From assembly GCA_964401485.1 (NCBI GenBank), contig CAYNYL010000005.1:8158-72157 (forward strand): a stretch of 64,000 nucleotides of DNA, read 5' to 3'. The notes under the pieces were generated by a model, which saw only the letters and a list, made by a program, of their open reading frames with translations, was not told the origin of the DNA and ran no database searches. The DNA is from an uncultured Gammaproteobacteria bacterium. Lineage in GTDB: Bacteria; Patescibacteriota; Patescibacteriia; UBA9934. Positions 1-64,000 of this stretch are shown here, one piece after another (the first letter of the stretch is position 1; each line of letters starts with the position of its first letter). The position numbers and the translations under genes were made by a program.

Positions 1-765
1 TACTACACAAACTGGGAGGCGGGTGTACAAACCTACATAACGGAGCACAATGCAAACCTCAAGGAGGGCGAGGTCCCGATGGAAACGTGCGAAATCCCAA
101 CCGAATATGACGATGTCCATGTTCCACAAAACACTCCGGACATCTCAATTCGCTCCCCTCGAAACGGGGACAACGTCGCACGCATCGTAACGCTCGAAAC
201 GCGCTCCTCCGCCCCACGAGGGATCTCGCGCCTCGAGTACGCGATCGATGGTCTCTTCATCGTCACTTCACAACCAACCGAAAACTTCTCATTCGAACTC
301 CCGACCTGGGTTACGGCAGGCGTCCACACTCTCACCGTCACCGCCTACGACGATGTCGACAATAAAAATACCGACTCCGTCACTATAAGCGTCACTGAGG
401 GAACGGGAGCCGTTCCGCCATACACCATCTCAAACCCCTTCGACAACCAAATCATCGAGAGTGGTGGCGATCCCTATACAATTGTCATCGAGAGTCCGCA
501 AAGCGGTGGCGTCGCTTCCGTAAACCTAATTCTTACTAACCACGCGACAGGCGAGCGAACCTTCCTCTACCAGGCCTCGGAACCCGCGCCGATCATCAGC
601 GTGCCTTGGACGCCAGGAGCTCCAGGCCTCTACCTTCTTTCAACCGCGAGCTATACGTCAGAAGGTCAGCGAATCGACGGTTCACCAATACGCATCATCG
701 TACGAGAACGCGTCCAGGTTCCGGTACCGACCCCAGAAGAAACCGACCAACCACCAACGGAATAA
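1..765 (+). CDS. C-terminal fragment of a secreted protein with bacterial Ig-like repeats (the reading frame is open from base 1, so the 5' end lies outside the window)
   Basis: Frame 1 is open from position 1 (YYTNWEAGVQ...) through the stop at 765. Repeated beta-strand-rich segments (TLTVTAYDDVDNKNTDSVTISV) are typical of Ig-like/Big domains. A hairpin terminator follows. Confidence 0.5.
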   Translation, partial: YYTNWEAGVQTYITEHNANLKEGEVPMETCEIPTEYDDVHVPQNTPDISIRSPRNGDNVARIVTLETRSSAPRGISRLEYAIDGLFIVTSQPTENFSFELPTWVTAGVHTLTVTAYDDVDNKNTDSVTISVTEGTGAVPPYTISNPFDNQIIESGGDPYTIVIESPQSGGVASVNLILTNHATGERTFLYQASEPAPIISVPWTPGAPGLYLLSTASYTSEGQRIDGSPIRIIVRERVQVPVPTPEETDQPPTE

Positions 766-766
766 T

Positions 767-800
767 AAGACCGAGGCCATGCGCCTCGGTCTTATTATTC
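767..800 (+). terminator. Rho-independent terminator (GACCGAGGC-atgc-GCCTCGGTC followed by a T-rich run)
   Basis: Perfect 9-bp stem read directly in the sequence. Confidence 0.6.
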
Positions 801-1013
801 ACCTCTTCTTATTTTCATGGTAAAAACCAAGGTCGAATCAATCGACCCTCCAACAGCGGAAGGAGGTAGGGTGCAGCTACAGCCCGTAAGCCTCCGTTCT
901 TAGCCCGCTCGAAAACCGCGACAATCTCTGGATCGTACACTGGACGGCGCCCTTGTAGCCCTCCCGTCCCCACAATTCGCCCCTTCGGCGCCTCCTGTGG
1001 GGACGTTTTCGTT

Positions 1014-1451
1014 TTATTGCCCGATCTGTGCCCAGTTATACGGGGTCTCCCAAAGGCGTGCAGACACAAGCTTCGGGCTTTCCGGCAAATTCGCGATCAG
1101 CTTACTCAAACGAGTAAAAATCCAGTTCACCATGTTTTCCGCCGTCGAATCAAACGGGACAACAATGTGCTTTAAATTAGGATTTTGTTTGTAAAACGCA
1201 ACCATAATTTCATCAGTATCAGAGACCATAAACGCGTGATCACAAATATCATGAACATTCTCGTCGAGGAGTTTTTTAATATCACCAAAATCAACAACCA
1301 TCCCCCGGCTGGATAAATCTCGATCCACACTCACCTTGCCCTCAATAACAATCTCAAGAACGTATTGGTGGCCATGTAAATTAACACACTTCCCACCATG
1401 TCCATGTAGACGATGACCCATGCACCACTCAATTCGTTTAGAAATCTGCAT
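1014..1451 (-). CDS. queD: 6-pyruvoyl-tetrahydropterin synthase family protein (QueD-like)
   Basis: CxxHGH and HGHxY zinc-binding motifs (EWCMGHRLHGHGGKCVNLHGHQY). I chose the internal Met (MQISKRIEW) as the start to match the family N-terminus and to avoid overlap with the next gene. Confidence 0.75.
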   Translation of the reverse strand: MQISKRIEWCMGHRLHGHGGKCVNLHGHQYVLEIVIEGKVSVDRDLSSRGMVVDFGDIKKLLDENVHDICDHAFMVSDTDEIMVAFYKQNPNLKHIVVPFDSTAENMVNWIFTRLSKLIANLPESPKLVSARLWETPYNWAQIGQ

Positions 1452-1461
1452 ATCGGTATAG

Positions 1462-2208
1462 TTATGAGCAAAGATAGTAGCCAAGTTGTGTATCTTTGAG
1501 ATACGCGCCCCAGTAGTCTCGTCCAAATGCAACGATACCCTCACACGAAACAACAGGAGAGATTCTTTTTATAGATGAATACCCCGCCTCTTTTGCCGCA
1601 CGTTCAAATGCCTTTGGACTCACATAGAATGCATTGAGGCGACAAATCTCTTTCCCATCACCTGCATAGAGAATGATCAGATAGGGCGAACCGTCAGCCA
1701 CATCACCGTGCACAATTTTTCGAGCACCGTACTTTTTAAGATTCTTCGCGCTTGGTAAATCGATGACAAATAGAGCCTTCCCGCCTTCTCGAAGAGCACG
1801 CTTTATTTTTCTAAGAAATCTCACCAACCCTTCTCGGTCAGCCAAATAATTAACAAGAAATGGAGCATTAACGACATCCGCCCTCGGAAGTTTATCGAAG
1901 AATACGTCCCAAAGTAGATACTCTTCCCCGGGACTCGCCAACTTTTTCGCCGCAGCGATCTGGACAGGCGAAGAGTCTAGGCCGATAACACGCGCGGCCC
2001 CCTTACCGTGAAACGCGCGAGAAAAGAAACCGGAACCGCATCCAAGATCAAGGACATCTTTTCCCGAAAGATCTCCGGACGCACCAAGAACCGTTGGCAA
2101 GATCGAATAACGCTTATCAGGCTTCTCGTCACTTATCTTGTAGTACGCCGAAAGTTCATCAAAATTATTTTGGGCCAGTGTCGTTATCATAGCGCTTTCA
2201 TAGGCCAA
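1462..2208 (-). CDS. Class I SAM-dependent methyltransferase
   Basis: Motif I VLDLGCGSGFF. Typical length and fold signatures. Confidence 0.7.
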   Translation of the reverse strand: MAYESAMITTLAQNNFDELSAYYKISDEKPDKRYSILPTVLGASGDLSGKDVLDLGCGSGFFSRAFHGKGAARVIGLDSSPVQIAAAKKLASPGEEYLLWDVFFDKLPRADVVNAPFLVNYLADREGLVRFLRKIKRALREGGKALFVIDLPSAKNLKKYGARKIVHGDVADGSPYLIILYAGDGKEICRLNAFYVSPKAFERAAKEAGYSSIKRISPVVSCEGIVAFGRDYWGAYLKDTQLGYYLCS

Positions 2209-2327
2209 AAATACCTAAAACTAGTCGTTTTTGTAAAACATGGTTATAATGATTTTGCTCGTTTTACTTTGTTAATTTAAGTTTTGTTGATATTTTTCAG
2301 GTTTTTTGTAAAAAAATACTTTACACT

Positions 2328-3068
2328 ATGAATTTTTTAAGCGCCTTGCGCGGGATTGGGCTTAGCGAAAGCGACGCAAACGTCTATCTCGCGATTTTAA
2401 AGGGTGGACCATCAACGGTACTGCAAATCGCCGAAGGCTCAGGACTTACCCGACAGATGATTTATCACATTCTGCCAAACCTTCTACAAAAAGGCCTTAT
2501 AAAAAGCGTGCTTGTGAAAAAAACACGAAGATACCAGGTTGTCGACCTGGCGGCTCTTAGAGATTTCGCAGAAGAGGCGAGTAAAGCAATCATTAATATT
2601 TTACCAGAACTCAAGCGGCTCACCCCCGAACAAAGTCCAAAAGCCACCGTTCAAATTTACAGCAACACCCTCAGTATGCGAGAGTGGTACCGAAGGTTTA
2701 TCAAGGAGGCCACACCCGAAGATGAGCTGCTTGTCCTCGCAACAAACCGTGTTTGGATCAAAACCGATGAAGTCTACCTGAAAAAATTCATCGATTTCAA
2801 AAATAAGATCGGTATTCACGATAAAATCATTGCCCCTGACACAGATGCGTCACGCGCATACGCAAAAAGCATGAACCAGCCGAACGCAGAGTATCGATTC
2901 CTGAGGAAGGCCTGGAGTGACGGCGTGGAAAAATGGATTTGGAAAAACACCGTCTCCCTCCTTACAACCATCGATCACCAAGCGCAGCTCATCGTTATCG
3001 AGTCCGATGCACTCGCAACAATGGAACGTGCTGAATTTCTCGCAACTTGGCACACTCTTCCCAATTAA
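2328..3068 (+). CDS. TrmB-family transcriptional regulator (N-terminal wHTH)
   Basis: N-terminal SESDANVYLAILKGGPSTVLQIAEGSGLTRQMIYHIL matches the TrmB HTH. A C-terminal sensor-like domain follows. Confidence 0.65.
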   Translation: MNFLSALRGIGLSESDANVYLAILKGGPSTVLQIAEGSGLTRQMIYHILPNLLQKGLIKSVLVKKTRRYQVVDLAALRDFAEEASKAIINILPELKRLTPEQSPKATVQIYSNTLSMREWYRRFIKEATPEDELLVLATNRVWIKTDEVYLKKFIDFKNKIGIHDKIIAPDTDASRAYAKSMNQPNAEYRFLRKAWSDGVEKWIWKNTVSLLTTIDHQAQLIVIESDALATMERAEFLATWHTLPN

Positions 3069-3099
3069 AAAGGTGGGCCCCACCTTCATTCCCTAGCCA

Positions 3100-4245
3100 T
3101 TATTGCCGAATAGGCATGATCAAGTAAATTTGTCGCCGATCCTCTGGCATCACCCGTGGAACAAGGGTGCACGGCCGGTCCTTATCGAGAACCCCGAGTA
3201 CGAGCTCTTCCGACTCAATTGCATTCACTCCATCAAGAAGGTACCGATAGTTAAGGACAATCATCTTCGCCTCCCCATCAACCGGTCCATCAACTCCAAT
3301 CGTATTCTCTCCTCGACTCGCATCCGCACCAACGAGATCAATTCCATCGAGCGTTTCGCGAACTTTTATCGCAACATCGTTAAGCCCATTTCGTGAAAAG
3401 AGACTTGAGGTCTTAATTGCCTGCACAAACTCCTTCTTTGAGAGAAGAATTTCCGTCTTTTTCTCCTTAGGGAGAATTTGGCGATAGTTAGGGTATTGCC
3501 CCTCGATCGTTCGGCTCGTTACCCTGATATTTGCATAGGAAAAGACCATCTGCCCCTCGCCAAGATGAAGGTCAACGGTTGGTGGAGCATCCGGCTCGTC
3601 TTGATACATGGAAAGAATGCGCAGAACTTCCGCAAGCGTACGGCTTGGCGCAATAACCGAGATCGCTTCCTTTGGCCCAGACGATACCCGAGAGACGACC
3701 TCACTTAAGCGGTAGCTGTCGGTTGCCGCAAAGACCACCGACCCTTCACCCTCCTCAAGATGATTAAACGCAATGTAAACACCCGCAAGCTCCGGACGCG
3801 ACTCATTCGTCGCGGAAGCGAAGATCACCTGCGAGAGGGCCTCCTTGAGCGCCGTAATCGAGAGTCCAAACGCTACCCCTCCCTCGACCGGAGGCACAAG
3901 CGGATAATCCGCCGAAGGAATCCCTTTAATTTTCGTTTTCGCCTTCTTTGAAGCAACAAAGAGTGTGTCATCGTAAAGATCGAGATCCACTCGATCATTT
4001 GGAAGAAGTGACACGACGTCAAAGAAGAGCTTGGAGGGAACGGTATAGCTACCCTGCTGATCCACCTTTCCTCGAATCGAACAGGAGATGGCAAGTTCAA
4101 GGTTTGTCGTTACGAGCTGAATCCCTGAGGCGTCCGCTTCTATATAAACATTATTGAGAATTGGAAGATTGACGTTCTTCGTACTTGCACGTGAAACGAT
4201 TGCTAACCCCCTTTGTAAGTTCTCTTGTGTACAGGATGCTTTCAC
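3100..4245 (-). CDS. dnaN: DNA polymerase III beta subunit (sliding clamp)
   Basis: The N-terminus (ENLQRGLAIVSRAS..LPIL) and overall length are typical of DnaN. It lies immediately downstream of dnaA. Confidence 0.9.
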   Translation of the reverse strand: MKASCTQENLQRGLAIVSRASTKNVNLPILNNVYIEADASGIQLVTTNLELAISCSIRGKVDQQGSYTVPSKLFFDVVSLLPNDRVDLDLYDDTLFVASKKAKTKIKGIPSADYPLVPPVEGGVAFGLSITALKEALSQVIFASATNESRPELAGVYIAFNHLEEGEGSVVFAATDSYRLSEVVSRVSSGPKEAISVIAPSRTLAEVLRILSMYQDEPDAPPTVDLHLGEGQMVFSYANIRVTSRTIEGQYPNYRQILPKEKKTEILLSKKEFVQAIKTSSLFSRNGLNDVAIKVRETLDGIDLVGADASRGENTIGVDGPVDGEAKMIVLNYRYLLDGVNAIESEELVLGVLDKDRPCTLVPRVMPEDRRQIYLIMPIRQ

Positions 4246-4470
4246 AGTTCTTTATTTTAAATATTTTATATATAAGACAGTAATAACAGTAAGGGGTGTG
4301 GGCGGAGGGGATAACGCGAACGAGGCTTGTGGGACCTGGTGTTTTTGGGGTGTGCCCTGTGGGTTTGTGGTGTGGTTTGTCCTGGTATGGACTGGGGAGA
4401 AGTTTCGAGGGGTTTGTCGCCTCCTTGTTTCGCCCTCTTTGTCCCCTTATTTGCCCCCAGGGTTATCCCC
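4246..4470. promoter_or_regulatory. dnaA-dnaN intergenic region, a candidate second oriC module: a 40-bp AT-rich DUE-like stretch (about 4246-4290) plus degenerate DnaA boxes
   Basis: cttattttaaatattttatatataag is AT-rich. Box-like elements read in the sequence: GGGGATAAC, TGTGGGACC, TGTGGGTTTGTGGTGTGGTTTG and TTATCCCCC. Confidence 0.45.
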
Positions 4471-5907
4471 CTAGTTTGCGTAGAGCTTTTGCTTGATGAG
4501 CTCGATGTCTCGCTTGAGGGTTTCGCTTTCTGCAACCATCTCTTTAATCTTTGAGTAGGCGTGCATTGCGGTCGTGTGGTCTCGTCCCCCGAGCTCTTGT
4601 CCAATTGATGGGTACGAGCTCTTCATTTCTTCTCGTAGAAGGTACATGATGATTTGTCGCGGGAAAGCGAGGCGCTTTTCTCGGCTCTTTCCAAGAACAT
4701 GGTCCATGTCGATATCGAAATAGTCGGAAACGGTGATGATGATTTGCTTTGGAGAAATCGTCTTTTTCATTGAATCCGAACCGTAGCTCGCGATTAGGGG
4801 TTTGATCGAGTCAATCGTGGCCTTGATGTTTTTGAATTGGTGCCAGGCAATGATTTTATTTAAGGCGCCCTCGAGCTCTCGGACATTGGATTGAATGTTC
4901 TCGCAAATATAGTGGAGCACCTCGCGTTCAAGGTTTACGCCGCGATTGAGGCACTTGGCGTGGAGGATGGCAATACGTGTTTCGAGGTCAGGGGCTCCAA
5001 TATCAACAAGCATTCCCCACTCGAGACGAGAAAGAAGACGTTTTTCAAGACCGGCGATCACTTTTGGTGCGCGATCAGAGCAAATGACGATTTGTTTGTT
5101 CTCTTGATGGAGGGCATTGAACGTGTGGAAGAACTCTTCTTGGGTCCCCTCTTTTCCTGTAATGAACTGGATGTCGTCAATTAAAAGAACGTCGACATTG
5201 CGGTAGCGATCCTTGAATTCTTTGGCTTTTCCTCCGCGTACCGCTTGGATGAAGTCATTTGTAAACGTTTCACATGTTACATAGAGGGCGCGACTTCCTG
5301 GTTTTCGACGAAGGATCTCGTTTCCAACCGCGTGTAGAAGGTGGGTTTTACCAAGTCCGACGCCCCCGTAAATAAAGAGTGGGTTATAGGTACCTCCTGG
5401 TTGAGCTGCTACTGCTTGTGAGGCGGCGTGCGCGAGCTCGTTTTGCTTTCCGACAACGTAGTTATCGAAAACGTAGTGACGGTTGAGACCGCCCGCCTTA
5501 TCAAAGCCCGTTGTTTCGGCTCCCGCGAAGCTTTCGCTGGTAAATCCGAGATCTTGTGGTGCTTCTTCCGTGTGTTGTGGGCGGATATCGAGGTAGATGT
5601 GCTTTTCCGCTGGCTGTTGCTTTTCAAAAATGACCGGCTCGGGCTCGCGAGGGCGTGTTTCGATTCGGTATTCGAGATTTCGAATGGTTTGCTCCGTGAT
5701 CGATTGGAGTGTTTGTAAAATGTCACGATGATATTTCTTCTCAAGCCAGGTTTTCGTGAACGTGTTTGGAACAGCGATGGTAAATCCCTGATCGGTCACA
5801 TTCGCGATGAACGTGTTTCTAAACCAAGTAGTGAATTGGGCCTTACTGAGTTTGAGTTCAAGCTCGCCAAGGGCGGCTTGCCACAGTTCGTGGGTGTTCA
5901 TAAGCAT
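4471..5907 (-). CDS. dnaA: Chromosomal replication initiator protein DnaA
   Basis: AAA+ Walker A GGVGLGKTHLL and a C-terminal DnaA-box-binding domain. Confidence 0.95.
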   Translation of the reverse strand: MLMNTHELWQAALGELELKLSKAQFTTWFRNTFIANVTDQGFTIAVPNTFTKTWLEKKYHRDILQTLQSITEQTIRNLEYRIETRPREPEPVIFEKQQPAEKHIYLDIRPQHTEEAPQDLGFTSESFAGAETTGFDKAGGLNRHYVFDNYVVGKQNELAHAASQAVAAQPGGTYNPLFIYGGVGLGKTHLLHAVGNEILRRKPGSRALYVTCETFTNDFIQAVRGGKAKEFKDRYRNVDVLLIDDIQFITGKEGTQEEFFHTFNALHQENKQIVICSDRAPKVIAGLEKRLLSRLEWGMLVDIGAPDLETRIAILHAKCLNRGVNLEREVLHYICENIQSNVRELEGALNKIIAWHQFKNIKATIDSIKPLIASYGSDSMKKTISPKQIIITVSDYFDIDMDHVLGKSREKRLAFPRQIIMYLLREEMKSSYPSIGQELGGRDHTTAMHAYSKIKEMVAESETLKRDIELIKQKLYAN

Positions 5908-5957
5908 GAGTAGGGAATCCCCTCCAAATTAGTGACGACGGGGTCATCATATACCAC

Positions 5958-6036
5958 ATATCCACAGCTCACAAGCCGGCCATTTGTGTGGATTTTGAGG
6001 ATAACTTTGTGGATAAGTCGACTAAACTGTGGACAA
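5958..6036. promoter_or_regulatory. DnaA-box cluster upstream of dnaA and overlapping the rpmH upstream region (oriC/dnaA promoter region)
   Basis: atATCCACAg at 5958-5966, TGTGGATT at 5987-5994, TGTGGATAA (perfect) at 6008-6016, TGTGGACAA at 6028-6036. Confidence 0.7.
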
Positions 6037-6089
6037 GCGGGGGTTTGTTGACGAAAAAGGCCCCTGATGCTATAGTCAGTCTACATTTT

Positions 6090-6242
6090 ATGCCAAAGCG
6101 CACTTATCAGCCGAAAAAGCGACGACGCGCGAAAGTCCATGGATTCCGAAAGCGGATGAAATCAGCGACAGGACGCGTTGTCCTAAAGAGACGACGGGCG
6201 AAAGGACGAAAGCGTCTTACCGTGTCGGCTCGGCCACGATAA
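6090..6242 (+). CDS. rpmH: 50S ribosomal protein L34
   Basis: [23 protein letters not shown]... is the canonical L34 sequence. The true start is the internal ATG at 6090 of the longer tracked ORF. Confidence 0.9.
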
Positions 6243-6282
6243 AAGAAGGGACAACCCCTTCTTTTTCTGTTATTCTAGCGGT

Positions 6283-6624
6283 ATGAAAATCGCAAATCAC
6301 CGACTTCGTAAAACAACCGATATTGAGCGTGCCTATAAAAAAGGCCAAAGTATTTACGATTCCGCGGTTGGTGTTAAAGTGTATCGTCGCGGAGACGCCG
6401 AGCCTATGCGCATCGCGTTTATTGTTGGGGTCAAGGTGAGTAAGCGCGCGGTTGAGCGCAATCGCCTGCGACGTCAGTATCGAGAACTTGTGCGAGAACT
6501 GATTGTTAACCCGAAACCGGGGGTTGACGTGCTTGTTCTTGTCTCGCGTCCCTCGCTTGAACTTACGTTTGCCGAAAAGCGCACGCGAATCGAGCAAATC
6601 TTGAACCGCGCAAAGCTCTTATGA
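6283..6624 (+). CDS. rnpA: Ribonuclease P protein component
   Basis: Basic ~113-aa protein directly after rpmH. Family-typical KKGQ..RLRR motifs. Confidence 0.85.
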   Translation: MKIANHRLRKTTDIERAYKKGQSIYDSAVGVKVYRRGDAEPMRIAFIVGVKVSKRAVERNRLRRQYRELVRELIVNPKPGVDVLVLVSRPSLELTFAEKRTRIEQILNRAKLL

Positions 6625-6860
6625 TCTCTCTTCGAAGCGTTGCTGTACTACCGATTCGTTTGTATCAACTCACACTTTCTCCGGACCACGGTCTTGTTTC
6701 CGTCCTCTATCCTTACGGCGCCTGTCGCTACTACCCGAGCTGTTCGGAGTATACAGCGCAAGCTATTTTGAAGTACGGAATTATTTCTGGAATTTTTCGA
6801 GGCGGAAAACGTATTCTTCGTTGCCACCCGTTCGCTAAGTCAAGGATCGATCACCCGTAA
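6621..6860 (+). CDS. yidD: Membrane protein insertion efficiency factor YidD
   Basis: YPSCSEY motif. Overlaps the rnpA stop by 4 nt, as is typical. Confidence 0.85.
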   Translation: MISLRSVAVLPIRLYQLTLSPDHGLVSVLYPYGACRYYPSCSEYTAQAILKYGIISGIFRGGKRILRCHPFAKSRIDHP

Positions 6861-7100
6861 CGGTGAAAGATCTGTTTCATCGGGTAGGCTTAGGTGCTTT
6901 GTTTTACCGCTCGCGCCAAAGAGAAAGCGAATCGATGTTTTTGGAATCCCGAGGGCTTTTGACAGGAATTGAACAAGCTCTTTATTTGCAAGCCCCCGCT
7001 CGGCAGGGGCGCGGAGCGCAATAACAAACGCACCCGATTCTTCGATTGAAAGAAGGCGGGTGCGGTTGCTTTTTGGTTTTGCGTGGATGGTGATGATCAG
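6840..7100 (-). CDS. DUF167 (YggU-like) family ORF with no canonical start codon; a possible non-ATG start (CTG at 7100) or a pseudogene
   Basis: The minus-strand frame translates to ITIHAKPKSNRTRL..VIALRAPAERGLANKELVQFLSKALGIPKTSIRFLFGASGKTKHLS, which resembles DUF167. There is no ATG, GTG or TTG between the upstream TGA and the conserved core. Confidence 0.4.
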   Translation of the reverse strand: MIITIHAKPKSNRTRLLSIEESGAFVIALRAPAERGLANKELVQFLSKALGIPKTSIRFLFGASGKTKHLSLPDETDLSPLRVIDP

Positions 7101-7101
7101 A

Positions 7102-8397
7102 TTACTTGATCATGACGCTCTTAAGGTGCTCAAGAGCCGCCTTATTCTTCAGTTGCATCTCAATGTATGCGCGATACTCTGGGGAATAAATCTGCTTCTT
7201 GGCCTCGGCATTATCTTTGTAATTTTCAGCAATGCGGTCGAGCTCCTTATCAAGCGTTTCTTCGCTAACGGTGATTTTCTCCGCTTCGATGATTGACTTG
7301 AGAACAAGCGAGGCTTTGATGCGCTCAAGCGCTCCCTTTGTGAACTCGAGTTTGAGTTCGGCGATCGATTTCCCGATCGACTTGAGGTATTCGTCGAGCT
7401 CCATTCCTCGGTCCTTGATTGTGTGCTCGAGCTCCATGACCATCTTATTCAATTCTTGATTGACAAGAAGCTCCGGGATTTCTTCAAAGGTTGATTTTGC
7501 AGAAATGGCATCGAGAATAGCCTTGTCTTGTCGGAGGGATTCGTCGTGAGTTCGCTCAGCGGTAATGTTTTCCGCAATCTTTTCCTCAAGTTCCTTTGCG
7601 GTGTTGAGACCGAGTGTCTTTGCGAACGCATCGTCAATCTCCGGGGCTTCGAGCTTGTAGATCTCGTTTACTGTCACGTCGAAATCGACATCTTTTCCTG
7701 CGAGGTGCTTTTGGTAGTGCGATTCAGGAAACGGAAGGGTGAACGAGCGCACCTCCTCTTCTTTTGCTCCGAGAAGTTTCTCGACGAGGCCTGGAATGTA
7801 GTGGGCTTCCCCGGTGTAAATTCCGTGATTTCGACCTTCTCCGCCCTCGAGTACAACTCCATTTTGTTTCATGACGAGATTGACGACCGTCTTGTCTCCT
7901 TTTTCGAGTGCACTTCCCTTTTCTTTTCGGACCTCCTTAGTTCGCATCATGCGTAGGTCACGCTTTGCGTTTTCAATGAGTTCTGGTGTTGCGGTTGGAT
8001 CCTCCTTCGCAACGGTAATCTCCTTGTAGTTTGCAAGCTTGATCACGTGAGGATAAAGCGCAACTTCTGCAGTCACGACAATCGGGTTACCTGGAGCGAG
8101 TACGTCGGTGTGAAAGTGGGGTTGCCCAACCGTCTCAAGATCCTCCTTAAGCATAGCTTCAACGAATTCGGCGCGAATAAGCTCTTCGGCGCAAGCCTCA
8201 AGAAGCGCCATTTCGCCGACGCGTTGCTTCACTGTTTCGTAGGTGGCCTTTCCTGGGCGGAAACCAGGGATTGCGCTTTGCTCGCTCATTCGGGACGCTG
8301 CGCGCTTCATTCCTTCCTCGATTCGCTCCGTATCAATCGTTAAGGTGATCTTCGCGGTATTCTTCTCTTTCTCAATGGTATATGACATAGATAGCAC
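7102..8397 (-). CDS. tig: Trigger factor
   Basis: N-terminal ribosome-binding domain (SAIPGFRPGKATYETVKQRVG). The ORF starts at a GTG; an ATG lies 3 codons in (MSYTIEK). Confidence 0.9.
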   Translation of the reverse strand: MLSMSYTIEKEKNTAKITLTIDTERIEEGMKRAASRMSEQSAIPGFRPGKATYETVKQRVGEMALLEACAEELIRAEFVEAMLKEDLETVGQPHFHTDVLAPGNPIVVTAEVALYPHVIKLANYKEITVAKEDPTATPELIENAKRDLRMMRTKEVRKEKGSALEKGDKTVVNLVMKQNGVVLEGGEGRNHGIYTGEAHYIPGLVEKLLGAKEEEVRSFTLPFPESHYQKHLAGKDVDFDVTVNEIYKLEAPEIDDAFAKTLGLNTAKELEEKIAENITAERTHDESLRQDKAILDAISAKSTFEEIPELLVNQELNKMVMELEHTIKDRGMELDEYLKSIGKSIAELKLEFTKGALERIKASLVLKSIIEAEKITVSEETLDKELDRIAENYKDNAEAKKQIYSPEYRAYIEMQLKNKAALEHLKSVMIK

Positions 8398-8494
8398 CGA
8401 GTGTACTTTGATTTTCCTTGCTTGTCAATCGCAAAAGTGCCTGTTTTTGCTTATATAAAATGGCTAACAATAGAGAAAAAGTGTTGTTTTTAGC

Positions 8495-8522
8495 TTGACG
8501 TTTTTACTCCGTCTTGTATACT
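8495..8522 (+). promoter_or_regulatory. Sigma70-like promoter TTGACG-N16-TATACT
   Basis: Read directly in the sequence. Its -10 overlaps the first codons of the tracked ORF at 8514, which implies a later true start. Confidence 0.5.
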
Positions 8523-9875
8523 GACAAAGCGGTTCTACCGCGCGCTATTATCCAAAAAATCAAATACATCGCCATTTCGATTCTCCTTCGACTTCTACGG
8601 TTGTCGCTTGTACTTAAGCCGGGAGCTTCTCGAATTGCGCGATTTTTTCTTTGGCCCGTTTCGTTTGTGTTTGGCCTTGGTGTCTCCCTTCTTGTCCCTG
8701 TTTACCGGGTCTTCTTAGGGGTTAGGCGCTCTCTCCAGAGGGTTGCAAGACCGGCAAAGAACAAAATCATGGTCTTTTTGACCCATCGGTACGTGATTCA
8801 CGTGATCGTTACTTCCCTTGTCGGGGCCATTATTTTAATGAATGTTGGCGCGAGTGATGTAAAGGCGGAGGCGTTCGGGGAGCGAAGCTTAATGTACCGT
8901 CTTGTTGCTGAGGAAAAGGCGGAGATTATTGAAGAACGTGCGCTTACGGAAGTCGAACTTCTTGATCGTAACACGGTTCGTTATCGCCAAGATTACGCGT
9001 TCTCTTCTTTTGATACGGTCGCGGGAGCGGTGTTTGTTCCAAAGGAGCAAACGTCTATCGCTGGTGGAAGTCCTGTGGTTGCGGTTCCAAGTGTCGATAC
9101 CGATGATTCGAGTGCTCCTCGTACCAAAATTGAGACGTATGTCGTTGAATCGGGAGATACGTGTGGAGCGATTGCTGAAAAATTCAATTTGAATGTGAAC
9201 ACTTTGATTTGGGCGAATAATCTTAAGTCAAACTGTGTCCTTCGCGTCGGGGCGACGCTTACAATTCTTCCGGTTGATGGAATTACGTATACCGTTAAAA
9301 ACGGAGACACGCTCTCTAAGATCGCAAAGAATTACGGCGGTACGACGGACCAAATCCTTAGTTTTAATGGACTTGGTGACACGACCGCGCTCACTGTTGG
9401 TGACACGCTCGTTATTCCCGGAGGTAAGCCGATTGTTACGGTAGTTACGACGACAAGACCGTCTTCGGGTTCCTCCGTTGTCGTTCCTTCCCCGGTTGAG
9501 CCAAAGGTGACTGGTTCTGGAACAATGACCTGGCCTACTGACCTTACGATTATCACGCAACGGTTCGGTTGGAACCATACGGGAATCGATATTGACTGTG
9601 GCTTTACAAACAATAACTACGCGGCCGCAGACGGAATTGTAAAGTACTCCGGTTGGCGTAATGGCTACGGAGAGACGGTTGAAATCGATCACGGAAATGG
9701 TCTTGTAACTCGTTATGCGCACCATGCAAAACGATACGTTGTTGCGGGACAACAGGTTTCAAAGGGTGAGGCGGTTGGACTTTGTGGAACAACGGGGCGA
9801 TCAACCGGTACCCACCTTCACTTTGAGGTCATGGTGAACGGTAAGTTCATGAACCCGCTTTCATACGTAAGATAG
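8514..9875 (+). CDS. M23-family metallopeptidase with two LysM domains and an N-terminal membrane anchor (start uncertain: TTG at 8514 overlaps the promoter; the first in-frame ATG is at 8769)
   Basis: LysM segments GDTCGAIAEKFNLNVNTLIWANNL and GDTLSKIAKNYGGTTDQILSFNGL. M23 HxxxD/HxH region GIDIDCG...THLHFEV. Confidence 0.8.
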   Translation: MYTDKAVLPRAIIQKIKYIAISILLRLLRLSLVLKPGASRIARFFLWPVSFVFGLGVSLLVPVYRVFLGVRRSLQRVARPAKNKIMVFLTHRYVIHVIVTSLVGAIILMNVGASDVKAEAFGERSLMYRLVAEEKAEIIEERALTEVELLDRNTVRYRQDYAFSSFDTVAGAVFVPKEQTSIAGGSPVVAVPSVDTDDSSAPRTKIETYVVESGDTCGAIAEKFNLNVNTLIWANNLKSNCVLRVGATLTILPVDGITYTVKNGDTLSKIAKNYGGTTDQILSFNGLGDTTALTVGDTLVIPGGKPIVTVVTTTRPSSGSSVVVPSPVEPKVTGSGTMTWPTDLTIITQRFGWNHTGIDIDCGFTNNNYAAADGIVKYSGWRNGYGETVEIDHGNGLVTRYAHHAKRYVVAGQQVSKGEAVGLCGTTGRSTGTHLHFEVMVNGKFMNPLSYVR

Positions 9876-11382
9876 GGTGTGGGGTGCTTCTTGGGCGGTA
9901 TTGCAGGGCTTCAAGCAGGTGCGCTCGCGTTATCGTGTCTTCTCCGGCGAGGTCGGCGATTGTGCGGGCGACCTTGATTGCCCGAATTGACCCTCGACTT
10001 GAAAGACGAAGGCGTTGCGAGAGTGTGATATGAGTTTCCTCGAGGGTTTTTGGGAGGAGCTTTAAGCGGTGGATTAGGGAGGAAGAAAGTTCGGCATTCG
10101 TTGTAATGCCGAATTTTTTGTAGCGGCTGCGTTGTCGCTCTCTCGCGAGGACGACGCGCCCGCGGATATCGGCGGAAGGTTCGCTCGTCTCGCTTTTTAA
10201 AAGATCTTTGTGGGAGATTTTAGGGACTTCGAGTGCGAGATCGAATCGATCAAGGATTGGTCCAGAGAGCTTCGATTGGTAGGCTCCTCGCCGACTTGGT
10301 ATGCATGTGCAGGCCGTCTCGCGATCGCCATAGTATCCGCAAGGACAGGGATTCATTGTGGCAAACAGCATCACGTCCGCTGGAAAGCGGGCCGTTTGGT
10401 TGGCACGCGAAACGCTCACGGCGCGCTCCTCGAGTGGTTGTCGCAGGCCCTCGATTACCTCGCGGGAGAATTCGGGGAACTCGTCGAGGAATAAGACGCC
10501 TCGGTGAGCAAGTGAAATCTCCCCGGGTCTTGGCGTTGTGCCTCCGCCAAGAATTGCTGGGAGCGAGGCGCTGTGGTGTGGCGCGCGAAATGGACGACGT
10601 ACAATAAGTCCCTTTGAGGGCTCGATGGCGCTGTGAATCGTGGTGATTTCGAGTGATTCGGAGAGTGACGGTGGTGGAAGGATGCTTTGACTCGCTCGCG
10701 CAAGGAGTGTTTTACCTGACCCAGGAGGCCCGGAAAGAAGGAGGTTGTGGCCACCGCTAACGGCAATCTCGATTGCTCGCTTCGCAAACCCGTGACCTTG
10801 AATGTCTTTAAAATCAACCCCAACAGGGTCTTCCCGCTTTTGCTGTATCGAAGGGCTTTGTGCAAGTCCGCCCGAGCTAAGCGCGTCAACAAGAGACCGA
10901 AGCGTTTCGTAGCCATAGAGGGGTGTCGTTGTAATCGCTCCCGCCTCTTGCGCCGAGTCTTTTGGGAGGACGACTCCCTTGTAGCGCTCCTTCTTCGCAA
11001 GTAGCGCGACAGGGAGGGCGCCCTGGGTGTATGCGAGCGCTCCACTAAGCCCAAGTTCTCCGTAAAAGAGGTACGGGGCAACCTGCGTTTCATTAAGAAC
11101 CCCTGTCGCGCAAAGGAGGGCGATCGCAATTGGAAGGTCAAACGATGGACCGCTCTTACGCATTGATGCGGGCGCGAGATTAATCGTGACCCGGGAGCGC
11201 GGAAACGAAAAACCGGAATTAACAAGCGCCGAACGTACGCGCTCGCGCGACTCAACGATTGCGGGATCCGGAAGTCCGACGATAATGCATTTTGGAATTC
11301 CACGTGCGCGGTCCACTTCAACGCGGATCGGAATTGCTTCAATTCCAACAACGGTGCAGGACGGAATAAAAAAAGAACCCAT
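9847..11382 (-). CDS. comM: YifB/ComM-family Mg-chelatase-like AAA+ ATPase
   Basis: N-terminal Lon-protease-like fold, Walker A GPPGSGKT, and a C-terminal ChlI domain. Confidence 0.85.
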   Translation of the reverse strand: MGSFFIPSCTVVGIEAIPIRVEVDRARGIPKCIIVGLPDPAIVESRERVRSALVNSGFSFPRSRVTINLAPASMRKSGPSFDLPIAIALLCATGVLNETQVAPYLFYGELGLSGALAYTQGALPVALLAKKERYKGVVLPKDSAQEAGAITTTPLYGYETLRSLVDALSSGGLAQSPSIQQKREDPVGVDFKDIQGHGFAKRAIEIAVSGGHNLLLSGPPGSGKTLLARASQSILPPPSLSESLEITTIHSAIEPSKGLIVRRPFRAPHHSASLPAILGGGTTPRPGEISLAHRGVLFLDEFPEFSREVIEGLRQPLEERAVSVSRANQTARFPADVMLFATMNPCPCGYYGDRETACTCIPSRRGAYQSKLSGPILDRFDLALEVPKISHKDLLKSETSEPSADIRGRVVLARERQRSRYKKFGITTNAELSSSLIHRLKLLPKTLEETHITLSQRLRLSSRGSIRAIKVARTIADLAGEDTITRAHLLEALQYRPRSTPHPILRMKAGS

Positions 11383-11400
11383 ACCTAGTAAGCGGGGAGC

Positions 11401-11997
11401 TTAGTTAGTTGAGGGGATGGGTTGATAGTATCGCAAGAGGATAAAAAGTCCAAGGACGATGAGGATATCTGAGAAATTGATAACGCTTCGAGAGAAAACG
11501 ACGAGATAATCAATGGTAAACCCGTGGATGAGGCGGTCGACGAGATTGCTTGTTGCTCCAAGGAGCATGAAGAGTGCTCCAACGGCGATAAGCGGTCGAT
11601 CGCGATATTCGCGCCAAATGGTGCGAAGAAGGGCGAGGGTCGCGATTCCCGTTACGATCGTGACGATCTCGAGTGGGATTGGCGCGCTGAAAGCGACGCC
11701 CGGATTTTTAAAAAGTGCAAAGTCAAAAATTGGCGCTGTAGGACCTGTGATTTCCGGGAGCGCTGTCAGGGCGTATTGTTTGAGAACAATGTCCGCAATC
11801 AACAAAAAAACACCGACAAGCGCAAAAAGGATTGCTTGTCGTGTGCTTTTAGAGTTCTTGAGTGAGAGTTTTTTTACTTGCGACAGATGAGGTGGAGGTA
11901 GGGCGTGCGCGTAGACGGTCTTCGCTAATGAGCTCGCCTGTATATTTGCAGATACCGTAGGTGCCCTTTTCGATGCGTTCGAGGGCCGTATCAACAT
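11401..11997 (-). CDS. lspA: Lipoprotein signal peptidase II (start uncertain)
   Basis: LspA motifs NPGVAFS, NLVDRL, TIDY, INFSDI. The long ORF begins at 12081 and overlaps the upstream DksA-like gene by more than 200 nt. Starting at the ATG at 11997 still leaves a ~148-nt overlap, and no ATG/GTG exists in the non-overlapping part. Confidence 0.7.
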   Translation of the reverse strand: MLIRPSNASKRAPTVSANIQASSLAKTVYAHALPPPHLSQVKKLSLKNSKSTRQAILFALVGVFLLIADIVLKQYALTALPEITGPTAPIFDFALFKNPGVAFSAPIPLEIVTIVTGIATLALLRTIWREYRDRPLIAVGALFMLLGATSNLVDRLIHGFTIDYLVVFSRSVINFSDILIVLGLFILLRYYQPIPSTN

Positions 11998-12235
11998 CGC
12001 GAACAGCCTTTTCAAGTTCTTGCTGAACTTGGAGGTTGTTTGTGTAGTCGGCGATTTCGATCGCGTTTTCGTCTTCGTCATCCCCGTAGTCTGGAAAATG
12101 TGTTTCGTAGGAATTCGTGGACGTGTTTTTCTTTGAAAGTCGGCTTAGGGCCGCTGCGAGCTTTTCCTTTTCCTTCTGTAAGACGCCCCGCATTTCTTCA
12201 ATAAACGCCTGATTGTGAGCTTTTGTTTTTGCCAT
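11849..12235 (-). CDS. DksA/TraR-family protein with a degenerate zinc finger
   Basis: C-terminal GTYGICKYTGELISEDRLRARP matches the TraR/DksA C4 region but retains only one Cys. Confidence 0.6.
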   Translation of the reverse strand: MAKTKAHNQAFIEEMRGVLQKEKEKLAAALSRLSKKNTSTNSYETHFPDYGDDEDENAIEIADYTNNLQVQQELEKAVRDVDTALERIEKGTYGICKYTGELISEDRLRARPTSTSSVASKKTLTQEL

Positions 12236-12736
12236 AGAGCAGGTTTAGATATGGGTCAGCATAGCCTAGACGCCTCCATGTGGCAAGAAAATCGGGAAAA
12301 AGAAAAAGGGCGCGGTTGCTATTGGCGATAGAATTAATGGCCATAGCGGTAGCGCCCACGACATGGTTGACACCGGTCGTGGACACTGGGTTTTTATGAC
12401 CAATTTCTTGATCGTAACAACTCAGTGGCCAGTCGGCGCGCTTACCATGTAAAAACTGACATCCTACTCTACCATGAGGTGGTCTACGGGCCTTGTGCGC
12501 GCAAACCTGATGTGTGCACCCCCAGTGCATAGCATCACAGTACAGTAGTGGGATGTGCCCCGAACGATTGTCCCGAAAGCAGCTGACTTTCAGGTGTGGG
12601 ATTCGGGGAACCTCCCCCGTGTCATTGCTGGTAGATGACCAGCAAACGGGAATTGTTGAAAGAACTACTATTAGTATAAACCTTGAACACAAATAGTCAA
12701 CATCGAAATAGCTCAAATTTAAAGGCTTTTTTGAGA

Positions 12737-12810
12737 TTGTGGAAAAGTTTTGTGCGGTGGTTTCCACAAAGCTGTGGATAACTTATGCATATCCCACAAG
12801 TTATCCACAG
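12737..12810. promoter_or_regulatory. Third DnaA-box cluster
   Basis: TTGTGGAAA at 12737-12745, TTTCCACAA at 12761-12769, TGTGGATAA (perfect) at 12774-12782, ATATCCCACA at 12789-12798, TTATCCACA (perfect) at 12801-12809. Confidence 0.6.
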
Positions 12811-12816
12811 TTCCTG

Positions 12817-13887
12817 TTAGAAGCAGATACGTAGCGCTCGATTCGATTCGGCAATGGTTTTAGCGTCTACGGTAATAAAGCTGTGCGCGTGGCGCAGGCA
12901 ATCATTCTCGATTTGTCGTGATACGAGCTCGGCCGTTGGTATGATTGTTGTAATTGTTGAAATTTCCTGCGTTTTAACAATGTAGAGATTGATATTGGTG
13001 CCGGTGAAGCTCACGATCGTAATGTCACCATCACTTGAAATCTCTGGAATTGGAGCAGTCCCCTCAATTCTCGTTCGTTTATAGAGATCTACGCTTGTCC
13101 ACGCCTGTGTAGACAAAGATTGTCTTGCGAGAAGTTCCGTTCCAAATTGAATCAATGTTTGCGTATCAAGACTTGAGCTGGTCGTAAGATGGAAAAACGG
13201 TTCGTTATGAATTGTGCCTTGAATCAGTCTGTATGGACCCATTCCGTAAATCAACTCGGAAGTCGCACTATTTGATACGGAAGTGATTTCTGCGTTTGCC
13301 GGAAGATGCACGGAGCTTTTAATAAATGGATCGTGACCGTGTCGAATAGTGATCGCATGGTTTTGAACGCGAACAGCGCTAAGGTTGTCGCTATGTTTAT
13401 AGAGTCCGTCCGCAAAAAGTGTACGAATGAATAGGACTCGTCGAGGTTTTGGATGTACGGCGAGCTCGACTGTCGAAATTGTAACAATGCGGCCCGCTCT
13501 TTGAACAAAGAGTCCGGTATTCGTGGCCTTGGCGAGGAACGCTTCGTCACTTCGGTCGACCGTGAACCCGACTAGCCCCGCGTTTGAATAATGAAATGCG
13601 ACTCCCTTCGAATTGGTTTGTGCAAGATCTGCGAGCGAATACGGCATGCCTTGAAGGGTGACGGCGTTTTGTTCGCTTAAGTTCTTGGCCCTGAGCGTAT
13701 TTTTGAATGCAACCGTATCGATTTCTTGATTTGAGACCGCATTCACAACGCGTAAAGATTCAGATGTCGCAACGTGCACCAAAAGCACAAGTAAAAACAG
13801 CAGACCTGATACGGCAAGAATCGCGAAAACCCGCCATTCAGTATGGCGGGCCCTGCGTTCTGTGAGTGAAATTGAGAGATTGTCCAT
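12817..13887 (-). CDS. Hypothetical membrane-anchored protein (N-terminal TM, large beta-rich ectodomain)
   Basis: A long ORF with a good Met start and a hydrophobic segment FAILAVSGLLFLLVLLV. I did not recognise a family. Confidence 0.55.
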   Translation of the reverse strand: MDNLSISLTERRARHTEWRVFAILAVSGLLFLLVLLVHVATSESLRVVNAVSNQEIDTVAFKNTLRAKNLSEQNAVTLQGMPYSLADLAQTNSKGVAFHYSNAGLVGFTVDRSDEAFLAKATNTGLFVQRAGRIVTISTVELAVHPKPRRVLFIRTLFADGLYKHSDNLSAVRVQNHAITIRHGHDPFIKSSVHLPANAEITSVSNSATSELIYGMGPYRLIQGTIHNEPFFHLTTSSSLDTQTLIQFGTELLARQSLSTQAWTSVDLYKRTRIEGTAPIPEISSDGDITIVSFTGTNINLYIVKTQEISTITTIIPTAELVSRQIENDCLRHAHSFITVDAKTIAESNRALRICF

Positions 13888-13888
13888 G

Positions 13889-16141
13889 TTATCTAGAGAA
13901 CGGTCGTCGAGGTCCGCGCGGTCCTTGGCCTCCCTGTGGACGCTGTGGTCGGCCTCCTTGCGGACGCCCGGCCGGTGCTCCGGTTGCGGCTTTTGCCTTC
14001 ATTTCTTCCGTATAGACATTACCTTCCGCCTGCTTCATCGACAGGTTGGTTCGACCCATGTCGTCGATTTCAATGACTTTTACCTTGACTTTGTCTCCGA
14101 CCTGTACGATATCATCGACCTTCGCGACTCGCCAAGGGGCGAGCTCGGAAATATGAACGAGACCTTCTTTTCCAGGAAGACATTCAACGAATGCTCCGAA
14201 GTCCATAAGGCGTGTTACCGTTCCTTCGAACAGCTCTCCCGCCTCGATCTCCCGTGTCATGTTGTGGATCCAATCGAAGGCCTTTTTCGCCGACTCTCCG
14301 TTTTTCGCGGTGATCATAACGAGTCCTGATTGTTCGATATCGATCGAAACAACACCGGTTTTTTCAATGATCTCGTTGATCATCTTTCCTCCCGGTCCGA
14401 TCACTTCTCGGATCTTTTCCGGATTAATCGTGAGGCTTGTGATACGTGGAGCGTTTGGCGAGAGTTCCGCTCGCGGTTCGGCGATCACCTTTGCCATTGC
14501 GTCTAGGATTGAAAGACGCGCAGTGTGCGCTTGCGTAAGGGTTTGCGCAATGATTTCCATTGTTAACCCTTCGGTCTTTGTGTCCATTTGGATTGCCGTT
14601 ACGCCGTCCTTTGTTCCTGTAATCTTAAAGTCCATTCCTCCCTGGCCGTCTTCCACGTCTTGAAGATCGGTGATAACGCGGTAGGCGCTTCCGTTTGAAG
14701 CGAGTCCCATCGCGATACCCGCTACCGGTTTACGAAGCGGAACGCCGGCGTCCATAAGCGCGAGCGTTGAGGCGCAGGTCGAAGCCATCGACGATGAACC
14801 GTTTGAGTCGAGGACTTCGGAAACGACACGAATCGTGTACGGGAAGGTTTCCTTTTCTGGAAGCATTCGGCGTACAGCCTTTTCGGCGAGCGCTCCGTGT
14901 CCAATATCACGGCGAGACGCTCCTCGAAGTGGTTTCGCCTCTCCTACCGAGAACGGAGGGAAATTGTAGTGGTGCATGTAGCGCTTCTCCCCAACGAGCT
15001 CCATTCCGTCGAGCGTTTGTTGATCGCCCGGAGCTCCAAGCGTACAGATCGAGAGGACCTGTGTTCCTCCGCGGTTGAAATGACCCGATCCGTGAACACG
15101 CGGAAGAAGTCCAACGTCAATCGTTAGTGGTCGAATCTCTTCAATTCCGCGACCGTCGATCCGTTGCCCCTTCTCGATAATGTATCGCGAGGCTTCCTCT
15201 TGAACGAAGTCGTAAATAAGTCCTGTCGCAACCTTAATTTGGTCAGGAGTCCATCCCTTTTCCGTAAAGTGTGCAATCGTTTCGGCTTTAAGTTGATCTT
15301 TCTTCTCATTGCGTACGGACTTCTTTGTGATAGGCGCCGAGAAGAAGAGGTCCGCCATTCGCTCGCGTAGGAACGTTCGAGCCTCGGCGATAAGCGCTTC
15401 CTTTTCTTCACGCTTCGTCTTCTCTGTCTCGTTTTTTGGCGAGAGCAAATCTTTCTTTGGCTTTCCGACTTGTGCACGAACGGTCTCGATAAGTTCGATT
15501 ACCGGCTTAAGCGACGCGCCTCCAAGCTTGAACGCTTCGAGAAGTTCGTCTTCCTTTGCTTCGTCCCCTTCCATTTCAATCATCACGATTTTTTCCGGTG
15601 TACCGGCAAGGTCAAGATCAAATTTTGTGGTAAGACGCTCTGAGTAGGTTGGGTTAATGACCCAGTTATCCGAAATCTTTGACATGCGCACAGCTCCAAT
15701 CGGTCCATTCCATGGAATGTCGCTGATATGGAGTGCGGCTGAAGCTCCGATAAGCCCGAGGATGTCTGGATCGTGTTCTTCGTCGAAGGCAAGAACGGAA
15801 ACAATAACTTGCACCTCGTTCTTAATACTTCCGTTAAAGAGTGGGCGGATTGCGCGGTCAATAAAGCGCGCAACAAGAACCGCCTCGTCGGTTGGTCGAC
15901 CCTCGCGCTTGATAAAGCGTGACCCCTTAATTCGTCCCGCCGCGTAAAGCTTCTCTTCGTACTCAACCATGAGCGGGAAGAAATCCATGTCGCGGGTTTC
16001 CGAACTCATAACCGCCGTCGCAAGAACGACCGTTTCACCCATCTGCACAAGAACGGATGCGTTTGCGGATTGCGCAAATGCGCCGACCTCAATGATCAGT
16101 TCCTTCTCCCCTACCTTTGTTGTAAATCGTTGTTTTTCCAT
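13889..16141 (-). CDS. pnp: Polyribonucleotide nucleotidyltransferase (PNPase) with a C-terminal Arg/Gly/Pro-rich tail
   Basis: Two RNase PH domains, then KH and S1 domains. The tail reads GRPQGGRPQRPQGGQGPRGPRRPFSR. Confidence 0.95.
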   Translation of the reverse strand: MEKQRFTTKVGEKELIIEVGAFAQSANASVLVQMGETVVLATAVMSSETRDMDFFPLMVEYEEKLYAAGRIKGSRFIKREGRPTDEAVLVARFIDRAIRPLFNGSIKNEVQVIVSVLAFDEEHDPDILGLIGASAALHISDIPWNGPIGAVRMSKISDNWVINPTYSERLTTKFDLDLAGTPEKIVMIEMEGDEAKEDELLEAFKLGGASLKPVIELIETVRAQVGKPKKDLLSPKNETEKTKREEKEALIAEARTFLRERMADLFFSAPITKKSVRNEKKDQLKAETIAHFTEKGWTPDQIKVATGLIYDFVQEEASRYIIEKGQRIDGRGIEEIRPLTIDVGLLPRVHGSGHFNRGGTQVLSICTLGAPGDQQTLDGMELVGEKRYMHHYNFPPFSVGEAKPLRGASRRDIGHGALAEKAVRRMLPEKETFPYTIRVVSEVLDSNGSSSMASTCASTLALMDAGVPLRKPVAGIAMGLASNGSAYRVITDLQDVEDGQGGMDFKITGTKDGVTAIQMDTKTEGLTMEIIAQTLTQAHTARLSILDAMAKVIAEPRAELSPNAPRITSLTINPEKIREVIGPGGKMINEIIEKTGVVSIDIEQSGLVMITAKNGESAKKAFDWIHNMTREIEAGELFEGTVTRLMDFGAFVECLPGKEGLVHISELAPWRVAKVDDIVQVGDKVKVKVIEIDDMGRTNLSMKQAEGNVYTEEMKAKAATGAPAGRPQGGRPQRPQGGQGPRGPRRPFSR

Positions 16142-16146
16142 ATGTA

Positions 16147-16827
16147 CTAAAAGCTTAATCGTTTCGAACGCCCTTCTTCCATCTTTTCCATCGGTTCCGC
16201 GTCGCTGTGTTCTTCAAGAAACATTGCATCATCTCCACTGTACCCCGTTTCTACCTTCTCTTGCTTTGGGGTGGATTTTCGTCTTGGGGTTCTTGCTGGC
16301 TTATCCCCCTCCTCTCGCTCGTCTCCGCGCTCTGGAAGAAGGAATCGCTTCTTGTCCGCCGAAAGGTTTGTGTAGACATCGACGCTTTCGATGAGGGCAC
16401 TCGAGGTAGACTCTCTAAACGATGCCGTGTGGAAAATGCGCCCTCGGCCTCGTACATAGTCCGCAAGCGGAATAAAGTCACCATCACCTGACACGACGAC
16501 GACAACGTCGAGCATGTCGATCATTCGCACAACGTCGATCGTAAGTCCAACATCCCAGTCTCCTTTTTTGTTTCCCCCTTCAAACTCTTGGAGATCTTTT
16601 GCCATGACCTCGATTCCATTTTTACGAAGGGCGTCAAAGAATGGAGTTTCTGCCCCATCCGGCGTTGCAACCGTGTAGGCGATGGCACGGATGAGTTTTC
16701 CGGGCCCAACAACGTCTTTTACAATATTCGGAAAATTCACTTTTCGGTTAAAAATATTTCGGGCACTGTAGTACATGTTCTGTACATCGATAAAAACGCC
16801 AACGCGTCTATCTGTAGCTATAAGCAT
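16147..16827 (-). CDS. NYN-domain (LabA/DUF88-like) protein with an acidic C-terminal tail
   Basis: GVFIDVQNMYYS...VVVVSGDGDFIPL is the NYN nuclease-fold signature. It sits between rpsO and pnp. Confidence 0.7.
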   Translation of the reverse strand: MLIATDRRVGVFIDVQNMYYSARNIFNRKVNFPNIVKDVVGPGKLIRAIAYTVATPDGAETPFFDALRKNGIEVMAKDLQEFEGGNKKGDWDVGLTIDVVRMIDMLDVVVVVSGDGDFIPLADYVRGRGRIFHTASFRESTSSALIESVDVYTNLSADKKRFLLPERGDEREEGDKPARTPRRKSTPKQEKVETGYSGDDAMFLEEHSDAEPMEKMEEGRSKRLSF

Positions 16828-16872
16828 AGATTTTTTAAAAATAGAGAAACCCGCGCTAGGCGGGCTTCATTA

Positions 16873-17151
16873 TTAAACAGTTTTTGCAACTCGAAGTCCG
16901 AGATCCTCGACAAGTACATCGTACGCCTTTTGGTCTTCGCGTTCAAGGTACTTAAGGAGTCGGCGTCGCTCGACGACTTTCTTCAAGAGTCCTCGTCGTG
17001 AAGAGAAGTCCTTCTTGTGCATGCGCAAGTGTTTTGTGAGGTCTTTCACTTCCGCGGTCAAGATCGCGATCTGGACTTGTGGCGAACCCGTGTCCTTTTC
17101 GTGTGTCTTGTATTTCTCGATGAGCTTTTGCTTTTGCAATTTGCTGAGCAT
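16873..17151 (-). CDS. rpsO: 30S ribosomal protein S15
   Basis: [39 protein letters not shown] is canonical S15. Confidence 0.9.
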
Positions 17152-17339
17152 AGGTTGATTTGTTCATCCGTGCCTCCGAGAGATCCTCGCTCAAAGGGTT
17201 TCCAAGAGGACGGCTAAGTTATATGCGGACTATAGGGGATTTTTGTGTCCCCGTCAATCCGAGCCTCTACGCGCGATTTGATCGCGAGTAAGGGCAGGGG
17301 CTCGACCATCCATTGCTGGCGGTCGAGCACGGTTGGCGG

Positions 17340-17525
17340 CTAGAACCCAGGGGGCTCCGTGCCGTCGAGCTCCATGATCGCGACCTCGGGGTCGGCCATC
17401 ATGGCGAGAATGAGCCGTTCGGCTCGTGGGTCCTTGGGCTTGGGCACGGTTCGTGCCTCGTCTGGCGGAACGCTCTGCACGGATCGAAAGTTCTTCTCTC
17501 GATCCTGGTCGCTTGGAAACTCCAT
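17340..17525 (-). CDS. Small hypothetical protein (61 aa from the internal Met) inside a GC-rich islet
   Basis: CAGGAGGA lies 5 nt upstream of ATG (MEFPSDQ...). G/C dominates codon third positions. Local GC is about 62% against a ~50% backbone. Confidence 0.35.
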   Translation of the reverse strand: MEFPSDQDREKNFRSVQSVPPDEARTVPKPKDPRAERLILAMMADPEVAIMELDGTEPPGF

Positions 17526-17597
17526 GGCATCCTCCTGAAAGCGAAAGAATCGTACCATTTTTCTGATTTTCGTCAATAGTTAGAGGAATTCCGCGAT

Positions 17598-18545
17598 GTG
17601 TCGTATAATACGAAGGCTATGACACAAAAGTCGCAGATGGAGCAAAAAATTCAGGAGTTTCTCGAATATCTTGAGATCGAGAAGGGGCGTTCAAGTCGAA
17701 CAATCCGCAACTATAAATTTTATCTTGAACGGTTTAGCGAATGGGCGAAGATTTCCGATCCTCGGCAAGTTGACCTTGAGATGATTCGAAATTATCGTCT
17801 CCACCTCAATCGTGATTTTGAAGGGCGAGACGAGGCAAGTCTCAAAAAAACGACGCAAAACTACCACCTTATCGCTCTTCGAAGCTTTCTTAAGTATCTC
17901 GCAAAGCGCGATATTGATACGCTTTCGCCAGAGAAGATTGAACTCGCAAAGCACGACGCTCGGCACATTGAATTCCTGACAATCGAAGAGCTTACAAGAC
18001 TCCGCGAGGCTCCTAAGAAAAAGCTCGGGATTATTCGAAAACGCGATTCGGCCATTATCGAGATGCTCTTCTGTACGGGGCTACGCGTTTCCGAGCTCGC
18101 GAATCTCTATATCGAGCAAGTAAACCTTCGGTTAAAGGAGTTTACTGTATCGGGAAAGGGCTCGAAGTATCGAATTGTGTTCCTTTCCCCCTATGCCCGC
18201 GAGGCGCTCAAGGATTATCTTTCGATGCGAAAAGATACCTCTCCCTACCTATTTATTGGGCATGATAGGGCAAAAGAAGCTCGAGAGCCCCTTCCGATTT
18301 CCCCTCGATCAATTCAGCGGATCATTGATAAATATGCCCGCGAGGCTGGGATTACAAAAAAGATTACCCCACACGTCCTTCGTCATACCTTTGCAACGGA
18401 CCTTTTGCGTAATGGAGCGGATATCCGTGCCGTTCAAGCTCTTCTTGGCCATGAATCAATTACAACTACCCAAGTCTACACGCACGTAACCGATAAACAT
18501 CTCCGCGAAGTCCACGAAGAATTCCACGGGAAGCCACGGACTTGA
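17598..18545 (+). CDS. Tyrosine recombinase, XerC/XerD family
   Basis: C-terminal catalytic motifs LRHTFATDLLRNGADIRAVQALLGHESITTTQVYTHV with the catalytic Tyr. Confidence 0.85.
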   Translation: MSYNTKAMTQKSQMEQKIQEFLEYLEIEKGRSSRTIRNYKFYLERFSEWAKISDPRQVDLEMIRNYRLHLNRDFEGRDEASLKKTTQNYHLIALRSFLKYLAKRDIDTLSPEKIELAKHDARHIEFLTIEELTRLREAPKKKLGIIRKRDSAIIEMLFCTGLRVSELANLYIEQVNLRLKEFTVSGKGSKYRIVFLSPYAREALKDYLSMRKDTSPYLFIGHDRAKEAREPLPISPRSIQRIIDKYAREAGITKKITPHVLRHTFATDLLRNGADIRAVQALLGHESITTTQVYTHVTDKHLREVHEEFHGKPRT

Positions 18546-18596
18546 TTTTTCCCGTAAAACGCGCTATAGTACCTGCGCCGTTGCGAACGTACATAT

Positions 18597-18672
18597 GCGC
18601 CAGTAGCTCAGTGGATAGAGCAAGGGAGTTCTAACCCCTTGGCCATAGGTTCGATTCCTATCTGGCGCACCA
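18597..18672 (+). tRNA. tRNA-Arg (anticodon TCT)
   Basis: Cloverleaf folded by hand: acceptor GCGCCAG/CTGGCGC, D-arm GCTC/GAGC, anticodon loop gtTCTaa, T-arm ATAGG-TTCGATT-CCTAT, and an encoded CCA. Confidence 0.8.
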
Positions 18673-18676
18673 CGAT

Positions 18677-18752
18677 GGCGGCTATGGTGAAATGGTTATC
18701 ACAGGGGTTTGTGGTACCTCTAGTACGGGTTCGATTCCCGTTAGCCGCCCCA
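18677..18752 (+). tRNA. tRNA-His (anticodon GTG) with an encoded G-1
   Basis: Acceptor GCGGCTA/TAGCCGC preceded by an extra G that pairs with discriminator C. Anticodon loop ttGTGgt. T-arm ACGGG-TTCGATT-CCCGT. CCA is present. Confidence 0.8.
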
Positions 18753-18754
18753 TG

Positions 18755-18786
18755 AAAAAATCTCCGGTTTTCCCGGAGGTTTTTCA
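18755..18786 (+). terminator. Rho-independent terminator (CTCCGG-ttttc-CCGGAG followed by a T run)
   Basis: Read directly in the sequence. Confidence 0.6.
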
Positions 18787-18805
18787 TTTATAATAAGAAG
18801 CCCGC

Positions 18806-19267
18806 CTACGAGGAGGCGGGGGTAGGGTTTGAGGCGGACTTCACGCGCTCTATTGCGACGTGGATAAGCCGTACAGCCTGTGGAACGATGCGGTCGGGAA
18901 AGTCCTTGCCCTTGCGAACCGCGAACAAAAGTCGCTCAAGCTCCTCGAGTCGGTCGGTTCTTGCGGTACGAAGGACGACCTCGATTACGACGTGCTCGAG
19001 AACGACCGCGACCGGTAAGTGTATTCGGCGCCCAAGTCGCCGATCATGGAACGCTTGGTAGAAGAAGTACTGTGTTTCGCAAGCGATTCTCGCGACGTAC
19101 GATGGATTAATCGTGCGGTCCGAGAGGCACGTCTTCGCAAGTTCGACAAATCGCTCCTCGCATACCAGTTCATTCGCAACCTGCGTTTTTGGTGGATCAA
19201 GGATGAGGGCGATAAGCTCTTCCGACCAAGAGTAGGCCTCAAGGGTAAAATGGTAATTCGTTGTCAT
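18806..19267 (-). CDS. Hypothetical protein (153 aa)
   Basis: An ORF with a plausible start, convergent with the tRNAs. No family recognised. Confidence 0.45.
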   Translation of the reverse strand: MTTNYHFTLEAYSWSEELIALILDPPKTQVANELVCEERFVELAKTCLSDRTINPSYVARIACETQYFFYQAFHDRRLGRRIHLPVAVVLEHVVIEVVLRTARTDRLEELERLLFAVRKGKDFPDRIVPQAVRLIHVAIERVKSASNPTPASS

Positions 19268-19337
19268 TTATCCCTCCGTGATCTAAGCGTACGTCGCTTT
19301 TCAAATAGGGGCAATCGTGCGAAACTTCATTCATACT

Positions 19338-20129
19338 ATGAAACTATATTCCTGGAATGTCAACGGAATTCGTGCCGCCTTAAGAAAGGGTGATTTTCAG
19401 ACATTTATGAAAACGCATGCCCCCGATATTCTTTGCCTTCAAGAAACAAAGGCGGAGCGCGGGCAGGCCGAGATCGATCTTCCAGACTACGAAGAAATTT
19501 GGAATTCGGCGGATAAGAAGGGCTACGCGGGTACGGCGATTTTTACAAAAGTGAAGCCGATTTCGATCATCTATGATTTACCTGGCGCGGATTCTGAAAA
19601 GCTAACGGATAAATTTGGAAATGCCTTAAAAGAAGGTCGAGTTATCACCGCCGAATTTACGGATTTCTATCTTGTGACGGTTTATACGCCAAACTCAAAG
19701 GGTACAGAGCTTGAGCGTCTCAACTACCGCCACAAGGCTTGGGATCCAGCCTTTCTCGCGCATCTAAAGGATCTCAATGCAAAAAAACCGGTAATCGTTT
19801 GTGGAGATCTAAACGTTGCACATAAAGAAATCGACCTCGCGCGTCCAAAGGATAATCGGCGGAACGCTGGGTTTACCGATGAGGAGCGTGAAGGGATGGA
19901 TAATCTTCTTCGCTCTGGGCTCGTTGATACCTATCGTCACTTCTTTCCTGACAAAGAAGGGGCCTACACTTGGTGGAGTAACTTTAATAAGGCTCGGGAG
20001 CGTAATGTTGGATGGAGAATTGACTATTTCCTTGCAAGCGAGTACATTATGAAACGAGTAACGTCAGCGGAAATTCATGCAGACGTTTACGGCTCCGATC
20101 ATTGCCCGGTTTCAATTGCCCTTACCTAA
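19338..20129 (+). CDS. xth: Exodeoxyribonuclease III (AP endonuclease)
   Basis: MKLYSWNVNGIRA..LCLQETK..GDLNVAH..SDHCPV are EEP-family catalytic motifs. Confidence 0.9.
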   Translation: MKLYSWNVNGIRAALRKGDFQTFMKTHAPDILCLQETKAERGQAEIDLPDYEEIWNSADKKGYAGTAIFTKVKPISIIYDLPGADSEKLTDKFGNALKEGRVITAEFTDFYLVTVYTPNSKGTELERLNYRHKAWDPAFLAHLKDLNAKKPVIVCGDLNVAHKEIDLARPKDNRRNAGFTDEEREGMDNLLRSGLVDTYRHFFPDKEGAYTWWSNFNKARERNVGWRIDYFLASEYIMKRVTSAEIHADVYGSDHCPVSIALT

Positions 20130-20132
20130 ACT

Positions 20133-20951
20133 ATGAACTATCTTCGAATTCTCTTTGCCCTACTCGCCCTTGTGCTCGTTGCGATCATTGGGTTTCTTGT
20201 ATGGAATAATGGTGCGGAAGCGCCAATGCCGATTGATAATGAGCCGGTTGCTGAGGAGCAAGCGGAGAATGTTCGCGTGACAAATCTTGTAAGTAATAGT
20301 GTTGTGACTTCCCCGCTCCTTGTCGAGGGCGAAGCGCGCGTGTTTGAGAATGTTGTTAATTGGCAGGTGCGGGCGCTTGATGAAACGGTCTTGGCGCAGG
20401 GATATTTCATGGCGGATGCTCCAGATATCGGTCAGTTCGGACCATTTAGCGAGGAAATTTTCCTTCCGGTCCTTGAGGAAGAGTCATTTTATCTTGATGT
20501 GTTCGCGTTTTCTGCGAAGGACGGCGAACGAGTCGATATCGTGCGACGACCACTGCGAGTTGAGGGAACGGGAAAAACGAGTGTGAAGGTGTTTTATGGC
20601 GATACGGATCAAATCGTAGCGGGTGACTGTACCGCGGTCGATTTTGAGAAGCGAACGGTCCATGCGACGGTAGCGACGGCGAAGTTGGCACTTACGGAGC
20701 TCATTCGTGGAAAAGTGCCTGCCTGGGCGACGAGCGAGATTCCGGAGGGTACGGGAATTAACTCGATCACGATTAAGGATGGTGTTGCGAAGGTTGATTT
20801 CAGTTCCTATTACGTACAGGGCTGGAGCGGAGGTTCTTGTAAGGTCTCTGTTTTACGGGCCCAAATCGAAGAAACACTCAAGCAATTTGAGACCGTTGAT
20901 ACCGTCGAAATAACGGTAAACGGCGAGGCGGAATCAATTCTTCAACCGTAA
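20133..20951 (+). CDS. Secreted GerMN-domain and Gmad2 Ig-like-domain protein
   Basis: N-terminal signal/TM. VVTSPLLVEGEARVFENVVNWQV is Gmad2-like. The C-terminal region from VKVFYGDTD onward is GerMN-like. Confidence 0.6.
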   Translation: MNYLRILFALLALVLVAIIGFLVWNNGAEAPMPIDNEPVAEEQAENVRVTNLVSNSVVTSPLLVEGEARVFENVVNWQVRALDETVLAQGYFMADAPDIGQFGPFSEEIFLPVLEEESFYLDVFAFSAKDGERVDIVRRPLRVEGTGKTSVKVFYGDTDQIVAGDCTAVDFEKRTVHATVATAKLALTELIRGKVPAWATSEIPEGTGINSITIKDGVAKVDFSSYYVQGWSGGSCKVSVLRAQIEETLKQFETVDTVEITVNGEAESILQP

Positions 20952-20966
20952 TATTTCGCTAAGGAT

Positions 20967-21008
20967 AAACATCCGTTGAGGGTAAAACCTTGACGGATGT
21001 TTGTTTTT
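20967..21008 (+). terminator. Hairpin terminator (AAACATCCGT...ACGGATGTTT followed by a T run)
   Basis: 10-bp perfect stem. Confidence 0.55.
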
Positions 21009-21103
21009 AAGGCATACTCCCCTTCGCTGTCTTGGAAACAAGACACATCAATCGGGCAGTTCCGCCCGTTGAAGATGCCCCTCCCCGGGCAATTGGAGCG
21101 CAC

Positions 21104-21955
21104 ATGCGCAATTCGTCCCTCCGTCTCCTCGCTCTGAACAACATCGGTCCGCAGGGCCACAAGCAGGTGGACGTCGCCAACACGACCCTCTTCCTCTACG
21201 ACACGACGAGCGGCCAGTTCTGCATCTCGATGGACCGCCGGATCCAGACCGACCTTCCCGAGGGCTACCTGGTCGTCGTCGGTGCGGTGGCCGACGAGAA
21301 CAAGATCATCGCCGGCGTCGACGCCCGTCTGAAGTTCGACGACAAGGTCGCTTCGGACATGGGTGACGCGCTGACCGAGACCTACAGCGGCATGATCAAC
21401 CTCGACACCGCGGCGATCGACACGAAGCTCGACACGAAGCTCGTGCGCCTCGAGCGCGACGGCGACACGTGGAAGTACACGGTGAACGATGCCTTCCGCT
21501 CCTTCGAGGTCGACCGTGACGGCAAGTTCGGCCTCATCGACCAGAACGGCGGGCTGTCCTACGACATCTCGTTCAAGAAGATGCTCGATCTGGTGGGTGG
21601 CAAGGACGTGTTCAAGCCGAAGGTGACCTTCGCGGCGGGTTCGCGCCTCATCCCCGGCGTCCCGGGCACCAAGTTCGGCGTCTACGATCCGAACACGACG
21701 TTGACGCACTACCTCGACTACGAGGGCAACTTCATCTCCGGTGAGGCCGCCGTCATCCCCGTCAGGGCGAAGGACGGGGACGGCTACGCCACGGTCTCCC
21801 GGGACAAGGACGGTGCGGTGTCGATGATCGGGAAGATCGCCGACATCTCGGAGGTCTTCGAGGTCGGCGGGGACTTCTATCAGAAGCTCACCGCCGCCGC
21901 CAACATGGCCGGGGACGCCCACAAGGCGCCCGCCAACATGGTGAACGCCAAGTAG
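21104..21955 (+). CDS. Hypothetical 283-aa protein in a GC-rich, GC3-biased islet (about 63% GC)
   Basis: GGAG lies 5 nt upstream of the ATG (MRNSSLRLL...). Nearly every codon ends in G/C (gac, ggc, ctc, acg), unlike the flanking genes. The antisense 409-aa ORF is low-complexity (HRHR, GGGG), as expected for a high-GC antisense frame. Terminators flank the gene on both sides. Confidence 0.65.
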   Translation: MRNSSLRLLALNNIGPQGHKQVDVANTTLFLYDTTSGQFCISMDRRIQTDLPEGYLVVVGAVADENKIIAGVDARLKFDDKVASDMGDALTETYSGMINLDTAAIDTKLDTKLVRLERDGDTWKYTVNDAFRSFEVDRDGKFGLIDQNGGLSYDISFKKMLDLVGGKDVFKPKVTFAAGSRLIPGVPGTKFGVYDPNTTLTHYLDYEGNFISGEAAVIPVRAKDGDGYATVSRDKDGAVSMIGKIADISEVFEVGGDFYQKLTAAANMAGDAHKAPANMVNAK

Positions 21956-22067
21956 CGCCAACCGTTCCTCCCTCCTGCCCGTGCCTTCGAAGCAGTAGAG
22001 GGAGAGTTGCCGATCCGGATGAGCTGGATCTGGTGACAGTCTACCGCAAGGGGTACTCCCCGCGCGG

Positions 22068-22116
22068 GGCGTCGGGTACAGGTATGAAAGCCTGTGCTCG
22101 ACGCCTAATTTTTTTT
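22068..22116 (+). terminator. Rho-independent terminator (GGCGTCG...CGACGCC followed by taattttttttg)
   Basis: Read directly in the sequence. Confidence 0.6.
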
Positions 22117-22153
22117 GCGCGAGTTCCTTTCTTTCTGTACACTCGATGTATCT

Positions 22154-24712
22154 ATGGCACAAAAAAAGCACATGATTTTACTTGATGGAAATGCCCTTCT
22201 TCATCGAGCTTGGCATGCAATTCCCCCCCTTTCGACTCCGCAAGGTACTGTTGTAAACGCAGTTTATGGGTTTGCAAACATTGTTGAGAAAATGTTAGAT
22301 GAAAAAAAGCCTGATGCGGTTGTTGTTGCTTGGGATCTTCCGGGGGGAACATTCCGTGACGAGGTGTTTGAAGACTACAAGGCGCATCGTGAAGAGAAAG
22401 AGCAGGAGCTTTACGATCAAATCCCGATGATTCAGGAGATGCTTGCGAAGTACGGGATTGCGTCTGTTTCGGTTCCTGGGTTTGAAGCGGATGATATTAT
22501 TGGTTCGTACGCAAAGCAATTTGCGAGTAAGGACTGCGAGGTTGAGATTCTGACGGGTGACATGGACAGCATGCAACTCGTCGACGAGCATATTTTTGTG
22601 ACGGCTTTTGTAAAGGGGCTCTCGGAAACTAAAAAGTATGATATTCCCGCCGTGACTCAGCGATACCAACTTGCCCCGTCGCAACTTATCGATCTTAAGA
22701 CACTTATGGGGGATCCTTCGGATAATATCCCTGGACTTAAGGGCGTTGGGAAAAAGACCGCGACGGATCTTCTTCTTGCACATGGGTCGATTAAGGGGAT
22801 TCTTGAGGCGATCGCGCGGGGCGAGGTGAAGCCTTCCGTTGCAAAGAAATTCGAGGATCAGGGGGACCGGATCGAGCAAATGAGAACGCTTGCTACGGTT
22901 GTTACGACAATGAAACTTCCTCTAGGGTTTGACGAGATTCTTCTTAAACCGGTTGATCGCGCTTCCCTCCTGCAGCTCTTTACCGAGTATGGATTTAAGC
23001 GACTCGTGCAAAAGTATCAAGATGAAGTCGCTCCCGCCCCTACGCTAAAGACAAATCTTGAGGAGACGACCCTTGATGCACTTGATCGAGAGATGCTCAT
23101 TCTTCAGATTGAAGAAAAGGCGGCGGATTTGTTTGGTGCCGAGATTGGCGGGCTCGTTCTTTCCGATAGAAAGCGCTTTGTACGGTTTGAACACCCCGAT
23201 CGAGAGACGCTTGACCGCATTCTCGGTGCTCTCAACTCGGCAAAGCTTGTCGTTGGTCATGATCTTAAGCGTTCGATGCATCGTATTGGTGAAATCACGG
23301 CTCCGATTCACGACGTGATGATTGCCGGGTACCTACTCGCATCGCACTTACGTGAGTTTGATCTTCAAAATCTTGTTCGAGAGACCTTGAAGGGTTCACT
23401 TCCCGCGACAATGCTTGAACGTGTTTCCGTTCTCGTGTCGCTTTACGAAAAGCAGGCGTTTCTTCTTGAAGAGGCTGGCATGACAAAACTGTCGCAAACG
23501 CTCGAAATGCCTTTGATGCGTGTACTATTTAAAATGGAGGCGCAAGGAATTCTTGTTGACCGTGGCCACCTTGGGTCGCTTTCTTCGCTTTTTGAAACCC
23601 GCCTACTTGAACTTACCAAGGCAATTCATACGAATGCGAAGAGAGAGTTTAATATTAATTCTCCAAGCCAGCTCGCTGAGGTATTGTTTGTTGATCTAGC
23701 CCTTCCAATCAAGGGAATTAAAAAAACAAAGACCACATTTTCGACCGCCGCTCCGGAACTTGAAAAACTCCAGGGAACACACCCGATCATCGATCTTATC
23801 GGTGAGTACCGCGAGCTTGCGAAACTCAAATCGACCTACGCAGATACGCTCCCGCTTCTTATCGCAGGCGATGGTCGCATCCATACCTCTTACAACCAAA
23901 CAGTTGCAGCAACGGGTCGCCTCTCATCATCTGACCCGAATCTCCAAAATATTCCGATTCGTACCGAACTTGGGATGGAAATTCGTAAAGCATTTGTCGC
24001 TCCACCCGGCTACGTCCTTATTTCCATGGACTATTCGCAGTTCGAGCTTCGACTTGTGGCCTCGATTGCGAAGGATCGGTCATTTATCGATGCCTTTCGT
24101 GGTGGAGAGGATATTCACGCTGTGACCGCGGCGCAAATTCTCGATAAGTCACTCGCGGAGGTAACAAAAGATGAGCGCCGTGCGGCAAAGGCGGTCAATT
24201 TCGGAATTCTGTACGGCATGGGTGTTCGAAATCTTGCTCGGTCAACCGGGCTTTCGCAGGCCGAGGCGAAGGCGTTTCTTGATCGTTACTTTACAATTCA
24301 TAAAGGCATTGTCGAATATATTGAATTAATGAAAGAAACGGCGCACACCCAAGGGTACGTCGAAACACTTTATGGCCGACGCCGCTACTTCCCGGACATC
24401 AACTCGGGTATCGGACAGCTCGTTGCGGCGAGCGAGCGCATGGCGATGAATATGCCAATCCAAGGTACGCAGGCGGATCTCGTAAAGATGGCAATGCTTG
24501 AAGTTGAAAGCTGGATCGAGAAATCTGGTACATCTGTAAAGATGTTGCTTCAGGTTCACGACGAACTTGTGTATGAAGTCCGTGAGGAGGAGGCGGTCGA
24601 GGCAGCTAGGTCGCTTAGGGAGATTATGGAGTCGGTATGGAAGGATGAGGTTCCGCTTATTGTAAACGTGGCCATGGGAAAAACATGGGGTTCAATGGAG
24701 GGTCTGTCGTAG
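22154..24712 (+). CDS. polA: DNA polymerase I
   Basis: N-terminal 5'-3' exonuclease region (LLDGNALLHRAWHA) and C-terminal family A polymerase motifs (RRAAKAVNFGILYGM, QVHDELVYE). Start set at the ATG at 22154 (MAQKKHMILLDG). Confidence 0.9.
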   Translation: MAQKKHMILLDGNALLHRAWHAIPPLSTPQGTVVNAVYGFANIVEKMLDEKKPDAVVVAWDLPGGTFRDEVFEDYKAHREEKEQELYDQIPMIQEMLAKYGIASVSVPGFEADDIIGSYAKQFASKDCEVEILTGDMDSMQLVDEHIFVTAFVKGLSETKKYDIPAVTQRYQLAPSQLIDLKTLMGDPSDNIPGLKGVGKKTATDLLLAHGSIKGILEAIARGEVKPSVAKKFEDQGDRIEQMRTLATVVTTMKLPLGFDEILLKPVDRASLLQLFTEYGFKRLVQKYQDEVAPAPTLKTNLEETTLDALDREMLILQIEEKAADLFGAEIGGLVLSDRKRFVRFEHPDRETLDRILGALNSAKLVVGHDLKRSMHRIGEITAPIHDVMIAGYLLASHLREFDLQNLVRETLKGSLPATMLERVSVLVSLYEKQAFLLEEAGMTKLSQTLEMPLMRVLFKMEAQGILVDRGHLGSLSSLFETRLLELTKAIHTNAKREFNINSPSQLAEVLFVDLALPIKGIKKTKTTFSTAAPELEKLQGTHPIIDLIGEYRELAKLKSTYADTLPLLIAGDGRIHTSYNQTVAATGRLSSSDPNLQNIPIRTELGMEIRKAFVAPPGYVLISMDYSQFELRLVASIAKDRSFIDAFRGGEDIHAVTAAQILDKSLAEVTKDERRAAKAVNFGILYGMGVRNLARSTGLSQAEAKAFLDRYFTIHKGIVEYIELMKETAHTQGYVETLYGRRRYFPDINSGIGQLVAASERMAMNMPIQGTQADLVKMAMLEVESWIEKSGTSVKMLLQVHDELVYEVREEEAVEAARSLREIMESVWKDEVPLIVNVAMGKTWGSMEGLS

Positions 24713-24741
24713 ACAGGCCCTTTTTGATAGGATGAAATCCT

Positions 24742-25716
24742 ATGATCATCTTTGTCTTTGGCGAAGATCCCCTATTTCCGAAGCGGAAGGTTTTAGCGAT
24801 GAAGACGCGGTTCGAGGAAAAGTATGATCCATCGAAACTTAATTCGGTGCATTTCTCGGCAGATGGTTCGGAAATTGCGCTTTCCGAGGTGATATCGGCG
24901 GTGCAGACTCCCCCGTTTCTAGGGGAAAAGCGGTTTGTGGTCGTTGAAGGATTGCTTGATGGGCTTCTTAAGAAAGAGTCTCTCGAGTGGGCCGAGGCTC
25001 TGAGCGTTCCTGAGTCCACGATTCTTATATTTTTGGATGTACTCTCCCCTGAGAAGGCGCGTAAACATCCTCTTTATGTTGCGCTCAAATCGGCCGGGAA
25101 AGAATTGCACGAATATGGATTTGACGCCTCCGACATGGGTGAGCTCTCGACATTCGTTCGAGAGGAGGCTTCGCTTCGAGGGGTTGAGATCGATTCCCAG
25201 GCGGTTCAAACGCTCATAGCGTACTGTGGATCGTCGCCGAGTCGACTTTCTCAGGAGCTCGCGAAGCTTCTCGCCTATGTCGGAAAGGGCAGAATCGATC
25301 GCACTCTCGTTGAGGCACACGTGCAACCGATTCTTGAGGAACAAATGTTTGTGTTTATCGATGCGGTTGCGGATGGCGCTCGAGCCCGAATTCTTCCGCT
25401 ACTTTTCGATCAGCGCAGTGCAGGACTTGAGGATGCACATCTTCTCGCGATGCTTGTTCGTCAATCACGCATTCTTCTTCGTGCGCGCAACGCGCTCGAC
25501 CTTGGGGTTTCCGGGGACGCTGCTATGGCGCGCGAGCTCGGGCTCTCCCCATTCCAGGTTCGTAAAGCCGTCGCGCAAGCAAAGCGATTTAATTCGCTTA
25601 AACTAGCTAAAATACATGCGCTCGCCTTCGATCTTGAGAGTAGAACGAAGCGCGGGAAGATGAATTTTGAAACAGCGGTCGAGCGACTTCTCCTCGCGTG
25701 GACGGCGAATCCTTGA
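24742..25716 (+). CDS. holA: DNA polymerase III delta subunit
   Basis: Length and the N-terminal clamp-loader delta fold (PFLGEKRFVVV). Weak family-level similarity. Confidence 0.65.
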   Translation: MIIFVFGEDPLFPKRKVLAMKTRFEEKYDPSKLNSVHFSADGSEIALSEVISAVQTPPFLGEKRFVVVEGLLDGLLKKESLEWAEALSVPESTILIFLDVLSPEKARKHPLYVALKSAGKELHEYGFDASDMGELSTFVREEASLRGVEIDSQAVQTLIAYCGSSPSRLSQELAKLLAYVGKGRIDRTLVEAHVQPILEEQMFVFIDAVADGARARILPLLFDQRSAGLEDAHLLAMLVRQSRILLRARNALDLGVSGDAAMARELGLSPFQVRKAVAQAKRFNSLKLAKIHALAFDLESRTKRGKMNFETAVERLLLAWTANP

Positions 25717-25787
25717 CAAAAAACCCGATTTTTCGTATCCTCTTCAAGTCTCAACTATTCATTTTCACGCTCGAAAACGAAAAAATT

Positions 25788-26066
25788 ATGCCAAATTTGG
25801 CAAATGCCGTTAAAGCATTACGACAAAATAAGAAACGCGCAGAACGCAATAAGGTTGTTCGTGACGAACTCCATTCTCTTCGCCGACATTTCCGAAAACT
25901 TCTTGAAGACAAGAAGTTCGACGAAGCGCGCAAGATGATGCCAACGATCTACAAGAAAGTAGATAAGTCCGTAACGAAAGGAATCGAAAAGCGTAACGCT
26001 GCCGCTCGAATCAAGAGTCGCCTCGAGGCGGCAATTGTCCGAGAGGAAAAGAAAACAACCGCCTAA
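25788..26066 (+). CDS. rpsT: 30S ribosomal protein S20
   Basis: MPNLANAVKALRQNKKRAERNK...AARIKSRL is canonical S20. The true start is the internal ATG at 25788. Confidence 0.9.
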   Translation: MPNLANAVKALRQNKKRAERNKVVRDELHSLRRHFRKLLEDKKFDEARKMMPTIYKKVDKSVTKGIEKRNAAARIKSRLEAAIVREEKKTTA

Positions 26067-26080
26067 GCGGTTGTTTTCTT
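26054..26080. terminator. Bidirectional hairpin terminator (AACAACCGC-ctaa-GCGGTTGTT)
   Basis: Lies between convergent rpsT and rmuC. Confidence 0.6.
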
Positions 26081-26082
26081 GT

Positions 26083-27198
26083 TTATGGCTCAAGAAGCGG
26101 TTTGTCTATCGAATCAAATTCCTGCAACCCTTCGTCCGCATCCGTAATGCGTAAAATATCCTTTGACACTTTTCCAAGTTCCTTTGTGCTAGCATTGTAG
26201 TGATTTACGACGGTTCCGAGATTTTTGCCAAGTTTATCGTGATAGTCGGCGTACGAATTAAGGTGGCGATGAAGCTCCCCTACCCGCTTAATGATCTCTT
26301 GGGTTGATTTCTCGATTTCAAGTTTTCGAAGTCCCATGAGTACGGTTTGAAGGTAGGCGTAGAAAGAGGTTGGCGAAATAATGATGACTTTCTTCGAAAA
26401 GGCATATTCAACAAGGTTTGCACTGTTGATTCCTGACCCGACTTCTGCATTAAGGAGGTTGTAGTAGACCCCCTCTGCAGGAATGAACATGAAGGCAAAG
26501 TCCATTGTATTTAGATCTGGACGGATATATTTAGATGTCTCGTCGATTCTACGTTTTACGTCGCTTTTAAGCGCTTTTTCATGTGTTTGTCGAGTCTCCA
26601 CATCTTCCGCTTCCATCATGCGGTTATAGTTTTCGAGGGAAAACTTTGCGTCGATAGGAATAAGGAGATTGTCCAAAAAGATCACCGCGTCAGCAATAAG
26701 GGCCTGATCTTCATCGGTTTTACCGATCGTATACTGCATTGCATACATCGTTGGCGACGGCATGACGTTCGAAAGAAGCGTTTCAAGCCAATATTCGCCA
26801 AGAACTCCGCGCTGTTTAGGGTTCTTGAGAATATGTTGGAGTTGTTGAAGCTGACCTGAGAAATCCAGAACTTGCTTATTTGTCTTATCGAGAGCGGTTA
26901 ATCGTTCCGTGACGTCGCGCACAATCCGGGTTGTTTGTTCAAATTGCCTTTGGATTGATGTTTGGGATCGATCAATACCGTCTGTCAACTTCCCTTCTAC
27001 GTGACGGATTTGATCGGTCATTTCGCGTCGCTGTTCGCTTGTAAGCTTGAATAGGTCGTCTTTAAGCTGTTGAAGTTGAATTGTGAGCGTGTTTTGCGAC
27101 TCATTGTCTGTAGTTTTTCCGCGTAATGCCAAATAGATTGATAAAATTGCGAAACTGCCAGTCAGGAGCGCGAGGATTAGAATGAGAATGGGTTCCAT
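26083..27198 (-). CDS. rmuC: DNA recombination protein RmuC
   Basis: N-terminal TM, a long coiled coil, and a C-terminal RmuC nuclease-like domain. Confidence 0.75.
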   Translation of the reverse strand: MEPILILILALLTGSFAILSIYLALRGKTTDNESQNTLTIQLQQLKDDLFKLTSEQRREMTDQIRHVEGKLTDGIDRSQTSIQRQFEQTTRIVRDVTERLTALDKTNKQVLDFSGQLQQLQHILKNPKQRGVLGEYWLETLLSNVMPSPTMYAMQYTIGKTDEDQALIADAVIFLDNLLIPIDAKFSLENYNRMMEAEDVETRQTHEKALKSDVKRRIDETSKYIRPDLNTMDFAFMFIPAEGVYYNLLNAEVGSGINSANLVEYAFSKKVIIISPTSFYAYLQTVLMGLRKLEIEKSTQEIIKRVGELHRHLNSYADYHDKLGKNLGTVVNHYNASTKELGKVSKDILRITDADEGLQEFDSIDKPLLEP

Positions 27199-27308
27199 AG
27201 TGCGTCCATTGTAGCATGAAACGCCGCCCAGGAGGCGTTGCCGAATCGTTTTATGCGTGATAAACTAATGGAGACCGAAATATTTCTCGTTTTACGACAC
27301 AAATATTT

Positions 27309-27385
27309 GGTCCCGTAGCTCAATTGGATAGAGCAGATCCGTCCTAAGGATAAGGTTGCTGGTTCAATTCCGGCCGGGATCACCA
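27309..27385 (+). tRNA. tRNA-Arg (anticodon CCT)
   Basis: Acceptor GGTCCCG/CGGGATC (with a G-U pair), D-arm GCTC/GAGC, anticodon loop gtCCTaa, T-arm GCTGG-TTCAATT-CCGGC, and CCA. Confidence 0.75.
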
Positions 27386-27558
27386 AGAAAACCCATTGGT
27401 AATTACCGATGGGTTATTTTGTACCCATATGTCATTTTACGACGCTCGGTTACCATAGACATGAACACATAAATTATCTTATGAAATTCAGCTAATACAA
27501 GCCAAATATCGTGGGTACGTGACGCGTGAAAATAGAGTAATGAGGGCTTATCCACACC

Positions 27559-29853
27559 GTGTGGATTGTGGTTTGGGTGTATACTTCTTGTGGTATGTTC
27601 AAAGGAGTGAGCTTTCACCACGGGCACGTATTCGCGGTGAATGTCATCGTTGGTGTACTTTCGATCGGTTTAGCACTGATCGTTATTGCGTTTGATACGC
27701 TCGCCGTGAATGCTTCGGGCGATGCGATTGTTGAGTTTTCGGGTCGAGTAATGGATGAGGAGGGAGCTCCTGTAACCGCGCCATCGCTTCAAATGGTTTT
27801 TCGACTCTATGACTCGGGTAGTAACGGGCAATGCATTTGGTCAAATTCCTCGTCCACCTGTGCTACGGCGACGCCAAGGACGGTATTCTTAACAAATGGA
27901 GTGTTTTCGGAAACCTTGGGGGATACTGCTCGAGGGTACGCATCAATGGAGGAGGTGGCTTTGAACAATTCCGAGGCGTATATCGGGCTCGTGATTGAGG
28001 GGCAGCCGGTTCGCGTCGGAGTTAACGGAGACATTTACATCACACTTCCGGACCAGTCGATCGAGGAAGAGCCTGTTGTAGAAGAGCCTGTGATTGAGGA
28101 GCCGGTGATCGAGGAACCTGTAGTCGAAGAGCCCGTCGTTGATGACCCCGGCTCAATCGAAACACCACCCGTGACCGAGCCAGGTCAGAGCAATGGAGAC
28201 GGGGGGTCGAGCGATTCGGGGACTCCAACAACCTCGACCGGTGGAAATGCTTCAGCGATAATCACGATCACGCCAAGAGTTGAGGCTGGTGGAAAGGAAC
28301 TTCCTGGCGGGGGAGTCTATCGATTGATTGAGGGGTTGCCGGTCGAACTTGTGCTAGCCTTGTCTGGCCCTGCTTCGTCTGTGCGTGTTGTGCAAAATGG
28401 AACGGAGCTCGCCGTAAGAAAAGAGTCAGACCGAATCTATCGGGCGAGACTCGCGACATCAGCTGGCGCCGTAACAGCAACCGTTGTGAGTGCGGGCGGT
28501 AAGTCGGCGGAGACGAAGTTACAAGTTGAGGCGGTTGGTGCTGGGCTGATCCGTGAAGTTGTCGGGACTGAAACGCGACCCGCCGTGGGCGCGACCGCAA
28601 CGCTCTATGAAGGAAATCTTCCATGGGTGGCGCTTTACGGTCAATCAAATCCGATCATTGTCGGTTCTGCGGGATCGGTTGGATGGCTTGTTGAGAATGG
28701 TAGTTATCGAGTGGAAATTTCTAAAGATGGATTTTTAAACGAGTCGCAGACGTTTGCAGTGACAAATGGCGTGGTTGCGCCGTCGGTCATTTTGAACGAG
28801 GATCCGCTCGCGCTTGTTGAGCCTGATGCTCCGATGGAGACGGAGCTGCCGACTGGATTTTCCGCGTCGGCGACTGAGGCGATCGCACGTGTTCGCGAAT
28901 CGATTGATGAATTTAGGTCATTGCCTGATGTACAAATTGTCGGAGACGTTGCGGTGCCGGTTGCGGTCGCATCTGCCGTTGGAGGAACGACCTCGCTTGC
29001 AACCTCGTTTAACTTGCTCCCGTATCTTCAGTATCTTTTCACATCCCCAATCTTATATATTGCTCGTCGGCGACGACGACCGTTTGGACGTGTGTACAAC
29101 GGATATACGAAAGTACCTATTTCGCTCGCGACGATACAGTTATTGAAGGACGGGAAGATCGTGAAAACAGCGGTAACGGATGAAGAGGGGCGCTTCTTTC
29201 TGCGAGCAGAGCCGGGAGAGTATACGCTTCAAGTAAAAAAACCCACCTTTACCTTCCCAAGTTCATTTGTCACATCGACCACCGACGGAGAGTATCTTGA
29301 TATTTATCGCGGTGAGACTCTTCGCGTTACCGAAGAGAATATTTTCGTGGCGCCAAATATTCCGGTTGATCACATTGAAGCGAACGCTATTTCAATCGAG
29401 CGGAAACAAAGAGTTAAGCACGTATTCAGAATCCTTCAGCGATTTGTTGCGGTGCTGGGGGTACTCCTCGCGTTATTCGGACTTGTTGTAAATCAAAACA
29501 TAGCAAGTCTCCTTGTCTTTGGACTTCAATTTGTTGTTCTTGTTGTGACACTTATTCTTTCGAGGCCAAAACGGCTTAAGGGGTGGGCAACGGTAACTGA
29601 TGGAGCAACCAAGGCTCCGATTGCGAATGCGGTAGTTCGACTCTTTGAGCCGACTTACAATAAGCTTCTTGAAACGACGGTCACGGATCGTTTTGGACGG
29701 TACGCGTTTGTTGTCGGGCCTAATAGCTACTACCTTACCGCTTCGGCTCCTGGCTATGCGGAAGGCTCCATTCGTTCGATTGATCGATCAGTAATGAAAC
29801 AGGTAGATACGCTTGCTGTTGACATCGCTTTGCAACAGTCCGTTTCGACCTAG
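27559..29853 (+). CDS. Large membrane/surface protein with a signal anchor, an (EEPVx) tandem repeat, carboxypeptidase-regulatory-like beta-sandwich domains and internal TM helices
   Basis: MFKGVSFHHGHVFAVNVIVGVLSIGLALIV is anchor-like. The repeats read EEPVVEEPVIEEPVIEEPVVEEPVV. VTDEEGRFFLRAEPGEYTL and TVTDRFGRYAFVVGPNSYYLTASAPGY look like CarboxypepD_reg. Confidence 0.6.
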   Translation: MWIVVWVYTSCGMFKGVSFHHGHVFAVNVIVGVLSIGLALIVIAFDTLAVNASGDAIVEFSGRVMDEEGAPVTAPSLQMVFRLYDSGSNGQCIWSNSSSTCATATPRTVFLTNGVFSETLGDTARGYASMEEVALNNSEAYIGLVIEGQPVRVGVNGDIYITLPDQSIEEEPVVEEPVIEEPVIEEPVVEEPVVDDPGSIETPPVTEPGQSNGDGGSSDSGTPTTSTGGNASAIITITPRVEAGGKELPGGGVYRLIEGLPVELVLALSGPASSVRVVQNGTELAVRKESDRIYRARLATSAGAVTATVVSAGGKSAETKLQVEAVGAGLIREVVGTETRPAVGATATLYEGNLPWVALYGQSNPIIVGSAGSVGWLVENGSYRVEISKDGFLNESQTFAVTNGVVAPSVILNEDPLALVEPDAPMETELPTGFSASATEAIARVRESIDEFRSLPDVQIVGDVAVPVAVASAVGGTTSLATSFNLLPYLQYLFTSPILYIARRRRRPFGRVYNGYTKVPISLATIQLLKDGKIVKTAVTDEEGRFFLRAEPGEYTLQVKKPTFTFPSSFVTSTTDGEYLDIYRGETLRVTEENIFVAPNIPVDHIEANAISIERKQRVKHVFRILQRFVAVLGVLLALFGLVVNQNIASLLVFGLQFVVLVVTLILSRPKRLKGWATVTDGATKAPIANAVVRLFEPTYNKLLETTVTDRFGRYAFVVGPNSYYLTASAPGYAEGSIRSIDRSVMKQVDTLAVDIALQQSVST
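28066..28140 (+). repeat. Five tandem 15-bp imperfect repeats (gaagagcctgttgta units) encoding EEPV(V/I)
   Basis: Read directly in the sequence. Confidence 0.8.
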
Positions 29854-29887
29854 CCAAGAATTCGTTTTTCGCCTACAATCCGCCTAT

Positions 29888-30964
29888 ATGTTGAAAGTAG
29901 GGATTGTCGGGCTTCCGAATGTTGGAAAATCAACGCTGTTTACCGCTTTGACGAAAAAACAAGTGGATGCAGCGAATTTTCCGTTTTGTACGATTGAGCC
30001 GAACGTCGGAATTGTGGAAGTGCCGGATTCCCGACTTGAGTCTCTCTCGGCGATTTCAAAGTCTGGACGGATTATTCCGACAGCTATCGAGTTCGTAGAT
30101 ATTGCGGGCCTCGTAAAAGGTGCGCACTCGGGCGAGGGACTTGGAAACCAATTTCTCGCCAATATTCGAGAAACAGACATGATTTTGCACGTCGTTCGCG
30201 ACTTTAAAAATGATGACATTATTCACGTGGATGGATCTGTTGATCCCGGTCGTGATGTCGGAGTTATCGAGACGGAGCTGATCATGGCCGACCTTTCGAC
30301 GGTTGAAAAGCGCCTTAGCGCGATCGAACGAAAGGCAGAGGCGACCAAGGATAAGCTTCTTCTTCGACAGGTAGGTGCGCTGAAAAAATGGCAGGCGCAG
30401 CTCGTGAAGGGACTCTTTGCATCAACCGCGGAACTGAATGATGAAGAAGTTGAGGTGCGGAAAGAATTTGCTCTTTTGACCGACAAACCGATTTTGTATG
30501 TTGTGAATGTAAGTGAAGAGACGATTACCTCGGGCGACTTTGTCTCGCCACTCGGTCCTGAGAGAGAAGCGATTCCGATTTCTGTAAAGATCGAGGCGGA
30601 GCTCGCGGGTATGTCAAAAGAGGATGCGAAGGAAATGCTCGCAGAATTCGGACTTAAAGAATCCGGACTTGATCAGGTGATTCGACGTGCTTACGAAATT
30701 CTACAACTCGTTACGTATTTTACGAGTGGGGAAATGGAAACCCGGGCTTGGACAGTGAAGAAGGGAACGAAGGCGCCACAGGCGGCCGGAGTGATTCATA
30801 CCGATTTTGAAAAGGCGTTTATTCGGGCGGAAGTCGCGAGCTTTGACGCGTTTGTTTCAGCGGGCGGTTGGCCAGGAACACGCGCGAATGGAACGATGCG
30901 TGTTGAAGGGAAGGAGTACGTGATGCAAGATGGCGACGTGTGTTTCTTTAAGATTGGCGCATAG
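29888..30964 (+). CDS. ychF: Ribosome-binding ATPase YchF (Obg-family GTPase)
   Basis: [15 protein letters not shown]1 motif and a C-terminal TGS domain. Start set at the ATG at 29888 (MLKVGIVGL). Confidence 0.9.
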
Positions 30965-30967
30965 AAA

Positions 30968-30995
30968 AAGACGACCCGGAGGTCGTCTCGTTGTC
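30968..30995 (+). terminator. Hairpin terminator (GACGACC-cgga-GGTCGTC)
   Basis: Read directly in the sequence. Confidence 0.55.
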
Positions 30996-31014
30996 GCGGA
31001 GAAGTGAGCTCGGC

Positions 31015-31176
31015 TCACTCTTCGTCGACTTCGTCGTTGTAGCTCGGTAGCATTGCTGCGCCGATCAGCGCGAGGACCACCGCGAACAGGGTGATCTCCC
31101 ACCGGGTAAACCAGTGGGCGTTCAGGTGATTCGCAAGCTCGGCCTCGAGGCCGTTCCAACCAGTCATGGCGAACAT
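31015..31176 (-). CDS. 53-aa single-TM microprotein, GC3-biased
   Basis: GGAGGA lies 6 nt upstream of the ATG (MFAMTGWNGLE...). The hydrophobic helix is ITLFAVVLALIGAAML, followed by an acidic tail. About 80% of third positions are G/C. Confidence 0.4.
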   Translation of the reverse strand: MFAMTGWNGLEAELANHLNAHWFTRWEITLFAVVLALIGAAMLPSYNDEVDEE

Positions 31177-31282
31177 AGGTCCTCCACTTCCAGAAGTGTG
31201 GCACCGCAACTAGGAAAATCCTAGCGCAAATGACCAGCATTTATACCATACATTAGCTGAAAAGTCAAGGCAAATGCCTTGA

Positions 31283-32446
31283 CTAATTTGTAAATCGAAG
31301 AAGGCGGCGCGCAACGAATTGGTTGTCGCGTTTATAAAGGAGATTTGAGGAGGATTTGTCAAAAGTATAGCCAAGATCCATAAGAATCTTTGGTGTGTTT
31401 GGCTCGATTTCGGTCGTTCCAAGGAGGTGGACCGGATTTGCGATGACGAGGCGAGCGCCCGGATTAAGGATGTTGCGTAGCCCGGCGAAGCTTTCTTTAT
31501 ATAAATGTTCGAGGTCGGCGACTTGTTCTCGGACTTGTTCGAGAGATTCCGTGCCCTGCCTTGGTGTTCCAAGGAACGGTTCGGTTACGATCGCGTCGAC
31601 GGGTTGCGAAATAAGAAGATGAGCGTGTGATGCTTTTGTGTGGTGGAGCTCGACCTCGCCGATTTCATAGCCCTTTTCGTTCAGCCACGTGAGGTTATTG
31701 TCTGTTTGATAGAGCGCTTTTTCGGAGATGTCACTTCCAATGAGGGTGAAGCCAAGGAGTCCCGCCTCCATAAGCGTTGTTCCTGATCCGCAAAATGGAT
31801 CAAGAAGAACTCCGCCCTGGAGTCCAGAGAGGTTTACCATCATGCGGGCGAGTTTTGGTGGGAGCATTCCGTTTTTCGCATCGCGCCACGGCCGGGCCAT
31901 ATCGCGGAATGACCAATCGTCTGGATTTTGCGACGAAGCGGTTTCGCCGATGTAGATTTGTTTCTCTGTGGCGAAAAACACGAACTCCTGGCCATTTGAG
32001 AGCAGTTTGTTGTGATAGATGGAGGCGGAAGAGAGGATTGGTTCTCCTTTTTTGTTGATAATACGTACGTTAATGCCCTCTTCCTTTAGGCGCCTCTTCG
32101 TTTCAAGAAGAGCCGGCAAAATGACTGCCTCAAGGTTTTTACGAGCCTTTTCGTCCCCGCCCGGATAGATACTGGCGCCAACAAGGTGCTTTCCAGTTGG
32201 ATTTCCCTGTGAAATAAAGAGTGCAAGTAGGTCGATGAGTTCTTCGCGATCCACTTTTGATACGCTCGCGTGAACAACTCCGAGCTTTTGAACTCCGCCT
32301 AGGCGTTCCCCGAGGGTTTCGAGGTTCTTGAGATTTGCGAAAAATGCCGTCTGACCATGAACAAAATCAGGCTTTTCGCCTGTTTGCGCTTCGATTTCCG
32401 CAAGCGAGATTTGGGGGTGTGAGCCAAGGATGGCAAATGAAAACAT
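31283..32446 (-). CDS. Class I SAM-dependent RNA methyltransferase (Trm11/RlmL-like)
   Basis: Motif I LLDPFCGSGTTLMEAG and a motif IV-like IVTEPFLG. The start is set at the internal Met (MFSFAILGSHPQISLAEIEA), which matches the family N-terminus. Confidence 0.65.
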   Translation of the reverse strand: MFSFAILGSHPQISLAEIEAQTGEKPDFVHGQTAFFANLKNLETLGERLGGVQKLGVVHASVSKVDREELIDLLALFISQGNPTGKHLVGASIYPGGDEKARKNLEAVILPALLETKRRLKEEGINVRIINKKGEPILSSASIYHNKLLSNGQEFVFFATEKQIYIGETASSQNPDDWSFRDMARPWRDAKNGMLPPKLARMMVNLSGLQGGVLLDPFCGSGTTLMEAGLLGFTLIGSDISEKALYQTDNNLTWLNEKGYEIGEVELHHTKASHAHLLISQPVDAIVTEPFLGTPRQGTESLEQVREQVADLEHLYKESFAGLRNILNPGARLVIANPVHLLGTTEIEPNTPKILMDLGYTFDKSSSNLLYKRDNQFVARRLLRFTN

Positions 32447-32474
32447 AGGTGCAGTATAGAGAATAGTCGGATAA

Positions 32475-32503
32475 TTGACAAAAACAAGGGAAAAAGCTAC
32501 ACT
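32475..32503 (+). promoter_or_regulatory. Sigma70-like promoter TTGACA-N17-TACACT upstream of rpsF
   Basis: Read directly in the sequence. Confidence 0.55.
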
Positions 32504-32565
32504 TCCGCTACTAATTATTAACTTGTCCATGGCCAAAGGCCGTCCCCTCGGGGACCAAGTCAACT

Positions 32566-33045
32566 ATGATTTACGAAATCATGTACATTGTGCCTTCAAA
32601 GTTCTCTGATTCAGAGATCACGACGGTACAACAAACGGTTGATTCCCTCTTCAAGAAACACGGAGCGGAAATCAAGAAGGTGGAAAACCTCGGAAAGCTC
32701 AAGTTCGCTTATCCGATCAAGACCTTCACACACGGAACCTACCTCCTCACCTATATCGAGGTTGAAGGAACAAACGTTGCGGCGATCGATCAAGAGCTTC
32801 GCCTCGCTCCTGAAGTGCTCCGACACTTGATCATTAAGCGAGAGAAGGGAATCCCAACGTTCGCTTATCAGCTCACCGCTTATCAAGCGCCTCTTTCTCC
32901 AGAAGGAAAGCGAATGAATAAGAAGGGAGGCGTAGACAAAGTAACTCCGGTGAAACTCGAAACAGCGACGGATGATTCAACTCCTGAGCAAATCGATGAG
33001 AAACTTGATGAAATCCTAGATGGTGCTATTGTCGAAGATGTCTAA
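32566..33045 (+). CDS. rpsF: 30S ribosomal protein S6 (with a C-terminal extension)
   Basis: N-terminal YEIMYIV...HGAEI..ENLGKLKFAYPI is canonical S6. Confidence 0.85.
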   Translation: MIYEIMYIVPSKFSDSEITTVQQTVDSLFKKHGAEIKKVENLGKLKFAYPIKTFTHGTYLLTYIEVEGTNVAAIDQELRLAPEVLRHLIIKREKGIPTFAYQLTAYQAPLSPEGKRMNKKGGVDKVTPVKLETATDDSTPEQIDEKLDEILDGAIVEDV

Positions 33046-33056
33046 ACATCACATCT

Positions 33057-33494
33057 ATGGCAGGATCACTCAACAAAGTCCAAATTATCGGAAACCTAAC
33101 GCGCGACCCGGAACTTAAGCAAACGACCTCTGGTCAAAATGTTTGCACAGTCGGGGTAGCGACGAATCGAACCTGGAATAATGCCAGCGGAGAAAAACAA
33201 GAGCAAACCGAGTTCCACAATGTGGTTGCTTGGGGAAAGCTTGCGGAGATCTGTGCGCAGTACCTCCAAAAGGGTAAGAAAGTGTATTTCGATGGACGAC
33301 TTCAAACACGAGACTGGGAAGGGCAGGATGGTGTGCGACGGTACCGAACCGAAATTATCGCCGAGAATATGATTATGCTCGACGGTCAACGGGGAGGTGG
33401 TGGGCAGGGATTTGGTGGATCATCCCCAATGACGAACGACGCCCCGCCGGCGATGAACGACGAAGAGATCCGCATAGAGGATATTCCATTCTAA
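33057..33494 (+). CDS. ssb: Single-stranded DNA-binding protein
   Basis: OB fold, a Gly-rich linker and the C-terminal acidic DIPF tip. Confidence 0.9.
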   Translation: MAGSLNKVQIIGNLTRDPELKQTTSGQNVCTVGVATNRTWNNASGEKQEQTEFHNVVAWGKLAEICAQYLQKGKKVYFDGRLQTRDWEGQDGVRRYRTEIIAENMIMLDGQRGGGGQGFGGSSPMTNDAPPAMNDEEIRIEDIPF

Positions 33495-33498
33495 ACTT

Positions 33499-33729
33499 AT
33501 GTCTAAGCAACAAACAATTACAACAGGAAAGAAGCACTGCTTCTTCGCAACCCACAAGGATGTCGTGATCGACTACAAGAACACGGAAATCTTGAAGCGA
33601 TACGTTTCTTCCTTCGGAAAAATTGTTCCACGAAAGCGATCGGGTGTGAGCGCAAAGCCACAACGACAACTCGCTCTTGCGATCAAGCAAGCACGATTCA
33701 TGGGACTTCTTCCATTCGTAGTGCGATAA
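33499..33729 (+). CDS. rpsR: 30S ribosomal protein S18
   Basis: Canonical S18 (KKHCFFATHKDVVIDYKN...RQLALAIKQARFMGLLP). Confidence 0.9.
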   Translation: MSKQQTITTGKKHCFFATHKDVVIDYKNTEILKRYVSSFGKIVPRKRSGVSAKPQRQLALAIKQARFMGLLPFVVR

Positions 33730-33763
33730 TGAAAGGCGGGCGAAAGCCCGTTTTTCTGTCCAT

Positions 33764-34597
33764 ATGATGTCAAAAGAAGATCGATTAATGAGAATTCGGT
33801 ATTGGACCGAGATCGAACGAGACGTTCGAGCGTTTTTTACGGCGCGGGGATTTTTAGAGGTACGCGCGCCGATTCTCGTCGCGTCGCCCGGCATGGAGCC
33901 GAACCTCACTCCTTTTGAGACAACGCTTAAACTTGTTCATCCAAAACGCGAATCTACACTTGGGCTTATTACTTCTCCCGAGTACAGTATGAAGAAGCTC
34001 ATTGGAAGTGGGGTGGAGAAGGCGTTTACAATTACCCCGGTGTTTCGTAACGAAGAAGGGACGGATGGGCGCCATTTGCCGGAGTTTGTGATGCTCGAAT
34101 GGTACGCTCCAGGAGGGTTTGAGGAGTTGATGAATGAGACCGAAGAGCTTCTTAACACGCTCCTGCAAAGTCACGCTCCTTTTGATCGAATTCGGTATGA
34201 GGACGCGCGTGTTGATGGAACCGGAACGCCAAATCCTGAAAGCACTCGATTTTTCATCACCCACTTTCCGAAAGATCAAGCCGCGCTCGCGCGTGTTGGA
34301 GAGGATGGCTCGGCCGAACGATTCGAGAGTTATGTTGATGGGCTCGAACTCACCAACGGTTTTTGCGAGCTGATTGATCCGGCAGAGCAACGACGACGTT
34401 TTGAACAAGAGGCGTCAGAAAGGAGAGTGGAAGGAAAAACCGTTTTCCCGATTGATGAGGGCTTGTTGACGGCGCTTTCCTCGATTAAAACGTCCTATTA
34501 TGGGAATGCGCTCGGGCTTGACCGAGTCCTTATGGTCAAGTACCGTAAGAGCGATATTAATGATGTGCAGGTCTTTCCTGCCGATGAACGTTACTAA
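33764..34597 (+). CDS. epmA: EF-P lysine beta-lysyltransferase EpmA (GenX/PoxA, a truncated class II LysRS paralog)
   Basis: LMRIRYWTEIERDVRAFFTARGFLEVRAPIL shows class II aaRS motifs, and the protein lacks an anticodon-binding domain. It lies directly upstream of efp. Confidence 0.8.
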   Translation: MMSKEDRLMRIRYWTEIERDVRAFFTARGFLEVRAPILVASPGMEPNLTPFETTLKLVHPKRESTLGLITSPEYSMKKLIGSGVEKAFTITPVFRNEEGTDGRHLPEFVMLEWYAPGGFEELMNETEELLNTLLQSHAPFDRIRYEDARVDGTGTPNPESTRFFITHFPKDQAALARVGEDGSAERFESYVDGLELTNGFCELIDPAEQRRRFEQEASERRVEGKTVFPIDEGLLTALSSIKTSYYGNALGLDRVLMVKYRKSDINDVQVFPADERY

Positions 34598-34599
34598 CT

Positions 34600-35166
34600 A
34601 TGGCAAGTCCAAATGATATTAAAAAAGGAACGGTAATTAACCTCGATGGCGATCTTTGGGTTGTCGTTTCGTTCCAACGTGTTTCGCCGGGAAAGGGAAG
34701 CTCGTTTGTCCGAACGCGAATTAAGTCGCTTTCAAGCGGAAAAGTTGTTGAAAATAACTTCAAAGCTTCCGAATCCCTTACCTTCGAACAGGTCCAATAT
34801 AAGAAAATGTCCTACATCTTTGGGGATGAGAACATGCTTACGTTCATGGATGGGATGACCTATGAGCAAGTCGCGATGGGACGAGATCTTGTTGGAGAAG
34901 ATGCTCGGTACTTGAAAGAGGGCCTTGAAGTCATGGTCGCGATGCATAACGGAAACGCGATTGCGATGGAGCTTCCGCAAAAGATTGAGTATACGATTAC
35001 AGCGACGACCCCTGCGGTAAAAGGGGATACGACCTCGGGAAATGTACAAAAAGACGCGGAGGTGGATAATGGGATGACGGTTCGGGTCCCAATCTTTATC
35101 AAAGAAGGTGATGTGATCAAGATCAACACCACTTCGGGTGAATACGTCGAGCGCGTACAAAGCTAA
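34600..35166 (+). CDS. efp: Elongation factor P
   Basis: Canonical EF-P. The modification loop reads SPGKGSS, with the conserved Lys. Confidence 0.9.
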   Translation: MASPNDIKKGTVINLDGDLWVVVSFQRVSPGKGSSFVRTRIKSLSSGKVVENNFKASESLTFEQVQYKKMSYIFGDENMLTFMDGMTYEQVAMGRDLVGEDARYLKEGLEVMVAMHNGNAIAMELPQKIEYTITATTPAVKGDTTSGNVQKDAEVDNGMTVRVPIFIKEGDVIKINTTSGEYVERVQS

Positions 35167-35219
35167 ACAAAAGATCCGCCTTTTTCCTCGGCGGATTTTT
35201 TGATACACTGTTTCCATCT

Positions 35220-37493
35220 ATGGCAAGACGAAGGCGCGGAGGGCGGGGAAGAAGTCGGTTCTCCTCTTTTGAAGGACTATCGGTTTCGGAAGGAGTGAGA
35301 CAAAGTATCATCGCCGTTGTGATTGCTGCGGTCGGAGTTTTTGCCTTTCTTGCGTATCTCGGGGTGGCTGGAACGGTTGGGTCGGCGGTTGATGATCTGA
35401 TTGCTCTGCTATTTGGATGGAACCGTTGGATTGTAGCGCTGTATATTTTTATCATCGGAGGCATTCTCGCTTTTCCGCAACGGTTCCAATTTTCTTGGCT
35501 AAACGTTCTTGGGGCGATTTGCTTCTTTCTTGGATTCAATGGCTTGATGAATATCGTTTTTCTTGACATGCCGTTTACCCCTGACACGCTTTCGGGGACG
35601 GGTGGGTATATTGGACTTCCGATTTCGGCGACGCTATCGACACTTATTGGCGTCGCGGGAGCGGTTTTGACCTCCATCGCCCTACTTTTGGTGTCTATTG
35701 TTCTTTTGTTCAACACGTCGCTCTCGACTCTCGTTTCGGCGCCTGTTGCCGTTCTTCGACGTCGATCAAGCGAGGAAGAAGATGACGAAGAAGAGGATGA
35801 GATGATTTATGGTGACGATGAAGTAGAGGAGGAAGTTGAAGAGGAGGAGGATGAAGAAATTGAGACAGATGAGGATGAAGAGCTAGCTCCTTCGAAGAAA
35901 GCGGTGAAGGGCTATGAACCTCCTCCTGAAGAGTCGGTTATGACGACACGTAGTCGTCGTACAATGTCGATTCCGGTTGATCTACTCGACGATAAAAGTT
36001 CTGAGGCGAAATCGGGAGATATTGAGCGCAATACTGAGATTATTCGAAAAACCTTCGAGAACTTTAATATTGAAGTGGAGATGACGGATGTGAAAGTTGG
36101 GCCTGCGGTCACGCAATACGCGCTTCGCCCGGCGCAGGGAGTAAAGCTCTCACGTGTTGTTGCTCTTCAAAATGATTTGGCACTTGCGCTTGCTGCCCAC
36201 CCTATTCGTGTCGAAGCTCCAATTCCTGGAAAATCACAAGTTGGAATCGAGGTTCCAAACCACACGGTCGGAAAAGTGTGTCTTCGTGAGTTAATTGTGT
36301 CGAAAGAATTTAAAGAAAGTAAGAGTGAGGTCACCGCACCGCTTGGAAAGGATGTTGGAGGGGCCGTTGTTACCTTCGCGGTCGATAAGGCGCCGCATAC
36401 CCTCGTTGCTGGAGCGACCGGTTCTGGAAAGTCCGTTTGTCTTAATACGATCATCGTTTCCTTGCTCTATCAAAATGGTCCGGATGACCTTAAGTTCATC
36501 ATGGTTGACCCGAAGCGGGTTGAGCTCGGGCGATATGAAGGGATTCCACATCTTCTCGTCCCGCCAATTACGAAAGTAGAAGAGGCTATCAATGCCTTGA
36601 AATGGGGCGTGCGGGAAATGGAACGTCGGCTCGACCATCTTGCGAAGGCGCGAGCGCGCGATATTGATGCGTATAATGAAAAGAGCAAGGAGCGAATGCC
36701 GAAAATTGTTATCGTGATCGATGAGCTTGCCGATTTGATGAGTCAAAATAAACGAGATGTCGAGGCGGTTGTTGTGCGTATCGCGCAAATGGCTCGTGCT
36801 GCAGGAATCCATTTGATTCTTGCGACGCAACGACCTTCGGTAGACGTTATCACGGGTACGATTAAGGCAAATATTCCAACCCGAATGGCCTTTGCTGTTG
36901 CCTCTCAAGTTGATTCAAAAACGATTCTTGATATCTCTGGCGCTGAAAAGCTTCTCGGTCGTGGAGACATGCTTCTTTCCTCACCTTCATTCTCGAAACC
37001 AAAGCGTCTTCAAGGAGCCTATGTTTCAGATGCTGAAATCGACCGTATTGTTGATTTCTTGAAGAAAGAAGGGACCCCTGACTATAACTATCAAATTACG
37101 GAGGACACAAGAACCGGAGGAACCGCCTTCTCTTCTGAGGATTCGGATCCAATGCTCGAGGATGCGATCGCCGTGGCGATTGAAGCAGAGCGTGTCTCCA
37201 CATCATACCTCCAGCGCCGGTTGAAGCTTGGTTACTCGCGTGCTGCACGTATTATCGATTTGATGGAACAAATGGGCGTTGTCGGTCCTGCTTCGGGATC
37301 GAAGCCTCGTGAGGTGCTTGTATCCGAATGGCCTCCGGAGAGCGAGCGAGAAGAGGAGTCGGATGAGGACAGCGAAGAGGAGGAGGCGAGCGATGAGTCT
37401 GAGGGGGAAGAATTTGATGAAGTGCTTGAAGAACTCGATGATGTTCCTGATGAGGATTTTGATGAAGATGACGAAGAGAGTGAACGGGGGTAG
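35220..37493 (+). CDS. ftsK: DNA translocase FtsK/SpoIIIE with poly-acidic N-linker and C-terminal tails
   Basis: N-terminal TM helices, Walker A GATGSGKSVCLN, and a C-terminal gamma-like domain. EEEDDEEEDE runs are present. Confidence 0.9.
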   Translation: MARRRRGGRGRSRFSSFEGLSVSEGVRQSIIAVVIAAVGVFAFLAYLGVAGTVGSAVDDLIALLFGWNRWIVALYIFIIGGILAFPQRFQFSWLNVLGAICFFLGFNGLMNIVFLDMPFTPDTLSGTGGYIGLPISATLSTLIGVAGAVLTSIALLLVSIVLLFNTSLSTLVSAPVAVLRRRSSEEEDDEEEDEMIYGDDEVEEEVEEEEDEEIETDEDEELAPSKKAVKGYEPPPEESVMTTRSRRTMSIPVDLLDDKSSEAKSGDIERNTEIIRKTFENFNIEVEMTDVKVGPAVTQYALRPAQGVKLSRVVALQNDLALALAAHPIRVEAPIPGKSQVGIEVPNHTVGKVCLRELIVSKEFKESKSEVTAPLGKDVGGAVVTFAVDKAPHTLVAGATGSGKSVCLNTIIVSLLYQNGPDDLKFIMVDPKRVELGRYEGIPHLLVPPITKVEEAINALKWGVREMERRLDHLAKARARDIDAYNEKSKERMPKIVIVIDELADLMSQNKRDVEAVVVRIAQMARAAGIHLILATQRPSVDVITGTIKANIPTRMAFAVASQVDSKTILDISGAEKLLGRGDMLLSSPSFSKPKRLQGAYVSDAEIDRIVDFLKKEGTPDYNYQITEDTRTGGTAFSSEDSDPMLEDAIAVAIEAERVSTSYLQRRLKLGYSRAARIIDLMEQMGVVGPASGSKPREVLVSEWPPESEREEESDEDSEEEEASDESEGEEFDEVLEELDDVPDEDFDEDDEESERG

Positions 37494-37502
37494 AGTAAGG
37501 GT

Positions 37503-38192
37503 ATGGCGTTTGTCATGCGAAAACTCGATGTAGCCCCGCAATTACTCGGGGATAAGCTTCGCGCCCTACGACGAGGGAAGGCGATTACTCTTGAGCTTAT
37601 CGAAAAGAAGACGCACATCCAACGGCGGTATCTTGAGGCTCTTGAACGAGGGCGCTACGAACTTCTTCCAGAGCCGCTCTATACCCGTAATTTTATCCGT
37701 TCCTATGCTCGGGCACTCGGGGCGGACGAGCAATACTTTATTGAGCTTTACGAAGACGAGGTGGGGGTTTGCGATTTGGTAAAACCGCTTCAAACCCCAA
37801 GACAACGCGTTCGCGCAAAGCTTCTCTTTGTATGGAATCGCGCAATACCGATGGCTATGGTTGGCCTTGTTGTTCTCGGGGTCTGTAGTTATATCGGGTA
37901 CCAGATTGTTCGGCTTACAGCGCCACCTGATATCATCGTCTTTTCTCCGGTCGACCAAAGTATTTCCTCGTCCCCAATCTTACTTGTTGAAGGTCTTGGA
38001 GAAAAAGAGACAACGATATTGATTAATCACGAGGAAGTTGTGGTCAATGATGACCAAACATTTTCTACGGAGATACATTTAGACCGTGGAATCAATACGA
38101 TCACCATCGAGGCATCGCGACGCTACTCGAGAAAAGTTGAGATTGAACGCACAGTACTATTCAATCCAGATACTGTGTCTCTTGATTTGTGA
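37503..38192 (+). CDS. RodZ-like protein (XRE-type HTH, a single TM, and a C-terminal DUF4115-like domain)
   Basis: The HTH reads LRALRRGKAITLELIEKKTHIQRRYLEALE and the TM reads AIPMAMVGLVVLGVCSYIGY. The protein has a C-terminal beta domain. Confidence 0.6.
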   Translation: MAFVMRKLDVAPQLLGDKLRALRRGKAITLELIEKKTHIQRRYLEALERGRYELLPEPLYTRNFIRSYARALGADEQYFIELYEDEVGVCDLVKPLQTPRQRVRAKLLFVWNRAIPMAMVGLVVLGVCSYIGYQIVRLTAPPDIIVFSPVDQSISSSPILLVEGLGEKETTILINHEEVVVNDDQTFSTEIHLDRGINTITIEASRRYSRKVEIERTVLFNPDTVSLDL

Positions 38193-38254
38193 ATAATTAG
38201 TGGCGGGAATTAACGGATTTGTTATTCTGTATTTATGGGGGCAACCCCATTTTA

Positions 38255-38263
38255 TTATCCACA
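38255..38263. promoter_or_regulatory. Perfect DnaA box TTATCCACA in the recA upstream region
   Basis: Read directly in the sequence. No LexA/Cheo box recognised. Confidence 0.4.
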
Positions 38264-38281
38264 CTCCCCACGAAATATTTT

Positions 38282-39307
38282 ATGGCGAAGTCCATGACCG
38301 AGAAGACTGGCGGTGGTTCTGAGAAGCAGAACGCTGCGTTAGAGGCAATTAGTCAAATTAAGCAACGCTTTGGCGAAGGTGCGATTATGCGCCTTGGGGA
38401 CGCGAAGGCAATGCAAATCGATGCGATTCCAACTGGGTGTCTCTCGCTCGACTTGGCGCTCGGAATTGGTGGAGTTCCACGAGGACGTATTATTGAAATT
38501 TATGGACCGGAATCCTCCGGTAAAACAACACTTGCACAACATATCGTAGCCGAAACACAAAAGTTGGGCGGAGTTGCGGCGTTCGTAGATGCGGAGCATG
38601 CGCTTGATCCGGAGTATGCGAAGAAAATCGGTGTAAATATCGATGAAATGTACATTTCACAACCGGACACCGGCGAACAGGCGCTCGAGATTGTTGAAAC
38701 GCTTGTGAGGTCGAATGCGGTTGATGTGATCGTTGTAGACTCGGTTGCAGCGCTTACCCCTCGTGCGGAAATTGAAGGGGACATGGGGGATTCACACATG
38801 GGGCTCCAGGCCCGACTTATGAGTCAGGCACTTCGTAAACTTGCTGGTATTATCTCAAAGAGTAAAACGTCCGTGATTTTCATCAACCAGATTCGTATGA
38901 AAATCGGTGTGATGTTTGGCAATCCGGAGACGACCCCTGGTGGAAATGCCCTCAAGTTCTATGCCTCGGTACGCATGGAGATCCGTCGCGCCGCGCAAAT
39001 CAAGCAGGGTGAGGCGATTGTAGGAAACCATGTGAAGGTGAAGGTTGTAAAAAACAAGGTTGCGCCACCGTTTCAAAACGCGGAGTTCGATATCATGTAC
39101 AACGAGGGAATCTCTATCGCTGGAGACCTTGTGGACCTCGGGTCCGAGATGGCAGTCATTGATAAAAAGGGTAGCTCCTATAATTACGCGGGGGAACGCA
39201 TTGCTGTTGGGCGAGAGAATGCCAAGGCGATTCTCAAGGAGAATCAAGCTTTATCCGCTAAGATTCGCAAAGAAATAATGGATAAGGTAAAGGCATCTAG
39301 GGCCTAA
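38282..39307 (+). CDS. recA: Recombinase RecA
   Basis: Walker [12 protein letters not shown] and full-length family conservation. Start set at the ATG at 38282 (MAKSMTEK). Confidence 0.95.
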
Positions 39308-39329
39308 GTAAAAGAAATTGGGGGTTTCC

Positions 39330-39372
39330 TTGACGATAAGCGAGGGAGTTTGCTATAATTTCCTCGCTTATC
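39330..39372 (+). promoter_or_regulatory. Putative rpoB promoter TTGACG-N18-TATAAT enclosed by a perfect 11-bp inverted repeat (GATAAGCGAGG...CCTCGCTTATC)
   Basis: Read directly in the sequence. The IR arms are at 39335-39345 and 39362-39372, with the -10 at 39354-39359 inside the spacer. Confidence 0.55.
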
Positions 39373-39547
39373 AATGCATTGAGCCACGAAAAACGCCTTG
39401 TGGGAGGTAGTATCGTGATAACCATCTAGTTTGGTGTGAACCCCCAACACCCAAATCGTCTTTTGAAAGTCGCTCTTTCGAAGGCAAAACAATTAAAGAA
39501 GGGATAATGTTAAACGCTTGAACAACAAGCGCGCTTTTGTTTGTACA

Positions 39548-42500
39548 ATGATTATGCCAAAAACCCAGTCACATCTCCGAGAACGAAAGTATTTTACAAA
39601 CATCCGAAATGCAATGGATTTGCCGGACCTTATTGAGGTTCAAAAGGCATCCTACGCATGGTTCTTGAACCAAGGAATCAAGGAGCTCTTTTATGAAGTG
39701 TCTCCGATTAAGGATTTCATCGGTCGAGACCTTGAGCTTTCGTTTGAAGATTACTATCTTGACGAGCCAAAATTCGACGAAAAGACCTCGCAAGACAAGA
39801 ACGTGACCTATGAGGCTCCGCTTCGTGTTAAGGCGGTGCTTCGAAATACGCGAACGAATGATGTTAAGGAGCAAGAGATCTATCTCGGAGATCTTCCAGT
39901 TATGACCTCTCGTGGAACATTCATTATTAACGGTATTGAACGTGTCATCGTTTCACAGCTCGTACGAAGCGCGGGGGCCTTCTTTACGGCGGAAGCGGTG
40001 CGAGGACGACGCTACTACGGGGCGAAGATTATCCCTAACCGTGGAGCGTGGCTTGAATTTGAAACGGATGCGAAAAATGTTATTTGGGTAAAGATTGATC
40101 GAAAGCGTAAGGTTGCGGTTACCGCGCTTCTACGCGCCTTCGGTTATTCAACGAATGACGAAATTACGGCGCTTTTCCGAGATGTCGATACCCACCCGAT
40201 GAACAGCTACATCGAGTCGACGCTCGCAAAAGACATTTCGACGAATGAAGAAGAGGGTCTCAAGGAGGTCTACAAGCGTATTCGACCGGGCGATCTCGCG
40301 ACGGCGGATAACGCGAAGCAGTTGATCCACTCGATGTTCTTCAATTTCGATCGTTACGATCTTGGAACGGTTGGACGCTACAAGTTCAACTTACGATTTG
40401 GAAAGGAAAAACCGGAAGAAGGCGTTCAAGAGGAAGAGCACCGAATTCTTTCAAAAGAGGATCTTGTTCTTATTGTTCGCGAAATTATCGAGCTTAACAA
40501 CCGACAAGGGGAGCCGGATGATGTTGATCACCTTGGAAACCGACGTATTCGAGGGGTTGGAGAACTCATTCAAAACCGTTTCCGAATCGGACTTGCTCGT
40601 ATGGAGCGTATCGTTCGTGACCGTATGTCGACCTATGACATCGAGTCATTGTCCCCAGGACGACTTATCAATGCCCGACCGGTTATCGGAGCGAGCCGTG
40701 AGTTCTTCATGTCCTCACAGCTTTCGCAGTTCATGGACCAAACAAACCCACTTTCGGAGCTTGAGCACAAGCGCCGACTTTCCGCGATGGGACAGGGCGG
40801 ACTTTCGCGTGAGCGTGCGGGATTTGAAGTGCGTGACGTGCACTCGACCCACTATGGACGTATTTGTCCGGTACAAACCCCTGAAGGACCAAACATTGGA
40901 CTTGTCGGACAGCTCGCGAGTTATGCACGAATCAACCAGTACGGATTTATCGAAACGCCGTACCGAAAAGTGGTTCTTGAGAATGGTCGTCCACGCGTAA
41001 CAGACGAAATTGAATATTTGAACGCGTTTAAGGAAGAAAAGTCGGTTACAGCGCCAGCGACAACGAAGCTCGACGAGCAAGGATTTATTGTTGGAGATTT
41101 CGTTGAAGCGCGTAAGTTTGGAGAGGCGAAGTCGGTTCCATCCGTTGAGGTTAACTACCTCGACGTCTCTTCGACGCAAATCGTTTCGATCGCAACGGCG
41201 CTCGTTCCGTTCCTTGAGCACGACGACTCAACACGCGCCCTCATGGGATCGAACATGCAACGTCAGGCCGTTCCTACGATCAATCCAAAGGCACCAATTA
41301 TCGGTACCGGAATGGAGCGCCGAGCAGCGATTGATTCGGGTCACGTTCTTAAAGCGGAAGATGATGGAGAAGTGACGGCAGTTAACGGAGGAAAAGTAAC
41401 GGTTCTTTATAAGAAATTGGGTTCGGTTACCTATGGTCTTAACAAGTTTAAGCGTTCAAACGCTTCAACGGCGATTAACCAGCGTCCAGTTGTAAACGTT
41501 GGAGATTCGGTTAAGACGGGAGATGTTCTTGCGGACGGTCCATCGGTCGACAAGGGAGAACTTGCGCTTGGACAAAACATGCTTGTTGCGTTCATGAGCT
41601 GGGATGGATACAACTACGACGACGCGGTCATTATCTCGGAGCGCGTTGTGCAAGATGACCGATTCACGACGGTTTCGCTTGAAAACCACACGATCGACAT
41701 CCGAGATACGAAGCTTGGACCAGAGGTTGTTACGGCTGATATTCCAAACGTTTCCGAGGAAAAGTTGAAGCACTTGGATAGCGAGGGAATCATTCGTATC
41801 GGAGCCGAGGTAAAGTCGGGCGACATTCTCGTTGGAAAGATCACACCAAAGGGAGAGACGGAACTTTCCGCGGAAGAAAAGCTTTTGCGTGCGATTTTCG
41901 GAGAGAAGGCGCGAGATGTTCGCGATTCTTCGCTTTACTTGCAACATGGAAATAAAGGAAAGGTTGTCGATATCAAGATCTTCTCGCGAGAAGATGGCGA
42001 TACACTTCCACCAGGAGTGATTAAATCGATCCAAGTAACGATTGCCGACCTTCGAAAGCTCCAAGTTGGAGATAAGGTTGCGGGACGACATGGAAACAAG
42101 GGAGTTGTTTCAAAAGTTGTTCCGGTTGAAGATATGCCATTTGCGGCCGATGGTCGCGCGGTTGATGTGATTTTGACCCCACTTGGAGTCGTATCGCGTA
42201 TGAACCTTGGACAGATTCTTGAGGTTCACCTTGGACTTGCTGCCGATACCCTCGGGTACCACGTCGCGGCGCCGGTATTTACCGGAATTCCAGAATCCGT
42301 CGTTGGAGATGAGCTTGAAAAAGCGGGATTCCCGCGATCAGGACAGCTTCGCCTACACGATGGACGCACCGGAGAGAAGTTCGATCACGACGTAACGGTT
42401 GGAATCATGTACATGCTCAAGCTTAACCACATGGTTGAAGACAAGATGCACCAACGTTCAATCGGACCATACTCCCTTATTACGCAACAGCCTCTTGGAG

Positions 42501-42790
42501 GAAAGGCGCAATTTGGAGGACAGCGTTTCGGAGAAATGGAAGTTTGGGCGCTCGAGGCATACGGCGCGGCGCACACGCTTCAAGAAATTCTCACGATCAA
42601 ATCAGACGATGTTCCGGGACGATCAAAAGCCTACGAAGCGATTATTAAGGGAGAGGGAATTCGCAAGGTGAATATTCCAGAGTCGTTCAACGTTCTTGTT
42701 CGTGAGCTTAAGGGACTTTGTCTTGACGTCGAGCTTCTCCGCGCAGGAAAGAATATCGACCTTGATAACCGTGACCACAACCAAACCTAA
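39548..42790 (+). CDS. rpoB: DNA-directed RNA polymerase subunit beta
   Basis: Conserved along its full length ([15 protein letters not shown] at the N-terminus). Start taken at MIMPK. Confidence 0.95.
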
Positions 42791-42811
42791 TCCGTTTAGC
42801 GAACCTATTTT

Positions 42812-45800
42812 ATGGCATTACACCTAAATACACTCAAATCAACGGATTTTGACTCGATCCGACTCCGCCTCGCGTCTCCAGACGTGATGCGAAAGTGGTC
42901 ATACGGCGAAATTACGAAGCCTGAAACGATCAACTACCGAACCCAAAAGCCGGAGAAGCATGGACTTTTCGCGGAAGAGATTTTTGGACCGTCGAAAGAC
43001 TGGGAATGTTATTGCGGAAAATACAAAAAGATCCGTTACAAGGGAATTATCTGTGATAAATGTGGCGTTGAAGTAACGCAGGCGGTTGTTCGACGTGAGC
43101 GAATGGGTCACATCGAACTCGCGGCGCCGGTTTCCCACGTTTGGTATCTCCGTGGCGTTCCGTCAAAGATCGGTACGATTCTTGATGTAAGCGTTCAGGC
43201 GCTCGAAAAAGTTATTTACTTTACGAGTTTCATTATCACGGACGTGAACCAGGCGGCGAAGGAGCAAACGATTGAGCAGGTAAAACTTGAGTACAAGGCA
43301 AAGCAAAAGATGATCGAGGGTGAGCAAAAGCGAGATCTCGGTCGCGTAGAGGAGAAATACAAGGACGACAAGAAGGCGCTCGAGGCCGAGAAAAAGCGCA
43401 TTGAAGAGGCGACGGCGCAAAAACTCGAAGAGCTCGAGGCGGATTTCCTTGCGGTTGATCAAGATTTGAAGGAGATCGAGGTAATGAAGATCATTCCTGA
43501 AACGACCTACCACGAGTGGTCGATCAAGTACGGTCATATTTTTGACGCAGGAATTGGAGCGGATTCCGTATTGAAGCTTTTGAAGCGTGTTGATATTCCT
43601 GCAACGATTGAAAAGCTTAACGAAGAGCTCGGCGACACCCGTTCGAAGACAAAGCACGACCGAATTCTTCGTCGTCTAAAGCTCCTCCACGCGCTCAATA
43701 AGACAAATGTTCACCCAACCTGGATGGTTCTTCAAGTTCTCCCGGTTATTCCGGCTGACCTTCGACCGATGGTTGCGCTTGACGGAGGACGATTTGCAAC
43801 AAGCGACTTGAACGACCTTTACCGACGCGTTATTAACCGAAACAACCGATTGAAGCGTCTCCATGCCCTTAATGCTCCGGAAGTTATTACCCGAAACGAA
43901 AAACGCATGCTTCAAGAGGCGGTTGATGCCCTCCTTGATAACTCCGCACGAACGTCAAAGACTGTTATCGCGGCAACGGGAAAGAAGCGACAGCTTAAAT
44001 CCCTTTCGGACCTTTTGAAGGGAAAGCAGGGTCGATTCCGACAAAACCTTCTTGGTAAGCGTATCGACTACTCGGGACGATCGGTTATCGTTGTTGGACC
44101 GAGTCTTCGAATCGATCAATGCGGAATTCCGAAGAAAATGGCACTTGAGCTTTTCCGCCCATTTGTTATCTCGAAACTTATTTCACGAGAATACGTTCAC
44201 AACATCCGTTCGGCGAACCGATTTATCGATTCGGATCGTTCGGAGGTTTGGGACATTCTTGAAGAGGTAACAAAGGACGCTTTCGTTCTTCTTAACCGCG
44301 CTCCAACGCTTCACCGTCTTGGAATTCAGGCTTTCCGCCCAGTTCTTATCGAAGGAAAGGCGATTCAGGTTCACCCGCTCGTTTGTGACGCGTATAACGC
44401 TGACTTCGACGGAGACCAGATGGCGGTACACGTTCCGCTTACGAAAGAGGCGCGAAAAGAGGCACAAGAGATCATGCTCTCAATCCACAACCTTCTTAAG
44501 CCATCCCACGGAGGTACGGTAACGACCCCTGGAAAGGATATTGCTTGGGCAGCGTTTTACATGACGATGACGTTTGACGAGCCAAACGAGAAGACAATGA
44601 AGTCGTTTGCAACGCCTGACGAAGCGATTTACGTACAACAAGCGGGTCATATTAAGATGCAAGACTGGATTCGCGTACGAATGAACGGAGAACTTGTAAC
44701 GACAACGGTCGGACGATTGATCTTTAACCGCGTATTCCCAGAAAAGATCGGGTTTGTAAACTCAACGCTTTCAAAGAAGGCGCTTGCGGCAATCGTTCGT
44801 GATGTTCTCGAATACTACGGATCTGAGTATACGGCGCGTATTCTCGATGGAATTAAGGAGCTTGGATTCCACTACGCAATGCGTTCTGGATTCTCATGGG
44901 GAATGAGCGAGCTTCCTTCGATCGCGGGACGCGATGAGTTGATTGAGGACGGAGAGCGACGGGTGCAAGAGGTAGAATCCTTCTTTGCACAGGGACTTTT
45001 GACCCAAAGCGAGCGACACTCACAAATCATCAAGATTTGGGCCGAGGTAAAGGATGAAATTGGAGAGCTTGCAAAGAACGCCCTTACAAAGGGAAGCTCG
45101 GCTTATACAATGATTGAGTCTGGAGCTCGAGGAGCTTGGAGCCAGCTTACGCAGATGATTGGAATGATCGGACTTAAGGCGTCTCCAAGCGGAGAAACGA
45201 TCGAGCTTCCGGTAAAATCTTCGTTTAAAGACGGAGTAGACGTTCTTGAATTCTTCATCTCCTCACACGGTATTCGAAAAGGACTTACCGATACGGCGCT
45301 TAAGACCGCAAACGCTGGATACCTTACCCGACGTCTCGTTGACGTCGCGCAAGATGTCGTTGTTATGGAGGAGGATTGTGGTGATACGGAAGGTGTGACG
45401 ATTACGCATGAAGAATCGGAAGAAATCGGAGAGCCGCTTCTCGTTCGTATTCTTGGACGCTACGCGCTTTCCGAGATTACGATGCCGGGAGGACGAAAGT
45501 CGGTTGTTGAGGCTGGTGAACTTATCATGGAAGACCATGTTCGAGCGCTTTCCGCTGCAAAGCAACCGCTTATGGAGGCGCACGTTCGCTCGGTTATGAC
45601 CTGTAAGTCAACACGCGGAGTCTGCCAAAAGTGTTATGGATACGACCTTTCGTACAACAAGCTCGTAAAGATCGGCACGGCGGTTGGAATTATCGCGGCA
45701 CAATCGATCGGAGAGCCTGGAACACAGCTTACGATGCGTACCTTCCACATGGGAGGAGTTGCCGGAAAAGACATCACACAAGGACTTCCTCGTGTTGAAG

Positions 45801-46873
45801 AGCTTTTCGAGGCGCGTATTCCAAAGCAAAAGGCGATCATGAGCGAAGTTTCTGGATCCGTTGAGATCGAAGAGGCGGAGCGTACAATCGAGCAGGTTGG
45901 AACGGGAAAGAAGATGACCGATACGCGACCGGGACAAAAGATCGTTCGTGTTCGCTACACGGCGGTCGAAGAGGCGTCGATTATCCTCGGACGTGGAGCA
46001 AAGATTGCCGTTAAGGAAGGGGACGCGATTAAGAAGGGAGATGTTCTTGGAGAAACGAAGGAAGGTGCGAAGGTTCTCGCACAAGCGGATGGACGAATCG
46101 CAAGCGTTTCAAAGACGGCGGTTGGCCTTGTCGCCGAAGCGTCAAAGGTGCGCGAATACATTATCCCTCAAGGATATACCCTCTACGTGAAGTCGGGAGA
46201 CAGTATCCTTGCCGGAGACCTTCTTACGGAGGGTCACGTCGACCTTGCGGCGCTTTACCGCTACAAGGGAAAGGAAGCGGTTCAACGCTACCTCTCGAAG
46301 GAAATTCTCGCGATTTATGCCTCGCAAGGACAGAAGCTTAACAACAAGCACATCGAGATCATGATCCGACAGATGTTCTCGCGCGTCCGCGTTATTGAGC
46401 CAGGCGATTCAGAGTTCCTCCCAGGAGAGGTAATCGAGAAGTCGACGCTCCTTGAGGCCCTCGCGACGATCGAGAAGGGGCAGACCGCTCCAACCTTCGA
46501 AGAATTGTTCCTCGGAATTACGAAGGTTTCTCTCTCGACGGAAAGCTGGCTCTCGTCCGCGTCCTTCCAAGAAACCGCTCGCGTTCTTATCAACGCTTCG
46601 GTCACCGGAAAGATTGACCGACTCCAGGGTCTTAAGGAAAACGTCATTATCGGACGCCTTATTCCTGCGGGAACGGGACTCGATAAGACCGGCTTCATGC
46701 CAAATATGGAAGACGACTACGAAGTTGGTGGCGATATCGTTCAAGCAAGCCAAATGGAGGGACTTGAAGAGATGATCGTTGACGAAACAGCGAAAGAAGT
46801 ACCGGTAGAAGAAGATGTAACCGAGGCCGCTGAAGAAGCTGCCGAGGAAGCAAAGGATGAAAGTGAAGAATAA
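42812..46873 (+). CDS. rpoC: DNA-directed RNA polymerase subunit beta' (acidic C-terminal tail)
   Basis: Zinc-binding CYCGKYKKIRYKGIICDKCGVEV and NADFDGDQM catalytic motif. Confidence 0.95.
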   Translation: MALHLNTLKSTDFDSIRLRLASPDVMRKWSYGEITKPETINYRTQKPEKHGLFAEEIFGPSKDWECYCGKYKKIRYKGIICDKCGVEVTQAVVRRERMGHIELAAPVSHVWYLRGVPSKIGTILDVSVQALEKVIYFTSFIITDVNQAAKEQTIEQVKLEYKAKQKMIEGEQKRDLGRVEEKYKDDKKALEAEKKRIEEATAQKLEELEADFLAVDQDLKEIEVMKIIPETTYHEWSIKYGHIFDAGIGADSVLKLLKRVDIPATIEKLNEELGDTRSKTKHDRILRRLKLLHALNKTNVHPTWMVLQVLPVIPADLRPMVALDGGRFATSDLNDLYRRVINRNNRLKRLHALNAPEVITRNEKRMLQEAVDALLDNSARTSKTVIAATGKKRQLKSLSDLLKGKQGRFRQNLLGKRIDYSGRSVIVVGPSLRIDQCGIPKKMALELFRPFVISKLISREYVHNIRSANRFIDSDRSEVWDILEEVTKDAFVLLNRAPTLHRLGIQAFRPVLIEGKAIQVHPLVCDAYNADFDGDQMAVHVPLTKEARKEAQEIMLSIHNLLKPSHGGTVTTPGKDIAWAAFYMTMTFDEPNEKTMKSFATPDEAIYVQQAGHIKMQDWIRVRMNGELVTTTVGRLIFNRVFPEKIGFVNSTLSKKALAAIVRDVLEYYGSEYTARILDGIKELGFHYAMRSGFSWGMSELPSIAGRDELIEDGERRVQEVESFFAQGLLTQSERHSQIIKIWAEVKDEIGELAKNALTKGSSAYTMIESGARGAWSQLTQMIGMIGLKASPSGETIELPVKSSFKDGVDVLEFFISSHGIRKGLTDTALKTANAGYLTRRLVDVAQDVVVMEEDCGDTEGVTITHEESEEIGEPLLVRILGRYALSEITMPGGRKSVVEAGELIMEDHVRALSAAKQPLMEAHVRSVMTCKSTRGVCQKCYGYDLSYNKLVKIGTAVGIIAAQSIGEPGTQLTMRTFHMGGVAGKDITQGLPRVEELFEARIPKQKAIMSEVSGSVEIEEAERTIEQVGTGKKMTDTRPGQKIVRVRYTAVEEASIILGRGAKIAVKEGDAIKKGDVLGETKEGAKVLAQADGRIASVSKTAVGLVAEASKVREYIIPQGYTLYVKSGDSILAGDLLTEGHVDLAALYRYKGKEAVQRYLSKEILAIYASQGQKLNNKHIEIMIRQMFSRVRVIEPGDSEFLPGEVIEKSTLLEALATIEKGQTAPTFEELFLGITKVSLSTESWLSSASFQETARVLINASVTGKIDRLQGLKENVIIGRLIPAGTGLDKTGFMPNMEDDYEVGGDIVQASQMEGLEEMIVDETAKEVPVEEDVTEAAEEAAEEAKDESEE

Positions 46874-46877
46874 GGAA

Positions 46878-46902
46878 AAGACCGCCTACGGGCGGTTTTT
46901 TC
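46878..46902 (+). terminator. Rho-independent terminator (GACCGCC-tacg-GGCGGTttttt)
   Basis: Read directly in the sequence. Confidence 0.65.
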
Positions 46903-46918
46903 GTGCTAAAATAGAAAA

Positions 46919-47410
46919 ATGGAACAGGAAGAAGTTATTTTAGGGATAGATCCGGGGTTTGGCCGTTGCGGATTTGCTGTTATTCGTCGAAATGGTGGCG
47001 AGGTTCGTTGTGTTACTCACGGAGTTATCGAAACGCACTCCGGAGGAGAGTTCTCCGAGCGCCTTGTTGAGATTGGGGATGATCTTTTGAGTCTTCTTAA
47101 GAAGTACGAGCCTTCAAGGCTTGTTATGGAGCAACTCTTCTTCGCAAAGAGTACAACGACCGCACTTCAGGTTGCCGAGGTAAGAGGACTTATTACCTAT
47201 CTCTGTGCAAAACAGGGAATTGTCGTGGAAGCCGTGCTTCCAAACGAGGTGAAACTCGCACTTACGGGCTACGGACGAGCGGATAAGAAACAAATGCAGG
47301 AAATGATAAAAATGACGTTTAAGCTCGAGGCGGTCCCAAAGCCCGACGATGCCGCCGACGCGCTTGCGATTGCTTATACGGGGGCCCTTAAGGCGCGCTA
47401 CGCGAGATAA
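46919..47410 (+). CDS. ruvC: Holliday junction resolvase RuvC
   Basis: ILGIDPGFGRCGFAV, the catalytic acidic residues and typical length. Confidence 0.85.
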   Translation: MEQEEVILGIDPGFGRCGFAVIRRNGGEVRCVTHGVIETHSGGEFSERLVEIGDDLLSLLKKYEPSRLVMEQLFFAKSTTTALQVAEVRGLITYLCAKQGIVVEAVLPNEVKLALTGYGRADKKQMQEMIKMTFKLEAVPKPDDAADALAIAYTGALKARYAR

Positions 47411-47426
47411 ATGGTATACTAGAGCC

Positions 47427-47915
47427 ATGCCAAAGAAACGCACGGTCAAAGCGAAAGCTCTTGCGAAGCACGGGCAAGACGCTATTTGGAAAATAATCGA
47501 GTGGAAGCTTAACGCGGCCCTTCTTGTGATGCTCGTTTCGTTTGTTTTTCTCATCGTTTATGGAGTTTCCGGGGTACTGTTTACAACAATCGAGGCGTCG
47601 CCGATTTCGCCCCGCCAGTATCTTTACGAGCACTGCACGGAACCGGAGTGTAATGCTCTCCTCCTTGATATGATCGCAACCTGCGAAAGCCAGTGGAGAA
47701 TGATTCAAAATAGCCAATCTTCGGCCTACGGGTACTTCCAAATCCTTGATTCGACCGAGAAAACAACGCCGGTTTACAACGAAGGGCGCCGAAAATTCGA
47801 CCCTTACGCGAACGTTGAAATGGGAATATACCTCTTTGAAACACGTGGATCGAACCCTTGGAACGAGTCTCGCCACTGCTGGGCGCCCAAATATCAACGG
47901 GCTTTACAGAAGTAG
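47427..47915 (+). CDS. Membrane-anchored lytic transglycosylase (SLT domain)
   Basis: The SLT catalytic region reads CESQW...SAYGYFQILDST. The N-terminal TM is preceded by a basic segment. Start set at the ATG at 47427. Confidence 0.7.
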   Translation: MPKKRTVKAKALAKHGQDAIWKIIEWKLNAALLVMLVSFVFLIVYGVSGVLFTTIEASPISPRQYLYEHCTEPECNALLLDMIATCESQWRMIQNSQSSAYGYFQILDSTEKTTPVYNEGRRKFDPYANVEMGIYLFETRGSNPWNESRHCWAPKYQRALQK

Positions 47916-47945
47916 GCCATTTTGCTAATATACTTCCACAAATTA

Positions 47946-48022
47946 CGGGTGTGTAGCTCAGGTGGTTAGAGCGCAGTCCTGATAAGACTGAGGTCGATGG
48001 TTCGAGTCCATCCACACCCACC
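47946..48022 (+). tRNA. tRNA-Ile (anticodon GAT)
   Basis: Acceptor GGGTGTG/CACACCC, anticodon stem CAGTC/GACTG with loop ctGATaa, T-arm GATGG-TTCGAGT-CCATC, and CCA. Confidence 0.85.
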
Positions 48023-48030
48023 AGAAAAAT

Positions 48031-48222
48031 ATGGATAAGAAACTTGCCTTGGACGAAGTAAACAAGATGTTCCTTGGTGTTATTGCCGGATTCGCCGTGT
48101 ATCTAGCGGTTGACGTTACGGTGCTGCGCCTTGGATTCGTTGCCCTCGTTCTTTGCACGGGTCTATTTCCAGGAGTCCTATTCTACTTCATTGCATGGCT
48201 TTTCATGCGTGAGGCAGTCTAA
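48031..48222 (+). CDS. PspC-domain small membrane protein (63 aa)
   Basis: DEVNKMFLGVIAGFAVYLAVDVTVLRLGFVAL matches the PspC domain consensus (GVCAGLA..VRL.FV). Confidence 0.55.
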   Translation: MDKKLALDEVNKMFLGVIAGFAVYLAVDVTVLRLGFVALVLCTGLFPGVLFYFIAWLFMREAV

Positions 48223-48232
48223 GACCACACAT

Positions 48233-48307
48233 GCCGGGGTAGCTCAGTGGTAGAGCAAAGGTCTGAAGAACCTTGTGTCGTGGGTCCGATTCCCACTCCC
48301 GGCACCA
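48233..48307 (+). tRNA. tRNA-Phe (anticodon GAA)
   Basis: Acceptor GCCGGGG/TCCCGGC, anticodon stem AAGGT/ACCTT with loop ctGAAga, T-arm GTGGG-TCCGATT-CCCAC, and CCA. Confidence 0.85.
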
Positions 48308-48432
48308 AAACATCATCGCCAACCGCGGTGATTTTTTGTTTTAAGAATCAAAAAACCGCCCACCAGGTGAACGTCGCGTCACCCGTCGTAGGGGTGGGGT
48401 CGGTTCTTTGTGGGGCGGTGTATGATCCGCGA

Positions 48433-49245
48433 TCACTCGCGTTCGAGGAATCGGGGGTAGGCCTCGACGTCCTTGAGCAGGTCGGCGCTCGAGTAGGTGT
48501 GTCGAATAACCTCATGCCAAGCTTGGCTCGAGAGATTCGGGTTCCACGGGCAGATCGATCGCATCCAGCGGTACGCGGTATCGATTGCGCCGGACTCTGG
48601 ATTTCTCCGAGTGTAGTGGATGATCTGACAATTGTGGATGCGGTCCTTCGGATCTTTGGACTGATCGAGGAGTCGGTACTGTTCGATGGACATGCGCTCG
48701 AGCAGCATCCGCATTGCCCACATGATCTCGCCGTGGCAAACGACGAGGACTCGGTTGTCCGAATCCTCTCGATGCAGGCCGTCGAAGAACGGGTAGATGC
48801 GGGTGAGTAGCTGCGCGATCGACTCCCCGCCGAAGGGTGCCCAGTAGGGTTCGTCGCGAACCCTTCGAGCGAGATCATCGGCGATAAGGCCGAACCTTCT
48901 GGCTTCCGCATCTGCGGAGGAGGCGTGGCCCCAGTTGCGCTCGACGATCAGGTGGTTGATCTGCCACCTGGTACCTCCAGTGAGATTGAGCAATCCGGCG
49001 GTTTCGCGTGCCCGCACGTAGGCGCTGACGATCTGACGATCGAAACCCTTCGGAAAGGCCTCGCGTAGCCACTCTCCTGCGCTGAGAGCTTGATTGCGTC
49101 CCTGGTCGGTGAGGCGCCAACCACTCGTGTGGACCTGGTTCAGTTTGCGCATGAGTCTAGAGTCTCTAGCCTTCACGCGATCTGTGGCAATGTTGCCCTC
49201 GCTCTCTCCATGTCGGACGAGAACAAGGTCGATTGGCATGGTCAT
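48433..49245 (-). CDS. Histidine phosphatase family protein (phosphoglycerate-mutase-like), GC-rich and GC3-biased
   Basis: The catalytic motif is LVLVRHGESEGN. AGGAGG lies 6 nt upstream of the ATG (MTMPIDL). The body is about 60% GC. The longer tracked ORF N-terminus is antisense of tRNA-Gly and I reject it. Confidence 0.7.
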   Translation of the reverse strand: MTMPIDLVLVRHGESEGNIATDRVKARDSRLMRKLNQVHTSGWRLTDQGRNQALSAGEWLREAFPKGFDRQIVSAYVRARETAGLLNLTGGTRWQINHLIVERNWGHASSADAEARRFGLIADDLARRVRDEPYWAPFGGESIAQLLTRIYPFFDGLHREDSDNRVLVVCHGEIMWAMRMLLERMSIEQYRLLDQSKDPKDRIHNCQIIHYTRRNPESGAIDTAYRWMRSICPWNPNLSSQAWHEVIRHTYSSADLLKDVEAYPRFLERE

Positions 49246-49304
49246 GGTGACCTCCTGTGTAAAAGGACAAGAACGGATATTAGCAAAAAAGTAGTAGTTT
49301 GTCA

Positions 49305-49337
49305 AAACAAAAAACCGCCTCTTTCGAGGTGGATTTT
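49305..49337. terminator. Bidirectional hairpin (CCGCCTC-tttc-GAGGTGG) flanked by A and T runs
   Basis: Read directly in the sequence. Confidence 0.55.
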
Positions 49338-49412
49338 TGGAGCGGGCAACGGGAATCGAACCCGTCTCTCCAGCTTGGAAGGCTAGCATAATAGCCACTA
49401 TACTATGCCCGC
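49338..49412 (-). tRNA. tRNA-Gly (anticodon TCC)
   Basis: Reverse complement: acceptor GCGGGCA/TGCCCGC, anticodon loop ctTCCaa, T-arm ACGGG-TTCGATT-CCCGT, and CCA. Confidence 0.8.
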
Positions 49413-49458
49413 AGGTTTTTATCGGTCGGAAAAAGTATACAAGGGGAGGGACTTTCCG

Positions 49459-50166
49459 TCAAGATTGGCGACGTTTAAACGGGCGAAGAAGACGGGCGAA
49501 AAGCGAGGGGGTTTTGAAGTGGAAACGGACGTAATGGATCGGCTTTCCCTCGGCGAGGAAGCGCTTCTCGTAGGTTGTTTGGATGGCTCTCGCGTCATGC
49601 TCCCTTGAATCTCGGTAGAGATTTCGTGTCATCGTTTCGATCTTTATATCATCGCGCTCCGCGAGAACGTCAAGCGTTGAATCAAATAGGGAAGTACTGT
49701 CGGTTTTGAGGTGGATCACCCCTCCCTTACTCAGGACGGTCTTGTAGAGGTCGAGGAAACGGTGTGAGGTAAGGCGTCGTCGACGGTCGCTTTTGCGAGG
49801 ATAGGGGTCTGGGAATGTAATCCAGATTTCATGGACTTCGCCTTCGGAAAAATGATACCCAAGGGTCTCAACTTTTGTCCGCAAGAATCGTACGTTCTTT
49901 CGCTCCTCACGCTTTGCAGTCTCGGCGCCATGCCAAAGACGAGCTCCCTTGATATCGATCCCGATAATGTTCTTGTTTGGATAGAGTGTTCCAAGGCCGA
50001 TCGTATAGTCACCTCGCCCTGCTCCGACCTCGAGGGTGATTGGGGCGTTATTATGAAAAATCTCGCTATTCCACGTTCCCTTGAGGGTTGACTTCTCCCC
50101 ACGGGTGATCTCAAAGATCCATGGATTTTCCTTGTTATCCGCAAATTTCAACTGCTTTTGTCGCAT
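49459..50166 (-). CDS. trmB: tRNA (guanine46-N7)-methyltransferase
   Basis: LEVGAGRGDYTIGLG is the SAM motif. TrmB-typical length and C-terminal region. Confidence 0.8.
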   Translation of the reverse strand: MRQKQLKFADNKENPWIFEITRGEKSTLKGTWNSEIFHNNAPITLEVGAGRGDYTIGLGTLYPNKNIIGIDIKGARLWHGAETAKREERKNVRFLRTKVETLGYHFSEGEVHEIWITFPDPYPRKSDRRRRLTSHRFLDLYKTVLSKGGVIHLKTDSTSLFDSTLDVLAERDDIKIETMTRNLYRDSREHDARAIQTTYEKRFLAEGKPIHYVRFHFKTPSLFARLLRPFKRRQS

Positions 50167-50238
50167 AAGTCCCTCGGAGTATAGGGGGACTATGAAGCCT
50201 TGTCAAAATCGCGAGGGGCTGGTATGATCTTTGCACAT

Positions 50239-50315
50239 CGGGTCGTAGCTCAGTAGGCTAGAGCGCTTGGTTTGGGACCAAGAGGTCGCGAGTTCGAGCC
50301 CCGCCGACCCGACCA
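50239..50315 (+). tRNA. tRNA-Pro (anticodon TGG)
   Basis: Acceptor CGGGTCG/CGACCCG, anticodon stem CTTGG/CCAAG with loop ttTGGga, and CCA. Confidence 0.85.
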
Positions 50316-50332
50316 GAACTTTTTATGTTGAC

Positions 50333-50408
50333 GGGCCTGTAGCTCAGTTGGTAGAGCGCTACATTCGCATTGTAGAGGTCAGGAGTTCGACTCTCCTCAG
50401 GTCCACCA
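50333..50408 (+). tRNA. tRNA-Ala (anticodon CGC)
   Basis: Acceptor GGGCCTG/CAGGTCC with the G3:U70 Ala identity pair. Anticodon loop ttCGCat. CCA. Confidence 0.85.
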
Positions 50409-50418
50409 GAGGACATGC

Positions 50419-50494
50419 GGGCCCATAGCTCAGTTGGTAGAGCGCTTCCATGGCATGGAAGAGGTCAGCGGTTCGAACCCGCTTGGGTCCACCA
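50419..50494 (+). tRNA. tRNA-Ala (anticodon GGC)
   Basis: Acceptor GGGCCCA/TGGGTCC with G3:U70. Anticodon loop atGGCat. CCA. Confidence 0.85.
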
Positions 50495-50512
50495 AGGATC
50501 ACTATTCGGCAT

Positions 50513-50588
<76 letters not shown>

Positions 50589-50621
50589 GAGAATTTACAC
50601 GCCCATGGGGCGATTTTTTAT

Positions 50622-51416
50622 ATGCAAAAGCCTGTAGGGAGGTCAAAGGTACGACGATTTGCCGGGTTTTATTATCATGTTTTAAGAAAACGCGTGCAGT
50701 GGTTTTTTGGTACCTACGCGAAATCACGCGATTTATCCCCGCTTCCATACGTTGTCGCATCACATCAGACGCCTCTCTATCGTCGTTTAAAAGATGTAGA
50801 CATGTGGATGCAACGGAATAAAGTTGTGAATTTAACGCTTGCGATTGGGAAGGTTAACGGGATTACGCTAAGGCCCGGTGAGACGATGTCATACTGGAAG
50901 CTCATAGGGAATCCAACGAAACGAAAAGGGTATGTGGAGGGCATGCTTTTGCGCGACGGGAAGGTTGTTCCAGGAATCGGGGGAGGACTTTGTCAGCTTT
51001 CGAACCTGCTTTTTTGGACAACCGCACATACTCCGCTTACGCTCGTTGAGCGCTGGCGTCATAGTTACGACGTATTTCCGGATAGTTCAAGGACGCAGCC
51101 GTTTGGATCCGGGGCTACGTGTTCCTATCCGAATATTGATTTAGAGGTTCGTAACGACACTGATACGACGTATCAATTTATCGTAGAGGTTACAAATTGT
51201 GATCTCAAAGGGGAGTGGAGAGCATTAACCCAGAGCGAGTGTCGCTACGAAGTTGAAGAACAAAATCATGAGATACGACATGAGTGGTGGGGAGGTTACT
51301 CGCGTCACAATCAATTATTCCGCATCGCCTACGATAAGGCGACGGGTGAGCGGCTCCGTGAAGAGTGTATCGCCGACAACCACGCAATCATGATGTATAA
51401 CCCAATGATCGAATAA
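50622..51416 (+). CDS. VanW-family protein
   Basis: GGGLCQLSNLLFWTTA matches the VanW signature (GGGVCQ.S..LY). Confidence 0.7.
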   Translation: MQKPVGRSKVRRFAGFYYHVLRKRVQWFFGTYAKSRDLSPLPYVVASHQTPLYRRLKDVDMWMQRNKVVNLTLAIGKVNGITLRPGETMSYWKLIGNPTKRKGYVEGMLLRDGKVVPGIGGGLCQLSNLLFWTTAHTPLTLVERWRHSYDVFPDSSRTQPFGSGATCSYPNIDLEVRNDTDTTYQFIVEVTNCDLKGEWRALTQSECRYEVEEQNHEIRHEWWGGYSRHNQLFRIAYDKATGERLREECIADNHAIMMYNPMIE

Positions 51417-51433
51417 ACCGAGTCAACGAAAAA

Positions 51434-51461
51434 GCCCCGACCGTTAGGCCGAGGCTTTTAT
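51434..51461. terminator. Bidirectional terminator (GCCCCGACC-gtta-GGCCGAGGC with flanking A/T runs)
   Basis: 9-bp stem including G-U pairs. It serves both the VanW gene (+) and the 16S rRNA gene (-). Confidence 0.6.
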
Positions 51462-51587
51462 GTTCATTATCCAGAAAGAATTGACTCCTATGTGATTGCA
51501 ACGTCTTGCCTCTCACGCTTTAGCGTAGAGGACTTTGCTCACTCAAAGTGAGATCGACCATCTTTCCGAAGAAAGATTCATCCTTTA

Positions 51588-53078
<1,491 letters not shown>

Positions 53079-53193
53079 CATATATAGTTTATAACCCGAA
53101 GGTTATAGCTCTGCTTAAATAGACGTTGCAATCACACAGTTGTCAATTCTTTCTGTAGAGCCAATTTGGCTCGTTTTTAATGACCACGGGGGC

Positions 53194-53222
53194 ATTTTAA
53201 TTGAACGGCGGAAAGCTGTCAA
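53194..53222 (-). promoter_or_regulatory. Putative rRNA promoter P1, TTGACA-N17-TAAAAT (minus strand), about 110 nt upstream of the mature 16S 5' end; a weaker TTGACA/TTGCAA promoter-like element lies downstream (P2)
   Basis: Read directly in the sequence (tgtcaa at 53217-53222 and atttta at 53194-53199 on the plus strand). Confidence 0.5.
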
Positions 53223-53242
53223 GGGCTTCGGGGCCCTGTTTC

Positions 53243-53908
53243 CTAGGATTTCTTTGATTGTGATTTTCGCCAGTCGGAAATTGCCTTGTGATTTCCGGAA
53301 AGGAGAACCTCCGGAACCTTTGCAATAAGGCGTTTTAGGCCTTTTCTAAAGGAATATGACTCTGGTTTTGTATATTGTGGGTATTCGAGGATTCCGTCCG
53401 TGTGGCTCTCTTCCGCGAGGGACTCGGCGTTTCCAAGGACCCCAGGGACCATTCGCGCCGTGGCATCGATCATCGTTAGGGCAGGGAGTTCTCCTCCGGT
53501 AAGGACAAAGTCTCCGATCGAAAGGGACTCGTCGGCGAGGTGCTCTTCGACGCGGGCATCGATCCCTTCGTAGCGCCCACAGATAAAAATGACCTGTTTA
53601 TAAGAGGCGAGGCGACGGGCGTCGTCTTGGGTAAAGCGCTTTCCAGAGGCACTCATCAAAATCACCCGAGATCCGAAGCGTTTTTTTACCGCCTTGAGGG
53701 CTTTGTCGATTGGCTGGACGCTCATTACCATCCCTGCGCCACCGCCATACGGGGTGTCGTCGACTTTATTGTGCTTGTTGTCAGCAAAGGCGCGGATGTC
53801 GTGTGCTTTTACGTCGATTAGGCCAGATTTTTGGGCTCGCCCGAGGATCGACTCCTTGGCATAGCTCTCAATCATTCCCGGAAAAATGGTCAAAATATCA
53901 AAACGCAT
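53243..53908 (-). CDS. trmD: tRNA (guanine37-N1)-methyltransferase
   Basis: MRFDILTIFPGMIESY...GYEGID..VLTGGELPA is canonical TrmD. Start set at the ATG at 53908. Confidence 0.9.
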   Translation of the reverse strand: MRFDILTIFPGMIESYAKESILGRAQKSGLIDVKAHDIRAFADNKHNKVDDTPYGGGAGMVMSVQPIDKALKAVKKRFGSRVILMSASGKRFTQDDARRLASYKQVIFICGRYEGIDARVEEHLADESLSIGDFVLTGGELPALTMIDATARMVPGVLGNAESLAEESHTDGILEYPQYTKPESYSFRKGLKRLIAKVPEVLLSGNHKAISDWRKSQSKKS

Positions 53909-53937
53909 ATGGATTATCATATGATATACTTGGACAT

Positions 53938-54498
53938 ATGTCGAAAGATCAAGATGAAGGGCACGCGGGCATGATCCATCGAAAGGACATGCCTCTCGAG
54001 GTTCAAGCAAAGCTAGCGGAGAAAGATAGCTATCGAGAGAACCTCAAGCAGGTAGGTGACGAATCTCGTGAGGCAGAGAATCAAAAAGCGAGAGCTGAGC
54101 AAGAGGCGAAGAAGGCGCGGGAAAAACGCGAAGCTATAGAGCGGATCCCTTCTTTATTTGATAAGGGGACACTCTCCGAGATGATGGGGAGGCTTGAGGG
54201 GGTGCGACGGGCCGGCGTTGAGACACTCGTATTTCAGGATGGAGTAGAACGGTCGGTGAGGGATTTAATGTTACGACTAGACCAGACCGAGGATTTGGTG
54301 GATCAGTTAAATGAACTTGATGATCAGGCTCTTGATACGTGGCTCGCCGAGCAGGGGATCGCTACATCAAAAGTAAGTTCGGAAAGTGCACATGGGTTTC
54401 GGGAGGCGGTTGCGTTGGCAATTCGAGCCGGCAATGATCACGATAAAATCTTTAATCGATTAACCGGTAAGTGGGAGAGTCTTCGAAAACGAGATTAG
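53938..54498 (+). CDS. Hypothetical coiled-coil protein (186 aa, charged)
   Basis: An ORF from the ATG at 53938 (MSKDQDEG). The upstream part of the tracked ORF is antisense to trmD and I reject it. Confidence 0.45.
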   Translation: MSKDQDEGHAGMIHRKDMPLEVQAKLAEKDSYRENLKQVGDESREAENQKARAEQEAKKAREKREAIERIPSLFDKGTLSEMMGRLEGVRRAGVETLVFQDGVERSVRDLMLRLDQTEDLVDQLNELDDQALDTWLAEQGIATSKVSSESAHGFREAVALAIRAGNDHDKIFNRLTGKWESLRKRD

Positions 54499-54506
54499 GT
54501 AGCTCT

Positions 54507-54944
54507 ATGCAGATTTCATACGAAGGTTCAAGGTCGTGGTACGGAATATTCACCACTATTAACGTCGTTCTTTTTGTGGTGGTCGTTATTCTTGTTCGCG
54601 TTATGGTTACTTATGATTGGGTAAGTATTTTACCGGCCCTTATTTTTCTTCCGCTTGTTCTTGGTCTGCCTTACATTCTTTTTGGCGGGGTAAAGGATGT
54701 TCGTATTGAGGGGGACTGGCTTGTTGTTTCAGATGGAGCGCGGGAAGCAAGGCTTTCGAAGGATGATGTACGTGTCAGTATCGGAAGCGCTTTGTTCCGC
54801 AACCCTCCTATAAATAAACTCTATTTCAAGACACCGACGGTTTTTGGGTCCAGAGTTCGATTTATGACAAGCTCACTGGTACCTCCCTATCGATATACGC
54901 GTACGAAGGAGAGAGAGGAGGCGTTACTTAAGTGGCTTAAATAA
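54507..54944 (+). CDS. Hypothetical membrane protein (two TM helices, C-terminal beta region)
   Basis: Start at MQISYEGS. Hydrophobic helices are VVLFVVVVILVRVMV and ILPALIFLPLVLGLPYILFGG. Confidence 0.45.
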   Translation: MQISYEGSRSWYGIFTTINVVLFVVVVILVRVMVTYDWVSILPALIFLPLVLGLPYILFGGVKDVRIEGDWLVVSDGAREARLSKDDVRVSIGSALFRNPPINKLYFKTPTVFGSRVRFMTSSLVPPYRYTRTKEREEALLKWLK

Positions 54945-54947
54945 TAA

Positions 54948-54975
54948 AACTCGCCTTTCGGCGAGCTTTATTTTA
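54948..54975. terminator. Bidirectional hairpin terminator (CTCGCC-tttc-GGCGAG)
   Basis: Lies between the convergent 54507 gene and the KH gene. Confidence 0.55.
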
Positions 54976-55323
54976 GATATCGAGGTTGTCTACGATCGAC
55001 GTATCGCGAGGGTCTGTGTCGTCGAAACGTTGTGTTTCTTCTTGACGAGGAGCCTCTTCACGTCGCGGTCGGCGTGAGCCTTCCGGTTCGTAGATTTTGA
55101 GGTTGACGCGGGCGTTCATCTTCGCACCGACGGCCTTTAGGAGCTTGCGGAGCGAGCTCGCGGTTTGGCCTGCGCGACCGATAACGTATCCCATGTCTTC
55201 CGGATTGATGTGGAGGGTAATAAGGACGCCTCGTTCATCAATCGTGCGTTCCGCCTTCACATCTTCAGGATGGTTGACGATCGCTTTGACAATGTATTCA
55301 ACAAATTCTTGATCTTTTTCCAT
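54973..55323 (-). CDS. KH-domain RNA-binding protein (KhpA/YlqC-like, UPF0109) with an RP-rich tail
   Basis: VIGRAGQTASSLRKLL is the KH GxxG region. The gene is in the classical rpsP-KH-(rimM)-trmD position. Confidence 0.75.
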   Translation of the reverse strand: MEKDQEFVEYIVKAIVNHPEDVKAERTIDERGVLITLHINPEDMGYVIGRAGQTASSLRKLLKAVGAKMNARVNLKIYEPEGSRRPRREEAPRQEETQRFDDTDPRDTSIVDNLDI

Positions 55324-55406
55324 AATCTTTATTACTGCTTTTTCTCTGTCGACCTTTCTTCTATTTTAACAAAGGTCGATTTGCCTGTCGCTTGAGTTAT
55401 CAAGAG

Positions 55407-55925
55407 TTAGGCGGCTGGCTCTGCTGGAGCTTCTGCTGGCGCTTCCGCTGGAACTGCTTCGGCTGTTTTTGCGGCTTCCTCGGCGGCCTTTGCAGCCTCT
55501 TCAGCGGCGAGCTTCGCGGCAGCTTCCGCTTCCTTCGCTGCGAGTTCGGCAGCCTTTGCAGCCTCCGCTTCAGCCTTCTTCTTTTCCTCTGCTTCTACGC
55601 GCTTCTTCTCTTCCGCTACGCGTTTCTCTTCGAGGCCCTTTACGCGGGACTTCGACATAGAGATTGTTCGAGCCTTATCTCCCTTAAGAAGTCCTTGGTC
55701 GATCAAGAAGTTGCGAACGGTTCCCGAAGGTTGCGCTCCCATCTTGAGCCAGTGCTCAATTCGGTCGGTTTTAAGGGTGGTTGTTACGCCCGTCTTTGAA
55801 CGAGGGTCATAGTTTCCGAGGATTTCGATCGCTGGTGACCATGGGTCACGGCGTGAATCTTGGAGGACAACGCGGTAGATCGGGGCCTTGTGTTTTCCGA
55901 TTCGGGAAAGACGAATAGTAAGCAT
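55407..55925 (-). CDS. rpsP: 30S ribosomal protein S16 with a ~90-aa Ala/Glu/Lys-rich C-terminal extension
   Basis: MLTIRLSRIGKHKAPIYRVVLQDSRRDPWSPAIEILGNYDP is canonical S16. The tail reads EAEAAKAAELAAKEAEAAAKLAAEEAAKAAEE...PAEAPAEAPAEPAA. Confidence 0.85.
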   Translation of the reverse strand: MLTIRLSRIGKHKAPIYRVVLQDSRRDPWSPAIEILGNYDPRSKTGVTTTLKTDRIEHWLKMGAQPSGTVRNFLIDQGLLKGDKARTISMSKSRVKGLEEKRVAEEKKRVEAEEKKKAEAEAAKAAELAAKEAEAAAKLAAEEAAKAAEEAAKTAEAVPAEAPAEAPAEPAA

Positions 55926-55991
55926 AGATAGGTAAGTATTATGGGCGCATTGTAACGGAAGGAGGAGATTTGTCAACCCCTGTCGGGGCAT

Positions 55992-57107
55992 GTGCTATCC
56001 TTCTACTATATGAAGAAAGGCTGGTATTTTCTCGGTTTTGTCGTAATCTCGCTTATTTTCGCTATTTTTTGGCAATTTAGGCCGGTAAAAGAGGGGGTAT
56101 TCACGGTCTATGAACATGGCTATTACTCGAAGAGTCTCTATGATCATGCCTATACGAAGGCCGGGGAGGTGAGTCCGGTTCCCGCAAAGAGCGCGATTGT
56201 GGCCCATCATCTTCTTGTCGCGGACAAGGTTGCGGGAGTTTTTGAGGCGATCGGGTCCGAGGACGTGCAAACGGTGATCCTCTTAAGTCCTAACCATTTT
56301 TCACAGGGGCTAGAGGAGGCGCAGGTCGGGGCGGTTGGGTTTACGACACCCTACGGAACGATTGCGCCGGACCTCGACATGGTCCAAAAACTTCTCGACG
56401 GGTATATTCCGCTCTCGCTTGAGAATGAAACATTTCGGGGTGAACACGGAATTTCAACACTAACCCCGTTTATTAAGCGGTCATTTCCAAACGCGAAGCT
56501 CGTGCCGATCGTTCTCCACGAGTCGATGCCTGCCGAGGAGGCGGTACGATTTGGACAGGTTATTGCGGAGAGTGCCGGAAAAGAGACGGTTGTCATTGCG
56601 AGTATTGATATGTCGCACAATCTTCCGCTTGATTACCAACTTTTCCACGACGGGGTGACGAAGGCGGTCATTGCGGGAGGGGTTCGACACGCCGAAGGAG
56701 TCGATCTCGAAATTGACGCGAACGCCGTTCTTCGCACGCTTCTTTCGTACAATGAACAAAAAGGAACGGAGGCGTTTACCCTTACTCATCACGGAAGTTC
56801 GCTTGCGATGGGGAAAGCCGAAGTCTCCGTTGATAATACGAGTCATATTCTTGGGTACTTCCTCAAAGGGTTGCCTGACGCGCGCGGAATTTCAAGCGCG
56901 CTTGTGACAAATGACCAGCTCTTACTCGATCAGTCGGATGATCAACCGTTTTACGAGCGGGATCGAAGGGCGTTTGGAGCTCACATGACAATGATTCGAG
57001 AAGACTTTTTCTCCTCGGGACTTACGTGCGAAGGAGTTGAAAAAACCATCGGAACAATCGGTTTGTTGTTTCACGGAACGGAGTGTATAATTTCGGTAAT
57101 TCACTAA
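55992..57107 (+). CDS. MEMO1/AmmeMemoRadiSam-system protein B family protein, membrane-anchored
   Basis: Family-like motifs AIVAHHLL, LLSPNHF, EHGISTLTPFIK and SIDMSHNL. N-terminal TM helix WYFLGFVVISLIFAIFW. Confidence 0.5.
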   Translation: MLSFYYMKKGWYFLGFVVISLIFAIFWQFRPVKEGVFTVYEHGYYSKSLYDHAYTKAGEVSPVPAKSAIVAHHLLVADKVAGVFEAIGSEDVQTVILLSPNHFSQGLEEAQVGAVGFTTPYGTIAPDLDMVQKLLDGYIPLSLENETFRGEHGISTLTPFIKRSFPNAKLVPIVLHESMPAEEAVRFGQVIAESAGKETVVIASIDMSHNLPLDYQLFHDGVTKAVIAGGVRHAEGVDLEIDANAVLRTLLSYNEQKGTEAFTLTHHGSSLAMGKAEVSVDNTSHILGYFLKGLPDARGISSALVTNDQLLLDQSDDQPFYERDRRAFGAHMTMIREDFFSSGLTCEGVEKTIGTIGLLFHGTECIISVIH

Positions 57108-57115
57108 TTGTTTTT

Positions 57116-58927
57116 ATGGACCAAACACACCCGGCCCCACAAGCTCCGCAGATGCCGTCGTCGCCTCACAAGAAAGGCGACTCGACGACACTCATTCTCA
57201 TTATCGTTGGAATAATCGTCTTCGGCGTTGTTGCCGTCGCGATTATTGGAGCGCTCGTTGCCTATGTCCTTACGCAAACCGTTTCGACAATCGTCGAGGA
57301 GGCGGATATCAACGGAATTGTGGACGTGATTGAGGACGAAATTGACGAGGAGACCGGCGTTGGGAATGAAGAGGTTGATAACGGTGAAACGATTGTTGAT
57401 GAGACCTCGGGTGCACTTGCAATTAATTGGGTGCCTGTCGCGGAGCATCGATACTCCGGGGCGGAGGGATGGGCTTTAGCTGCTGCGACCTATCCAGATC
57501 AGGTAGAGGAGGGATACCTTGAAGTTGGGACTGTTAAGAGTGGTGCCTATCAAGGGTATTCGCTCAGAACGCAAGTATTTTCGGCTGATGGAATGGGTGA
57601 AACGAATAAATACGTAGTCTATTTAGCGGACCCTAGGAGTATTTCCAAGCCGATCATTCTCGATCGCTACGGAAGCGTTCTTTACGGATTTGGGGCAGAG
57701 TCATGGAAATACTTTTCGGTTAGAGACTTGCTCGGCGATGCAATGGTTAATCGCCTCGGTGACCGTGTTGTTTTTAGCACGGGACTTACCATCTCGGACT
57801 TTGTGATTGCTGAAACAATTCGAGATACACAGGGACGAAATTATGACCTAACGGCAATGTGGACGGTCCTTTTTGAACGGCCAGACTCGGAAGTCGTTTT
57901 TGGCAAAACAACGGACGGATATACAATTTATCGTGCCGAGGATGAGTATGCAACGAAGGGGCGCTTTTATATCGTTCGGGAGGATGGTCGAGCGATCGTG
58001 TATGCCCTTAATATTCCATTCTGGGAGGATGAGAAAAAAATGGTTGCACGTCCGGAATTTAGCTTCATGTCCGAGGGCGCTACGGGGGAGTATGCAAAAG
58101 GATTCATTGGAGGCTGTGGTTTTGAAAATCCGATCAACGTTATTGAAGATATTTCTGTTCTCGGAAAATTAAAGAAGGTTGATGTCACAGGAGGCTATTC
58201 AATTTATGTCCCAGAGGATTTGAATAATGAGTTCTATAGCGAGCGGTATGAAAGCTGGATCTATAATGGAGATAAGAGTTTTGAGGACTTCACTGCGATC
58301 ACTCCGTTTTTCTATTGGCAGGATCAAATTGGAAGATGGCTTGAATTCGTTCATGTTGATGTGCTCCCCGCTGCGGAGTGTGGGAAGCCGGTGATTTACC
58401 TCTATCCGGAGGAGACGATGGATGTTGACGTAACGGTTGAGCCTCGCGGAGGGTTCACGTTTACGGAGCCTGCGTATAATGATGGATGGTCGGTGACGGC
58501 AAAGCCTAATGGACAGTTGACGAATAAGGCGGACGGGAAGACCTATCCATACTTGTTCTGGGAGGGTCGAGGAGGTTTATACCAGGCACCGGAAGAGTTC
58601 TGGGTTGTCGAGCAGAAAGAGGTTAAACGTTTCCTAAAGACGACACTTGCGCAGTATGGATTGAATCGCCAAGAGATCGCGGACTTTAATGAGTTCTGGG
58701 TGCCGAGGATGAAGGAGGCGGAGTTCTACAAGATTGGATTTCATGGCACGGCGGTGATGGACGAGATTGCGCCTTTGACGGTTAGCGGTGGGCCAGACTC
58801 TATCTTCCGAATCTTGATGGACTTTGACGAACTTGAGGCGCCGGTTGAGGCAAACCCTCCGAAGAAGATTGTGCCTTTTGTGCGGGAAGGGTTTACGGTG
58901 GTTGAGTGGGGTGGAGTCATTGAATAA
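57116..58927 (+). CDS. Hypothetical membrane-anchored protein (604 aa) with a large extracytoplasmic domain
   Basis: Start at MDQTHPAPQ. TM helix TTLILIIVGIIVFGVVAVAIIGALVAYVL. Acidic linker. No family recognised. Confidence 0.55.
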   Translation: MDQTHPAPQAPQMPSSPHKKGDSTTLILIIVGIIVFGVVAVAIIGALVAYVLTQTVSTIVEEADINGIVDVIEDEIDEETGVGNEEVDNGETIVDETSGALAINWVPVAEHRYSGAEGWALAAATYPDQVEEGYLEVGTVKSGAYQGYSLRTQVFSADGMGETNKYVVYLADPRSISKPIILDRYGSVLYGFGAESWKYFSVRDLLGDAMVNRLGDRVVFSTGLTISDFVIAETIRDTQGRNYDLTAMWTVLFERPDSEVVFGKTTDGYTIYRAEDEYATKGRFYIVREDGRAIVYALNIPFWEDEKKMVARPEFSFMSEGATGEYAKGFIGGCGFENPINVIEDISVLGKLKKVDVTGGYSIYVPEDLNNEFYSERYESWIYNGDKSFEDFTAITPFFYWQDQIGRWLEFVHVDVLPAAECGKPVIYLYPEETMDVDVTVEPRGGFTFTEPAYNDGWSVTAKPNGQLTNKADGKTYPYLFWEGRGGLYQAPEEFWVVEQKEVKRFLKTTLAQYGLNRQEIADFNEFWVPRMKEAEFYKIGFHGTAVMDEIAPLTVSGGPDSIFRILMDFDELEAPVEANPPKKIVPFVREGFTVVEWGGVIE

Positions 58928-58931
58928 TAAA

Positions 58932-58967
58932 AGCGCCCTGCCTTTTACGGCGGGGCGTTTTGTTTTT
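58932..58967 (+). terminator. Rho-independent terminator (GCCCTGCC-ttttac-GGCGGGGC followed by gttttgttttt)
   Basis: Read directly in the sequence. Confidence 0.6.
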
Positions 58968-59036
58968 GGAAATGGTGAAGGTCGCCGTCCCCGAAGGAAC
59001 GACGACCTTGAGCTCACCGGAGGGCCGAGATGGCTC

Positions 59037-59165
59037 TCAGTGGCCGCCGTCTTGGAGACGGCCGCCGTCGGTGAGGATGGAGGACTGGGCGCGGTTGACG
59101 ACGAAGGCGACGGCGGTGAGGTCGTTGGTGGCCGGAGGGGCCGGACCGTAGGTGATGCCACGCAT
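59037..59165 (-). CDS. Candidate 42-aa peptide gene with extreme GC3 bias
   Basis: GAAGGAG lies 7 nt upstream of the ATG. Translation: MRGITYGPAPPATNDLTAVAFVVNRAQSSILTDGGRLQDGGH. 36 of 42 third positions are G/C. It sits in a ~260-bp GC-rich islet between two terminators. Confidence 0.35.
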   Translation of the reverse strand: MRGITYGPAPPATNDLTAVAFVVNRAQSSILTDGGRLQDGGH

Positions 59166-59264
59166 GGCACACTCCTTCGTGAGGGTGGACTGGACGTCCG
59201 CGATACCATTAACGGTTCGTCGAGGACGGGTGAAGAATAATGAAATCGTTACTACCCGTCAAGA

Positions 59265-61475
59265 TTAACGACGGGCGGTGCCGGCTTCGTCGATGTCTTC
59301 CATATTGACCGAAAGGAGGTTTGAGACGCCGTCGTTACCCATTGTCACGCCGTAAAGGAGGTTTGCCCGTTCCATCGTCGCGCGGTTGTGGGTGATAACA
59401 ATAAATTGGGTCAGGGTTTGGAGTTCGGAAAGGATGTTTGCGAAGCGGACGGTGTTTGCTTCGTCGAGGGCTGCGTCGACTTCGTCGAGGACGACGAATG
59501 GGGATGGGTTGGTCGCCATGATTGCGGAAAGGAGGGCGATCGACGTAAGGGCGCGTTCGCCTCCCGAGAGGGCGGAAAGGGAAGTCGCCTTTTTGCCCGG
59601 CGGAACGGCTTCGATTTCAACGCCAAGGAGACGTTCGCGACGTTTACCAAGGCGAGCCAGGGCAACTTCGCTTTCGGTTTGTTCTTCGATAAGTTCGTCG
59701 ATCGCGCGGTCGAGGGTGACGCCTGTCCCCGCTTCCTGCGTTTTCTCGACTTTCGTTAGACTTGCGTGACCTCCGCTAAAGAGCACCTTAAAGTACCGGC
59801 CAAAATGGTCGTTGATATGTTTAAACGAGGTGTCGGCCTGGGTTTTGATTGTCTCGTCGAGGTCGTCGATAATCGCTTCCGTTTTCTCGATTGCCGATTT
59901 TAGGTCGGTCAGTTGTTCGGAGAGGAAGGTAAAGCGGGTTTTTGTCGCCTCGTATTCGGAAAGAGTTTCCTCATCGATTGCACCGATCGCCTCGAGTTGT
60001 CGGCGGAGGCGCAGGAGGTCGCTTCGAAGGGCGTCGAGGTTTGCGCTTTGGGTTTTTTCGAGGGTCGCTTCGTCGACTTTCGCCTCGCGCATCTCGCGCT
60101 TTAGGTCTTCAAAGCGTGTTTCGATTCGCGCACGTTCAACCGCGAAGGCGTTTGCGTTTCGCTCAAGGGTATAGCGCTCGTCTTGGAGGCTTCGAAGGGT
60201 CTTTTGGATCGCAAAAAGTTCCGTGTTAACGGACGGAGTTGGGCGAAGGCTTGCTTGCCATGCGGTTTGCGCAGACTCGAGAGTCGAGCGAGCGGAGAGG
60301 GATTTTTGCCTTGCCTCTTCGAGGGCCTTTACGAGGGTTGGATCGACCTCCGCTTCGGTTTCCTTTGGACGGAGGAGCTTTTCTTTAAGGGAGCGAATGA
60401 GTGAAAAGATTTGCAGGACGGGAAGAGTGTCATTTTTTAAAATCGCGTCGAGTTCTTCGACGATCCGGGCGAGGGGAAGGGGGGTCCAGGAAGCGGTTTG
60501 CTTCACTTTCGAAAGCTCAAGAGCACGCTCGGCTTGGAAGACGGCTTGGCTCGCTTCGCGGTCCGCTTGTTGGGCCTTCTTAAAGGCATCTTCAAGCTCT
60601 CGATTCGTTCCCGGTTCAGTCTTTGTTGCGCTTTCACGCTCGAGGGTGAGGAGGCGTTCGTCGGAAGCCTTGAGTTTCGCGAGAACGGCGTCTAGTTTTT
60701 CTCGGGCAGAGGCTTTATTTTTTGAAACGACAAGAAGCTCATGGTCAAACGCAAACCATTGCGCGCCGTAGTAGCTCGATTCGATGCGCTTTAACTCAAC
60801 CTCGAGTGTTTCGCGTTGCTCGAGGCGACGCGCTTGGCGTTCAAGGAGTTTTAATCGCGGTTCGATTTCCGCAAGAAGACGCTCGGCTTCGATCATGTTT
60901 TCAATCGCCGACTCGAGCTTTAAGAGGGATTGATGGCGTCGCATTTGGAGGGCCTTCACCCCCGTCGCATCGTCAAAAAAGACCTTACGCTCTTCCGGAG
61001 ACGCCGTAAGAACATGATCGATCATTCCCTGGCCGACAACGGTGTAGCTCCGACCCCCGATGCCGATCTCCGCGAGAAGGAGTTGGATATCTTGGAGGCG
61101 CGCCGTTTTTCCGTTTAAGAGGTACTCGGAATTTCCATCGCGGTAGAGACGGCGGGTAATCGTAAACTCGCTAAATTCGACCGCGTTATGCCCCCCGGTA
61201 TTATCAAAAAAAAGTTCGACCTCGGCAAAACTCGCGCGACCCTTGCCCTCGCTTCCAAGGAAAATGACATCCTCCGATAATCGCCCACGAAGGAGCTTCA
61301 TCGATTGCTCCCCAAGGCACCAACGAATCGCGTCCGCAAGGTTCGACTTTCCCGACCCGTTTGGCCCAACGATCACCGTCAGCCCATTTTTCTCGCCCTT
61401 CGCCGTCGCAAAATTCACCTCCGTGCGTTTCGCGAAGGTCTTAAAGCCGGAAACCGAGAGGCTTTTTAGGTACAT
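59265..61475 (-). CDS. smc: SMC-family chromosome-segregation ATPase, short form (about 737 aa)
   Basis: N-terminal Walker A GPNGSGKSNLADAI, a long coiled coil, the C-terminal signature LSGGERALTSIALL and a Walker B VVLDEVDAALDE. Start set at the ATG at 61475 (MYLKSLSVSGF). Confidence 0.8.
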   Translation of the reverse strand: MYLKSLSVSGFKTFAKRTEVNFATAKGEKNGLTVIVGPNGSGKSNLADAIRWCLGEQSMKLLRGRLSEDVIFLGSEGKGRASFAEVELFFDNTGGHNAVEFSEFTITRRLYRDGNSEYLLNGKTARLQDIQLLLAEIGIGGRSYTVVGQGMIDHVLTASPEERKVFFDDATGVKALQMRRHQSLLKLESAIENMIEAERLLAEIEPRLKLLERQARRLEQRETLEVELKRIESSYYGAQWFAFDHELLVVSKNKASAREKLDAVLAKLKASDERLLTLERESATKTEPGTNRELEDAFKKAQQADREASQAVFQAERALELSKVKQTASWTPLPLARIVEELDAILKNDTLPVLQIFSLIRSLKEKLLRPKETEAEVDPTLVKALEEARQKSLSARSTLESAQTAWQASLRPTPSVNTELFAIQKTLRSLQDERYTLERNANAFAVERARIETRFEDLKREMREAKVDEATLEKTQSANLDALRSDLLRLRRQLEAIGAIDEETLSEYEATKTRFTFLSEQLTDLKSAIEKTEAIIDDLDETIKTQADTSFKHINDHFGRYFKVLFSGGHASLTKVEKTQEAGTGVTLDRAIDELIEEQTESEVALARLGKRRERLLGVEIEAVPPGKKATSLSALSGGERALTSIALLSAIMATNPSPFVVLDEVDAALDEANTVRFANILSELQTLTQFIVITHNRATMERANLLYGVTMGNDGVSNLLSVNMEDIDEAGTARR

Positions 61476-61520
61476 ACTAGAACTATTGTAACGGAAGTCT
61501 GTTTCCTTGACCATTTTCCC

Positions 61521-62507
61521 TTGGCTCGCTATAGTGACCCCTTTATGAGTCGCCTTCTCTCACGCCAAATTAAGCAGATGATTGCGGATGCCGAGCGTAT
61601 TTTGCTTTTGACGGATGCGCGGATTGACGGGGATACGATTGGATCGACGCTTGGGATGTATCATCTTCTCAAGGCGCAGGGGAAGGAGGTTTCGGTCTAT
61701 TCGCCAAGGCCCATGATTTCTTCCCTGGCATTTGTTCCAGGAACAGCGATGATCGAGCGAGGGCCGGAGGCTCTTTCCGCTATTTCGCCCGACCTTTGTC
61801 TTATCTTTGATTCGTCGGACGGGGAGTTTCTCGGCGAGCTTCCGGAGCATATTCGGCGAGTGCCTCTCGTTGTCTTTGATCATCACGCGTCGAACCCACA
61901 TTACGGCACAGTCCATCTTATCGACGCGGAGGCACCTTCGACGGCGGACGTTGTCTATCAGTTTGTAAAAGAGGCGGGGTATGCGCTTAATCGAGAGGCT
62001 TCGCAAGCAATTCTTACGGGCATTCTTACCGATACCAATGTTCTTTCAACGCCAAACACGACGCAAAAAACGCTTATCGCGACGGAGGACCTGATTGCAC
62101 ATGGTGCGAACATGCAAGAGATTATTCGCGAGACGATGATGAACAAGACCGAAAAGACGTTTCATCTTTGGGGGGTTGCTCTTTCACGACTCCACCAAAA
62201 TAGCGAGTTTGGAACGGTAACGACGGTGATTTTGCGTAAAGACATGGAGGAGATTGGGATCGACGACGGGGAGACGAAGGCGCTTTCGAATTTTTTGAAC
62301 GCGATGATTGATGCCGATTCGACCCTCGTCCTCAAGGAAACGGCCGAAGGCGATGTAAAGGGGAGTTTGCGGGCTATTTCAAAAAACGTACGGGAGATTG
62401 CGGAAAAGTATGGCGGAGGTGGCCACGATCTTGCGGCGGGATTTAAGATAACTGGTGCGTATTTAGAAGAACAGGGCGGTGAATGGAAAATCATGAGAAA
62501 AGAGTAG
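61521..62507 (+). CDS. nrnA: DHH/DHHA1 phosphoesterase (NrnA-like nanoRNase/pAp phosphatase)
   Basis: DHH motif VVFDHHASN and DHHA1 motif GGGGHDLAAGF. Confidence 0.8.
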   Translation: MARYSDPFMSRLLSRQIKQMIADAERILLLTDARIDGDTIGSTLGMYHLLKAQGKEVSVYSPRPMISSLAFVPGTAMIERGPEALSAISPDLCLIFDSSDGEFLGELPEHIRRVPLVVFDHHASNPHYGTVHLIDAEAPSTADVVYQFVKEAGYALNREASQAILTGILTDTNVLSTPNTTQKTLIATEDLIAHGANMQEIIRETMMNKTEKTFHLWGVALSRLHQNSEFGTVTTVILRKDMEEIGIDDGETKALSNFLNAMIDADSTLVLKETAEGDVKGSLRAISKNVREIAEKYGGGGHDLAAGFKITGAYLEEQGGEWKIMRKE

Positions 62508-62541
62508 AAGCGGACCATTGCTGGCCCGCTTCACGGTTGGA

Positions 62542-63234
62542 TCAGAGCGTACGGTACTCTCGTTCCAGTTTAGCGAGGAGTTCTTTACACCTGTTCAGGT
62601 CGTGGGAGTTGAACGCGTGAGCGAGGCTGTGGTGTGACCGTTTCACTACGCACACGAGAAAGGTTGTTGCGTGGACGCGGCGATTAGTGTCTGGTGGACG
62701 AGCGTGCAGTAGCCAGTTCACCCACCATAGAACGGCGCGAGGAGCGCGGTAAGCGCCGTGATCGATTAGGTGTCGCAGGTCGTCCTCTACCTGCTCGTCG
62801 TCCATGAATCCAATGGGTCCGCCTTCCCAGATGTTTAACTGCGTGTGCGCTACAATGATTTGCCGTGCACGTTCCGAGAGTCGTTGCGCAGCCGAAATTG
62901 CGACGAAACTACTAAGGATGCACTTTTGAGGGTTCACCTTAGCCCAGTACGCCGCGCTGCGTTCAAAAGTGTAGGCACGAAGAGCGAGGGGAGCGTTTGT
63001 TTGCCCTGCCACGAGGTCGCTGAGCTCGTTGCGATACCGCTTCTTCTTTCCTGTGACCTGAAACCTTAGTTCAGTAGCGAGCAGAGCATCCCAGCCGTCT
63101 GGTTCGATCCATCGTTCGCTTAGATCCGTCATGTACTCCTTTACCTCATCGGTGGTTACGCCATCAAATCCCGCGAGGTAGAGTTCATAGCGCAAAATTT
63201 GTGAATCATCGGTTAACCGCGTTGTCATGGACAC
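62542..63234 (-). CDS. Hypothetical protein (230 aa), moderately GC-elevated
   Basis: A clean ORF with an ATG start. No family recognised. Local GC is about 57%. Confidence 0.5.
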   Translation of the reverse strand: MSMTTRLTDDSQILRYELYLAGFDGVTTDEVKEYMTDLSERWIEPDGWDALLATELRFQVTGKKKRYRNELSDLVAGQTNAPLALRAYTFERSAAYWAKVNPQKCILSSFVAISAAQRLSERARQIIVAHTQLNIWEGGPIGFMDDEQVEDDLRHLIDHGAYRAPRAVLWWVNWLLHARPPDTNRRVHATTFLVCVVKRSHHSLAHAFNSHDLNRCKELLAKLEREYRTL

Positions 63235-63345
63235 TCCAAGGTAGGACTGAGCTTGATCACACGTCTAAGCTAGAGCGCTTATTGTAACCTGTCAACCAAA
63301 AACTTATGCCCCGTACTCTAGTAGTACGCCGTAGATAAATTAAGG

Positions 63346-63380
63346 TTGACAAGCTAGCAGTCGAAATAGTAGACTGCTAA
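63346..63380 (+). promoter_or_regulatory. Putative clpP promoter (TTGACA at 63346-63351) overlapped by a CIRCE-like inverted repeat TAGCAGTC-N9-GACTGCTA
   Basis: Read directly in the sequence. Compare the CIRCE consensus TTAGCACTC-N9-GAGTGCTAA. Confidence 0.5.
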
Positions 63381-63405
63381 TATAGTCATGCTATACTACT
63401 AATCT

Positions 63406-64000
63406 ATGTCGCAAGAGCTACACAATTCTATTTTGATCCCAACCGTTATTGAAAAGACGAGTTATGGGGAGCGGGCCTACGATATTTACTCCCGTTTGCT
63501 CAAGGATCGAATCATTTTCCTTGGAACGGCGATTGACGACCATGTCGCGAACGCGATTATCGCGCAGCTTCTTTTCCTTGAGAGCCAGGATAGCGAAAAA
63601 GATATTAAAATCTATATTAACTCGCCGGGAGGATCGGTGACGGCTGGGCTCGCGATCTACGATACGATGCAATATATTAAGCCGGATGTTTCGACGATTT
63701 GTGTCGGAATGGCGGCGTCGATGGGGGCGGTGCTCCTTGCTTCGGGAGCGAAAGGGAAGCGATTTGCTCTTCCAAACGCGGAAATCATGATCCACCAAGT
63801 CCTTGGAGGAGTCCAAGGGCAGGCAACGGATATTAAAATCCACGCCGAGCGCATTCTTAAGATGAAGGAGTCCCTCAACCAGATTCTTTCAAACCACACC
63901 GGTGTTCCGATTTCGAAGGTAACCGACGATACGGAGCGAGATAATTTCATGGATGCGAAGGACGCGAAGCGCTACGGCTTAATCGATAAAGTCATTACGA
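63406..64000 (+). CDS. clpP: ATP-dependent Clp protease proteolytic subunit, 5' partial at the window end
   Basis: [28 protein letters not shown]...[15 protein letters not shown] gives the catalytic Ser-His context. The ORF runs off the window. Confidence 0.9.

Follow-up and report, generated by a model that had tools for sequence, protein, structure and literature searches.

We identified, upstream of clpP in a 64,000-nucleotide stretch of DNA from a Patescibacteria/Uhrbacteria-like bacterium (the window, by which we mean this whole stretch), a palindrome that is very probably a CIRCE operator built into the clpP core promoter, at which HrcA would repress clpP by occlusion and from which heat would relieve it. 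The site exists and is non-random, and a clade of close relatives has kept both the site and the geometry of its promoter at clpP. We infer in addition that hrcA is present in this genome, that HrcA binds the site, and that clpP is repressed by it and induced by heat.

A CIRCE-like palindrome upstream of clpP

Read 5' to 3', the region comprises TTGACA, AGC, TAGCAGTC, GAAATAGTA, GACTGCTA, A, a further 25 nt and the clpP start codon (ATG 63406; Table 1). The segment TAGCAGTC-N9-GACTGCTA (63355-63379) forms a perfect 8-N9-8 inverted repeat. The palindrome of the original prediction is accordingly present, although not as the 9-N9-9 repeat that had been described, as the outer ninth pair (C63354/A63380) is non-complementary; A63380 itself agrees with the CIRCE consensus.

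The closeness to CIRCE that had been suggested for this palindrome was confirmed by direct comparison. Against the consensus TTAGCACTC-N9-GAGTGCTAA, 15 of the 18 specified bases are matched, with three mismatches and a spacer of exactly 9 nt, and when the position at which the two arms carry a G/C swap is set to C or G, the match rises to 17 of 18 bases, with a single mismatch. The reduced HrcA core TAGCA-N15-TGCTAA, which is quoted in the literature (PMC8762339), is matched exactly at the clpP site, and this is its single occurrence.

Short palindromes are common, and a chance palindrome without function might be proposed on that ground, although nothing else favours it. The palindrome was found once in the 64-kb window, where 0.08 matches were expected by chance with up to three mismatches allowed, and 100 shuffles yielded zero matches to the CIRCE consensus as good as the clpP site (chance expectation per window, 0.00). 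The site is moreover conserved in all seven groups of relatives considered below, and we give an origin by chance next to no credence. No second site with four or fewer mismatches (C/G allowed) was found in the window and the 10 kb downstream of it (74 kb, the 10 kb beyond the window being taken from a Logan contig), and an Rfam scan of the window gave no family match at the palindrome.

Table 1. Features of the clpP upstream region, with positions in the window, and the sites found before clpP in relatives.
Feature	Position	Strand	Sequence	Basis or remark
Probable CIRCE operator, 27 nt	63354..63380	.	CTAGCAGTC-GAAATAGTA-GACTGCTAA	consensus match and conservation in relatives
Left arm	63355-63362		TAGCAGTC	direct reading
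Spacer, 9 nt	63363-63371		GAAATAGTA	direct reading
Right arm	63372-63379		GACTGCTA	direct reading
-35 hexamer, predicted clpP promoter	63346..63351	+	TTGACA	promoter scan
-10 hexamer, predicted	63370..63375	+	TAGACT	promoter scan, 10/12 promoter matches; 18 nt after -35
Possible second promoter element, extended -10	63389..63397	+	TGcTATACT	promoter scan and direct reading
clpP coding sequence, ATG 63406, past window end	63406..64000	+		Pfam CLP_protease, E 2.7e-87
Divergent 228-aa ORF, neighbour outside the module	62542..63228	-		no Pfam/NCBIfam match
clpP site, L207 (ClpP 97%)			CTAGCAGTC-N9-GACTGCTAA	same as window
clpP site, L208 and L224 (ClpP 97-100%)			CTGGCAGAC-N9-GACTGCTAA	
clpP site, L214 (ClpP 86%)			TTAGCAGTC-N9-GACTGCTAA	0 mismatches
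clpP site, L216 (ClpP 84%)			TTAGCACTC-N9-GACTGCTAA	0 mismatches, hybrid arms
clpP site, L215, Uhrbacteria GCA_002795965.1 (ClpP 83%)			TTGGCACTC-N9-GACTGCTAG	
clpP site, L212 and L213, Uhrbacteria (ClpP 85%)			TTGGCAATC-N9-GACTGCTAG	
clpP site, L209-L211, GCA_023246145.1 (ClpP 88%)			TTTGCACTC-N9-GTCTGCTAA	

Architecture of the predicted clpP promoter

It had been proposed that the palindrome overlaps both elements of the clpP promoter, and this holds for the -10 only. The palindrome begins 3 nt past TTGACA, leaving the -35 hexamer free; from there it fills the 18-nt spacer between the two elements of the predicted promoter and takes in the candidate -10, TAGACT. The loop contributes its final two bases (TA) to this hexamer and the right CIRCE arm its initial four (GACT), such that a loop ending in TA is what completes the -10. 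A position on, or just downstream of, a vegetative promoter is that of a CIRCE operator, and this is where the site lies relative to the predicted promoter.

Transcription from the TAGACT promoter is predicted to start near 63382, giving a 5' UTR of about 23 nt without a Shine-Dalgarno sequence. A second promoter element, the extended -10 TGcTATACT, is of uncertain status: it is separated from the clpP ATG by 8 nt, would yield a leaderless transcript, and is kept only in the relatives with 97-100% ClpP identity. CIRCE also covers the -35 region of this element, so that HrcA would hinder transcription from it too. The complete ClpP protein, as read from Logan contigs L124 and L220, has 199 aa. 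We additionally noted that a Shine-Dalgarno sequence is absent before clpP in the window and in every relative examined, and the translation of clpP may be leaderless or Shine-Dalgarno-independent.

The predicted start site also bears on the proposal that the inverted repeat is an RNA hairpin of the 5' leader, acting on mRNA stability or translation, and no DNA operator. As the start at about 63382 lies downstream of the repeat, the repeat would not be transcribed; furthermore, the promoter scan found no upstream promoter, no T-tract follows the repeat, and it has no match in Rfam. The 25-nt repeat does fold to -11 kcal/mol as RNA, and CIRCE sequences in B. subtilis mRNA leaders are reported to affect transcript stability, but we consider a hairpin function highly improbable. 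A reading of the repeat as a terminator was also rejected, with no T-tract following it and the neighbouring gene being divergent.

The G/C-swapped arms in other genomes

The two arms of the clpP site depart symmetrically, at one position each, from the textbook consensus, and no hrcA was found in this organism's window and the adjacent 10 kb. Either observation could be taken to favour a different dimeric repressor, the resemblance of whose operator to CIRCE would be coincidental. With each species represented by a single genome (GTDB representatives), a scan for the exact pattern TAGCAGTC-N9-GACTGCTA recovered at least 120 loci. Among the matches listed, 104 of 120 lay no more than 300 bp upstream of the start of a heat-shock gene, with GroES (50), HrcA (23), RpoH (11), HtpG (7), ClpB (5), FmdB-like (4), Hsp20 (2) and GroEL (2) as the genes concerned. 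An NCBIfam check covered the RpoH, HtpG, ClpB, GroES, HrcA and FmdB-like reference proteins and confirmed the first five, the FmdB-like match being weak. Nearly all of the matches listed extend to tTAGCAGTC...GACTGCTAa, which corresponds to the full CIRCE ends, left unspecified in the search pattern. Patescibacteria were represented among the matches listed by hrcA of Uhrbacteria (L027, L037, L064), by hrcA and groES of Paceibacterota, and by groES of Saccharibacteria, Gottesmanbacteria and Falkowbacteria; clpP was the neighbour of the exact variant in none of the 120 matches listed.

The occurrence of the same arms before both hrcA and groES among the matches listed, in many phyla, is the signature of an autoregulated HrcA regulon. 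Since the exact arms also stand at other heat-shock genes, the swap is a common natural variant of CIRCE, and no different regulator is called for. The swap leaves the reduced core TAGCA-N15-TGCTAA intact, and the clpP site fits this core. In addition, clpP of L216 and L215 has hybrid sites in which a C-type arm is paired with a G-type arm, showing that the swapped position is simply degenerate. Judged by the genes that it adjoins, among them the undisputed HrcA-regulon genes hrcA and groES, the exact G/C-swapped variant counts as a genuine CIRCE, in use in many phyla, Uhrbacteria among them. The symmetric swap in each arm that had been described is hence real, but it does not mark the site as that of another repressor; this alternative, which the original prediction had allowed for, is not favoured, and we regard it as very unlikely.

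We made two further observations on the regulon of the G-variant. At 11 of the loci among the matches listed, rpoH (sigma-32; NCBIfam 428 bits) follows the variant at a distance of 3-30 nt, mostly in Xanthomonadales/Lysobacterales (Stenotrophomonas, Pseudoxanthomonas and Lysobacterales; L018, L029, L039, L042, L060, L074, L076, L087 and others), which implies a putative control of RpoH, the sigma factor of the heat-shock response, by HrcA in these orders. It also adjoins small FmdB-like zinc-ribbon genes (MPTYVYKF...; L082 4251, L102 5107, L111 1070 and L114 4692) in Actinomycetota- and Chloroflexota-type MAGs; these genes have a weak match to TIGR02605 (E 4e-4) and may represent an unrecognised member of the HrcA regulon. 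When the literature was searched for the variant 9-mer TTAGCAGTC, the matches listed were all unrelated and of primer type.

Conservation of the site at clpP of relatives

The closest named homologues of the window ClpP were found in Candidatus Uhrbacteria and the "Patescibacteria group", at 81-85% identity. We compared seven ClpP clusters, with 83-100% ClpP identity to the window, and in every one of them clpP is preceded by a CIRCE-like site (0-3 mismatches; Table 1). By a rough estimate, such a site would arise by chance in a 200-bp upstream region at about 2e-4 per locus. The window and six of the seven clusters (L207, L208, L214, L215, L216 and L212) also have a promoter module in common, in which a -35 TTGACN (TTGAAA in L212) stands 0-2 nt before the 9-mer, CIRCE fills a spacer of 16-18 nt, and the -10 is TAGACT. 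The arms are kept among these relatives, whereas loop and flanking sequences have diverged and the ATG follows at a variable distance (11-137 nt). L207 still has CIRCE at clpP, although another neighbour lies upstream there.

Outside these clusters, the 80 metagenome clpP loci with 66-80% identity contained no site with three or fewer mismatches within approximately 3 kb, and the 350 bp before clpP had none even when up to four were allowed. Conservation at clpP of relatives, which the original prediction had proposed looking up, is complete in the near clusters (7/7) and nil in the more distant loci (0/80). Given this absence at 66-80% ClpP identity, CIRCE at clpP is confined to a narrow clade; clpP is a clade-restricted target, and function is not to be assumed from wide conservation.

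The narrowness of the clade could be a sign that CIRCE survives at clpP only as a remnant, neutral or in decay, with clpP transcribed constitutively, perhaps from the extended -10 TGcTATACT that lies downstream. The presence of this second promoter-like element downstream of the operator would agree with such a history, as would the degraded left arms of L208/L224 (CTGGCAGAC) and L212 (TTGGCAATC); weakened sites with 2-3 mismatches were found in L208/L224, L212 and L209. Nonetheless, the palindrome is perfect in the window, and the sites of two relatives (84-86% ClpP identity) show zero mismatches despite wholly diverged loops and flanks, indicating purifying selection. The operator would also allow HrcA to hinder both promoters, as it spans the -35 region belonging to the downstream candidate. 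A remnant is for these reasons unlikely, and a functioning CIRCE operator within the clpP promoter is the reading that we retain. Heat-shock control of clpP by HrcA through a CIRCE-type operator, as first predicted, is supported by comparison with other genomes, both through the heat-shock genes at 104 of the 120 matches listed and through the sites in seven of seven groups of relatives.

Strains with 97-100% ClpP identity carry two alleles of the promoter, one with the left arm CTAGCAGTC (window 63354-63380) and one with the weakened CTGGCAGAC (L208 196-222; L224 about 430-456), the right arm and the -35 being the same in both.

HrcA in the lineage

No homologues of hrcA, groES or groEL were detected in the window and the adjacent 10 kb by tblastn with heat-shock references (a reference set that had no dnaK), where only clpP matched. 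One candidate for the HrcA of this organism, P0159, was rejected because it belongs to another genome. At the level of the lineage, hrcA and a related palindrome at chaperone promoters, the absence of which was to count against the original prediction, are both present. We found in L217 an hrcA-grpE-hsp20-dnaK-dnaJ operon whose ATG lies 2 nt past a canonical CIRCE of the C type, indicating that C-type and G-type arms coexist in the group. The hrcA gene of L064 (Uhrbacteria) is preceded by TTGACG-aa-TTAGCAGTC-tccaatgTA-GACTGCTAA-tc-ATG, which is the cassette found at clpP, and that of L027 (Uhrbacteria) has the TA+GACT arrangement of the -10 seen at clpP, with no -35 identified.

The HrcA proteins of Uhrbacteria and other Patescibacteria (L064 2875-3558, L027, L037, L033, L063 and L120) are of a short form, with about 217-242 aa (~227 in this lineage) compared to about 340, and we identified 3495 homologues of the short HrcA of Uhrbacteria. 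The short form retains the N-terminal winged helix and a C-terminal GPxRMxY segment, and lacks approximately 110 central residues. Against the full-length HrcA equivalog model TIGR00331 (338 positions), the L064 protein scored 140 bits, below the cutoff of 197, with its best stretch at model positions 1-122, and it is still assigned to Pfam PF01628; it is thus a short-form homologue and not a canonical equivalog. Many copies of the short HrcA bear the name 'hypothetical protein' in NCBI records.

Genomic surroundings of clpP

Other genes of the window, read from the translations of its open reading frames, include dnaA, dnaN, tig, pnp, polA, recA, rpoBC and efp. Identical copies of the locus were found only in metagenome assemblies (Logan SRR13355620-22, ENA ERZ15185638 and NCBI GCA_020049755.1). 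The divergent 228-aa ORF next to the clpP promoter is missing from L207 (97% ClpP identity), where a DHH gene directly abuts the promoter, and it looks like a strain-specific insertion. We additionally identified a complete 16S rRNA gene (51589-53085, minus strand) that has neither a 23S nor a 5S gene beside it, with tRNA clusters nearby (50239-50588).

Approximately 4 kb downstream of clpP lies an hsp20 gene (L124 5388-5753; L220 6986-7351), syntenic with VanW in all relatives examined, and no CIRCE was found at this hsp20. A different hsp20 occurs in L217, inside the CIRCE-controlled hrcA-grpE-hsp20-dnaK operon.

Proposed mechanism and its relation to known systems

We propose that the operator fills the spacer of a sigma-70-type promoter, with its right arm supplying four of the six bases of the -10. 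At normal temperature, a bound HrcA dimer would cover both the spacer and the -10 and exclude RNA polymerase, keeping the transcription of clpP low. When unfolded proteins accumulate, HrcA would lose its activity and the promoter would be freed, and the ClpP protease would then be made together with the chaperones. In the models developed for Bacillus and Chlamydia, GroEL keeps HrcA active, and HrcA is inactivated when GroEL is titrated. Heat or unfolded protein inactivates HrcA according to the same models, such that the promoter is derepressed (PMC8762339).

Somewhat more speculatively, a clade of Uhrbacteria might have extended its HrcA regulon to ClpP by means of a compact promoter-operator cassette, its -10 composed of the end of the CIRCE loop and the right arm, that also drives hrcA, with a minimal repressor of ~227 aa from which some 110 central residues are missing; control by GroEL might then be different in such reduced genomes, or one repressor might serve the chaperones and the protease alike. 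We hold this fuller scenario to be possible but doubtful.

We know of nothing established experimentally on stress regulation in bacteria of the candidate phyla radiation, and a full-text literature search for HrcA together with Patescibacteria returned nothing relevant. The prediction made here is that, in one Uhrbacteria clade, a single conserved repressor-operator pair links the synthesis of the main cytoplasmic protease to the heat-shock response of the chaperones. The G/C-swapped CIRCE is, as far as its genomic neighbourhoods can tell, a widespread functional variant, and motif models that fix the swapped position would miss real HrcA sites. Beyond the target and the lineage, the mechanism is a textbook one: it is an ordinary mechanism with an unusual target gene, and represents a new target and a new lineage for a well-known operator. 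The fusion of promoter and operator and the short form of HrcA are further, modest extras.

The system resembles the class I regulation by HrcA and CIRCE of B. subtilis dnaK and groESL, and of Chlamydia, Caulobacter and Geobacter, in its 9-N9-9 architecture with TAGCA...TGCTAA cores, in the location of the site on or just after a vegetative promoter, and in the use of the same variant arms at hrcA and groES. Both the CIRCE consensus and the mechanism of HrcA have been described for such systems (PMC545781; PMC8762339). It differs from them in its target, as clpP is not a usual member of the regulon. The content of the HrcA regulon is known to vary, with groESL as its sole constant member and rpoH, for instance, as a target in Geobacter (PMC545781). 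Further differences are that the operator forms part of the promoter spacer and of the -10 and does not lie downstream of the start site, that its arms carry G/C where the consensus has C/G, and that HrcA in this lineage has about 227 aa, against the usual length of about 340 aa.

For clpP itself there is a direct precedent. Chastanet and Msadek reportedly found in 2003 that clpP of Streptococcus salivarius is dually regulated by CtsR and HrcA, with a CIRCE in its promoter, and both cases would therefore place a protease within the HrcA regulon. S. salivarius is a Firmicute and has an additional CtsR operator, unlike the Patescibacteria/Uhrbacteria-like bacterium studied here, where, on direct reading of the sequence before clpP, we noticed no direct repeat of the CtsR type. 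Elsewhere clpP is regulated by CtsR in Firmicutes, through a heptad direct repeat, by ClgR in Actinobacteria, through a short GC-rich palindrome, and from sigma-32 promoters in Proteobacteria. In delta-proteobacteria, sigma-32 promoters have been reported upstream of clpP (PMC545781). CtsR, ClgR and sigma-32 thus share the same goal, the induction of ClpP under stress, through signals that are, by description, unlike the CIRCE site identified here.
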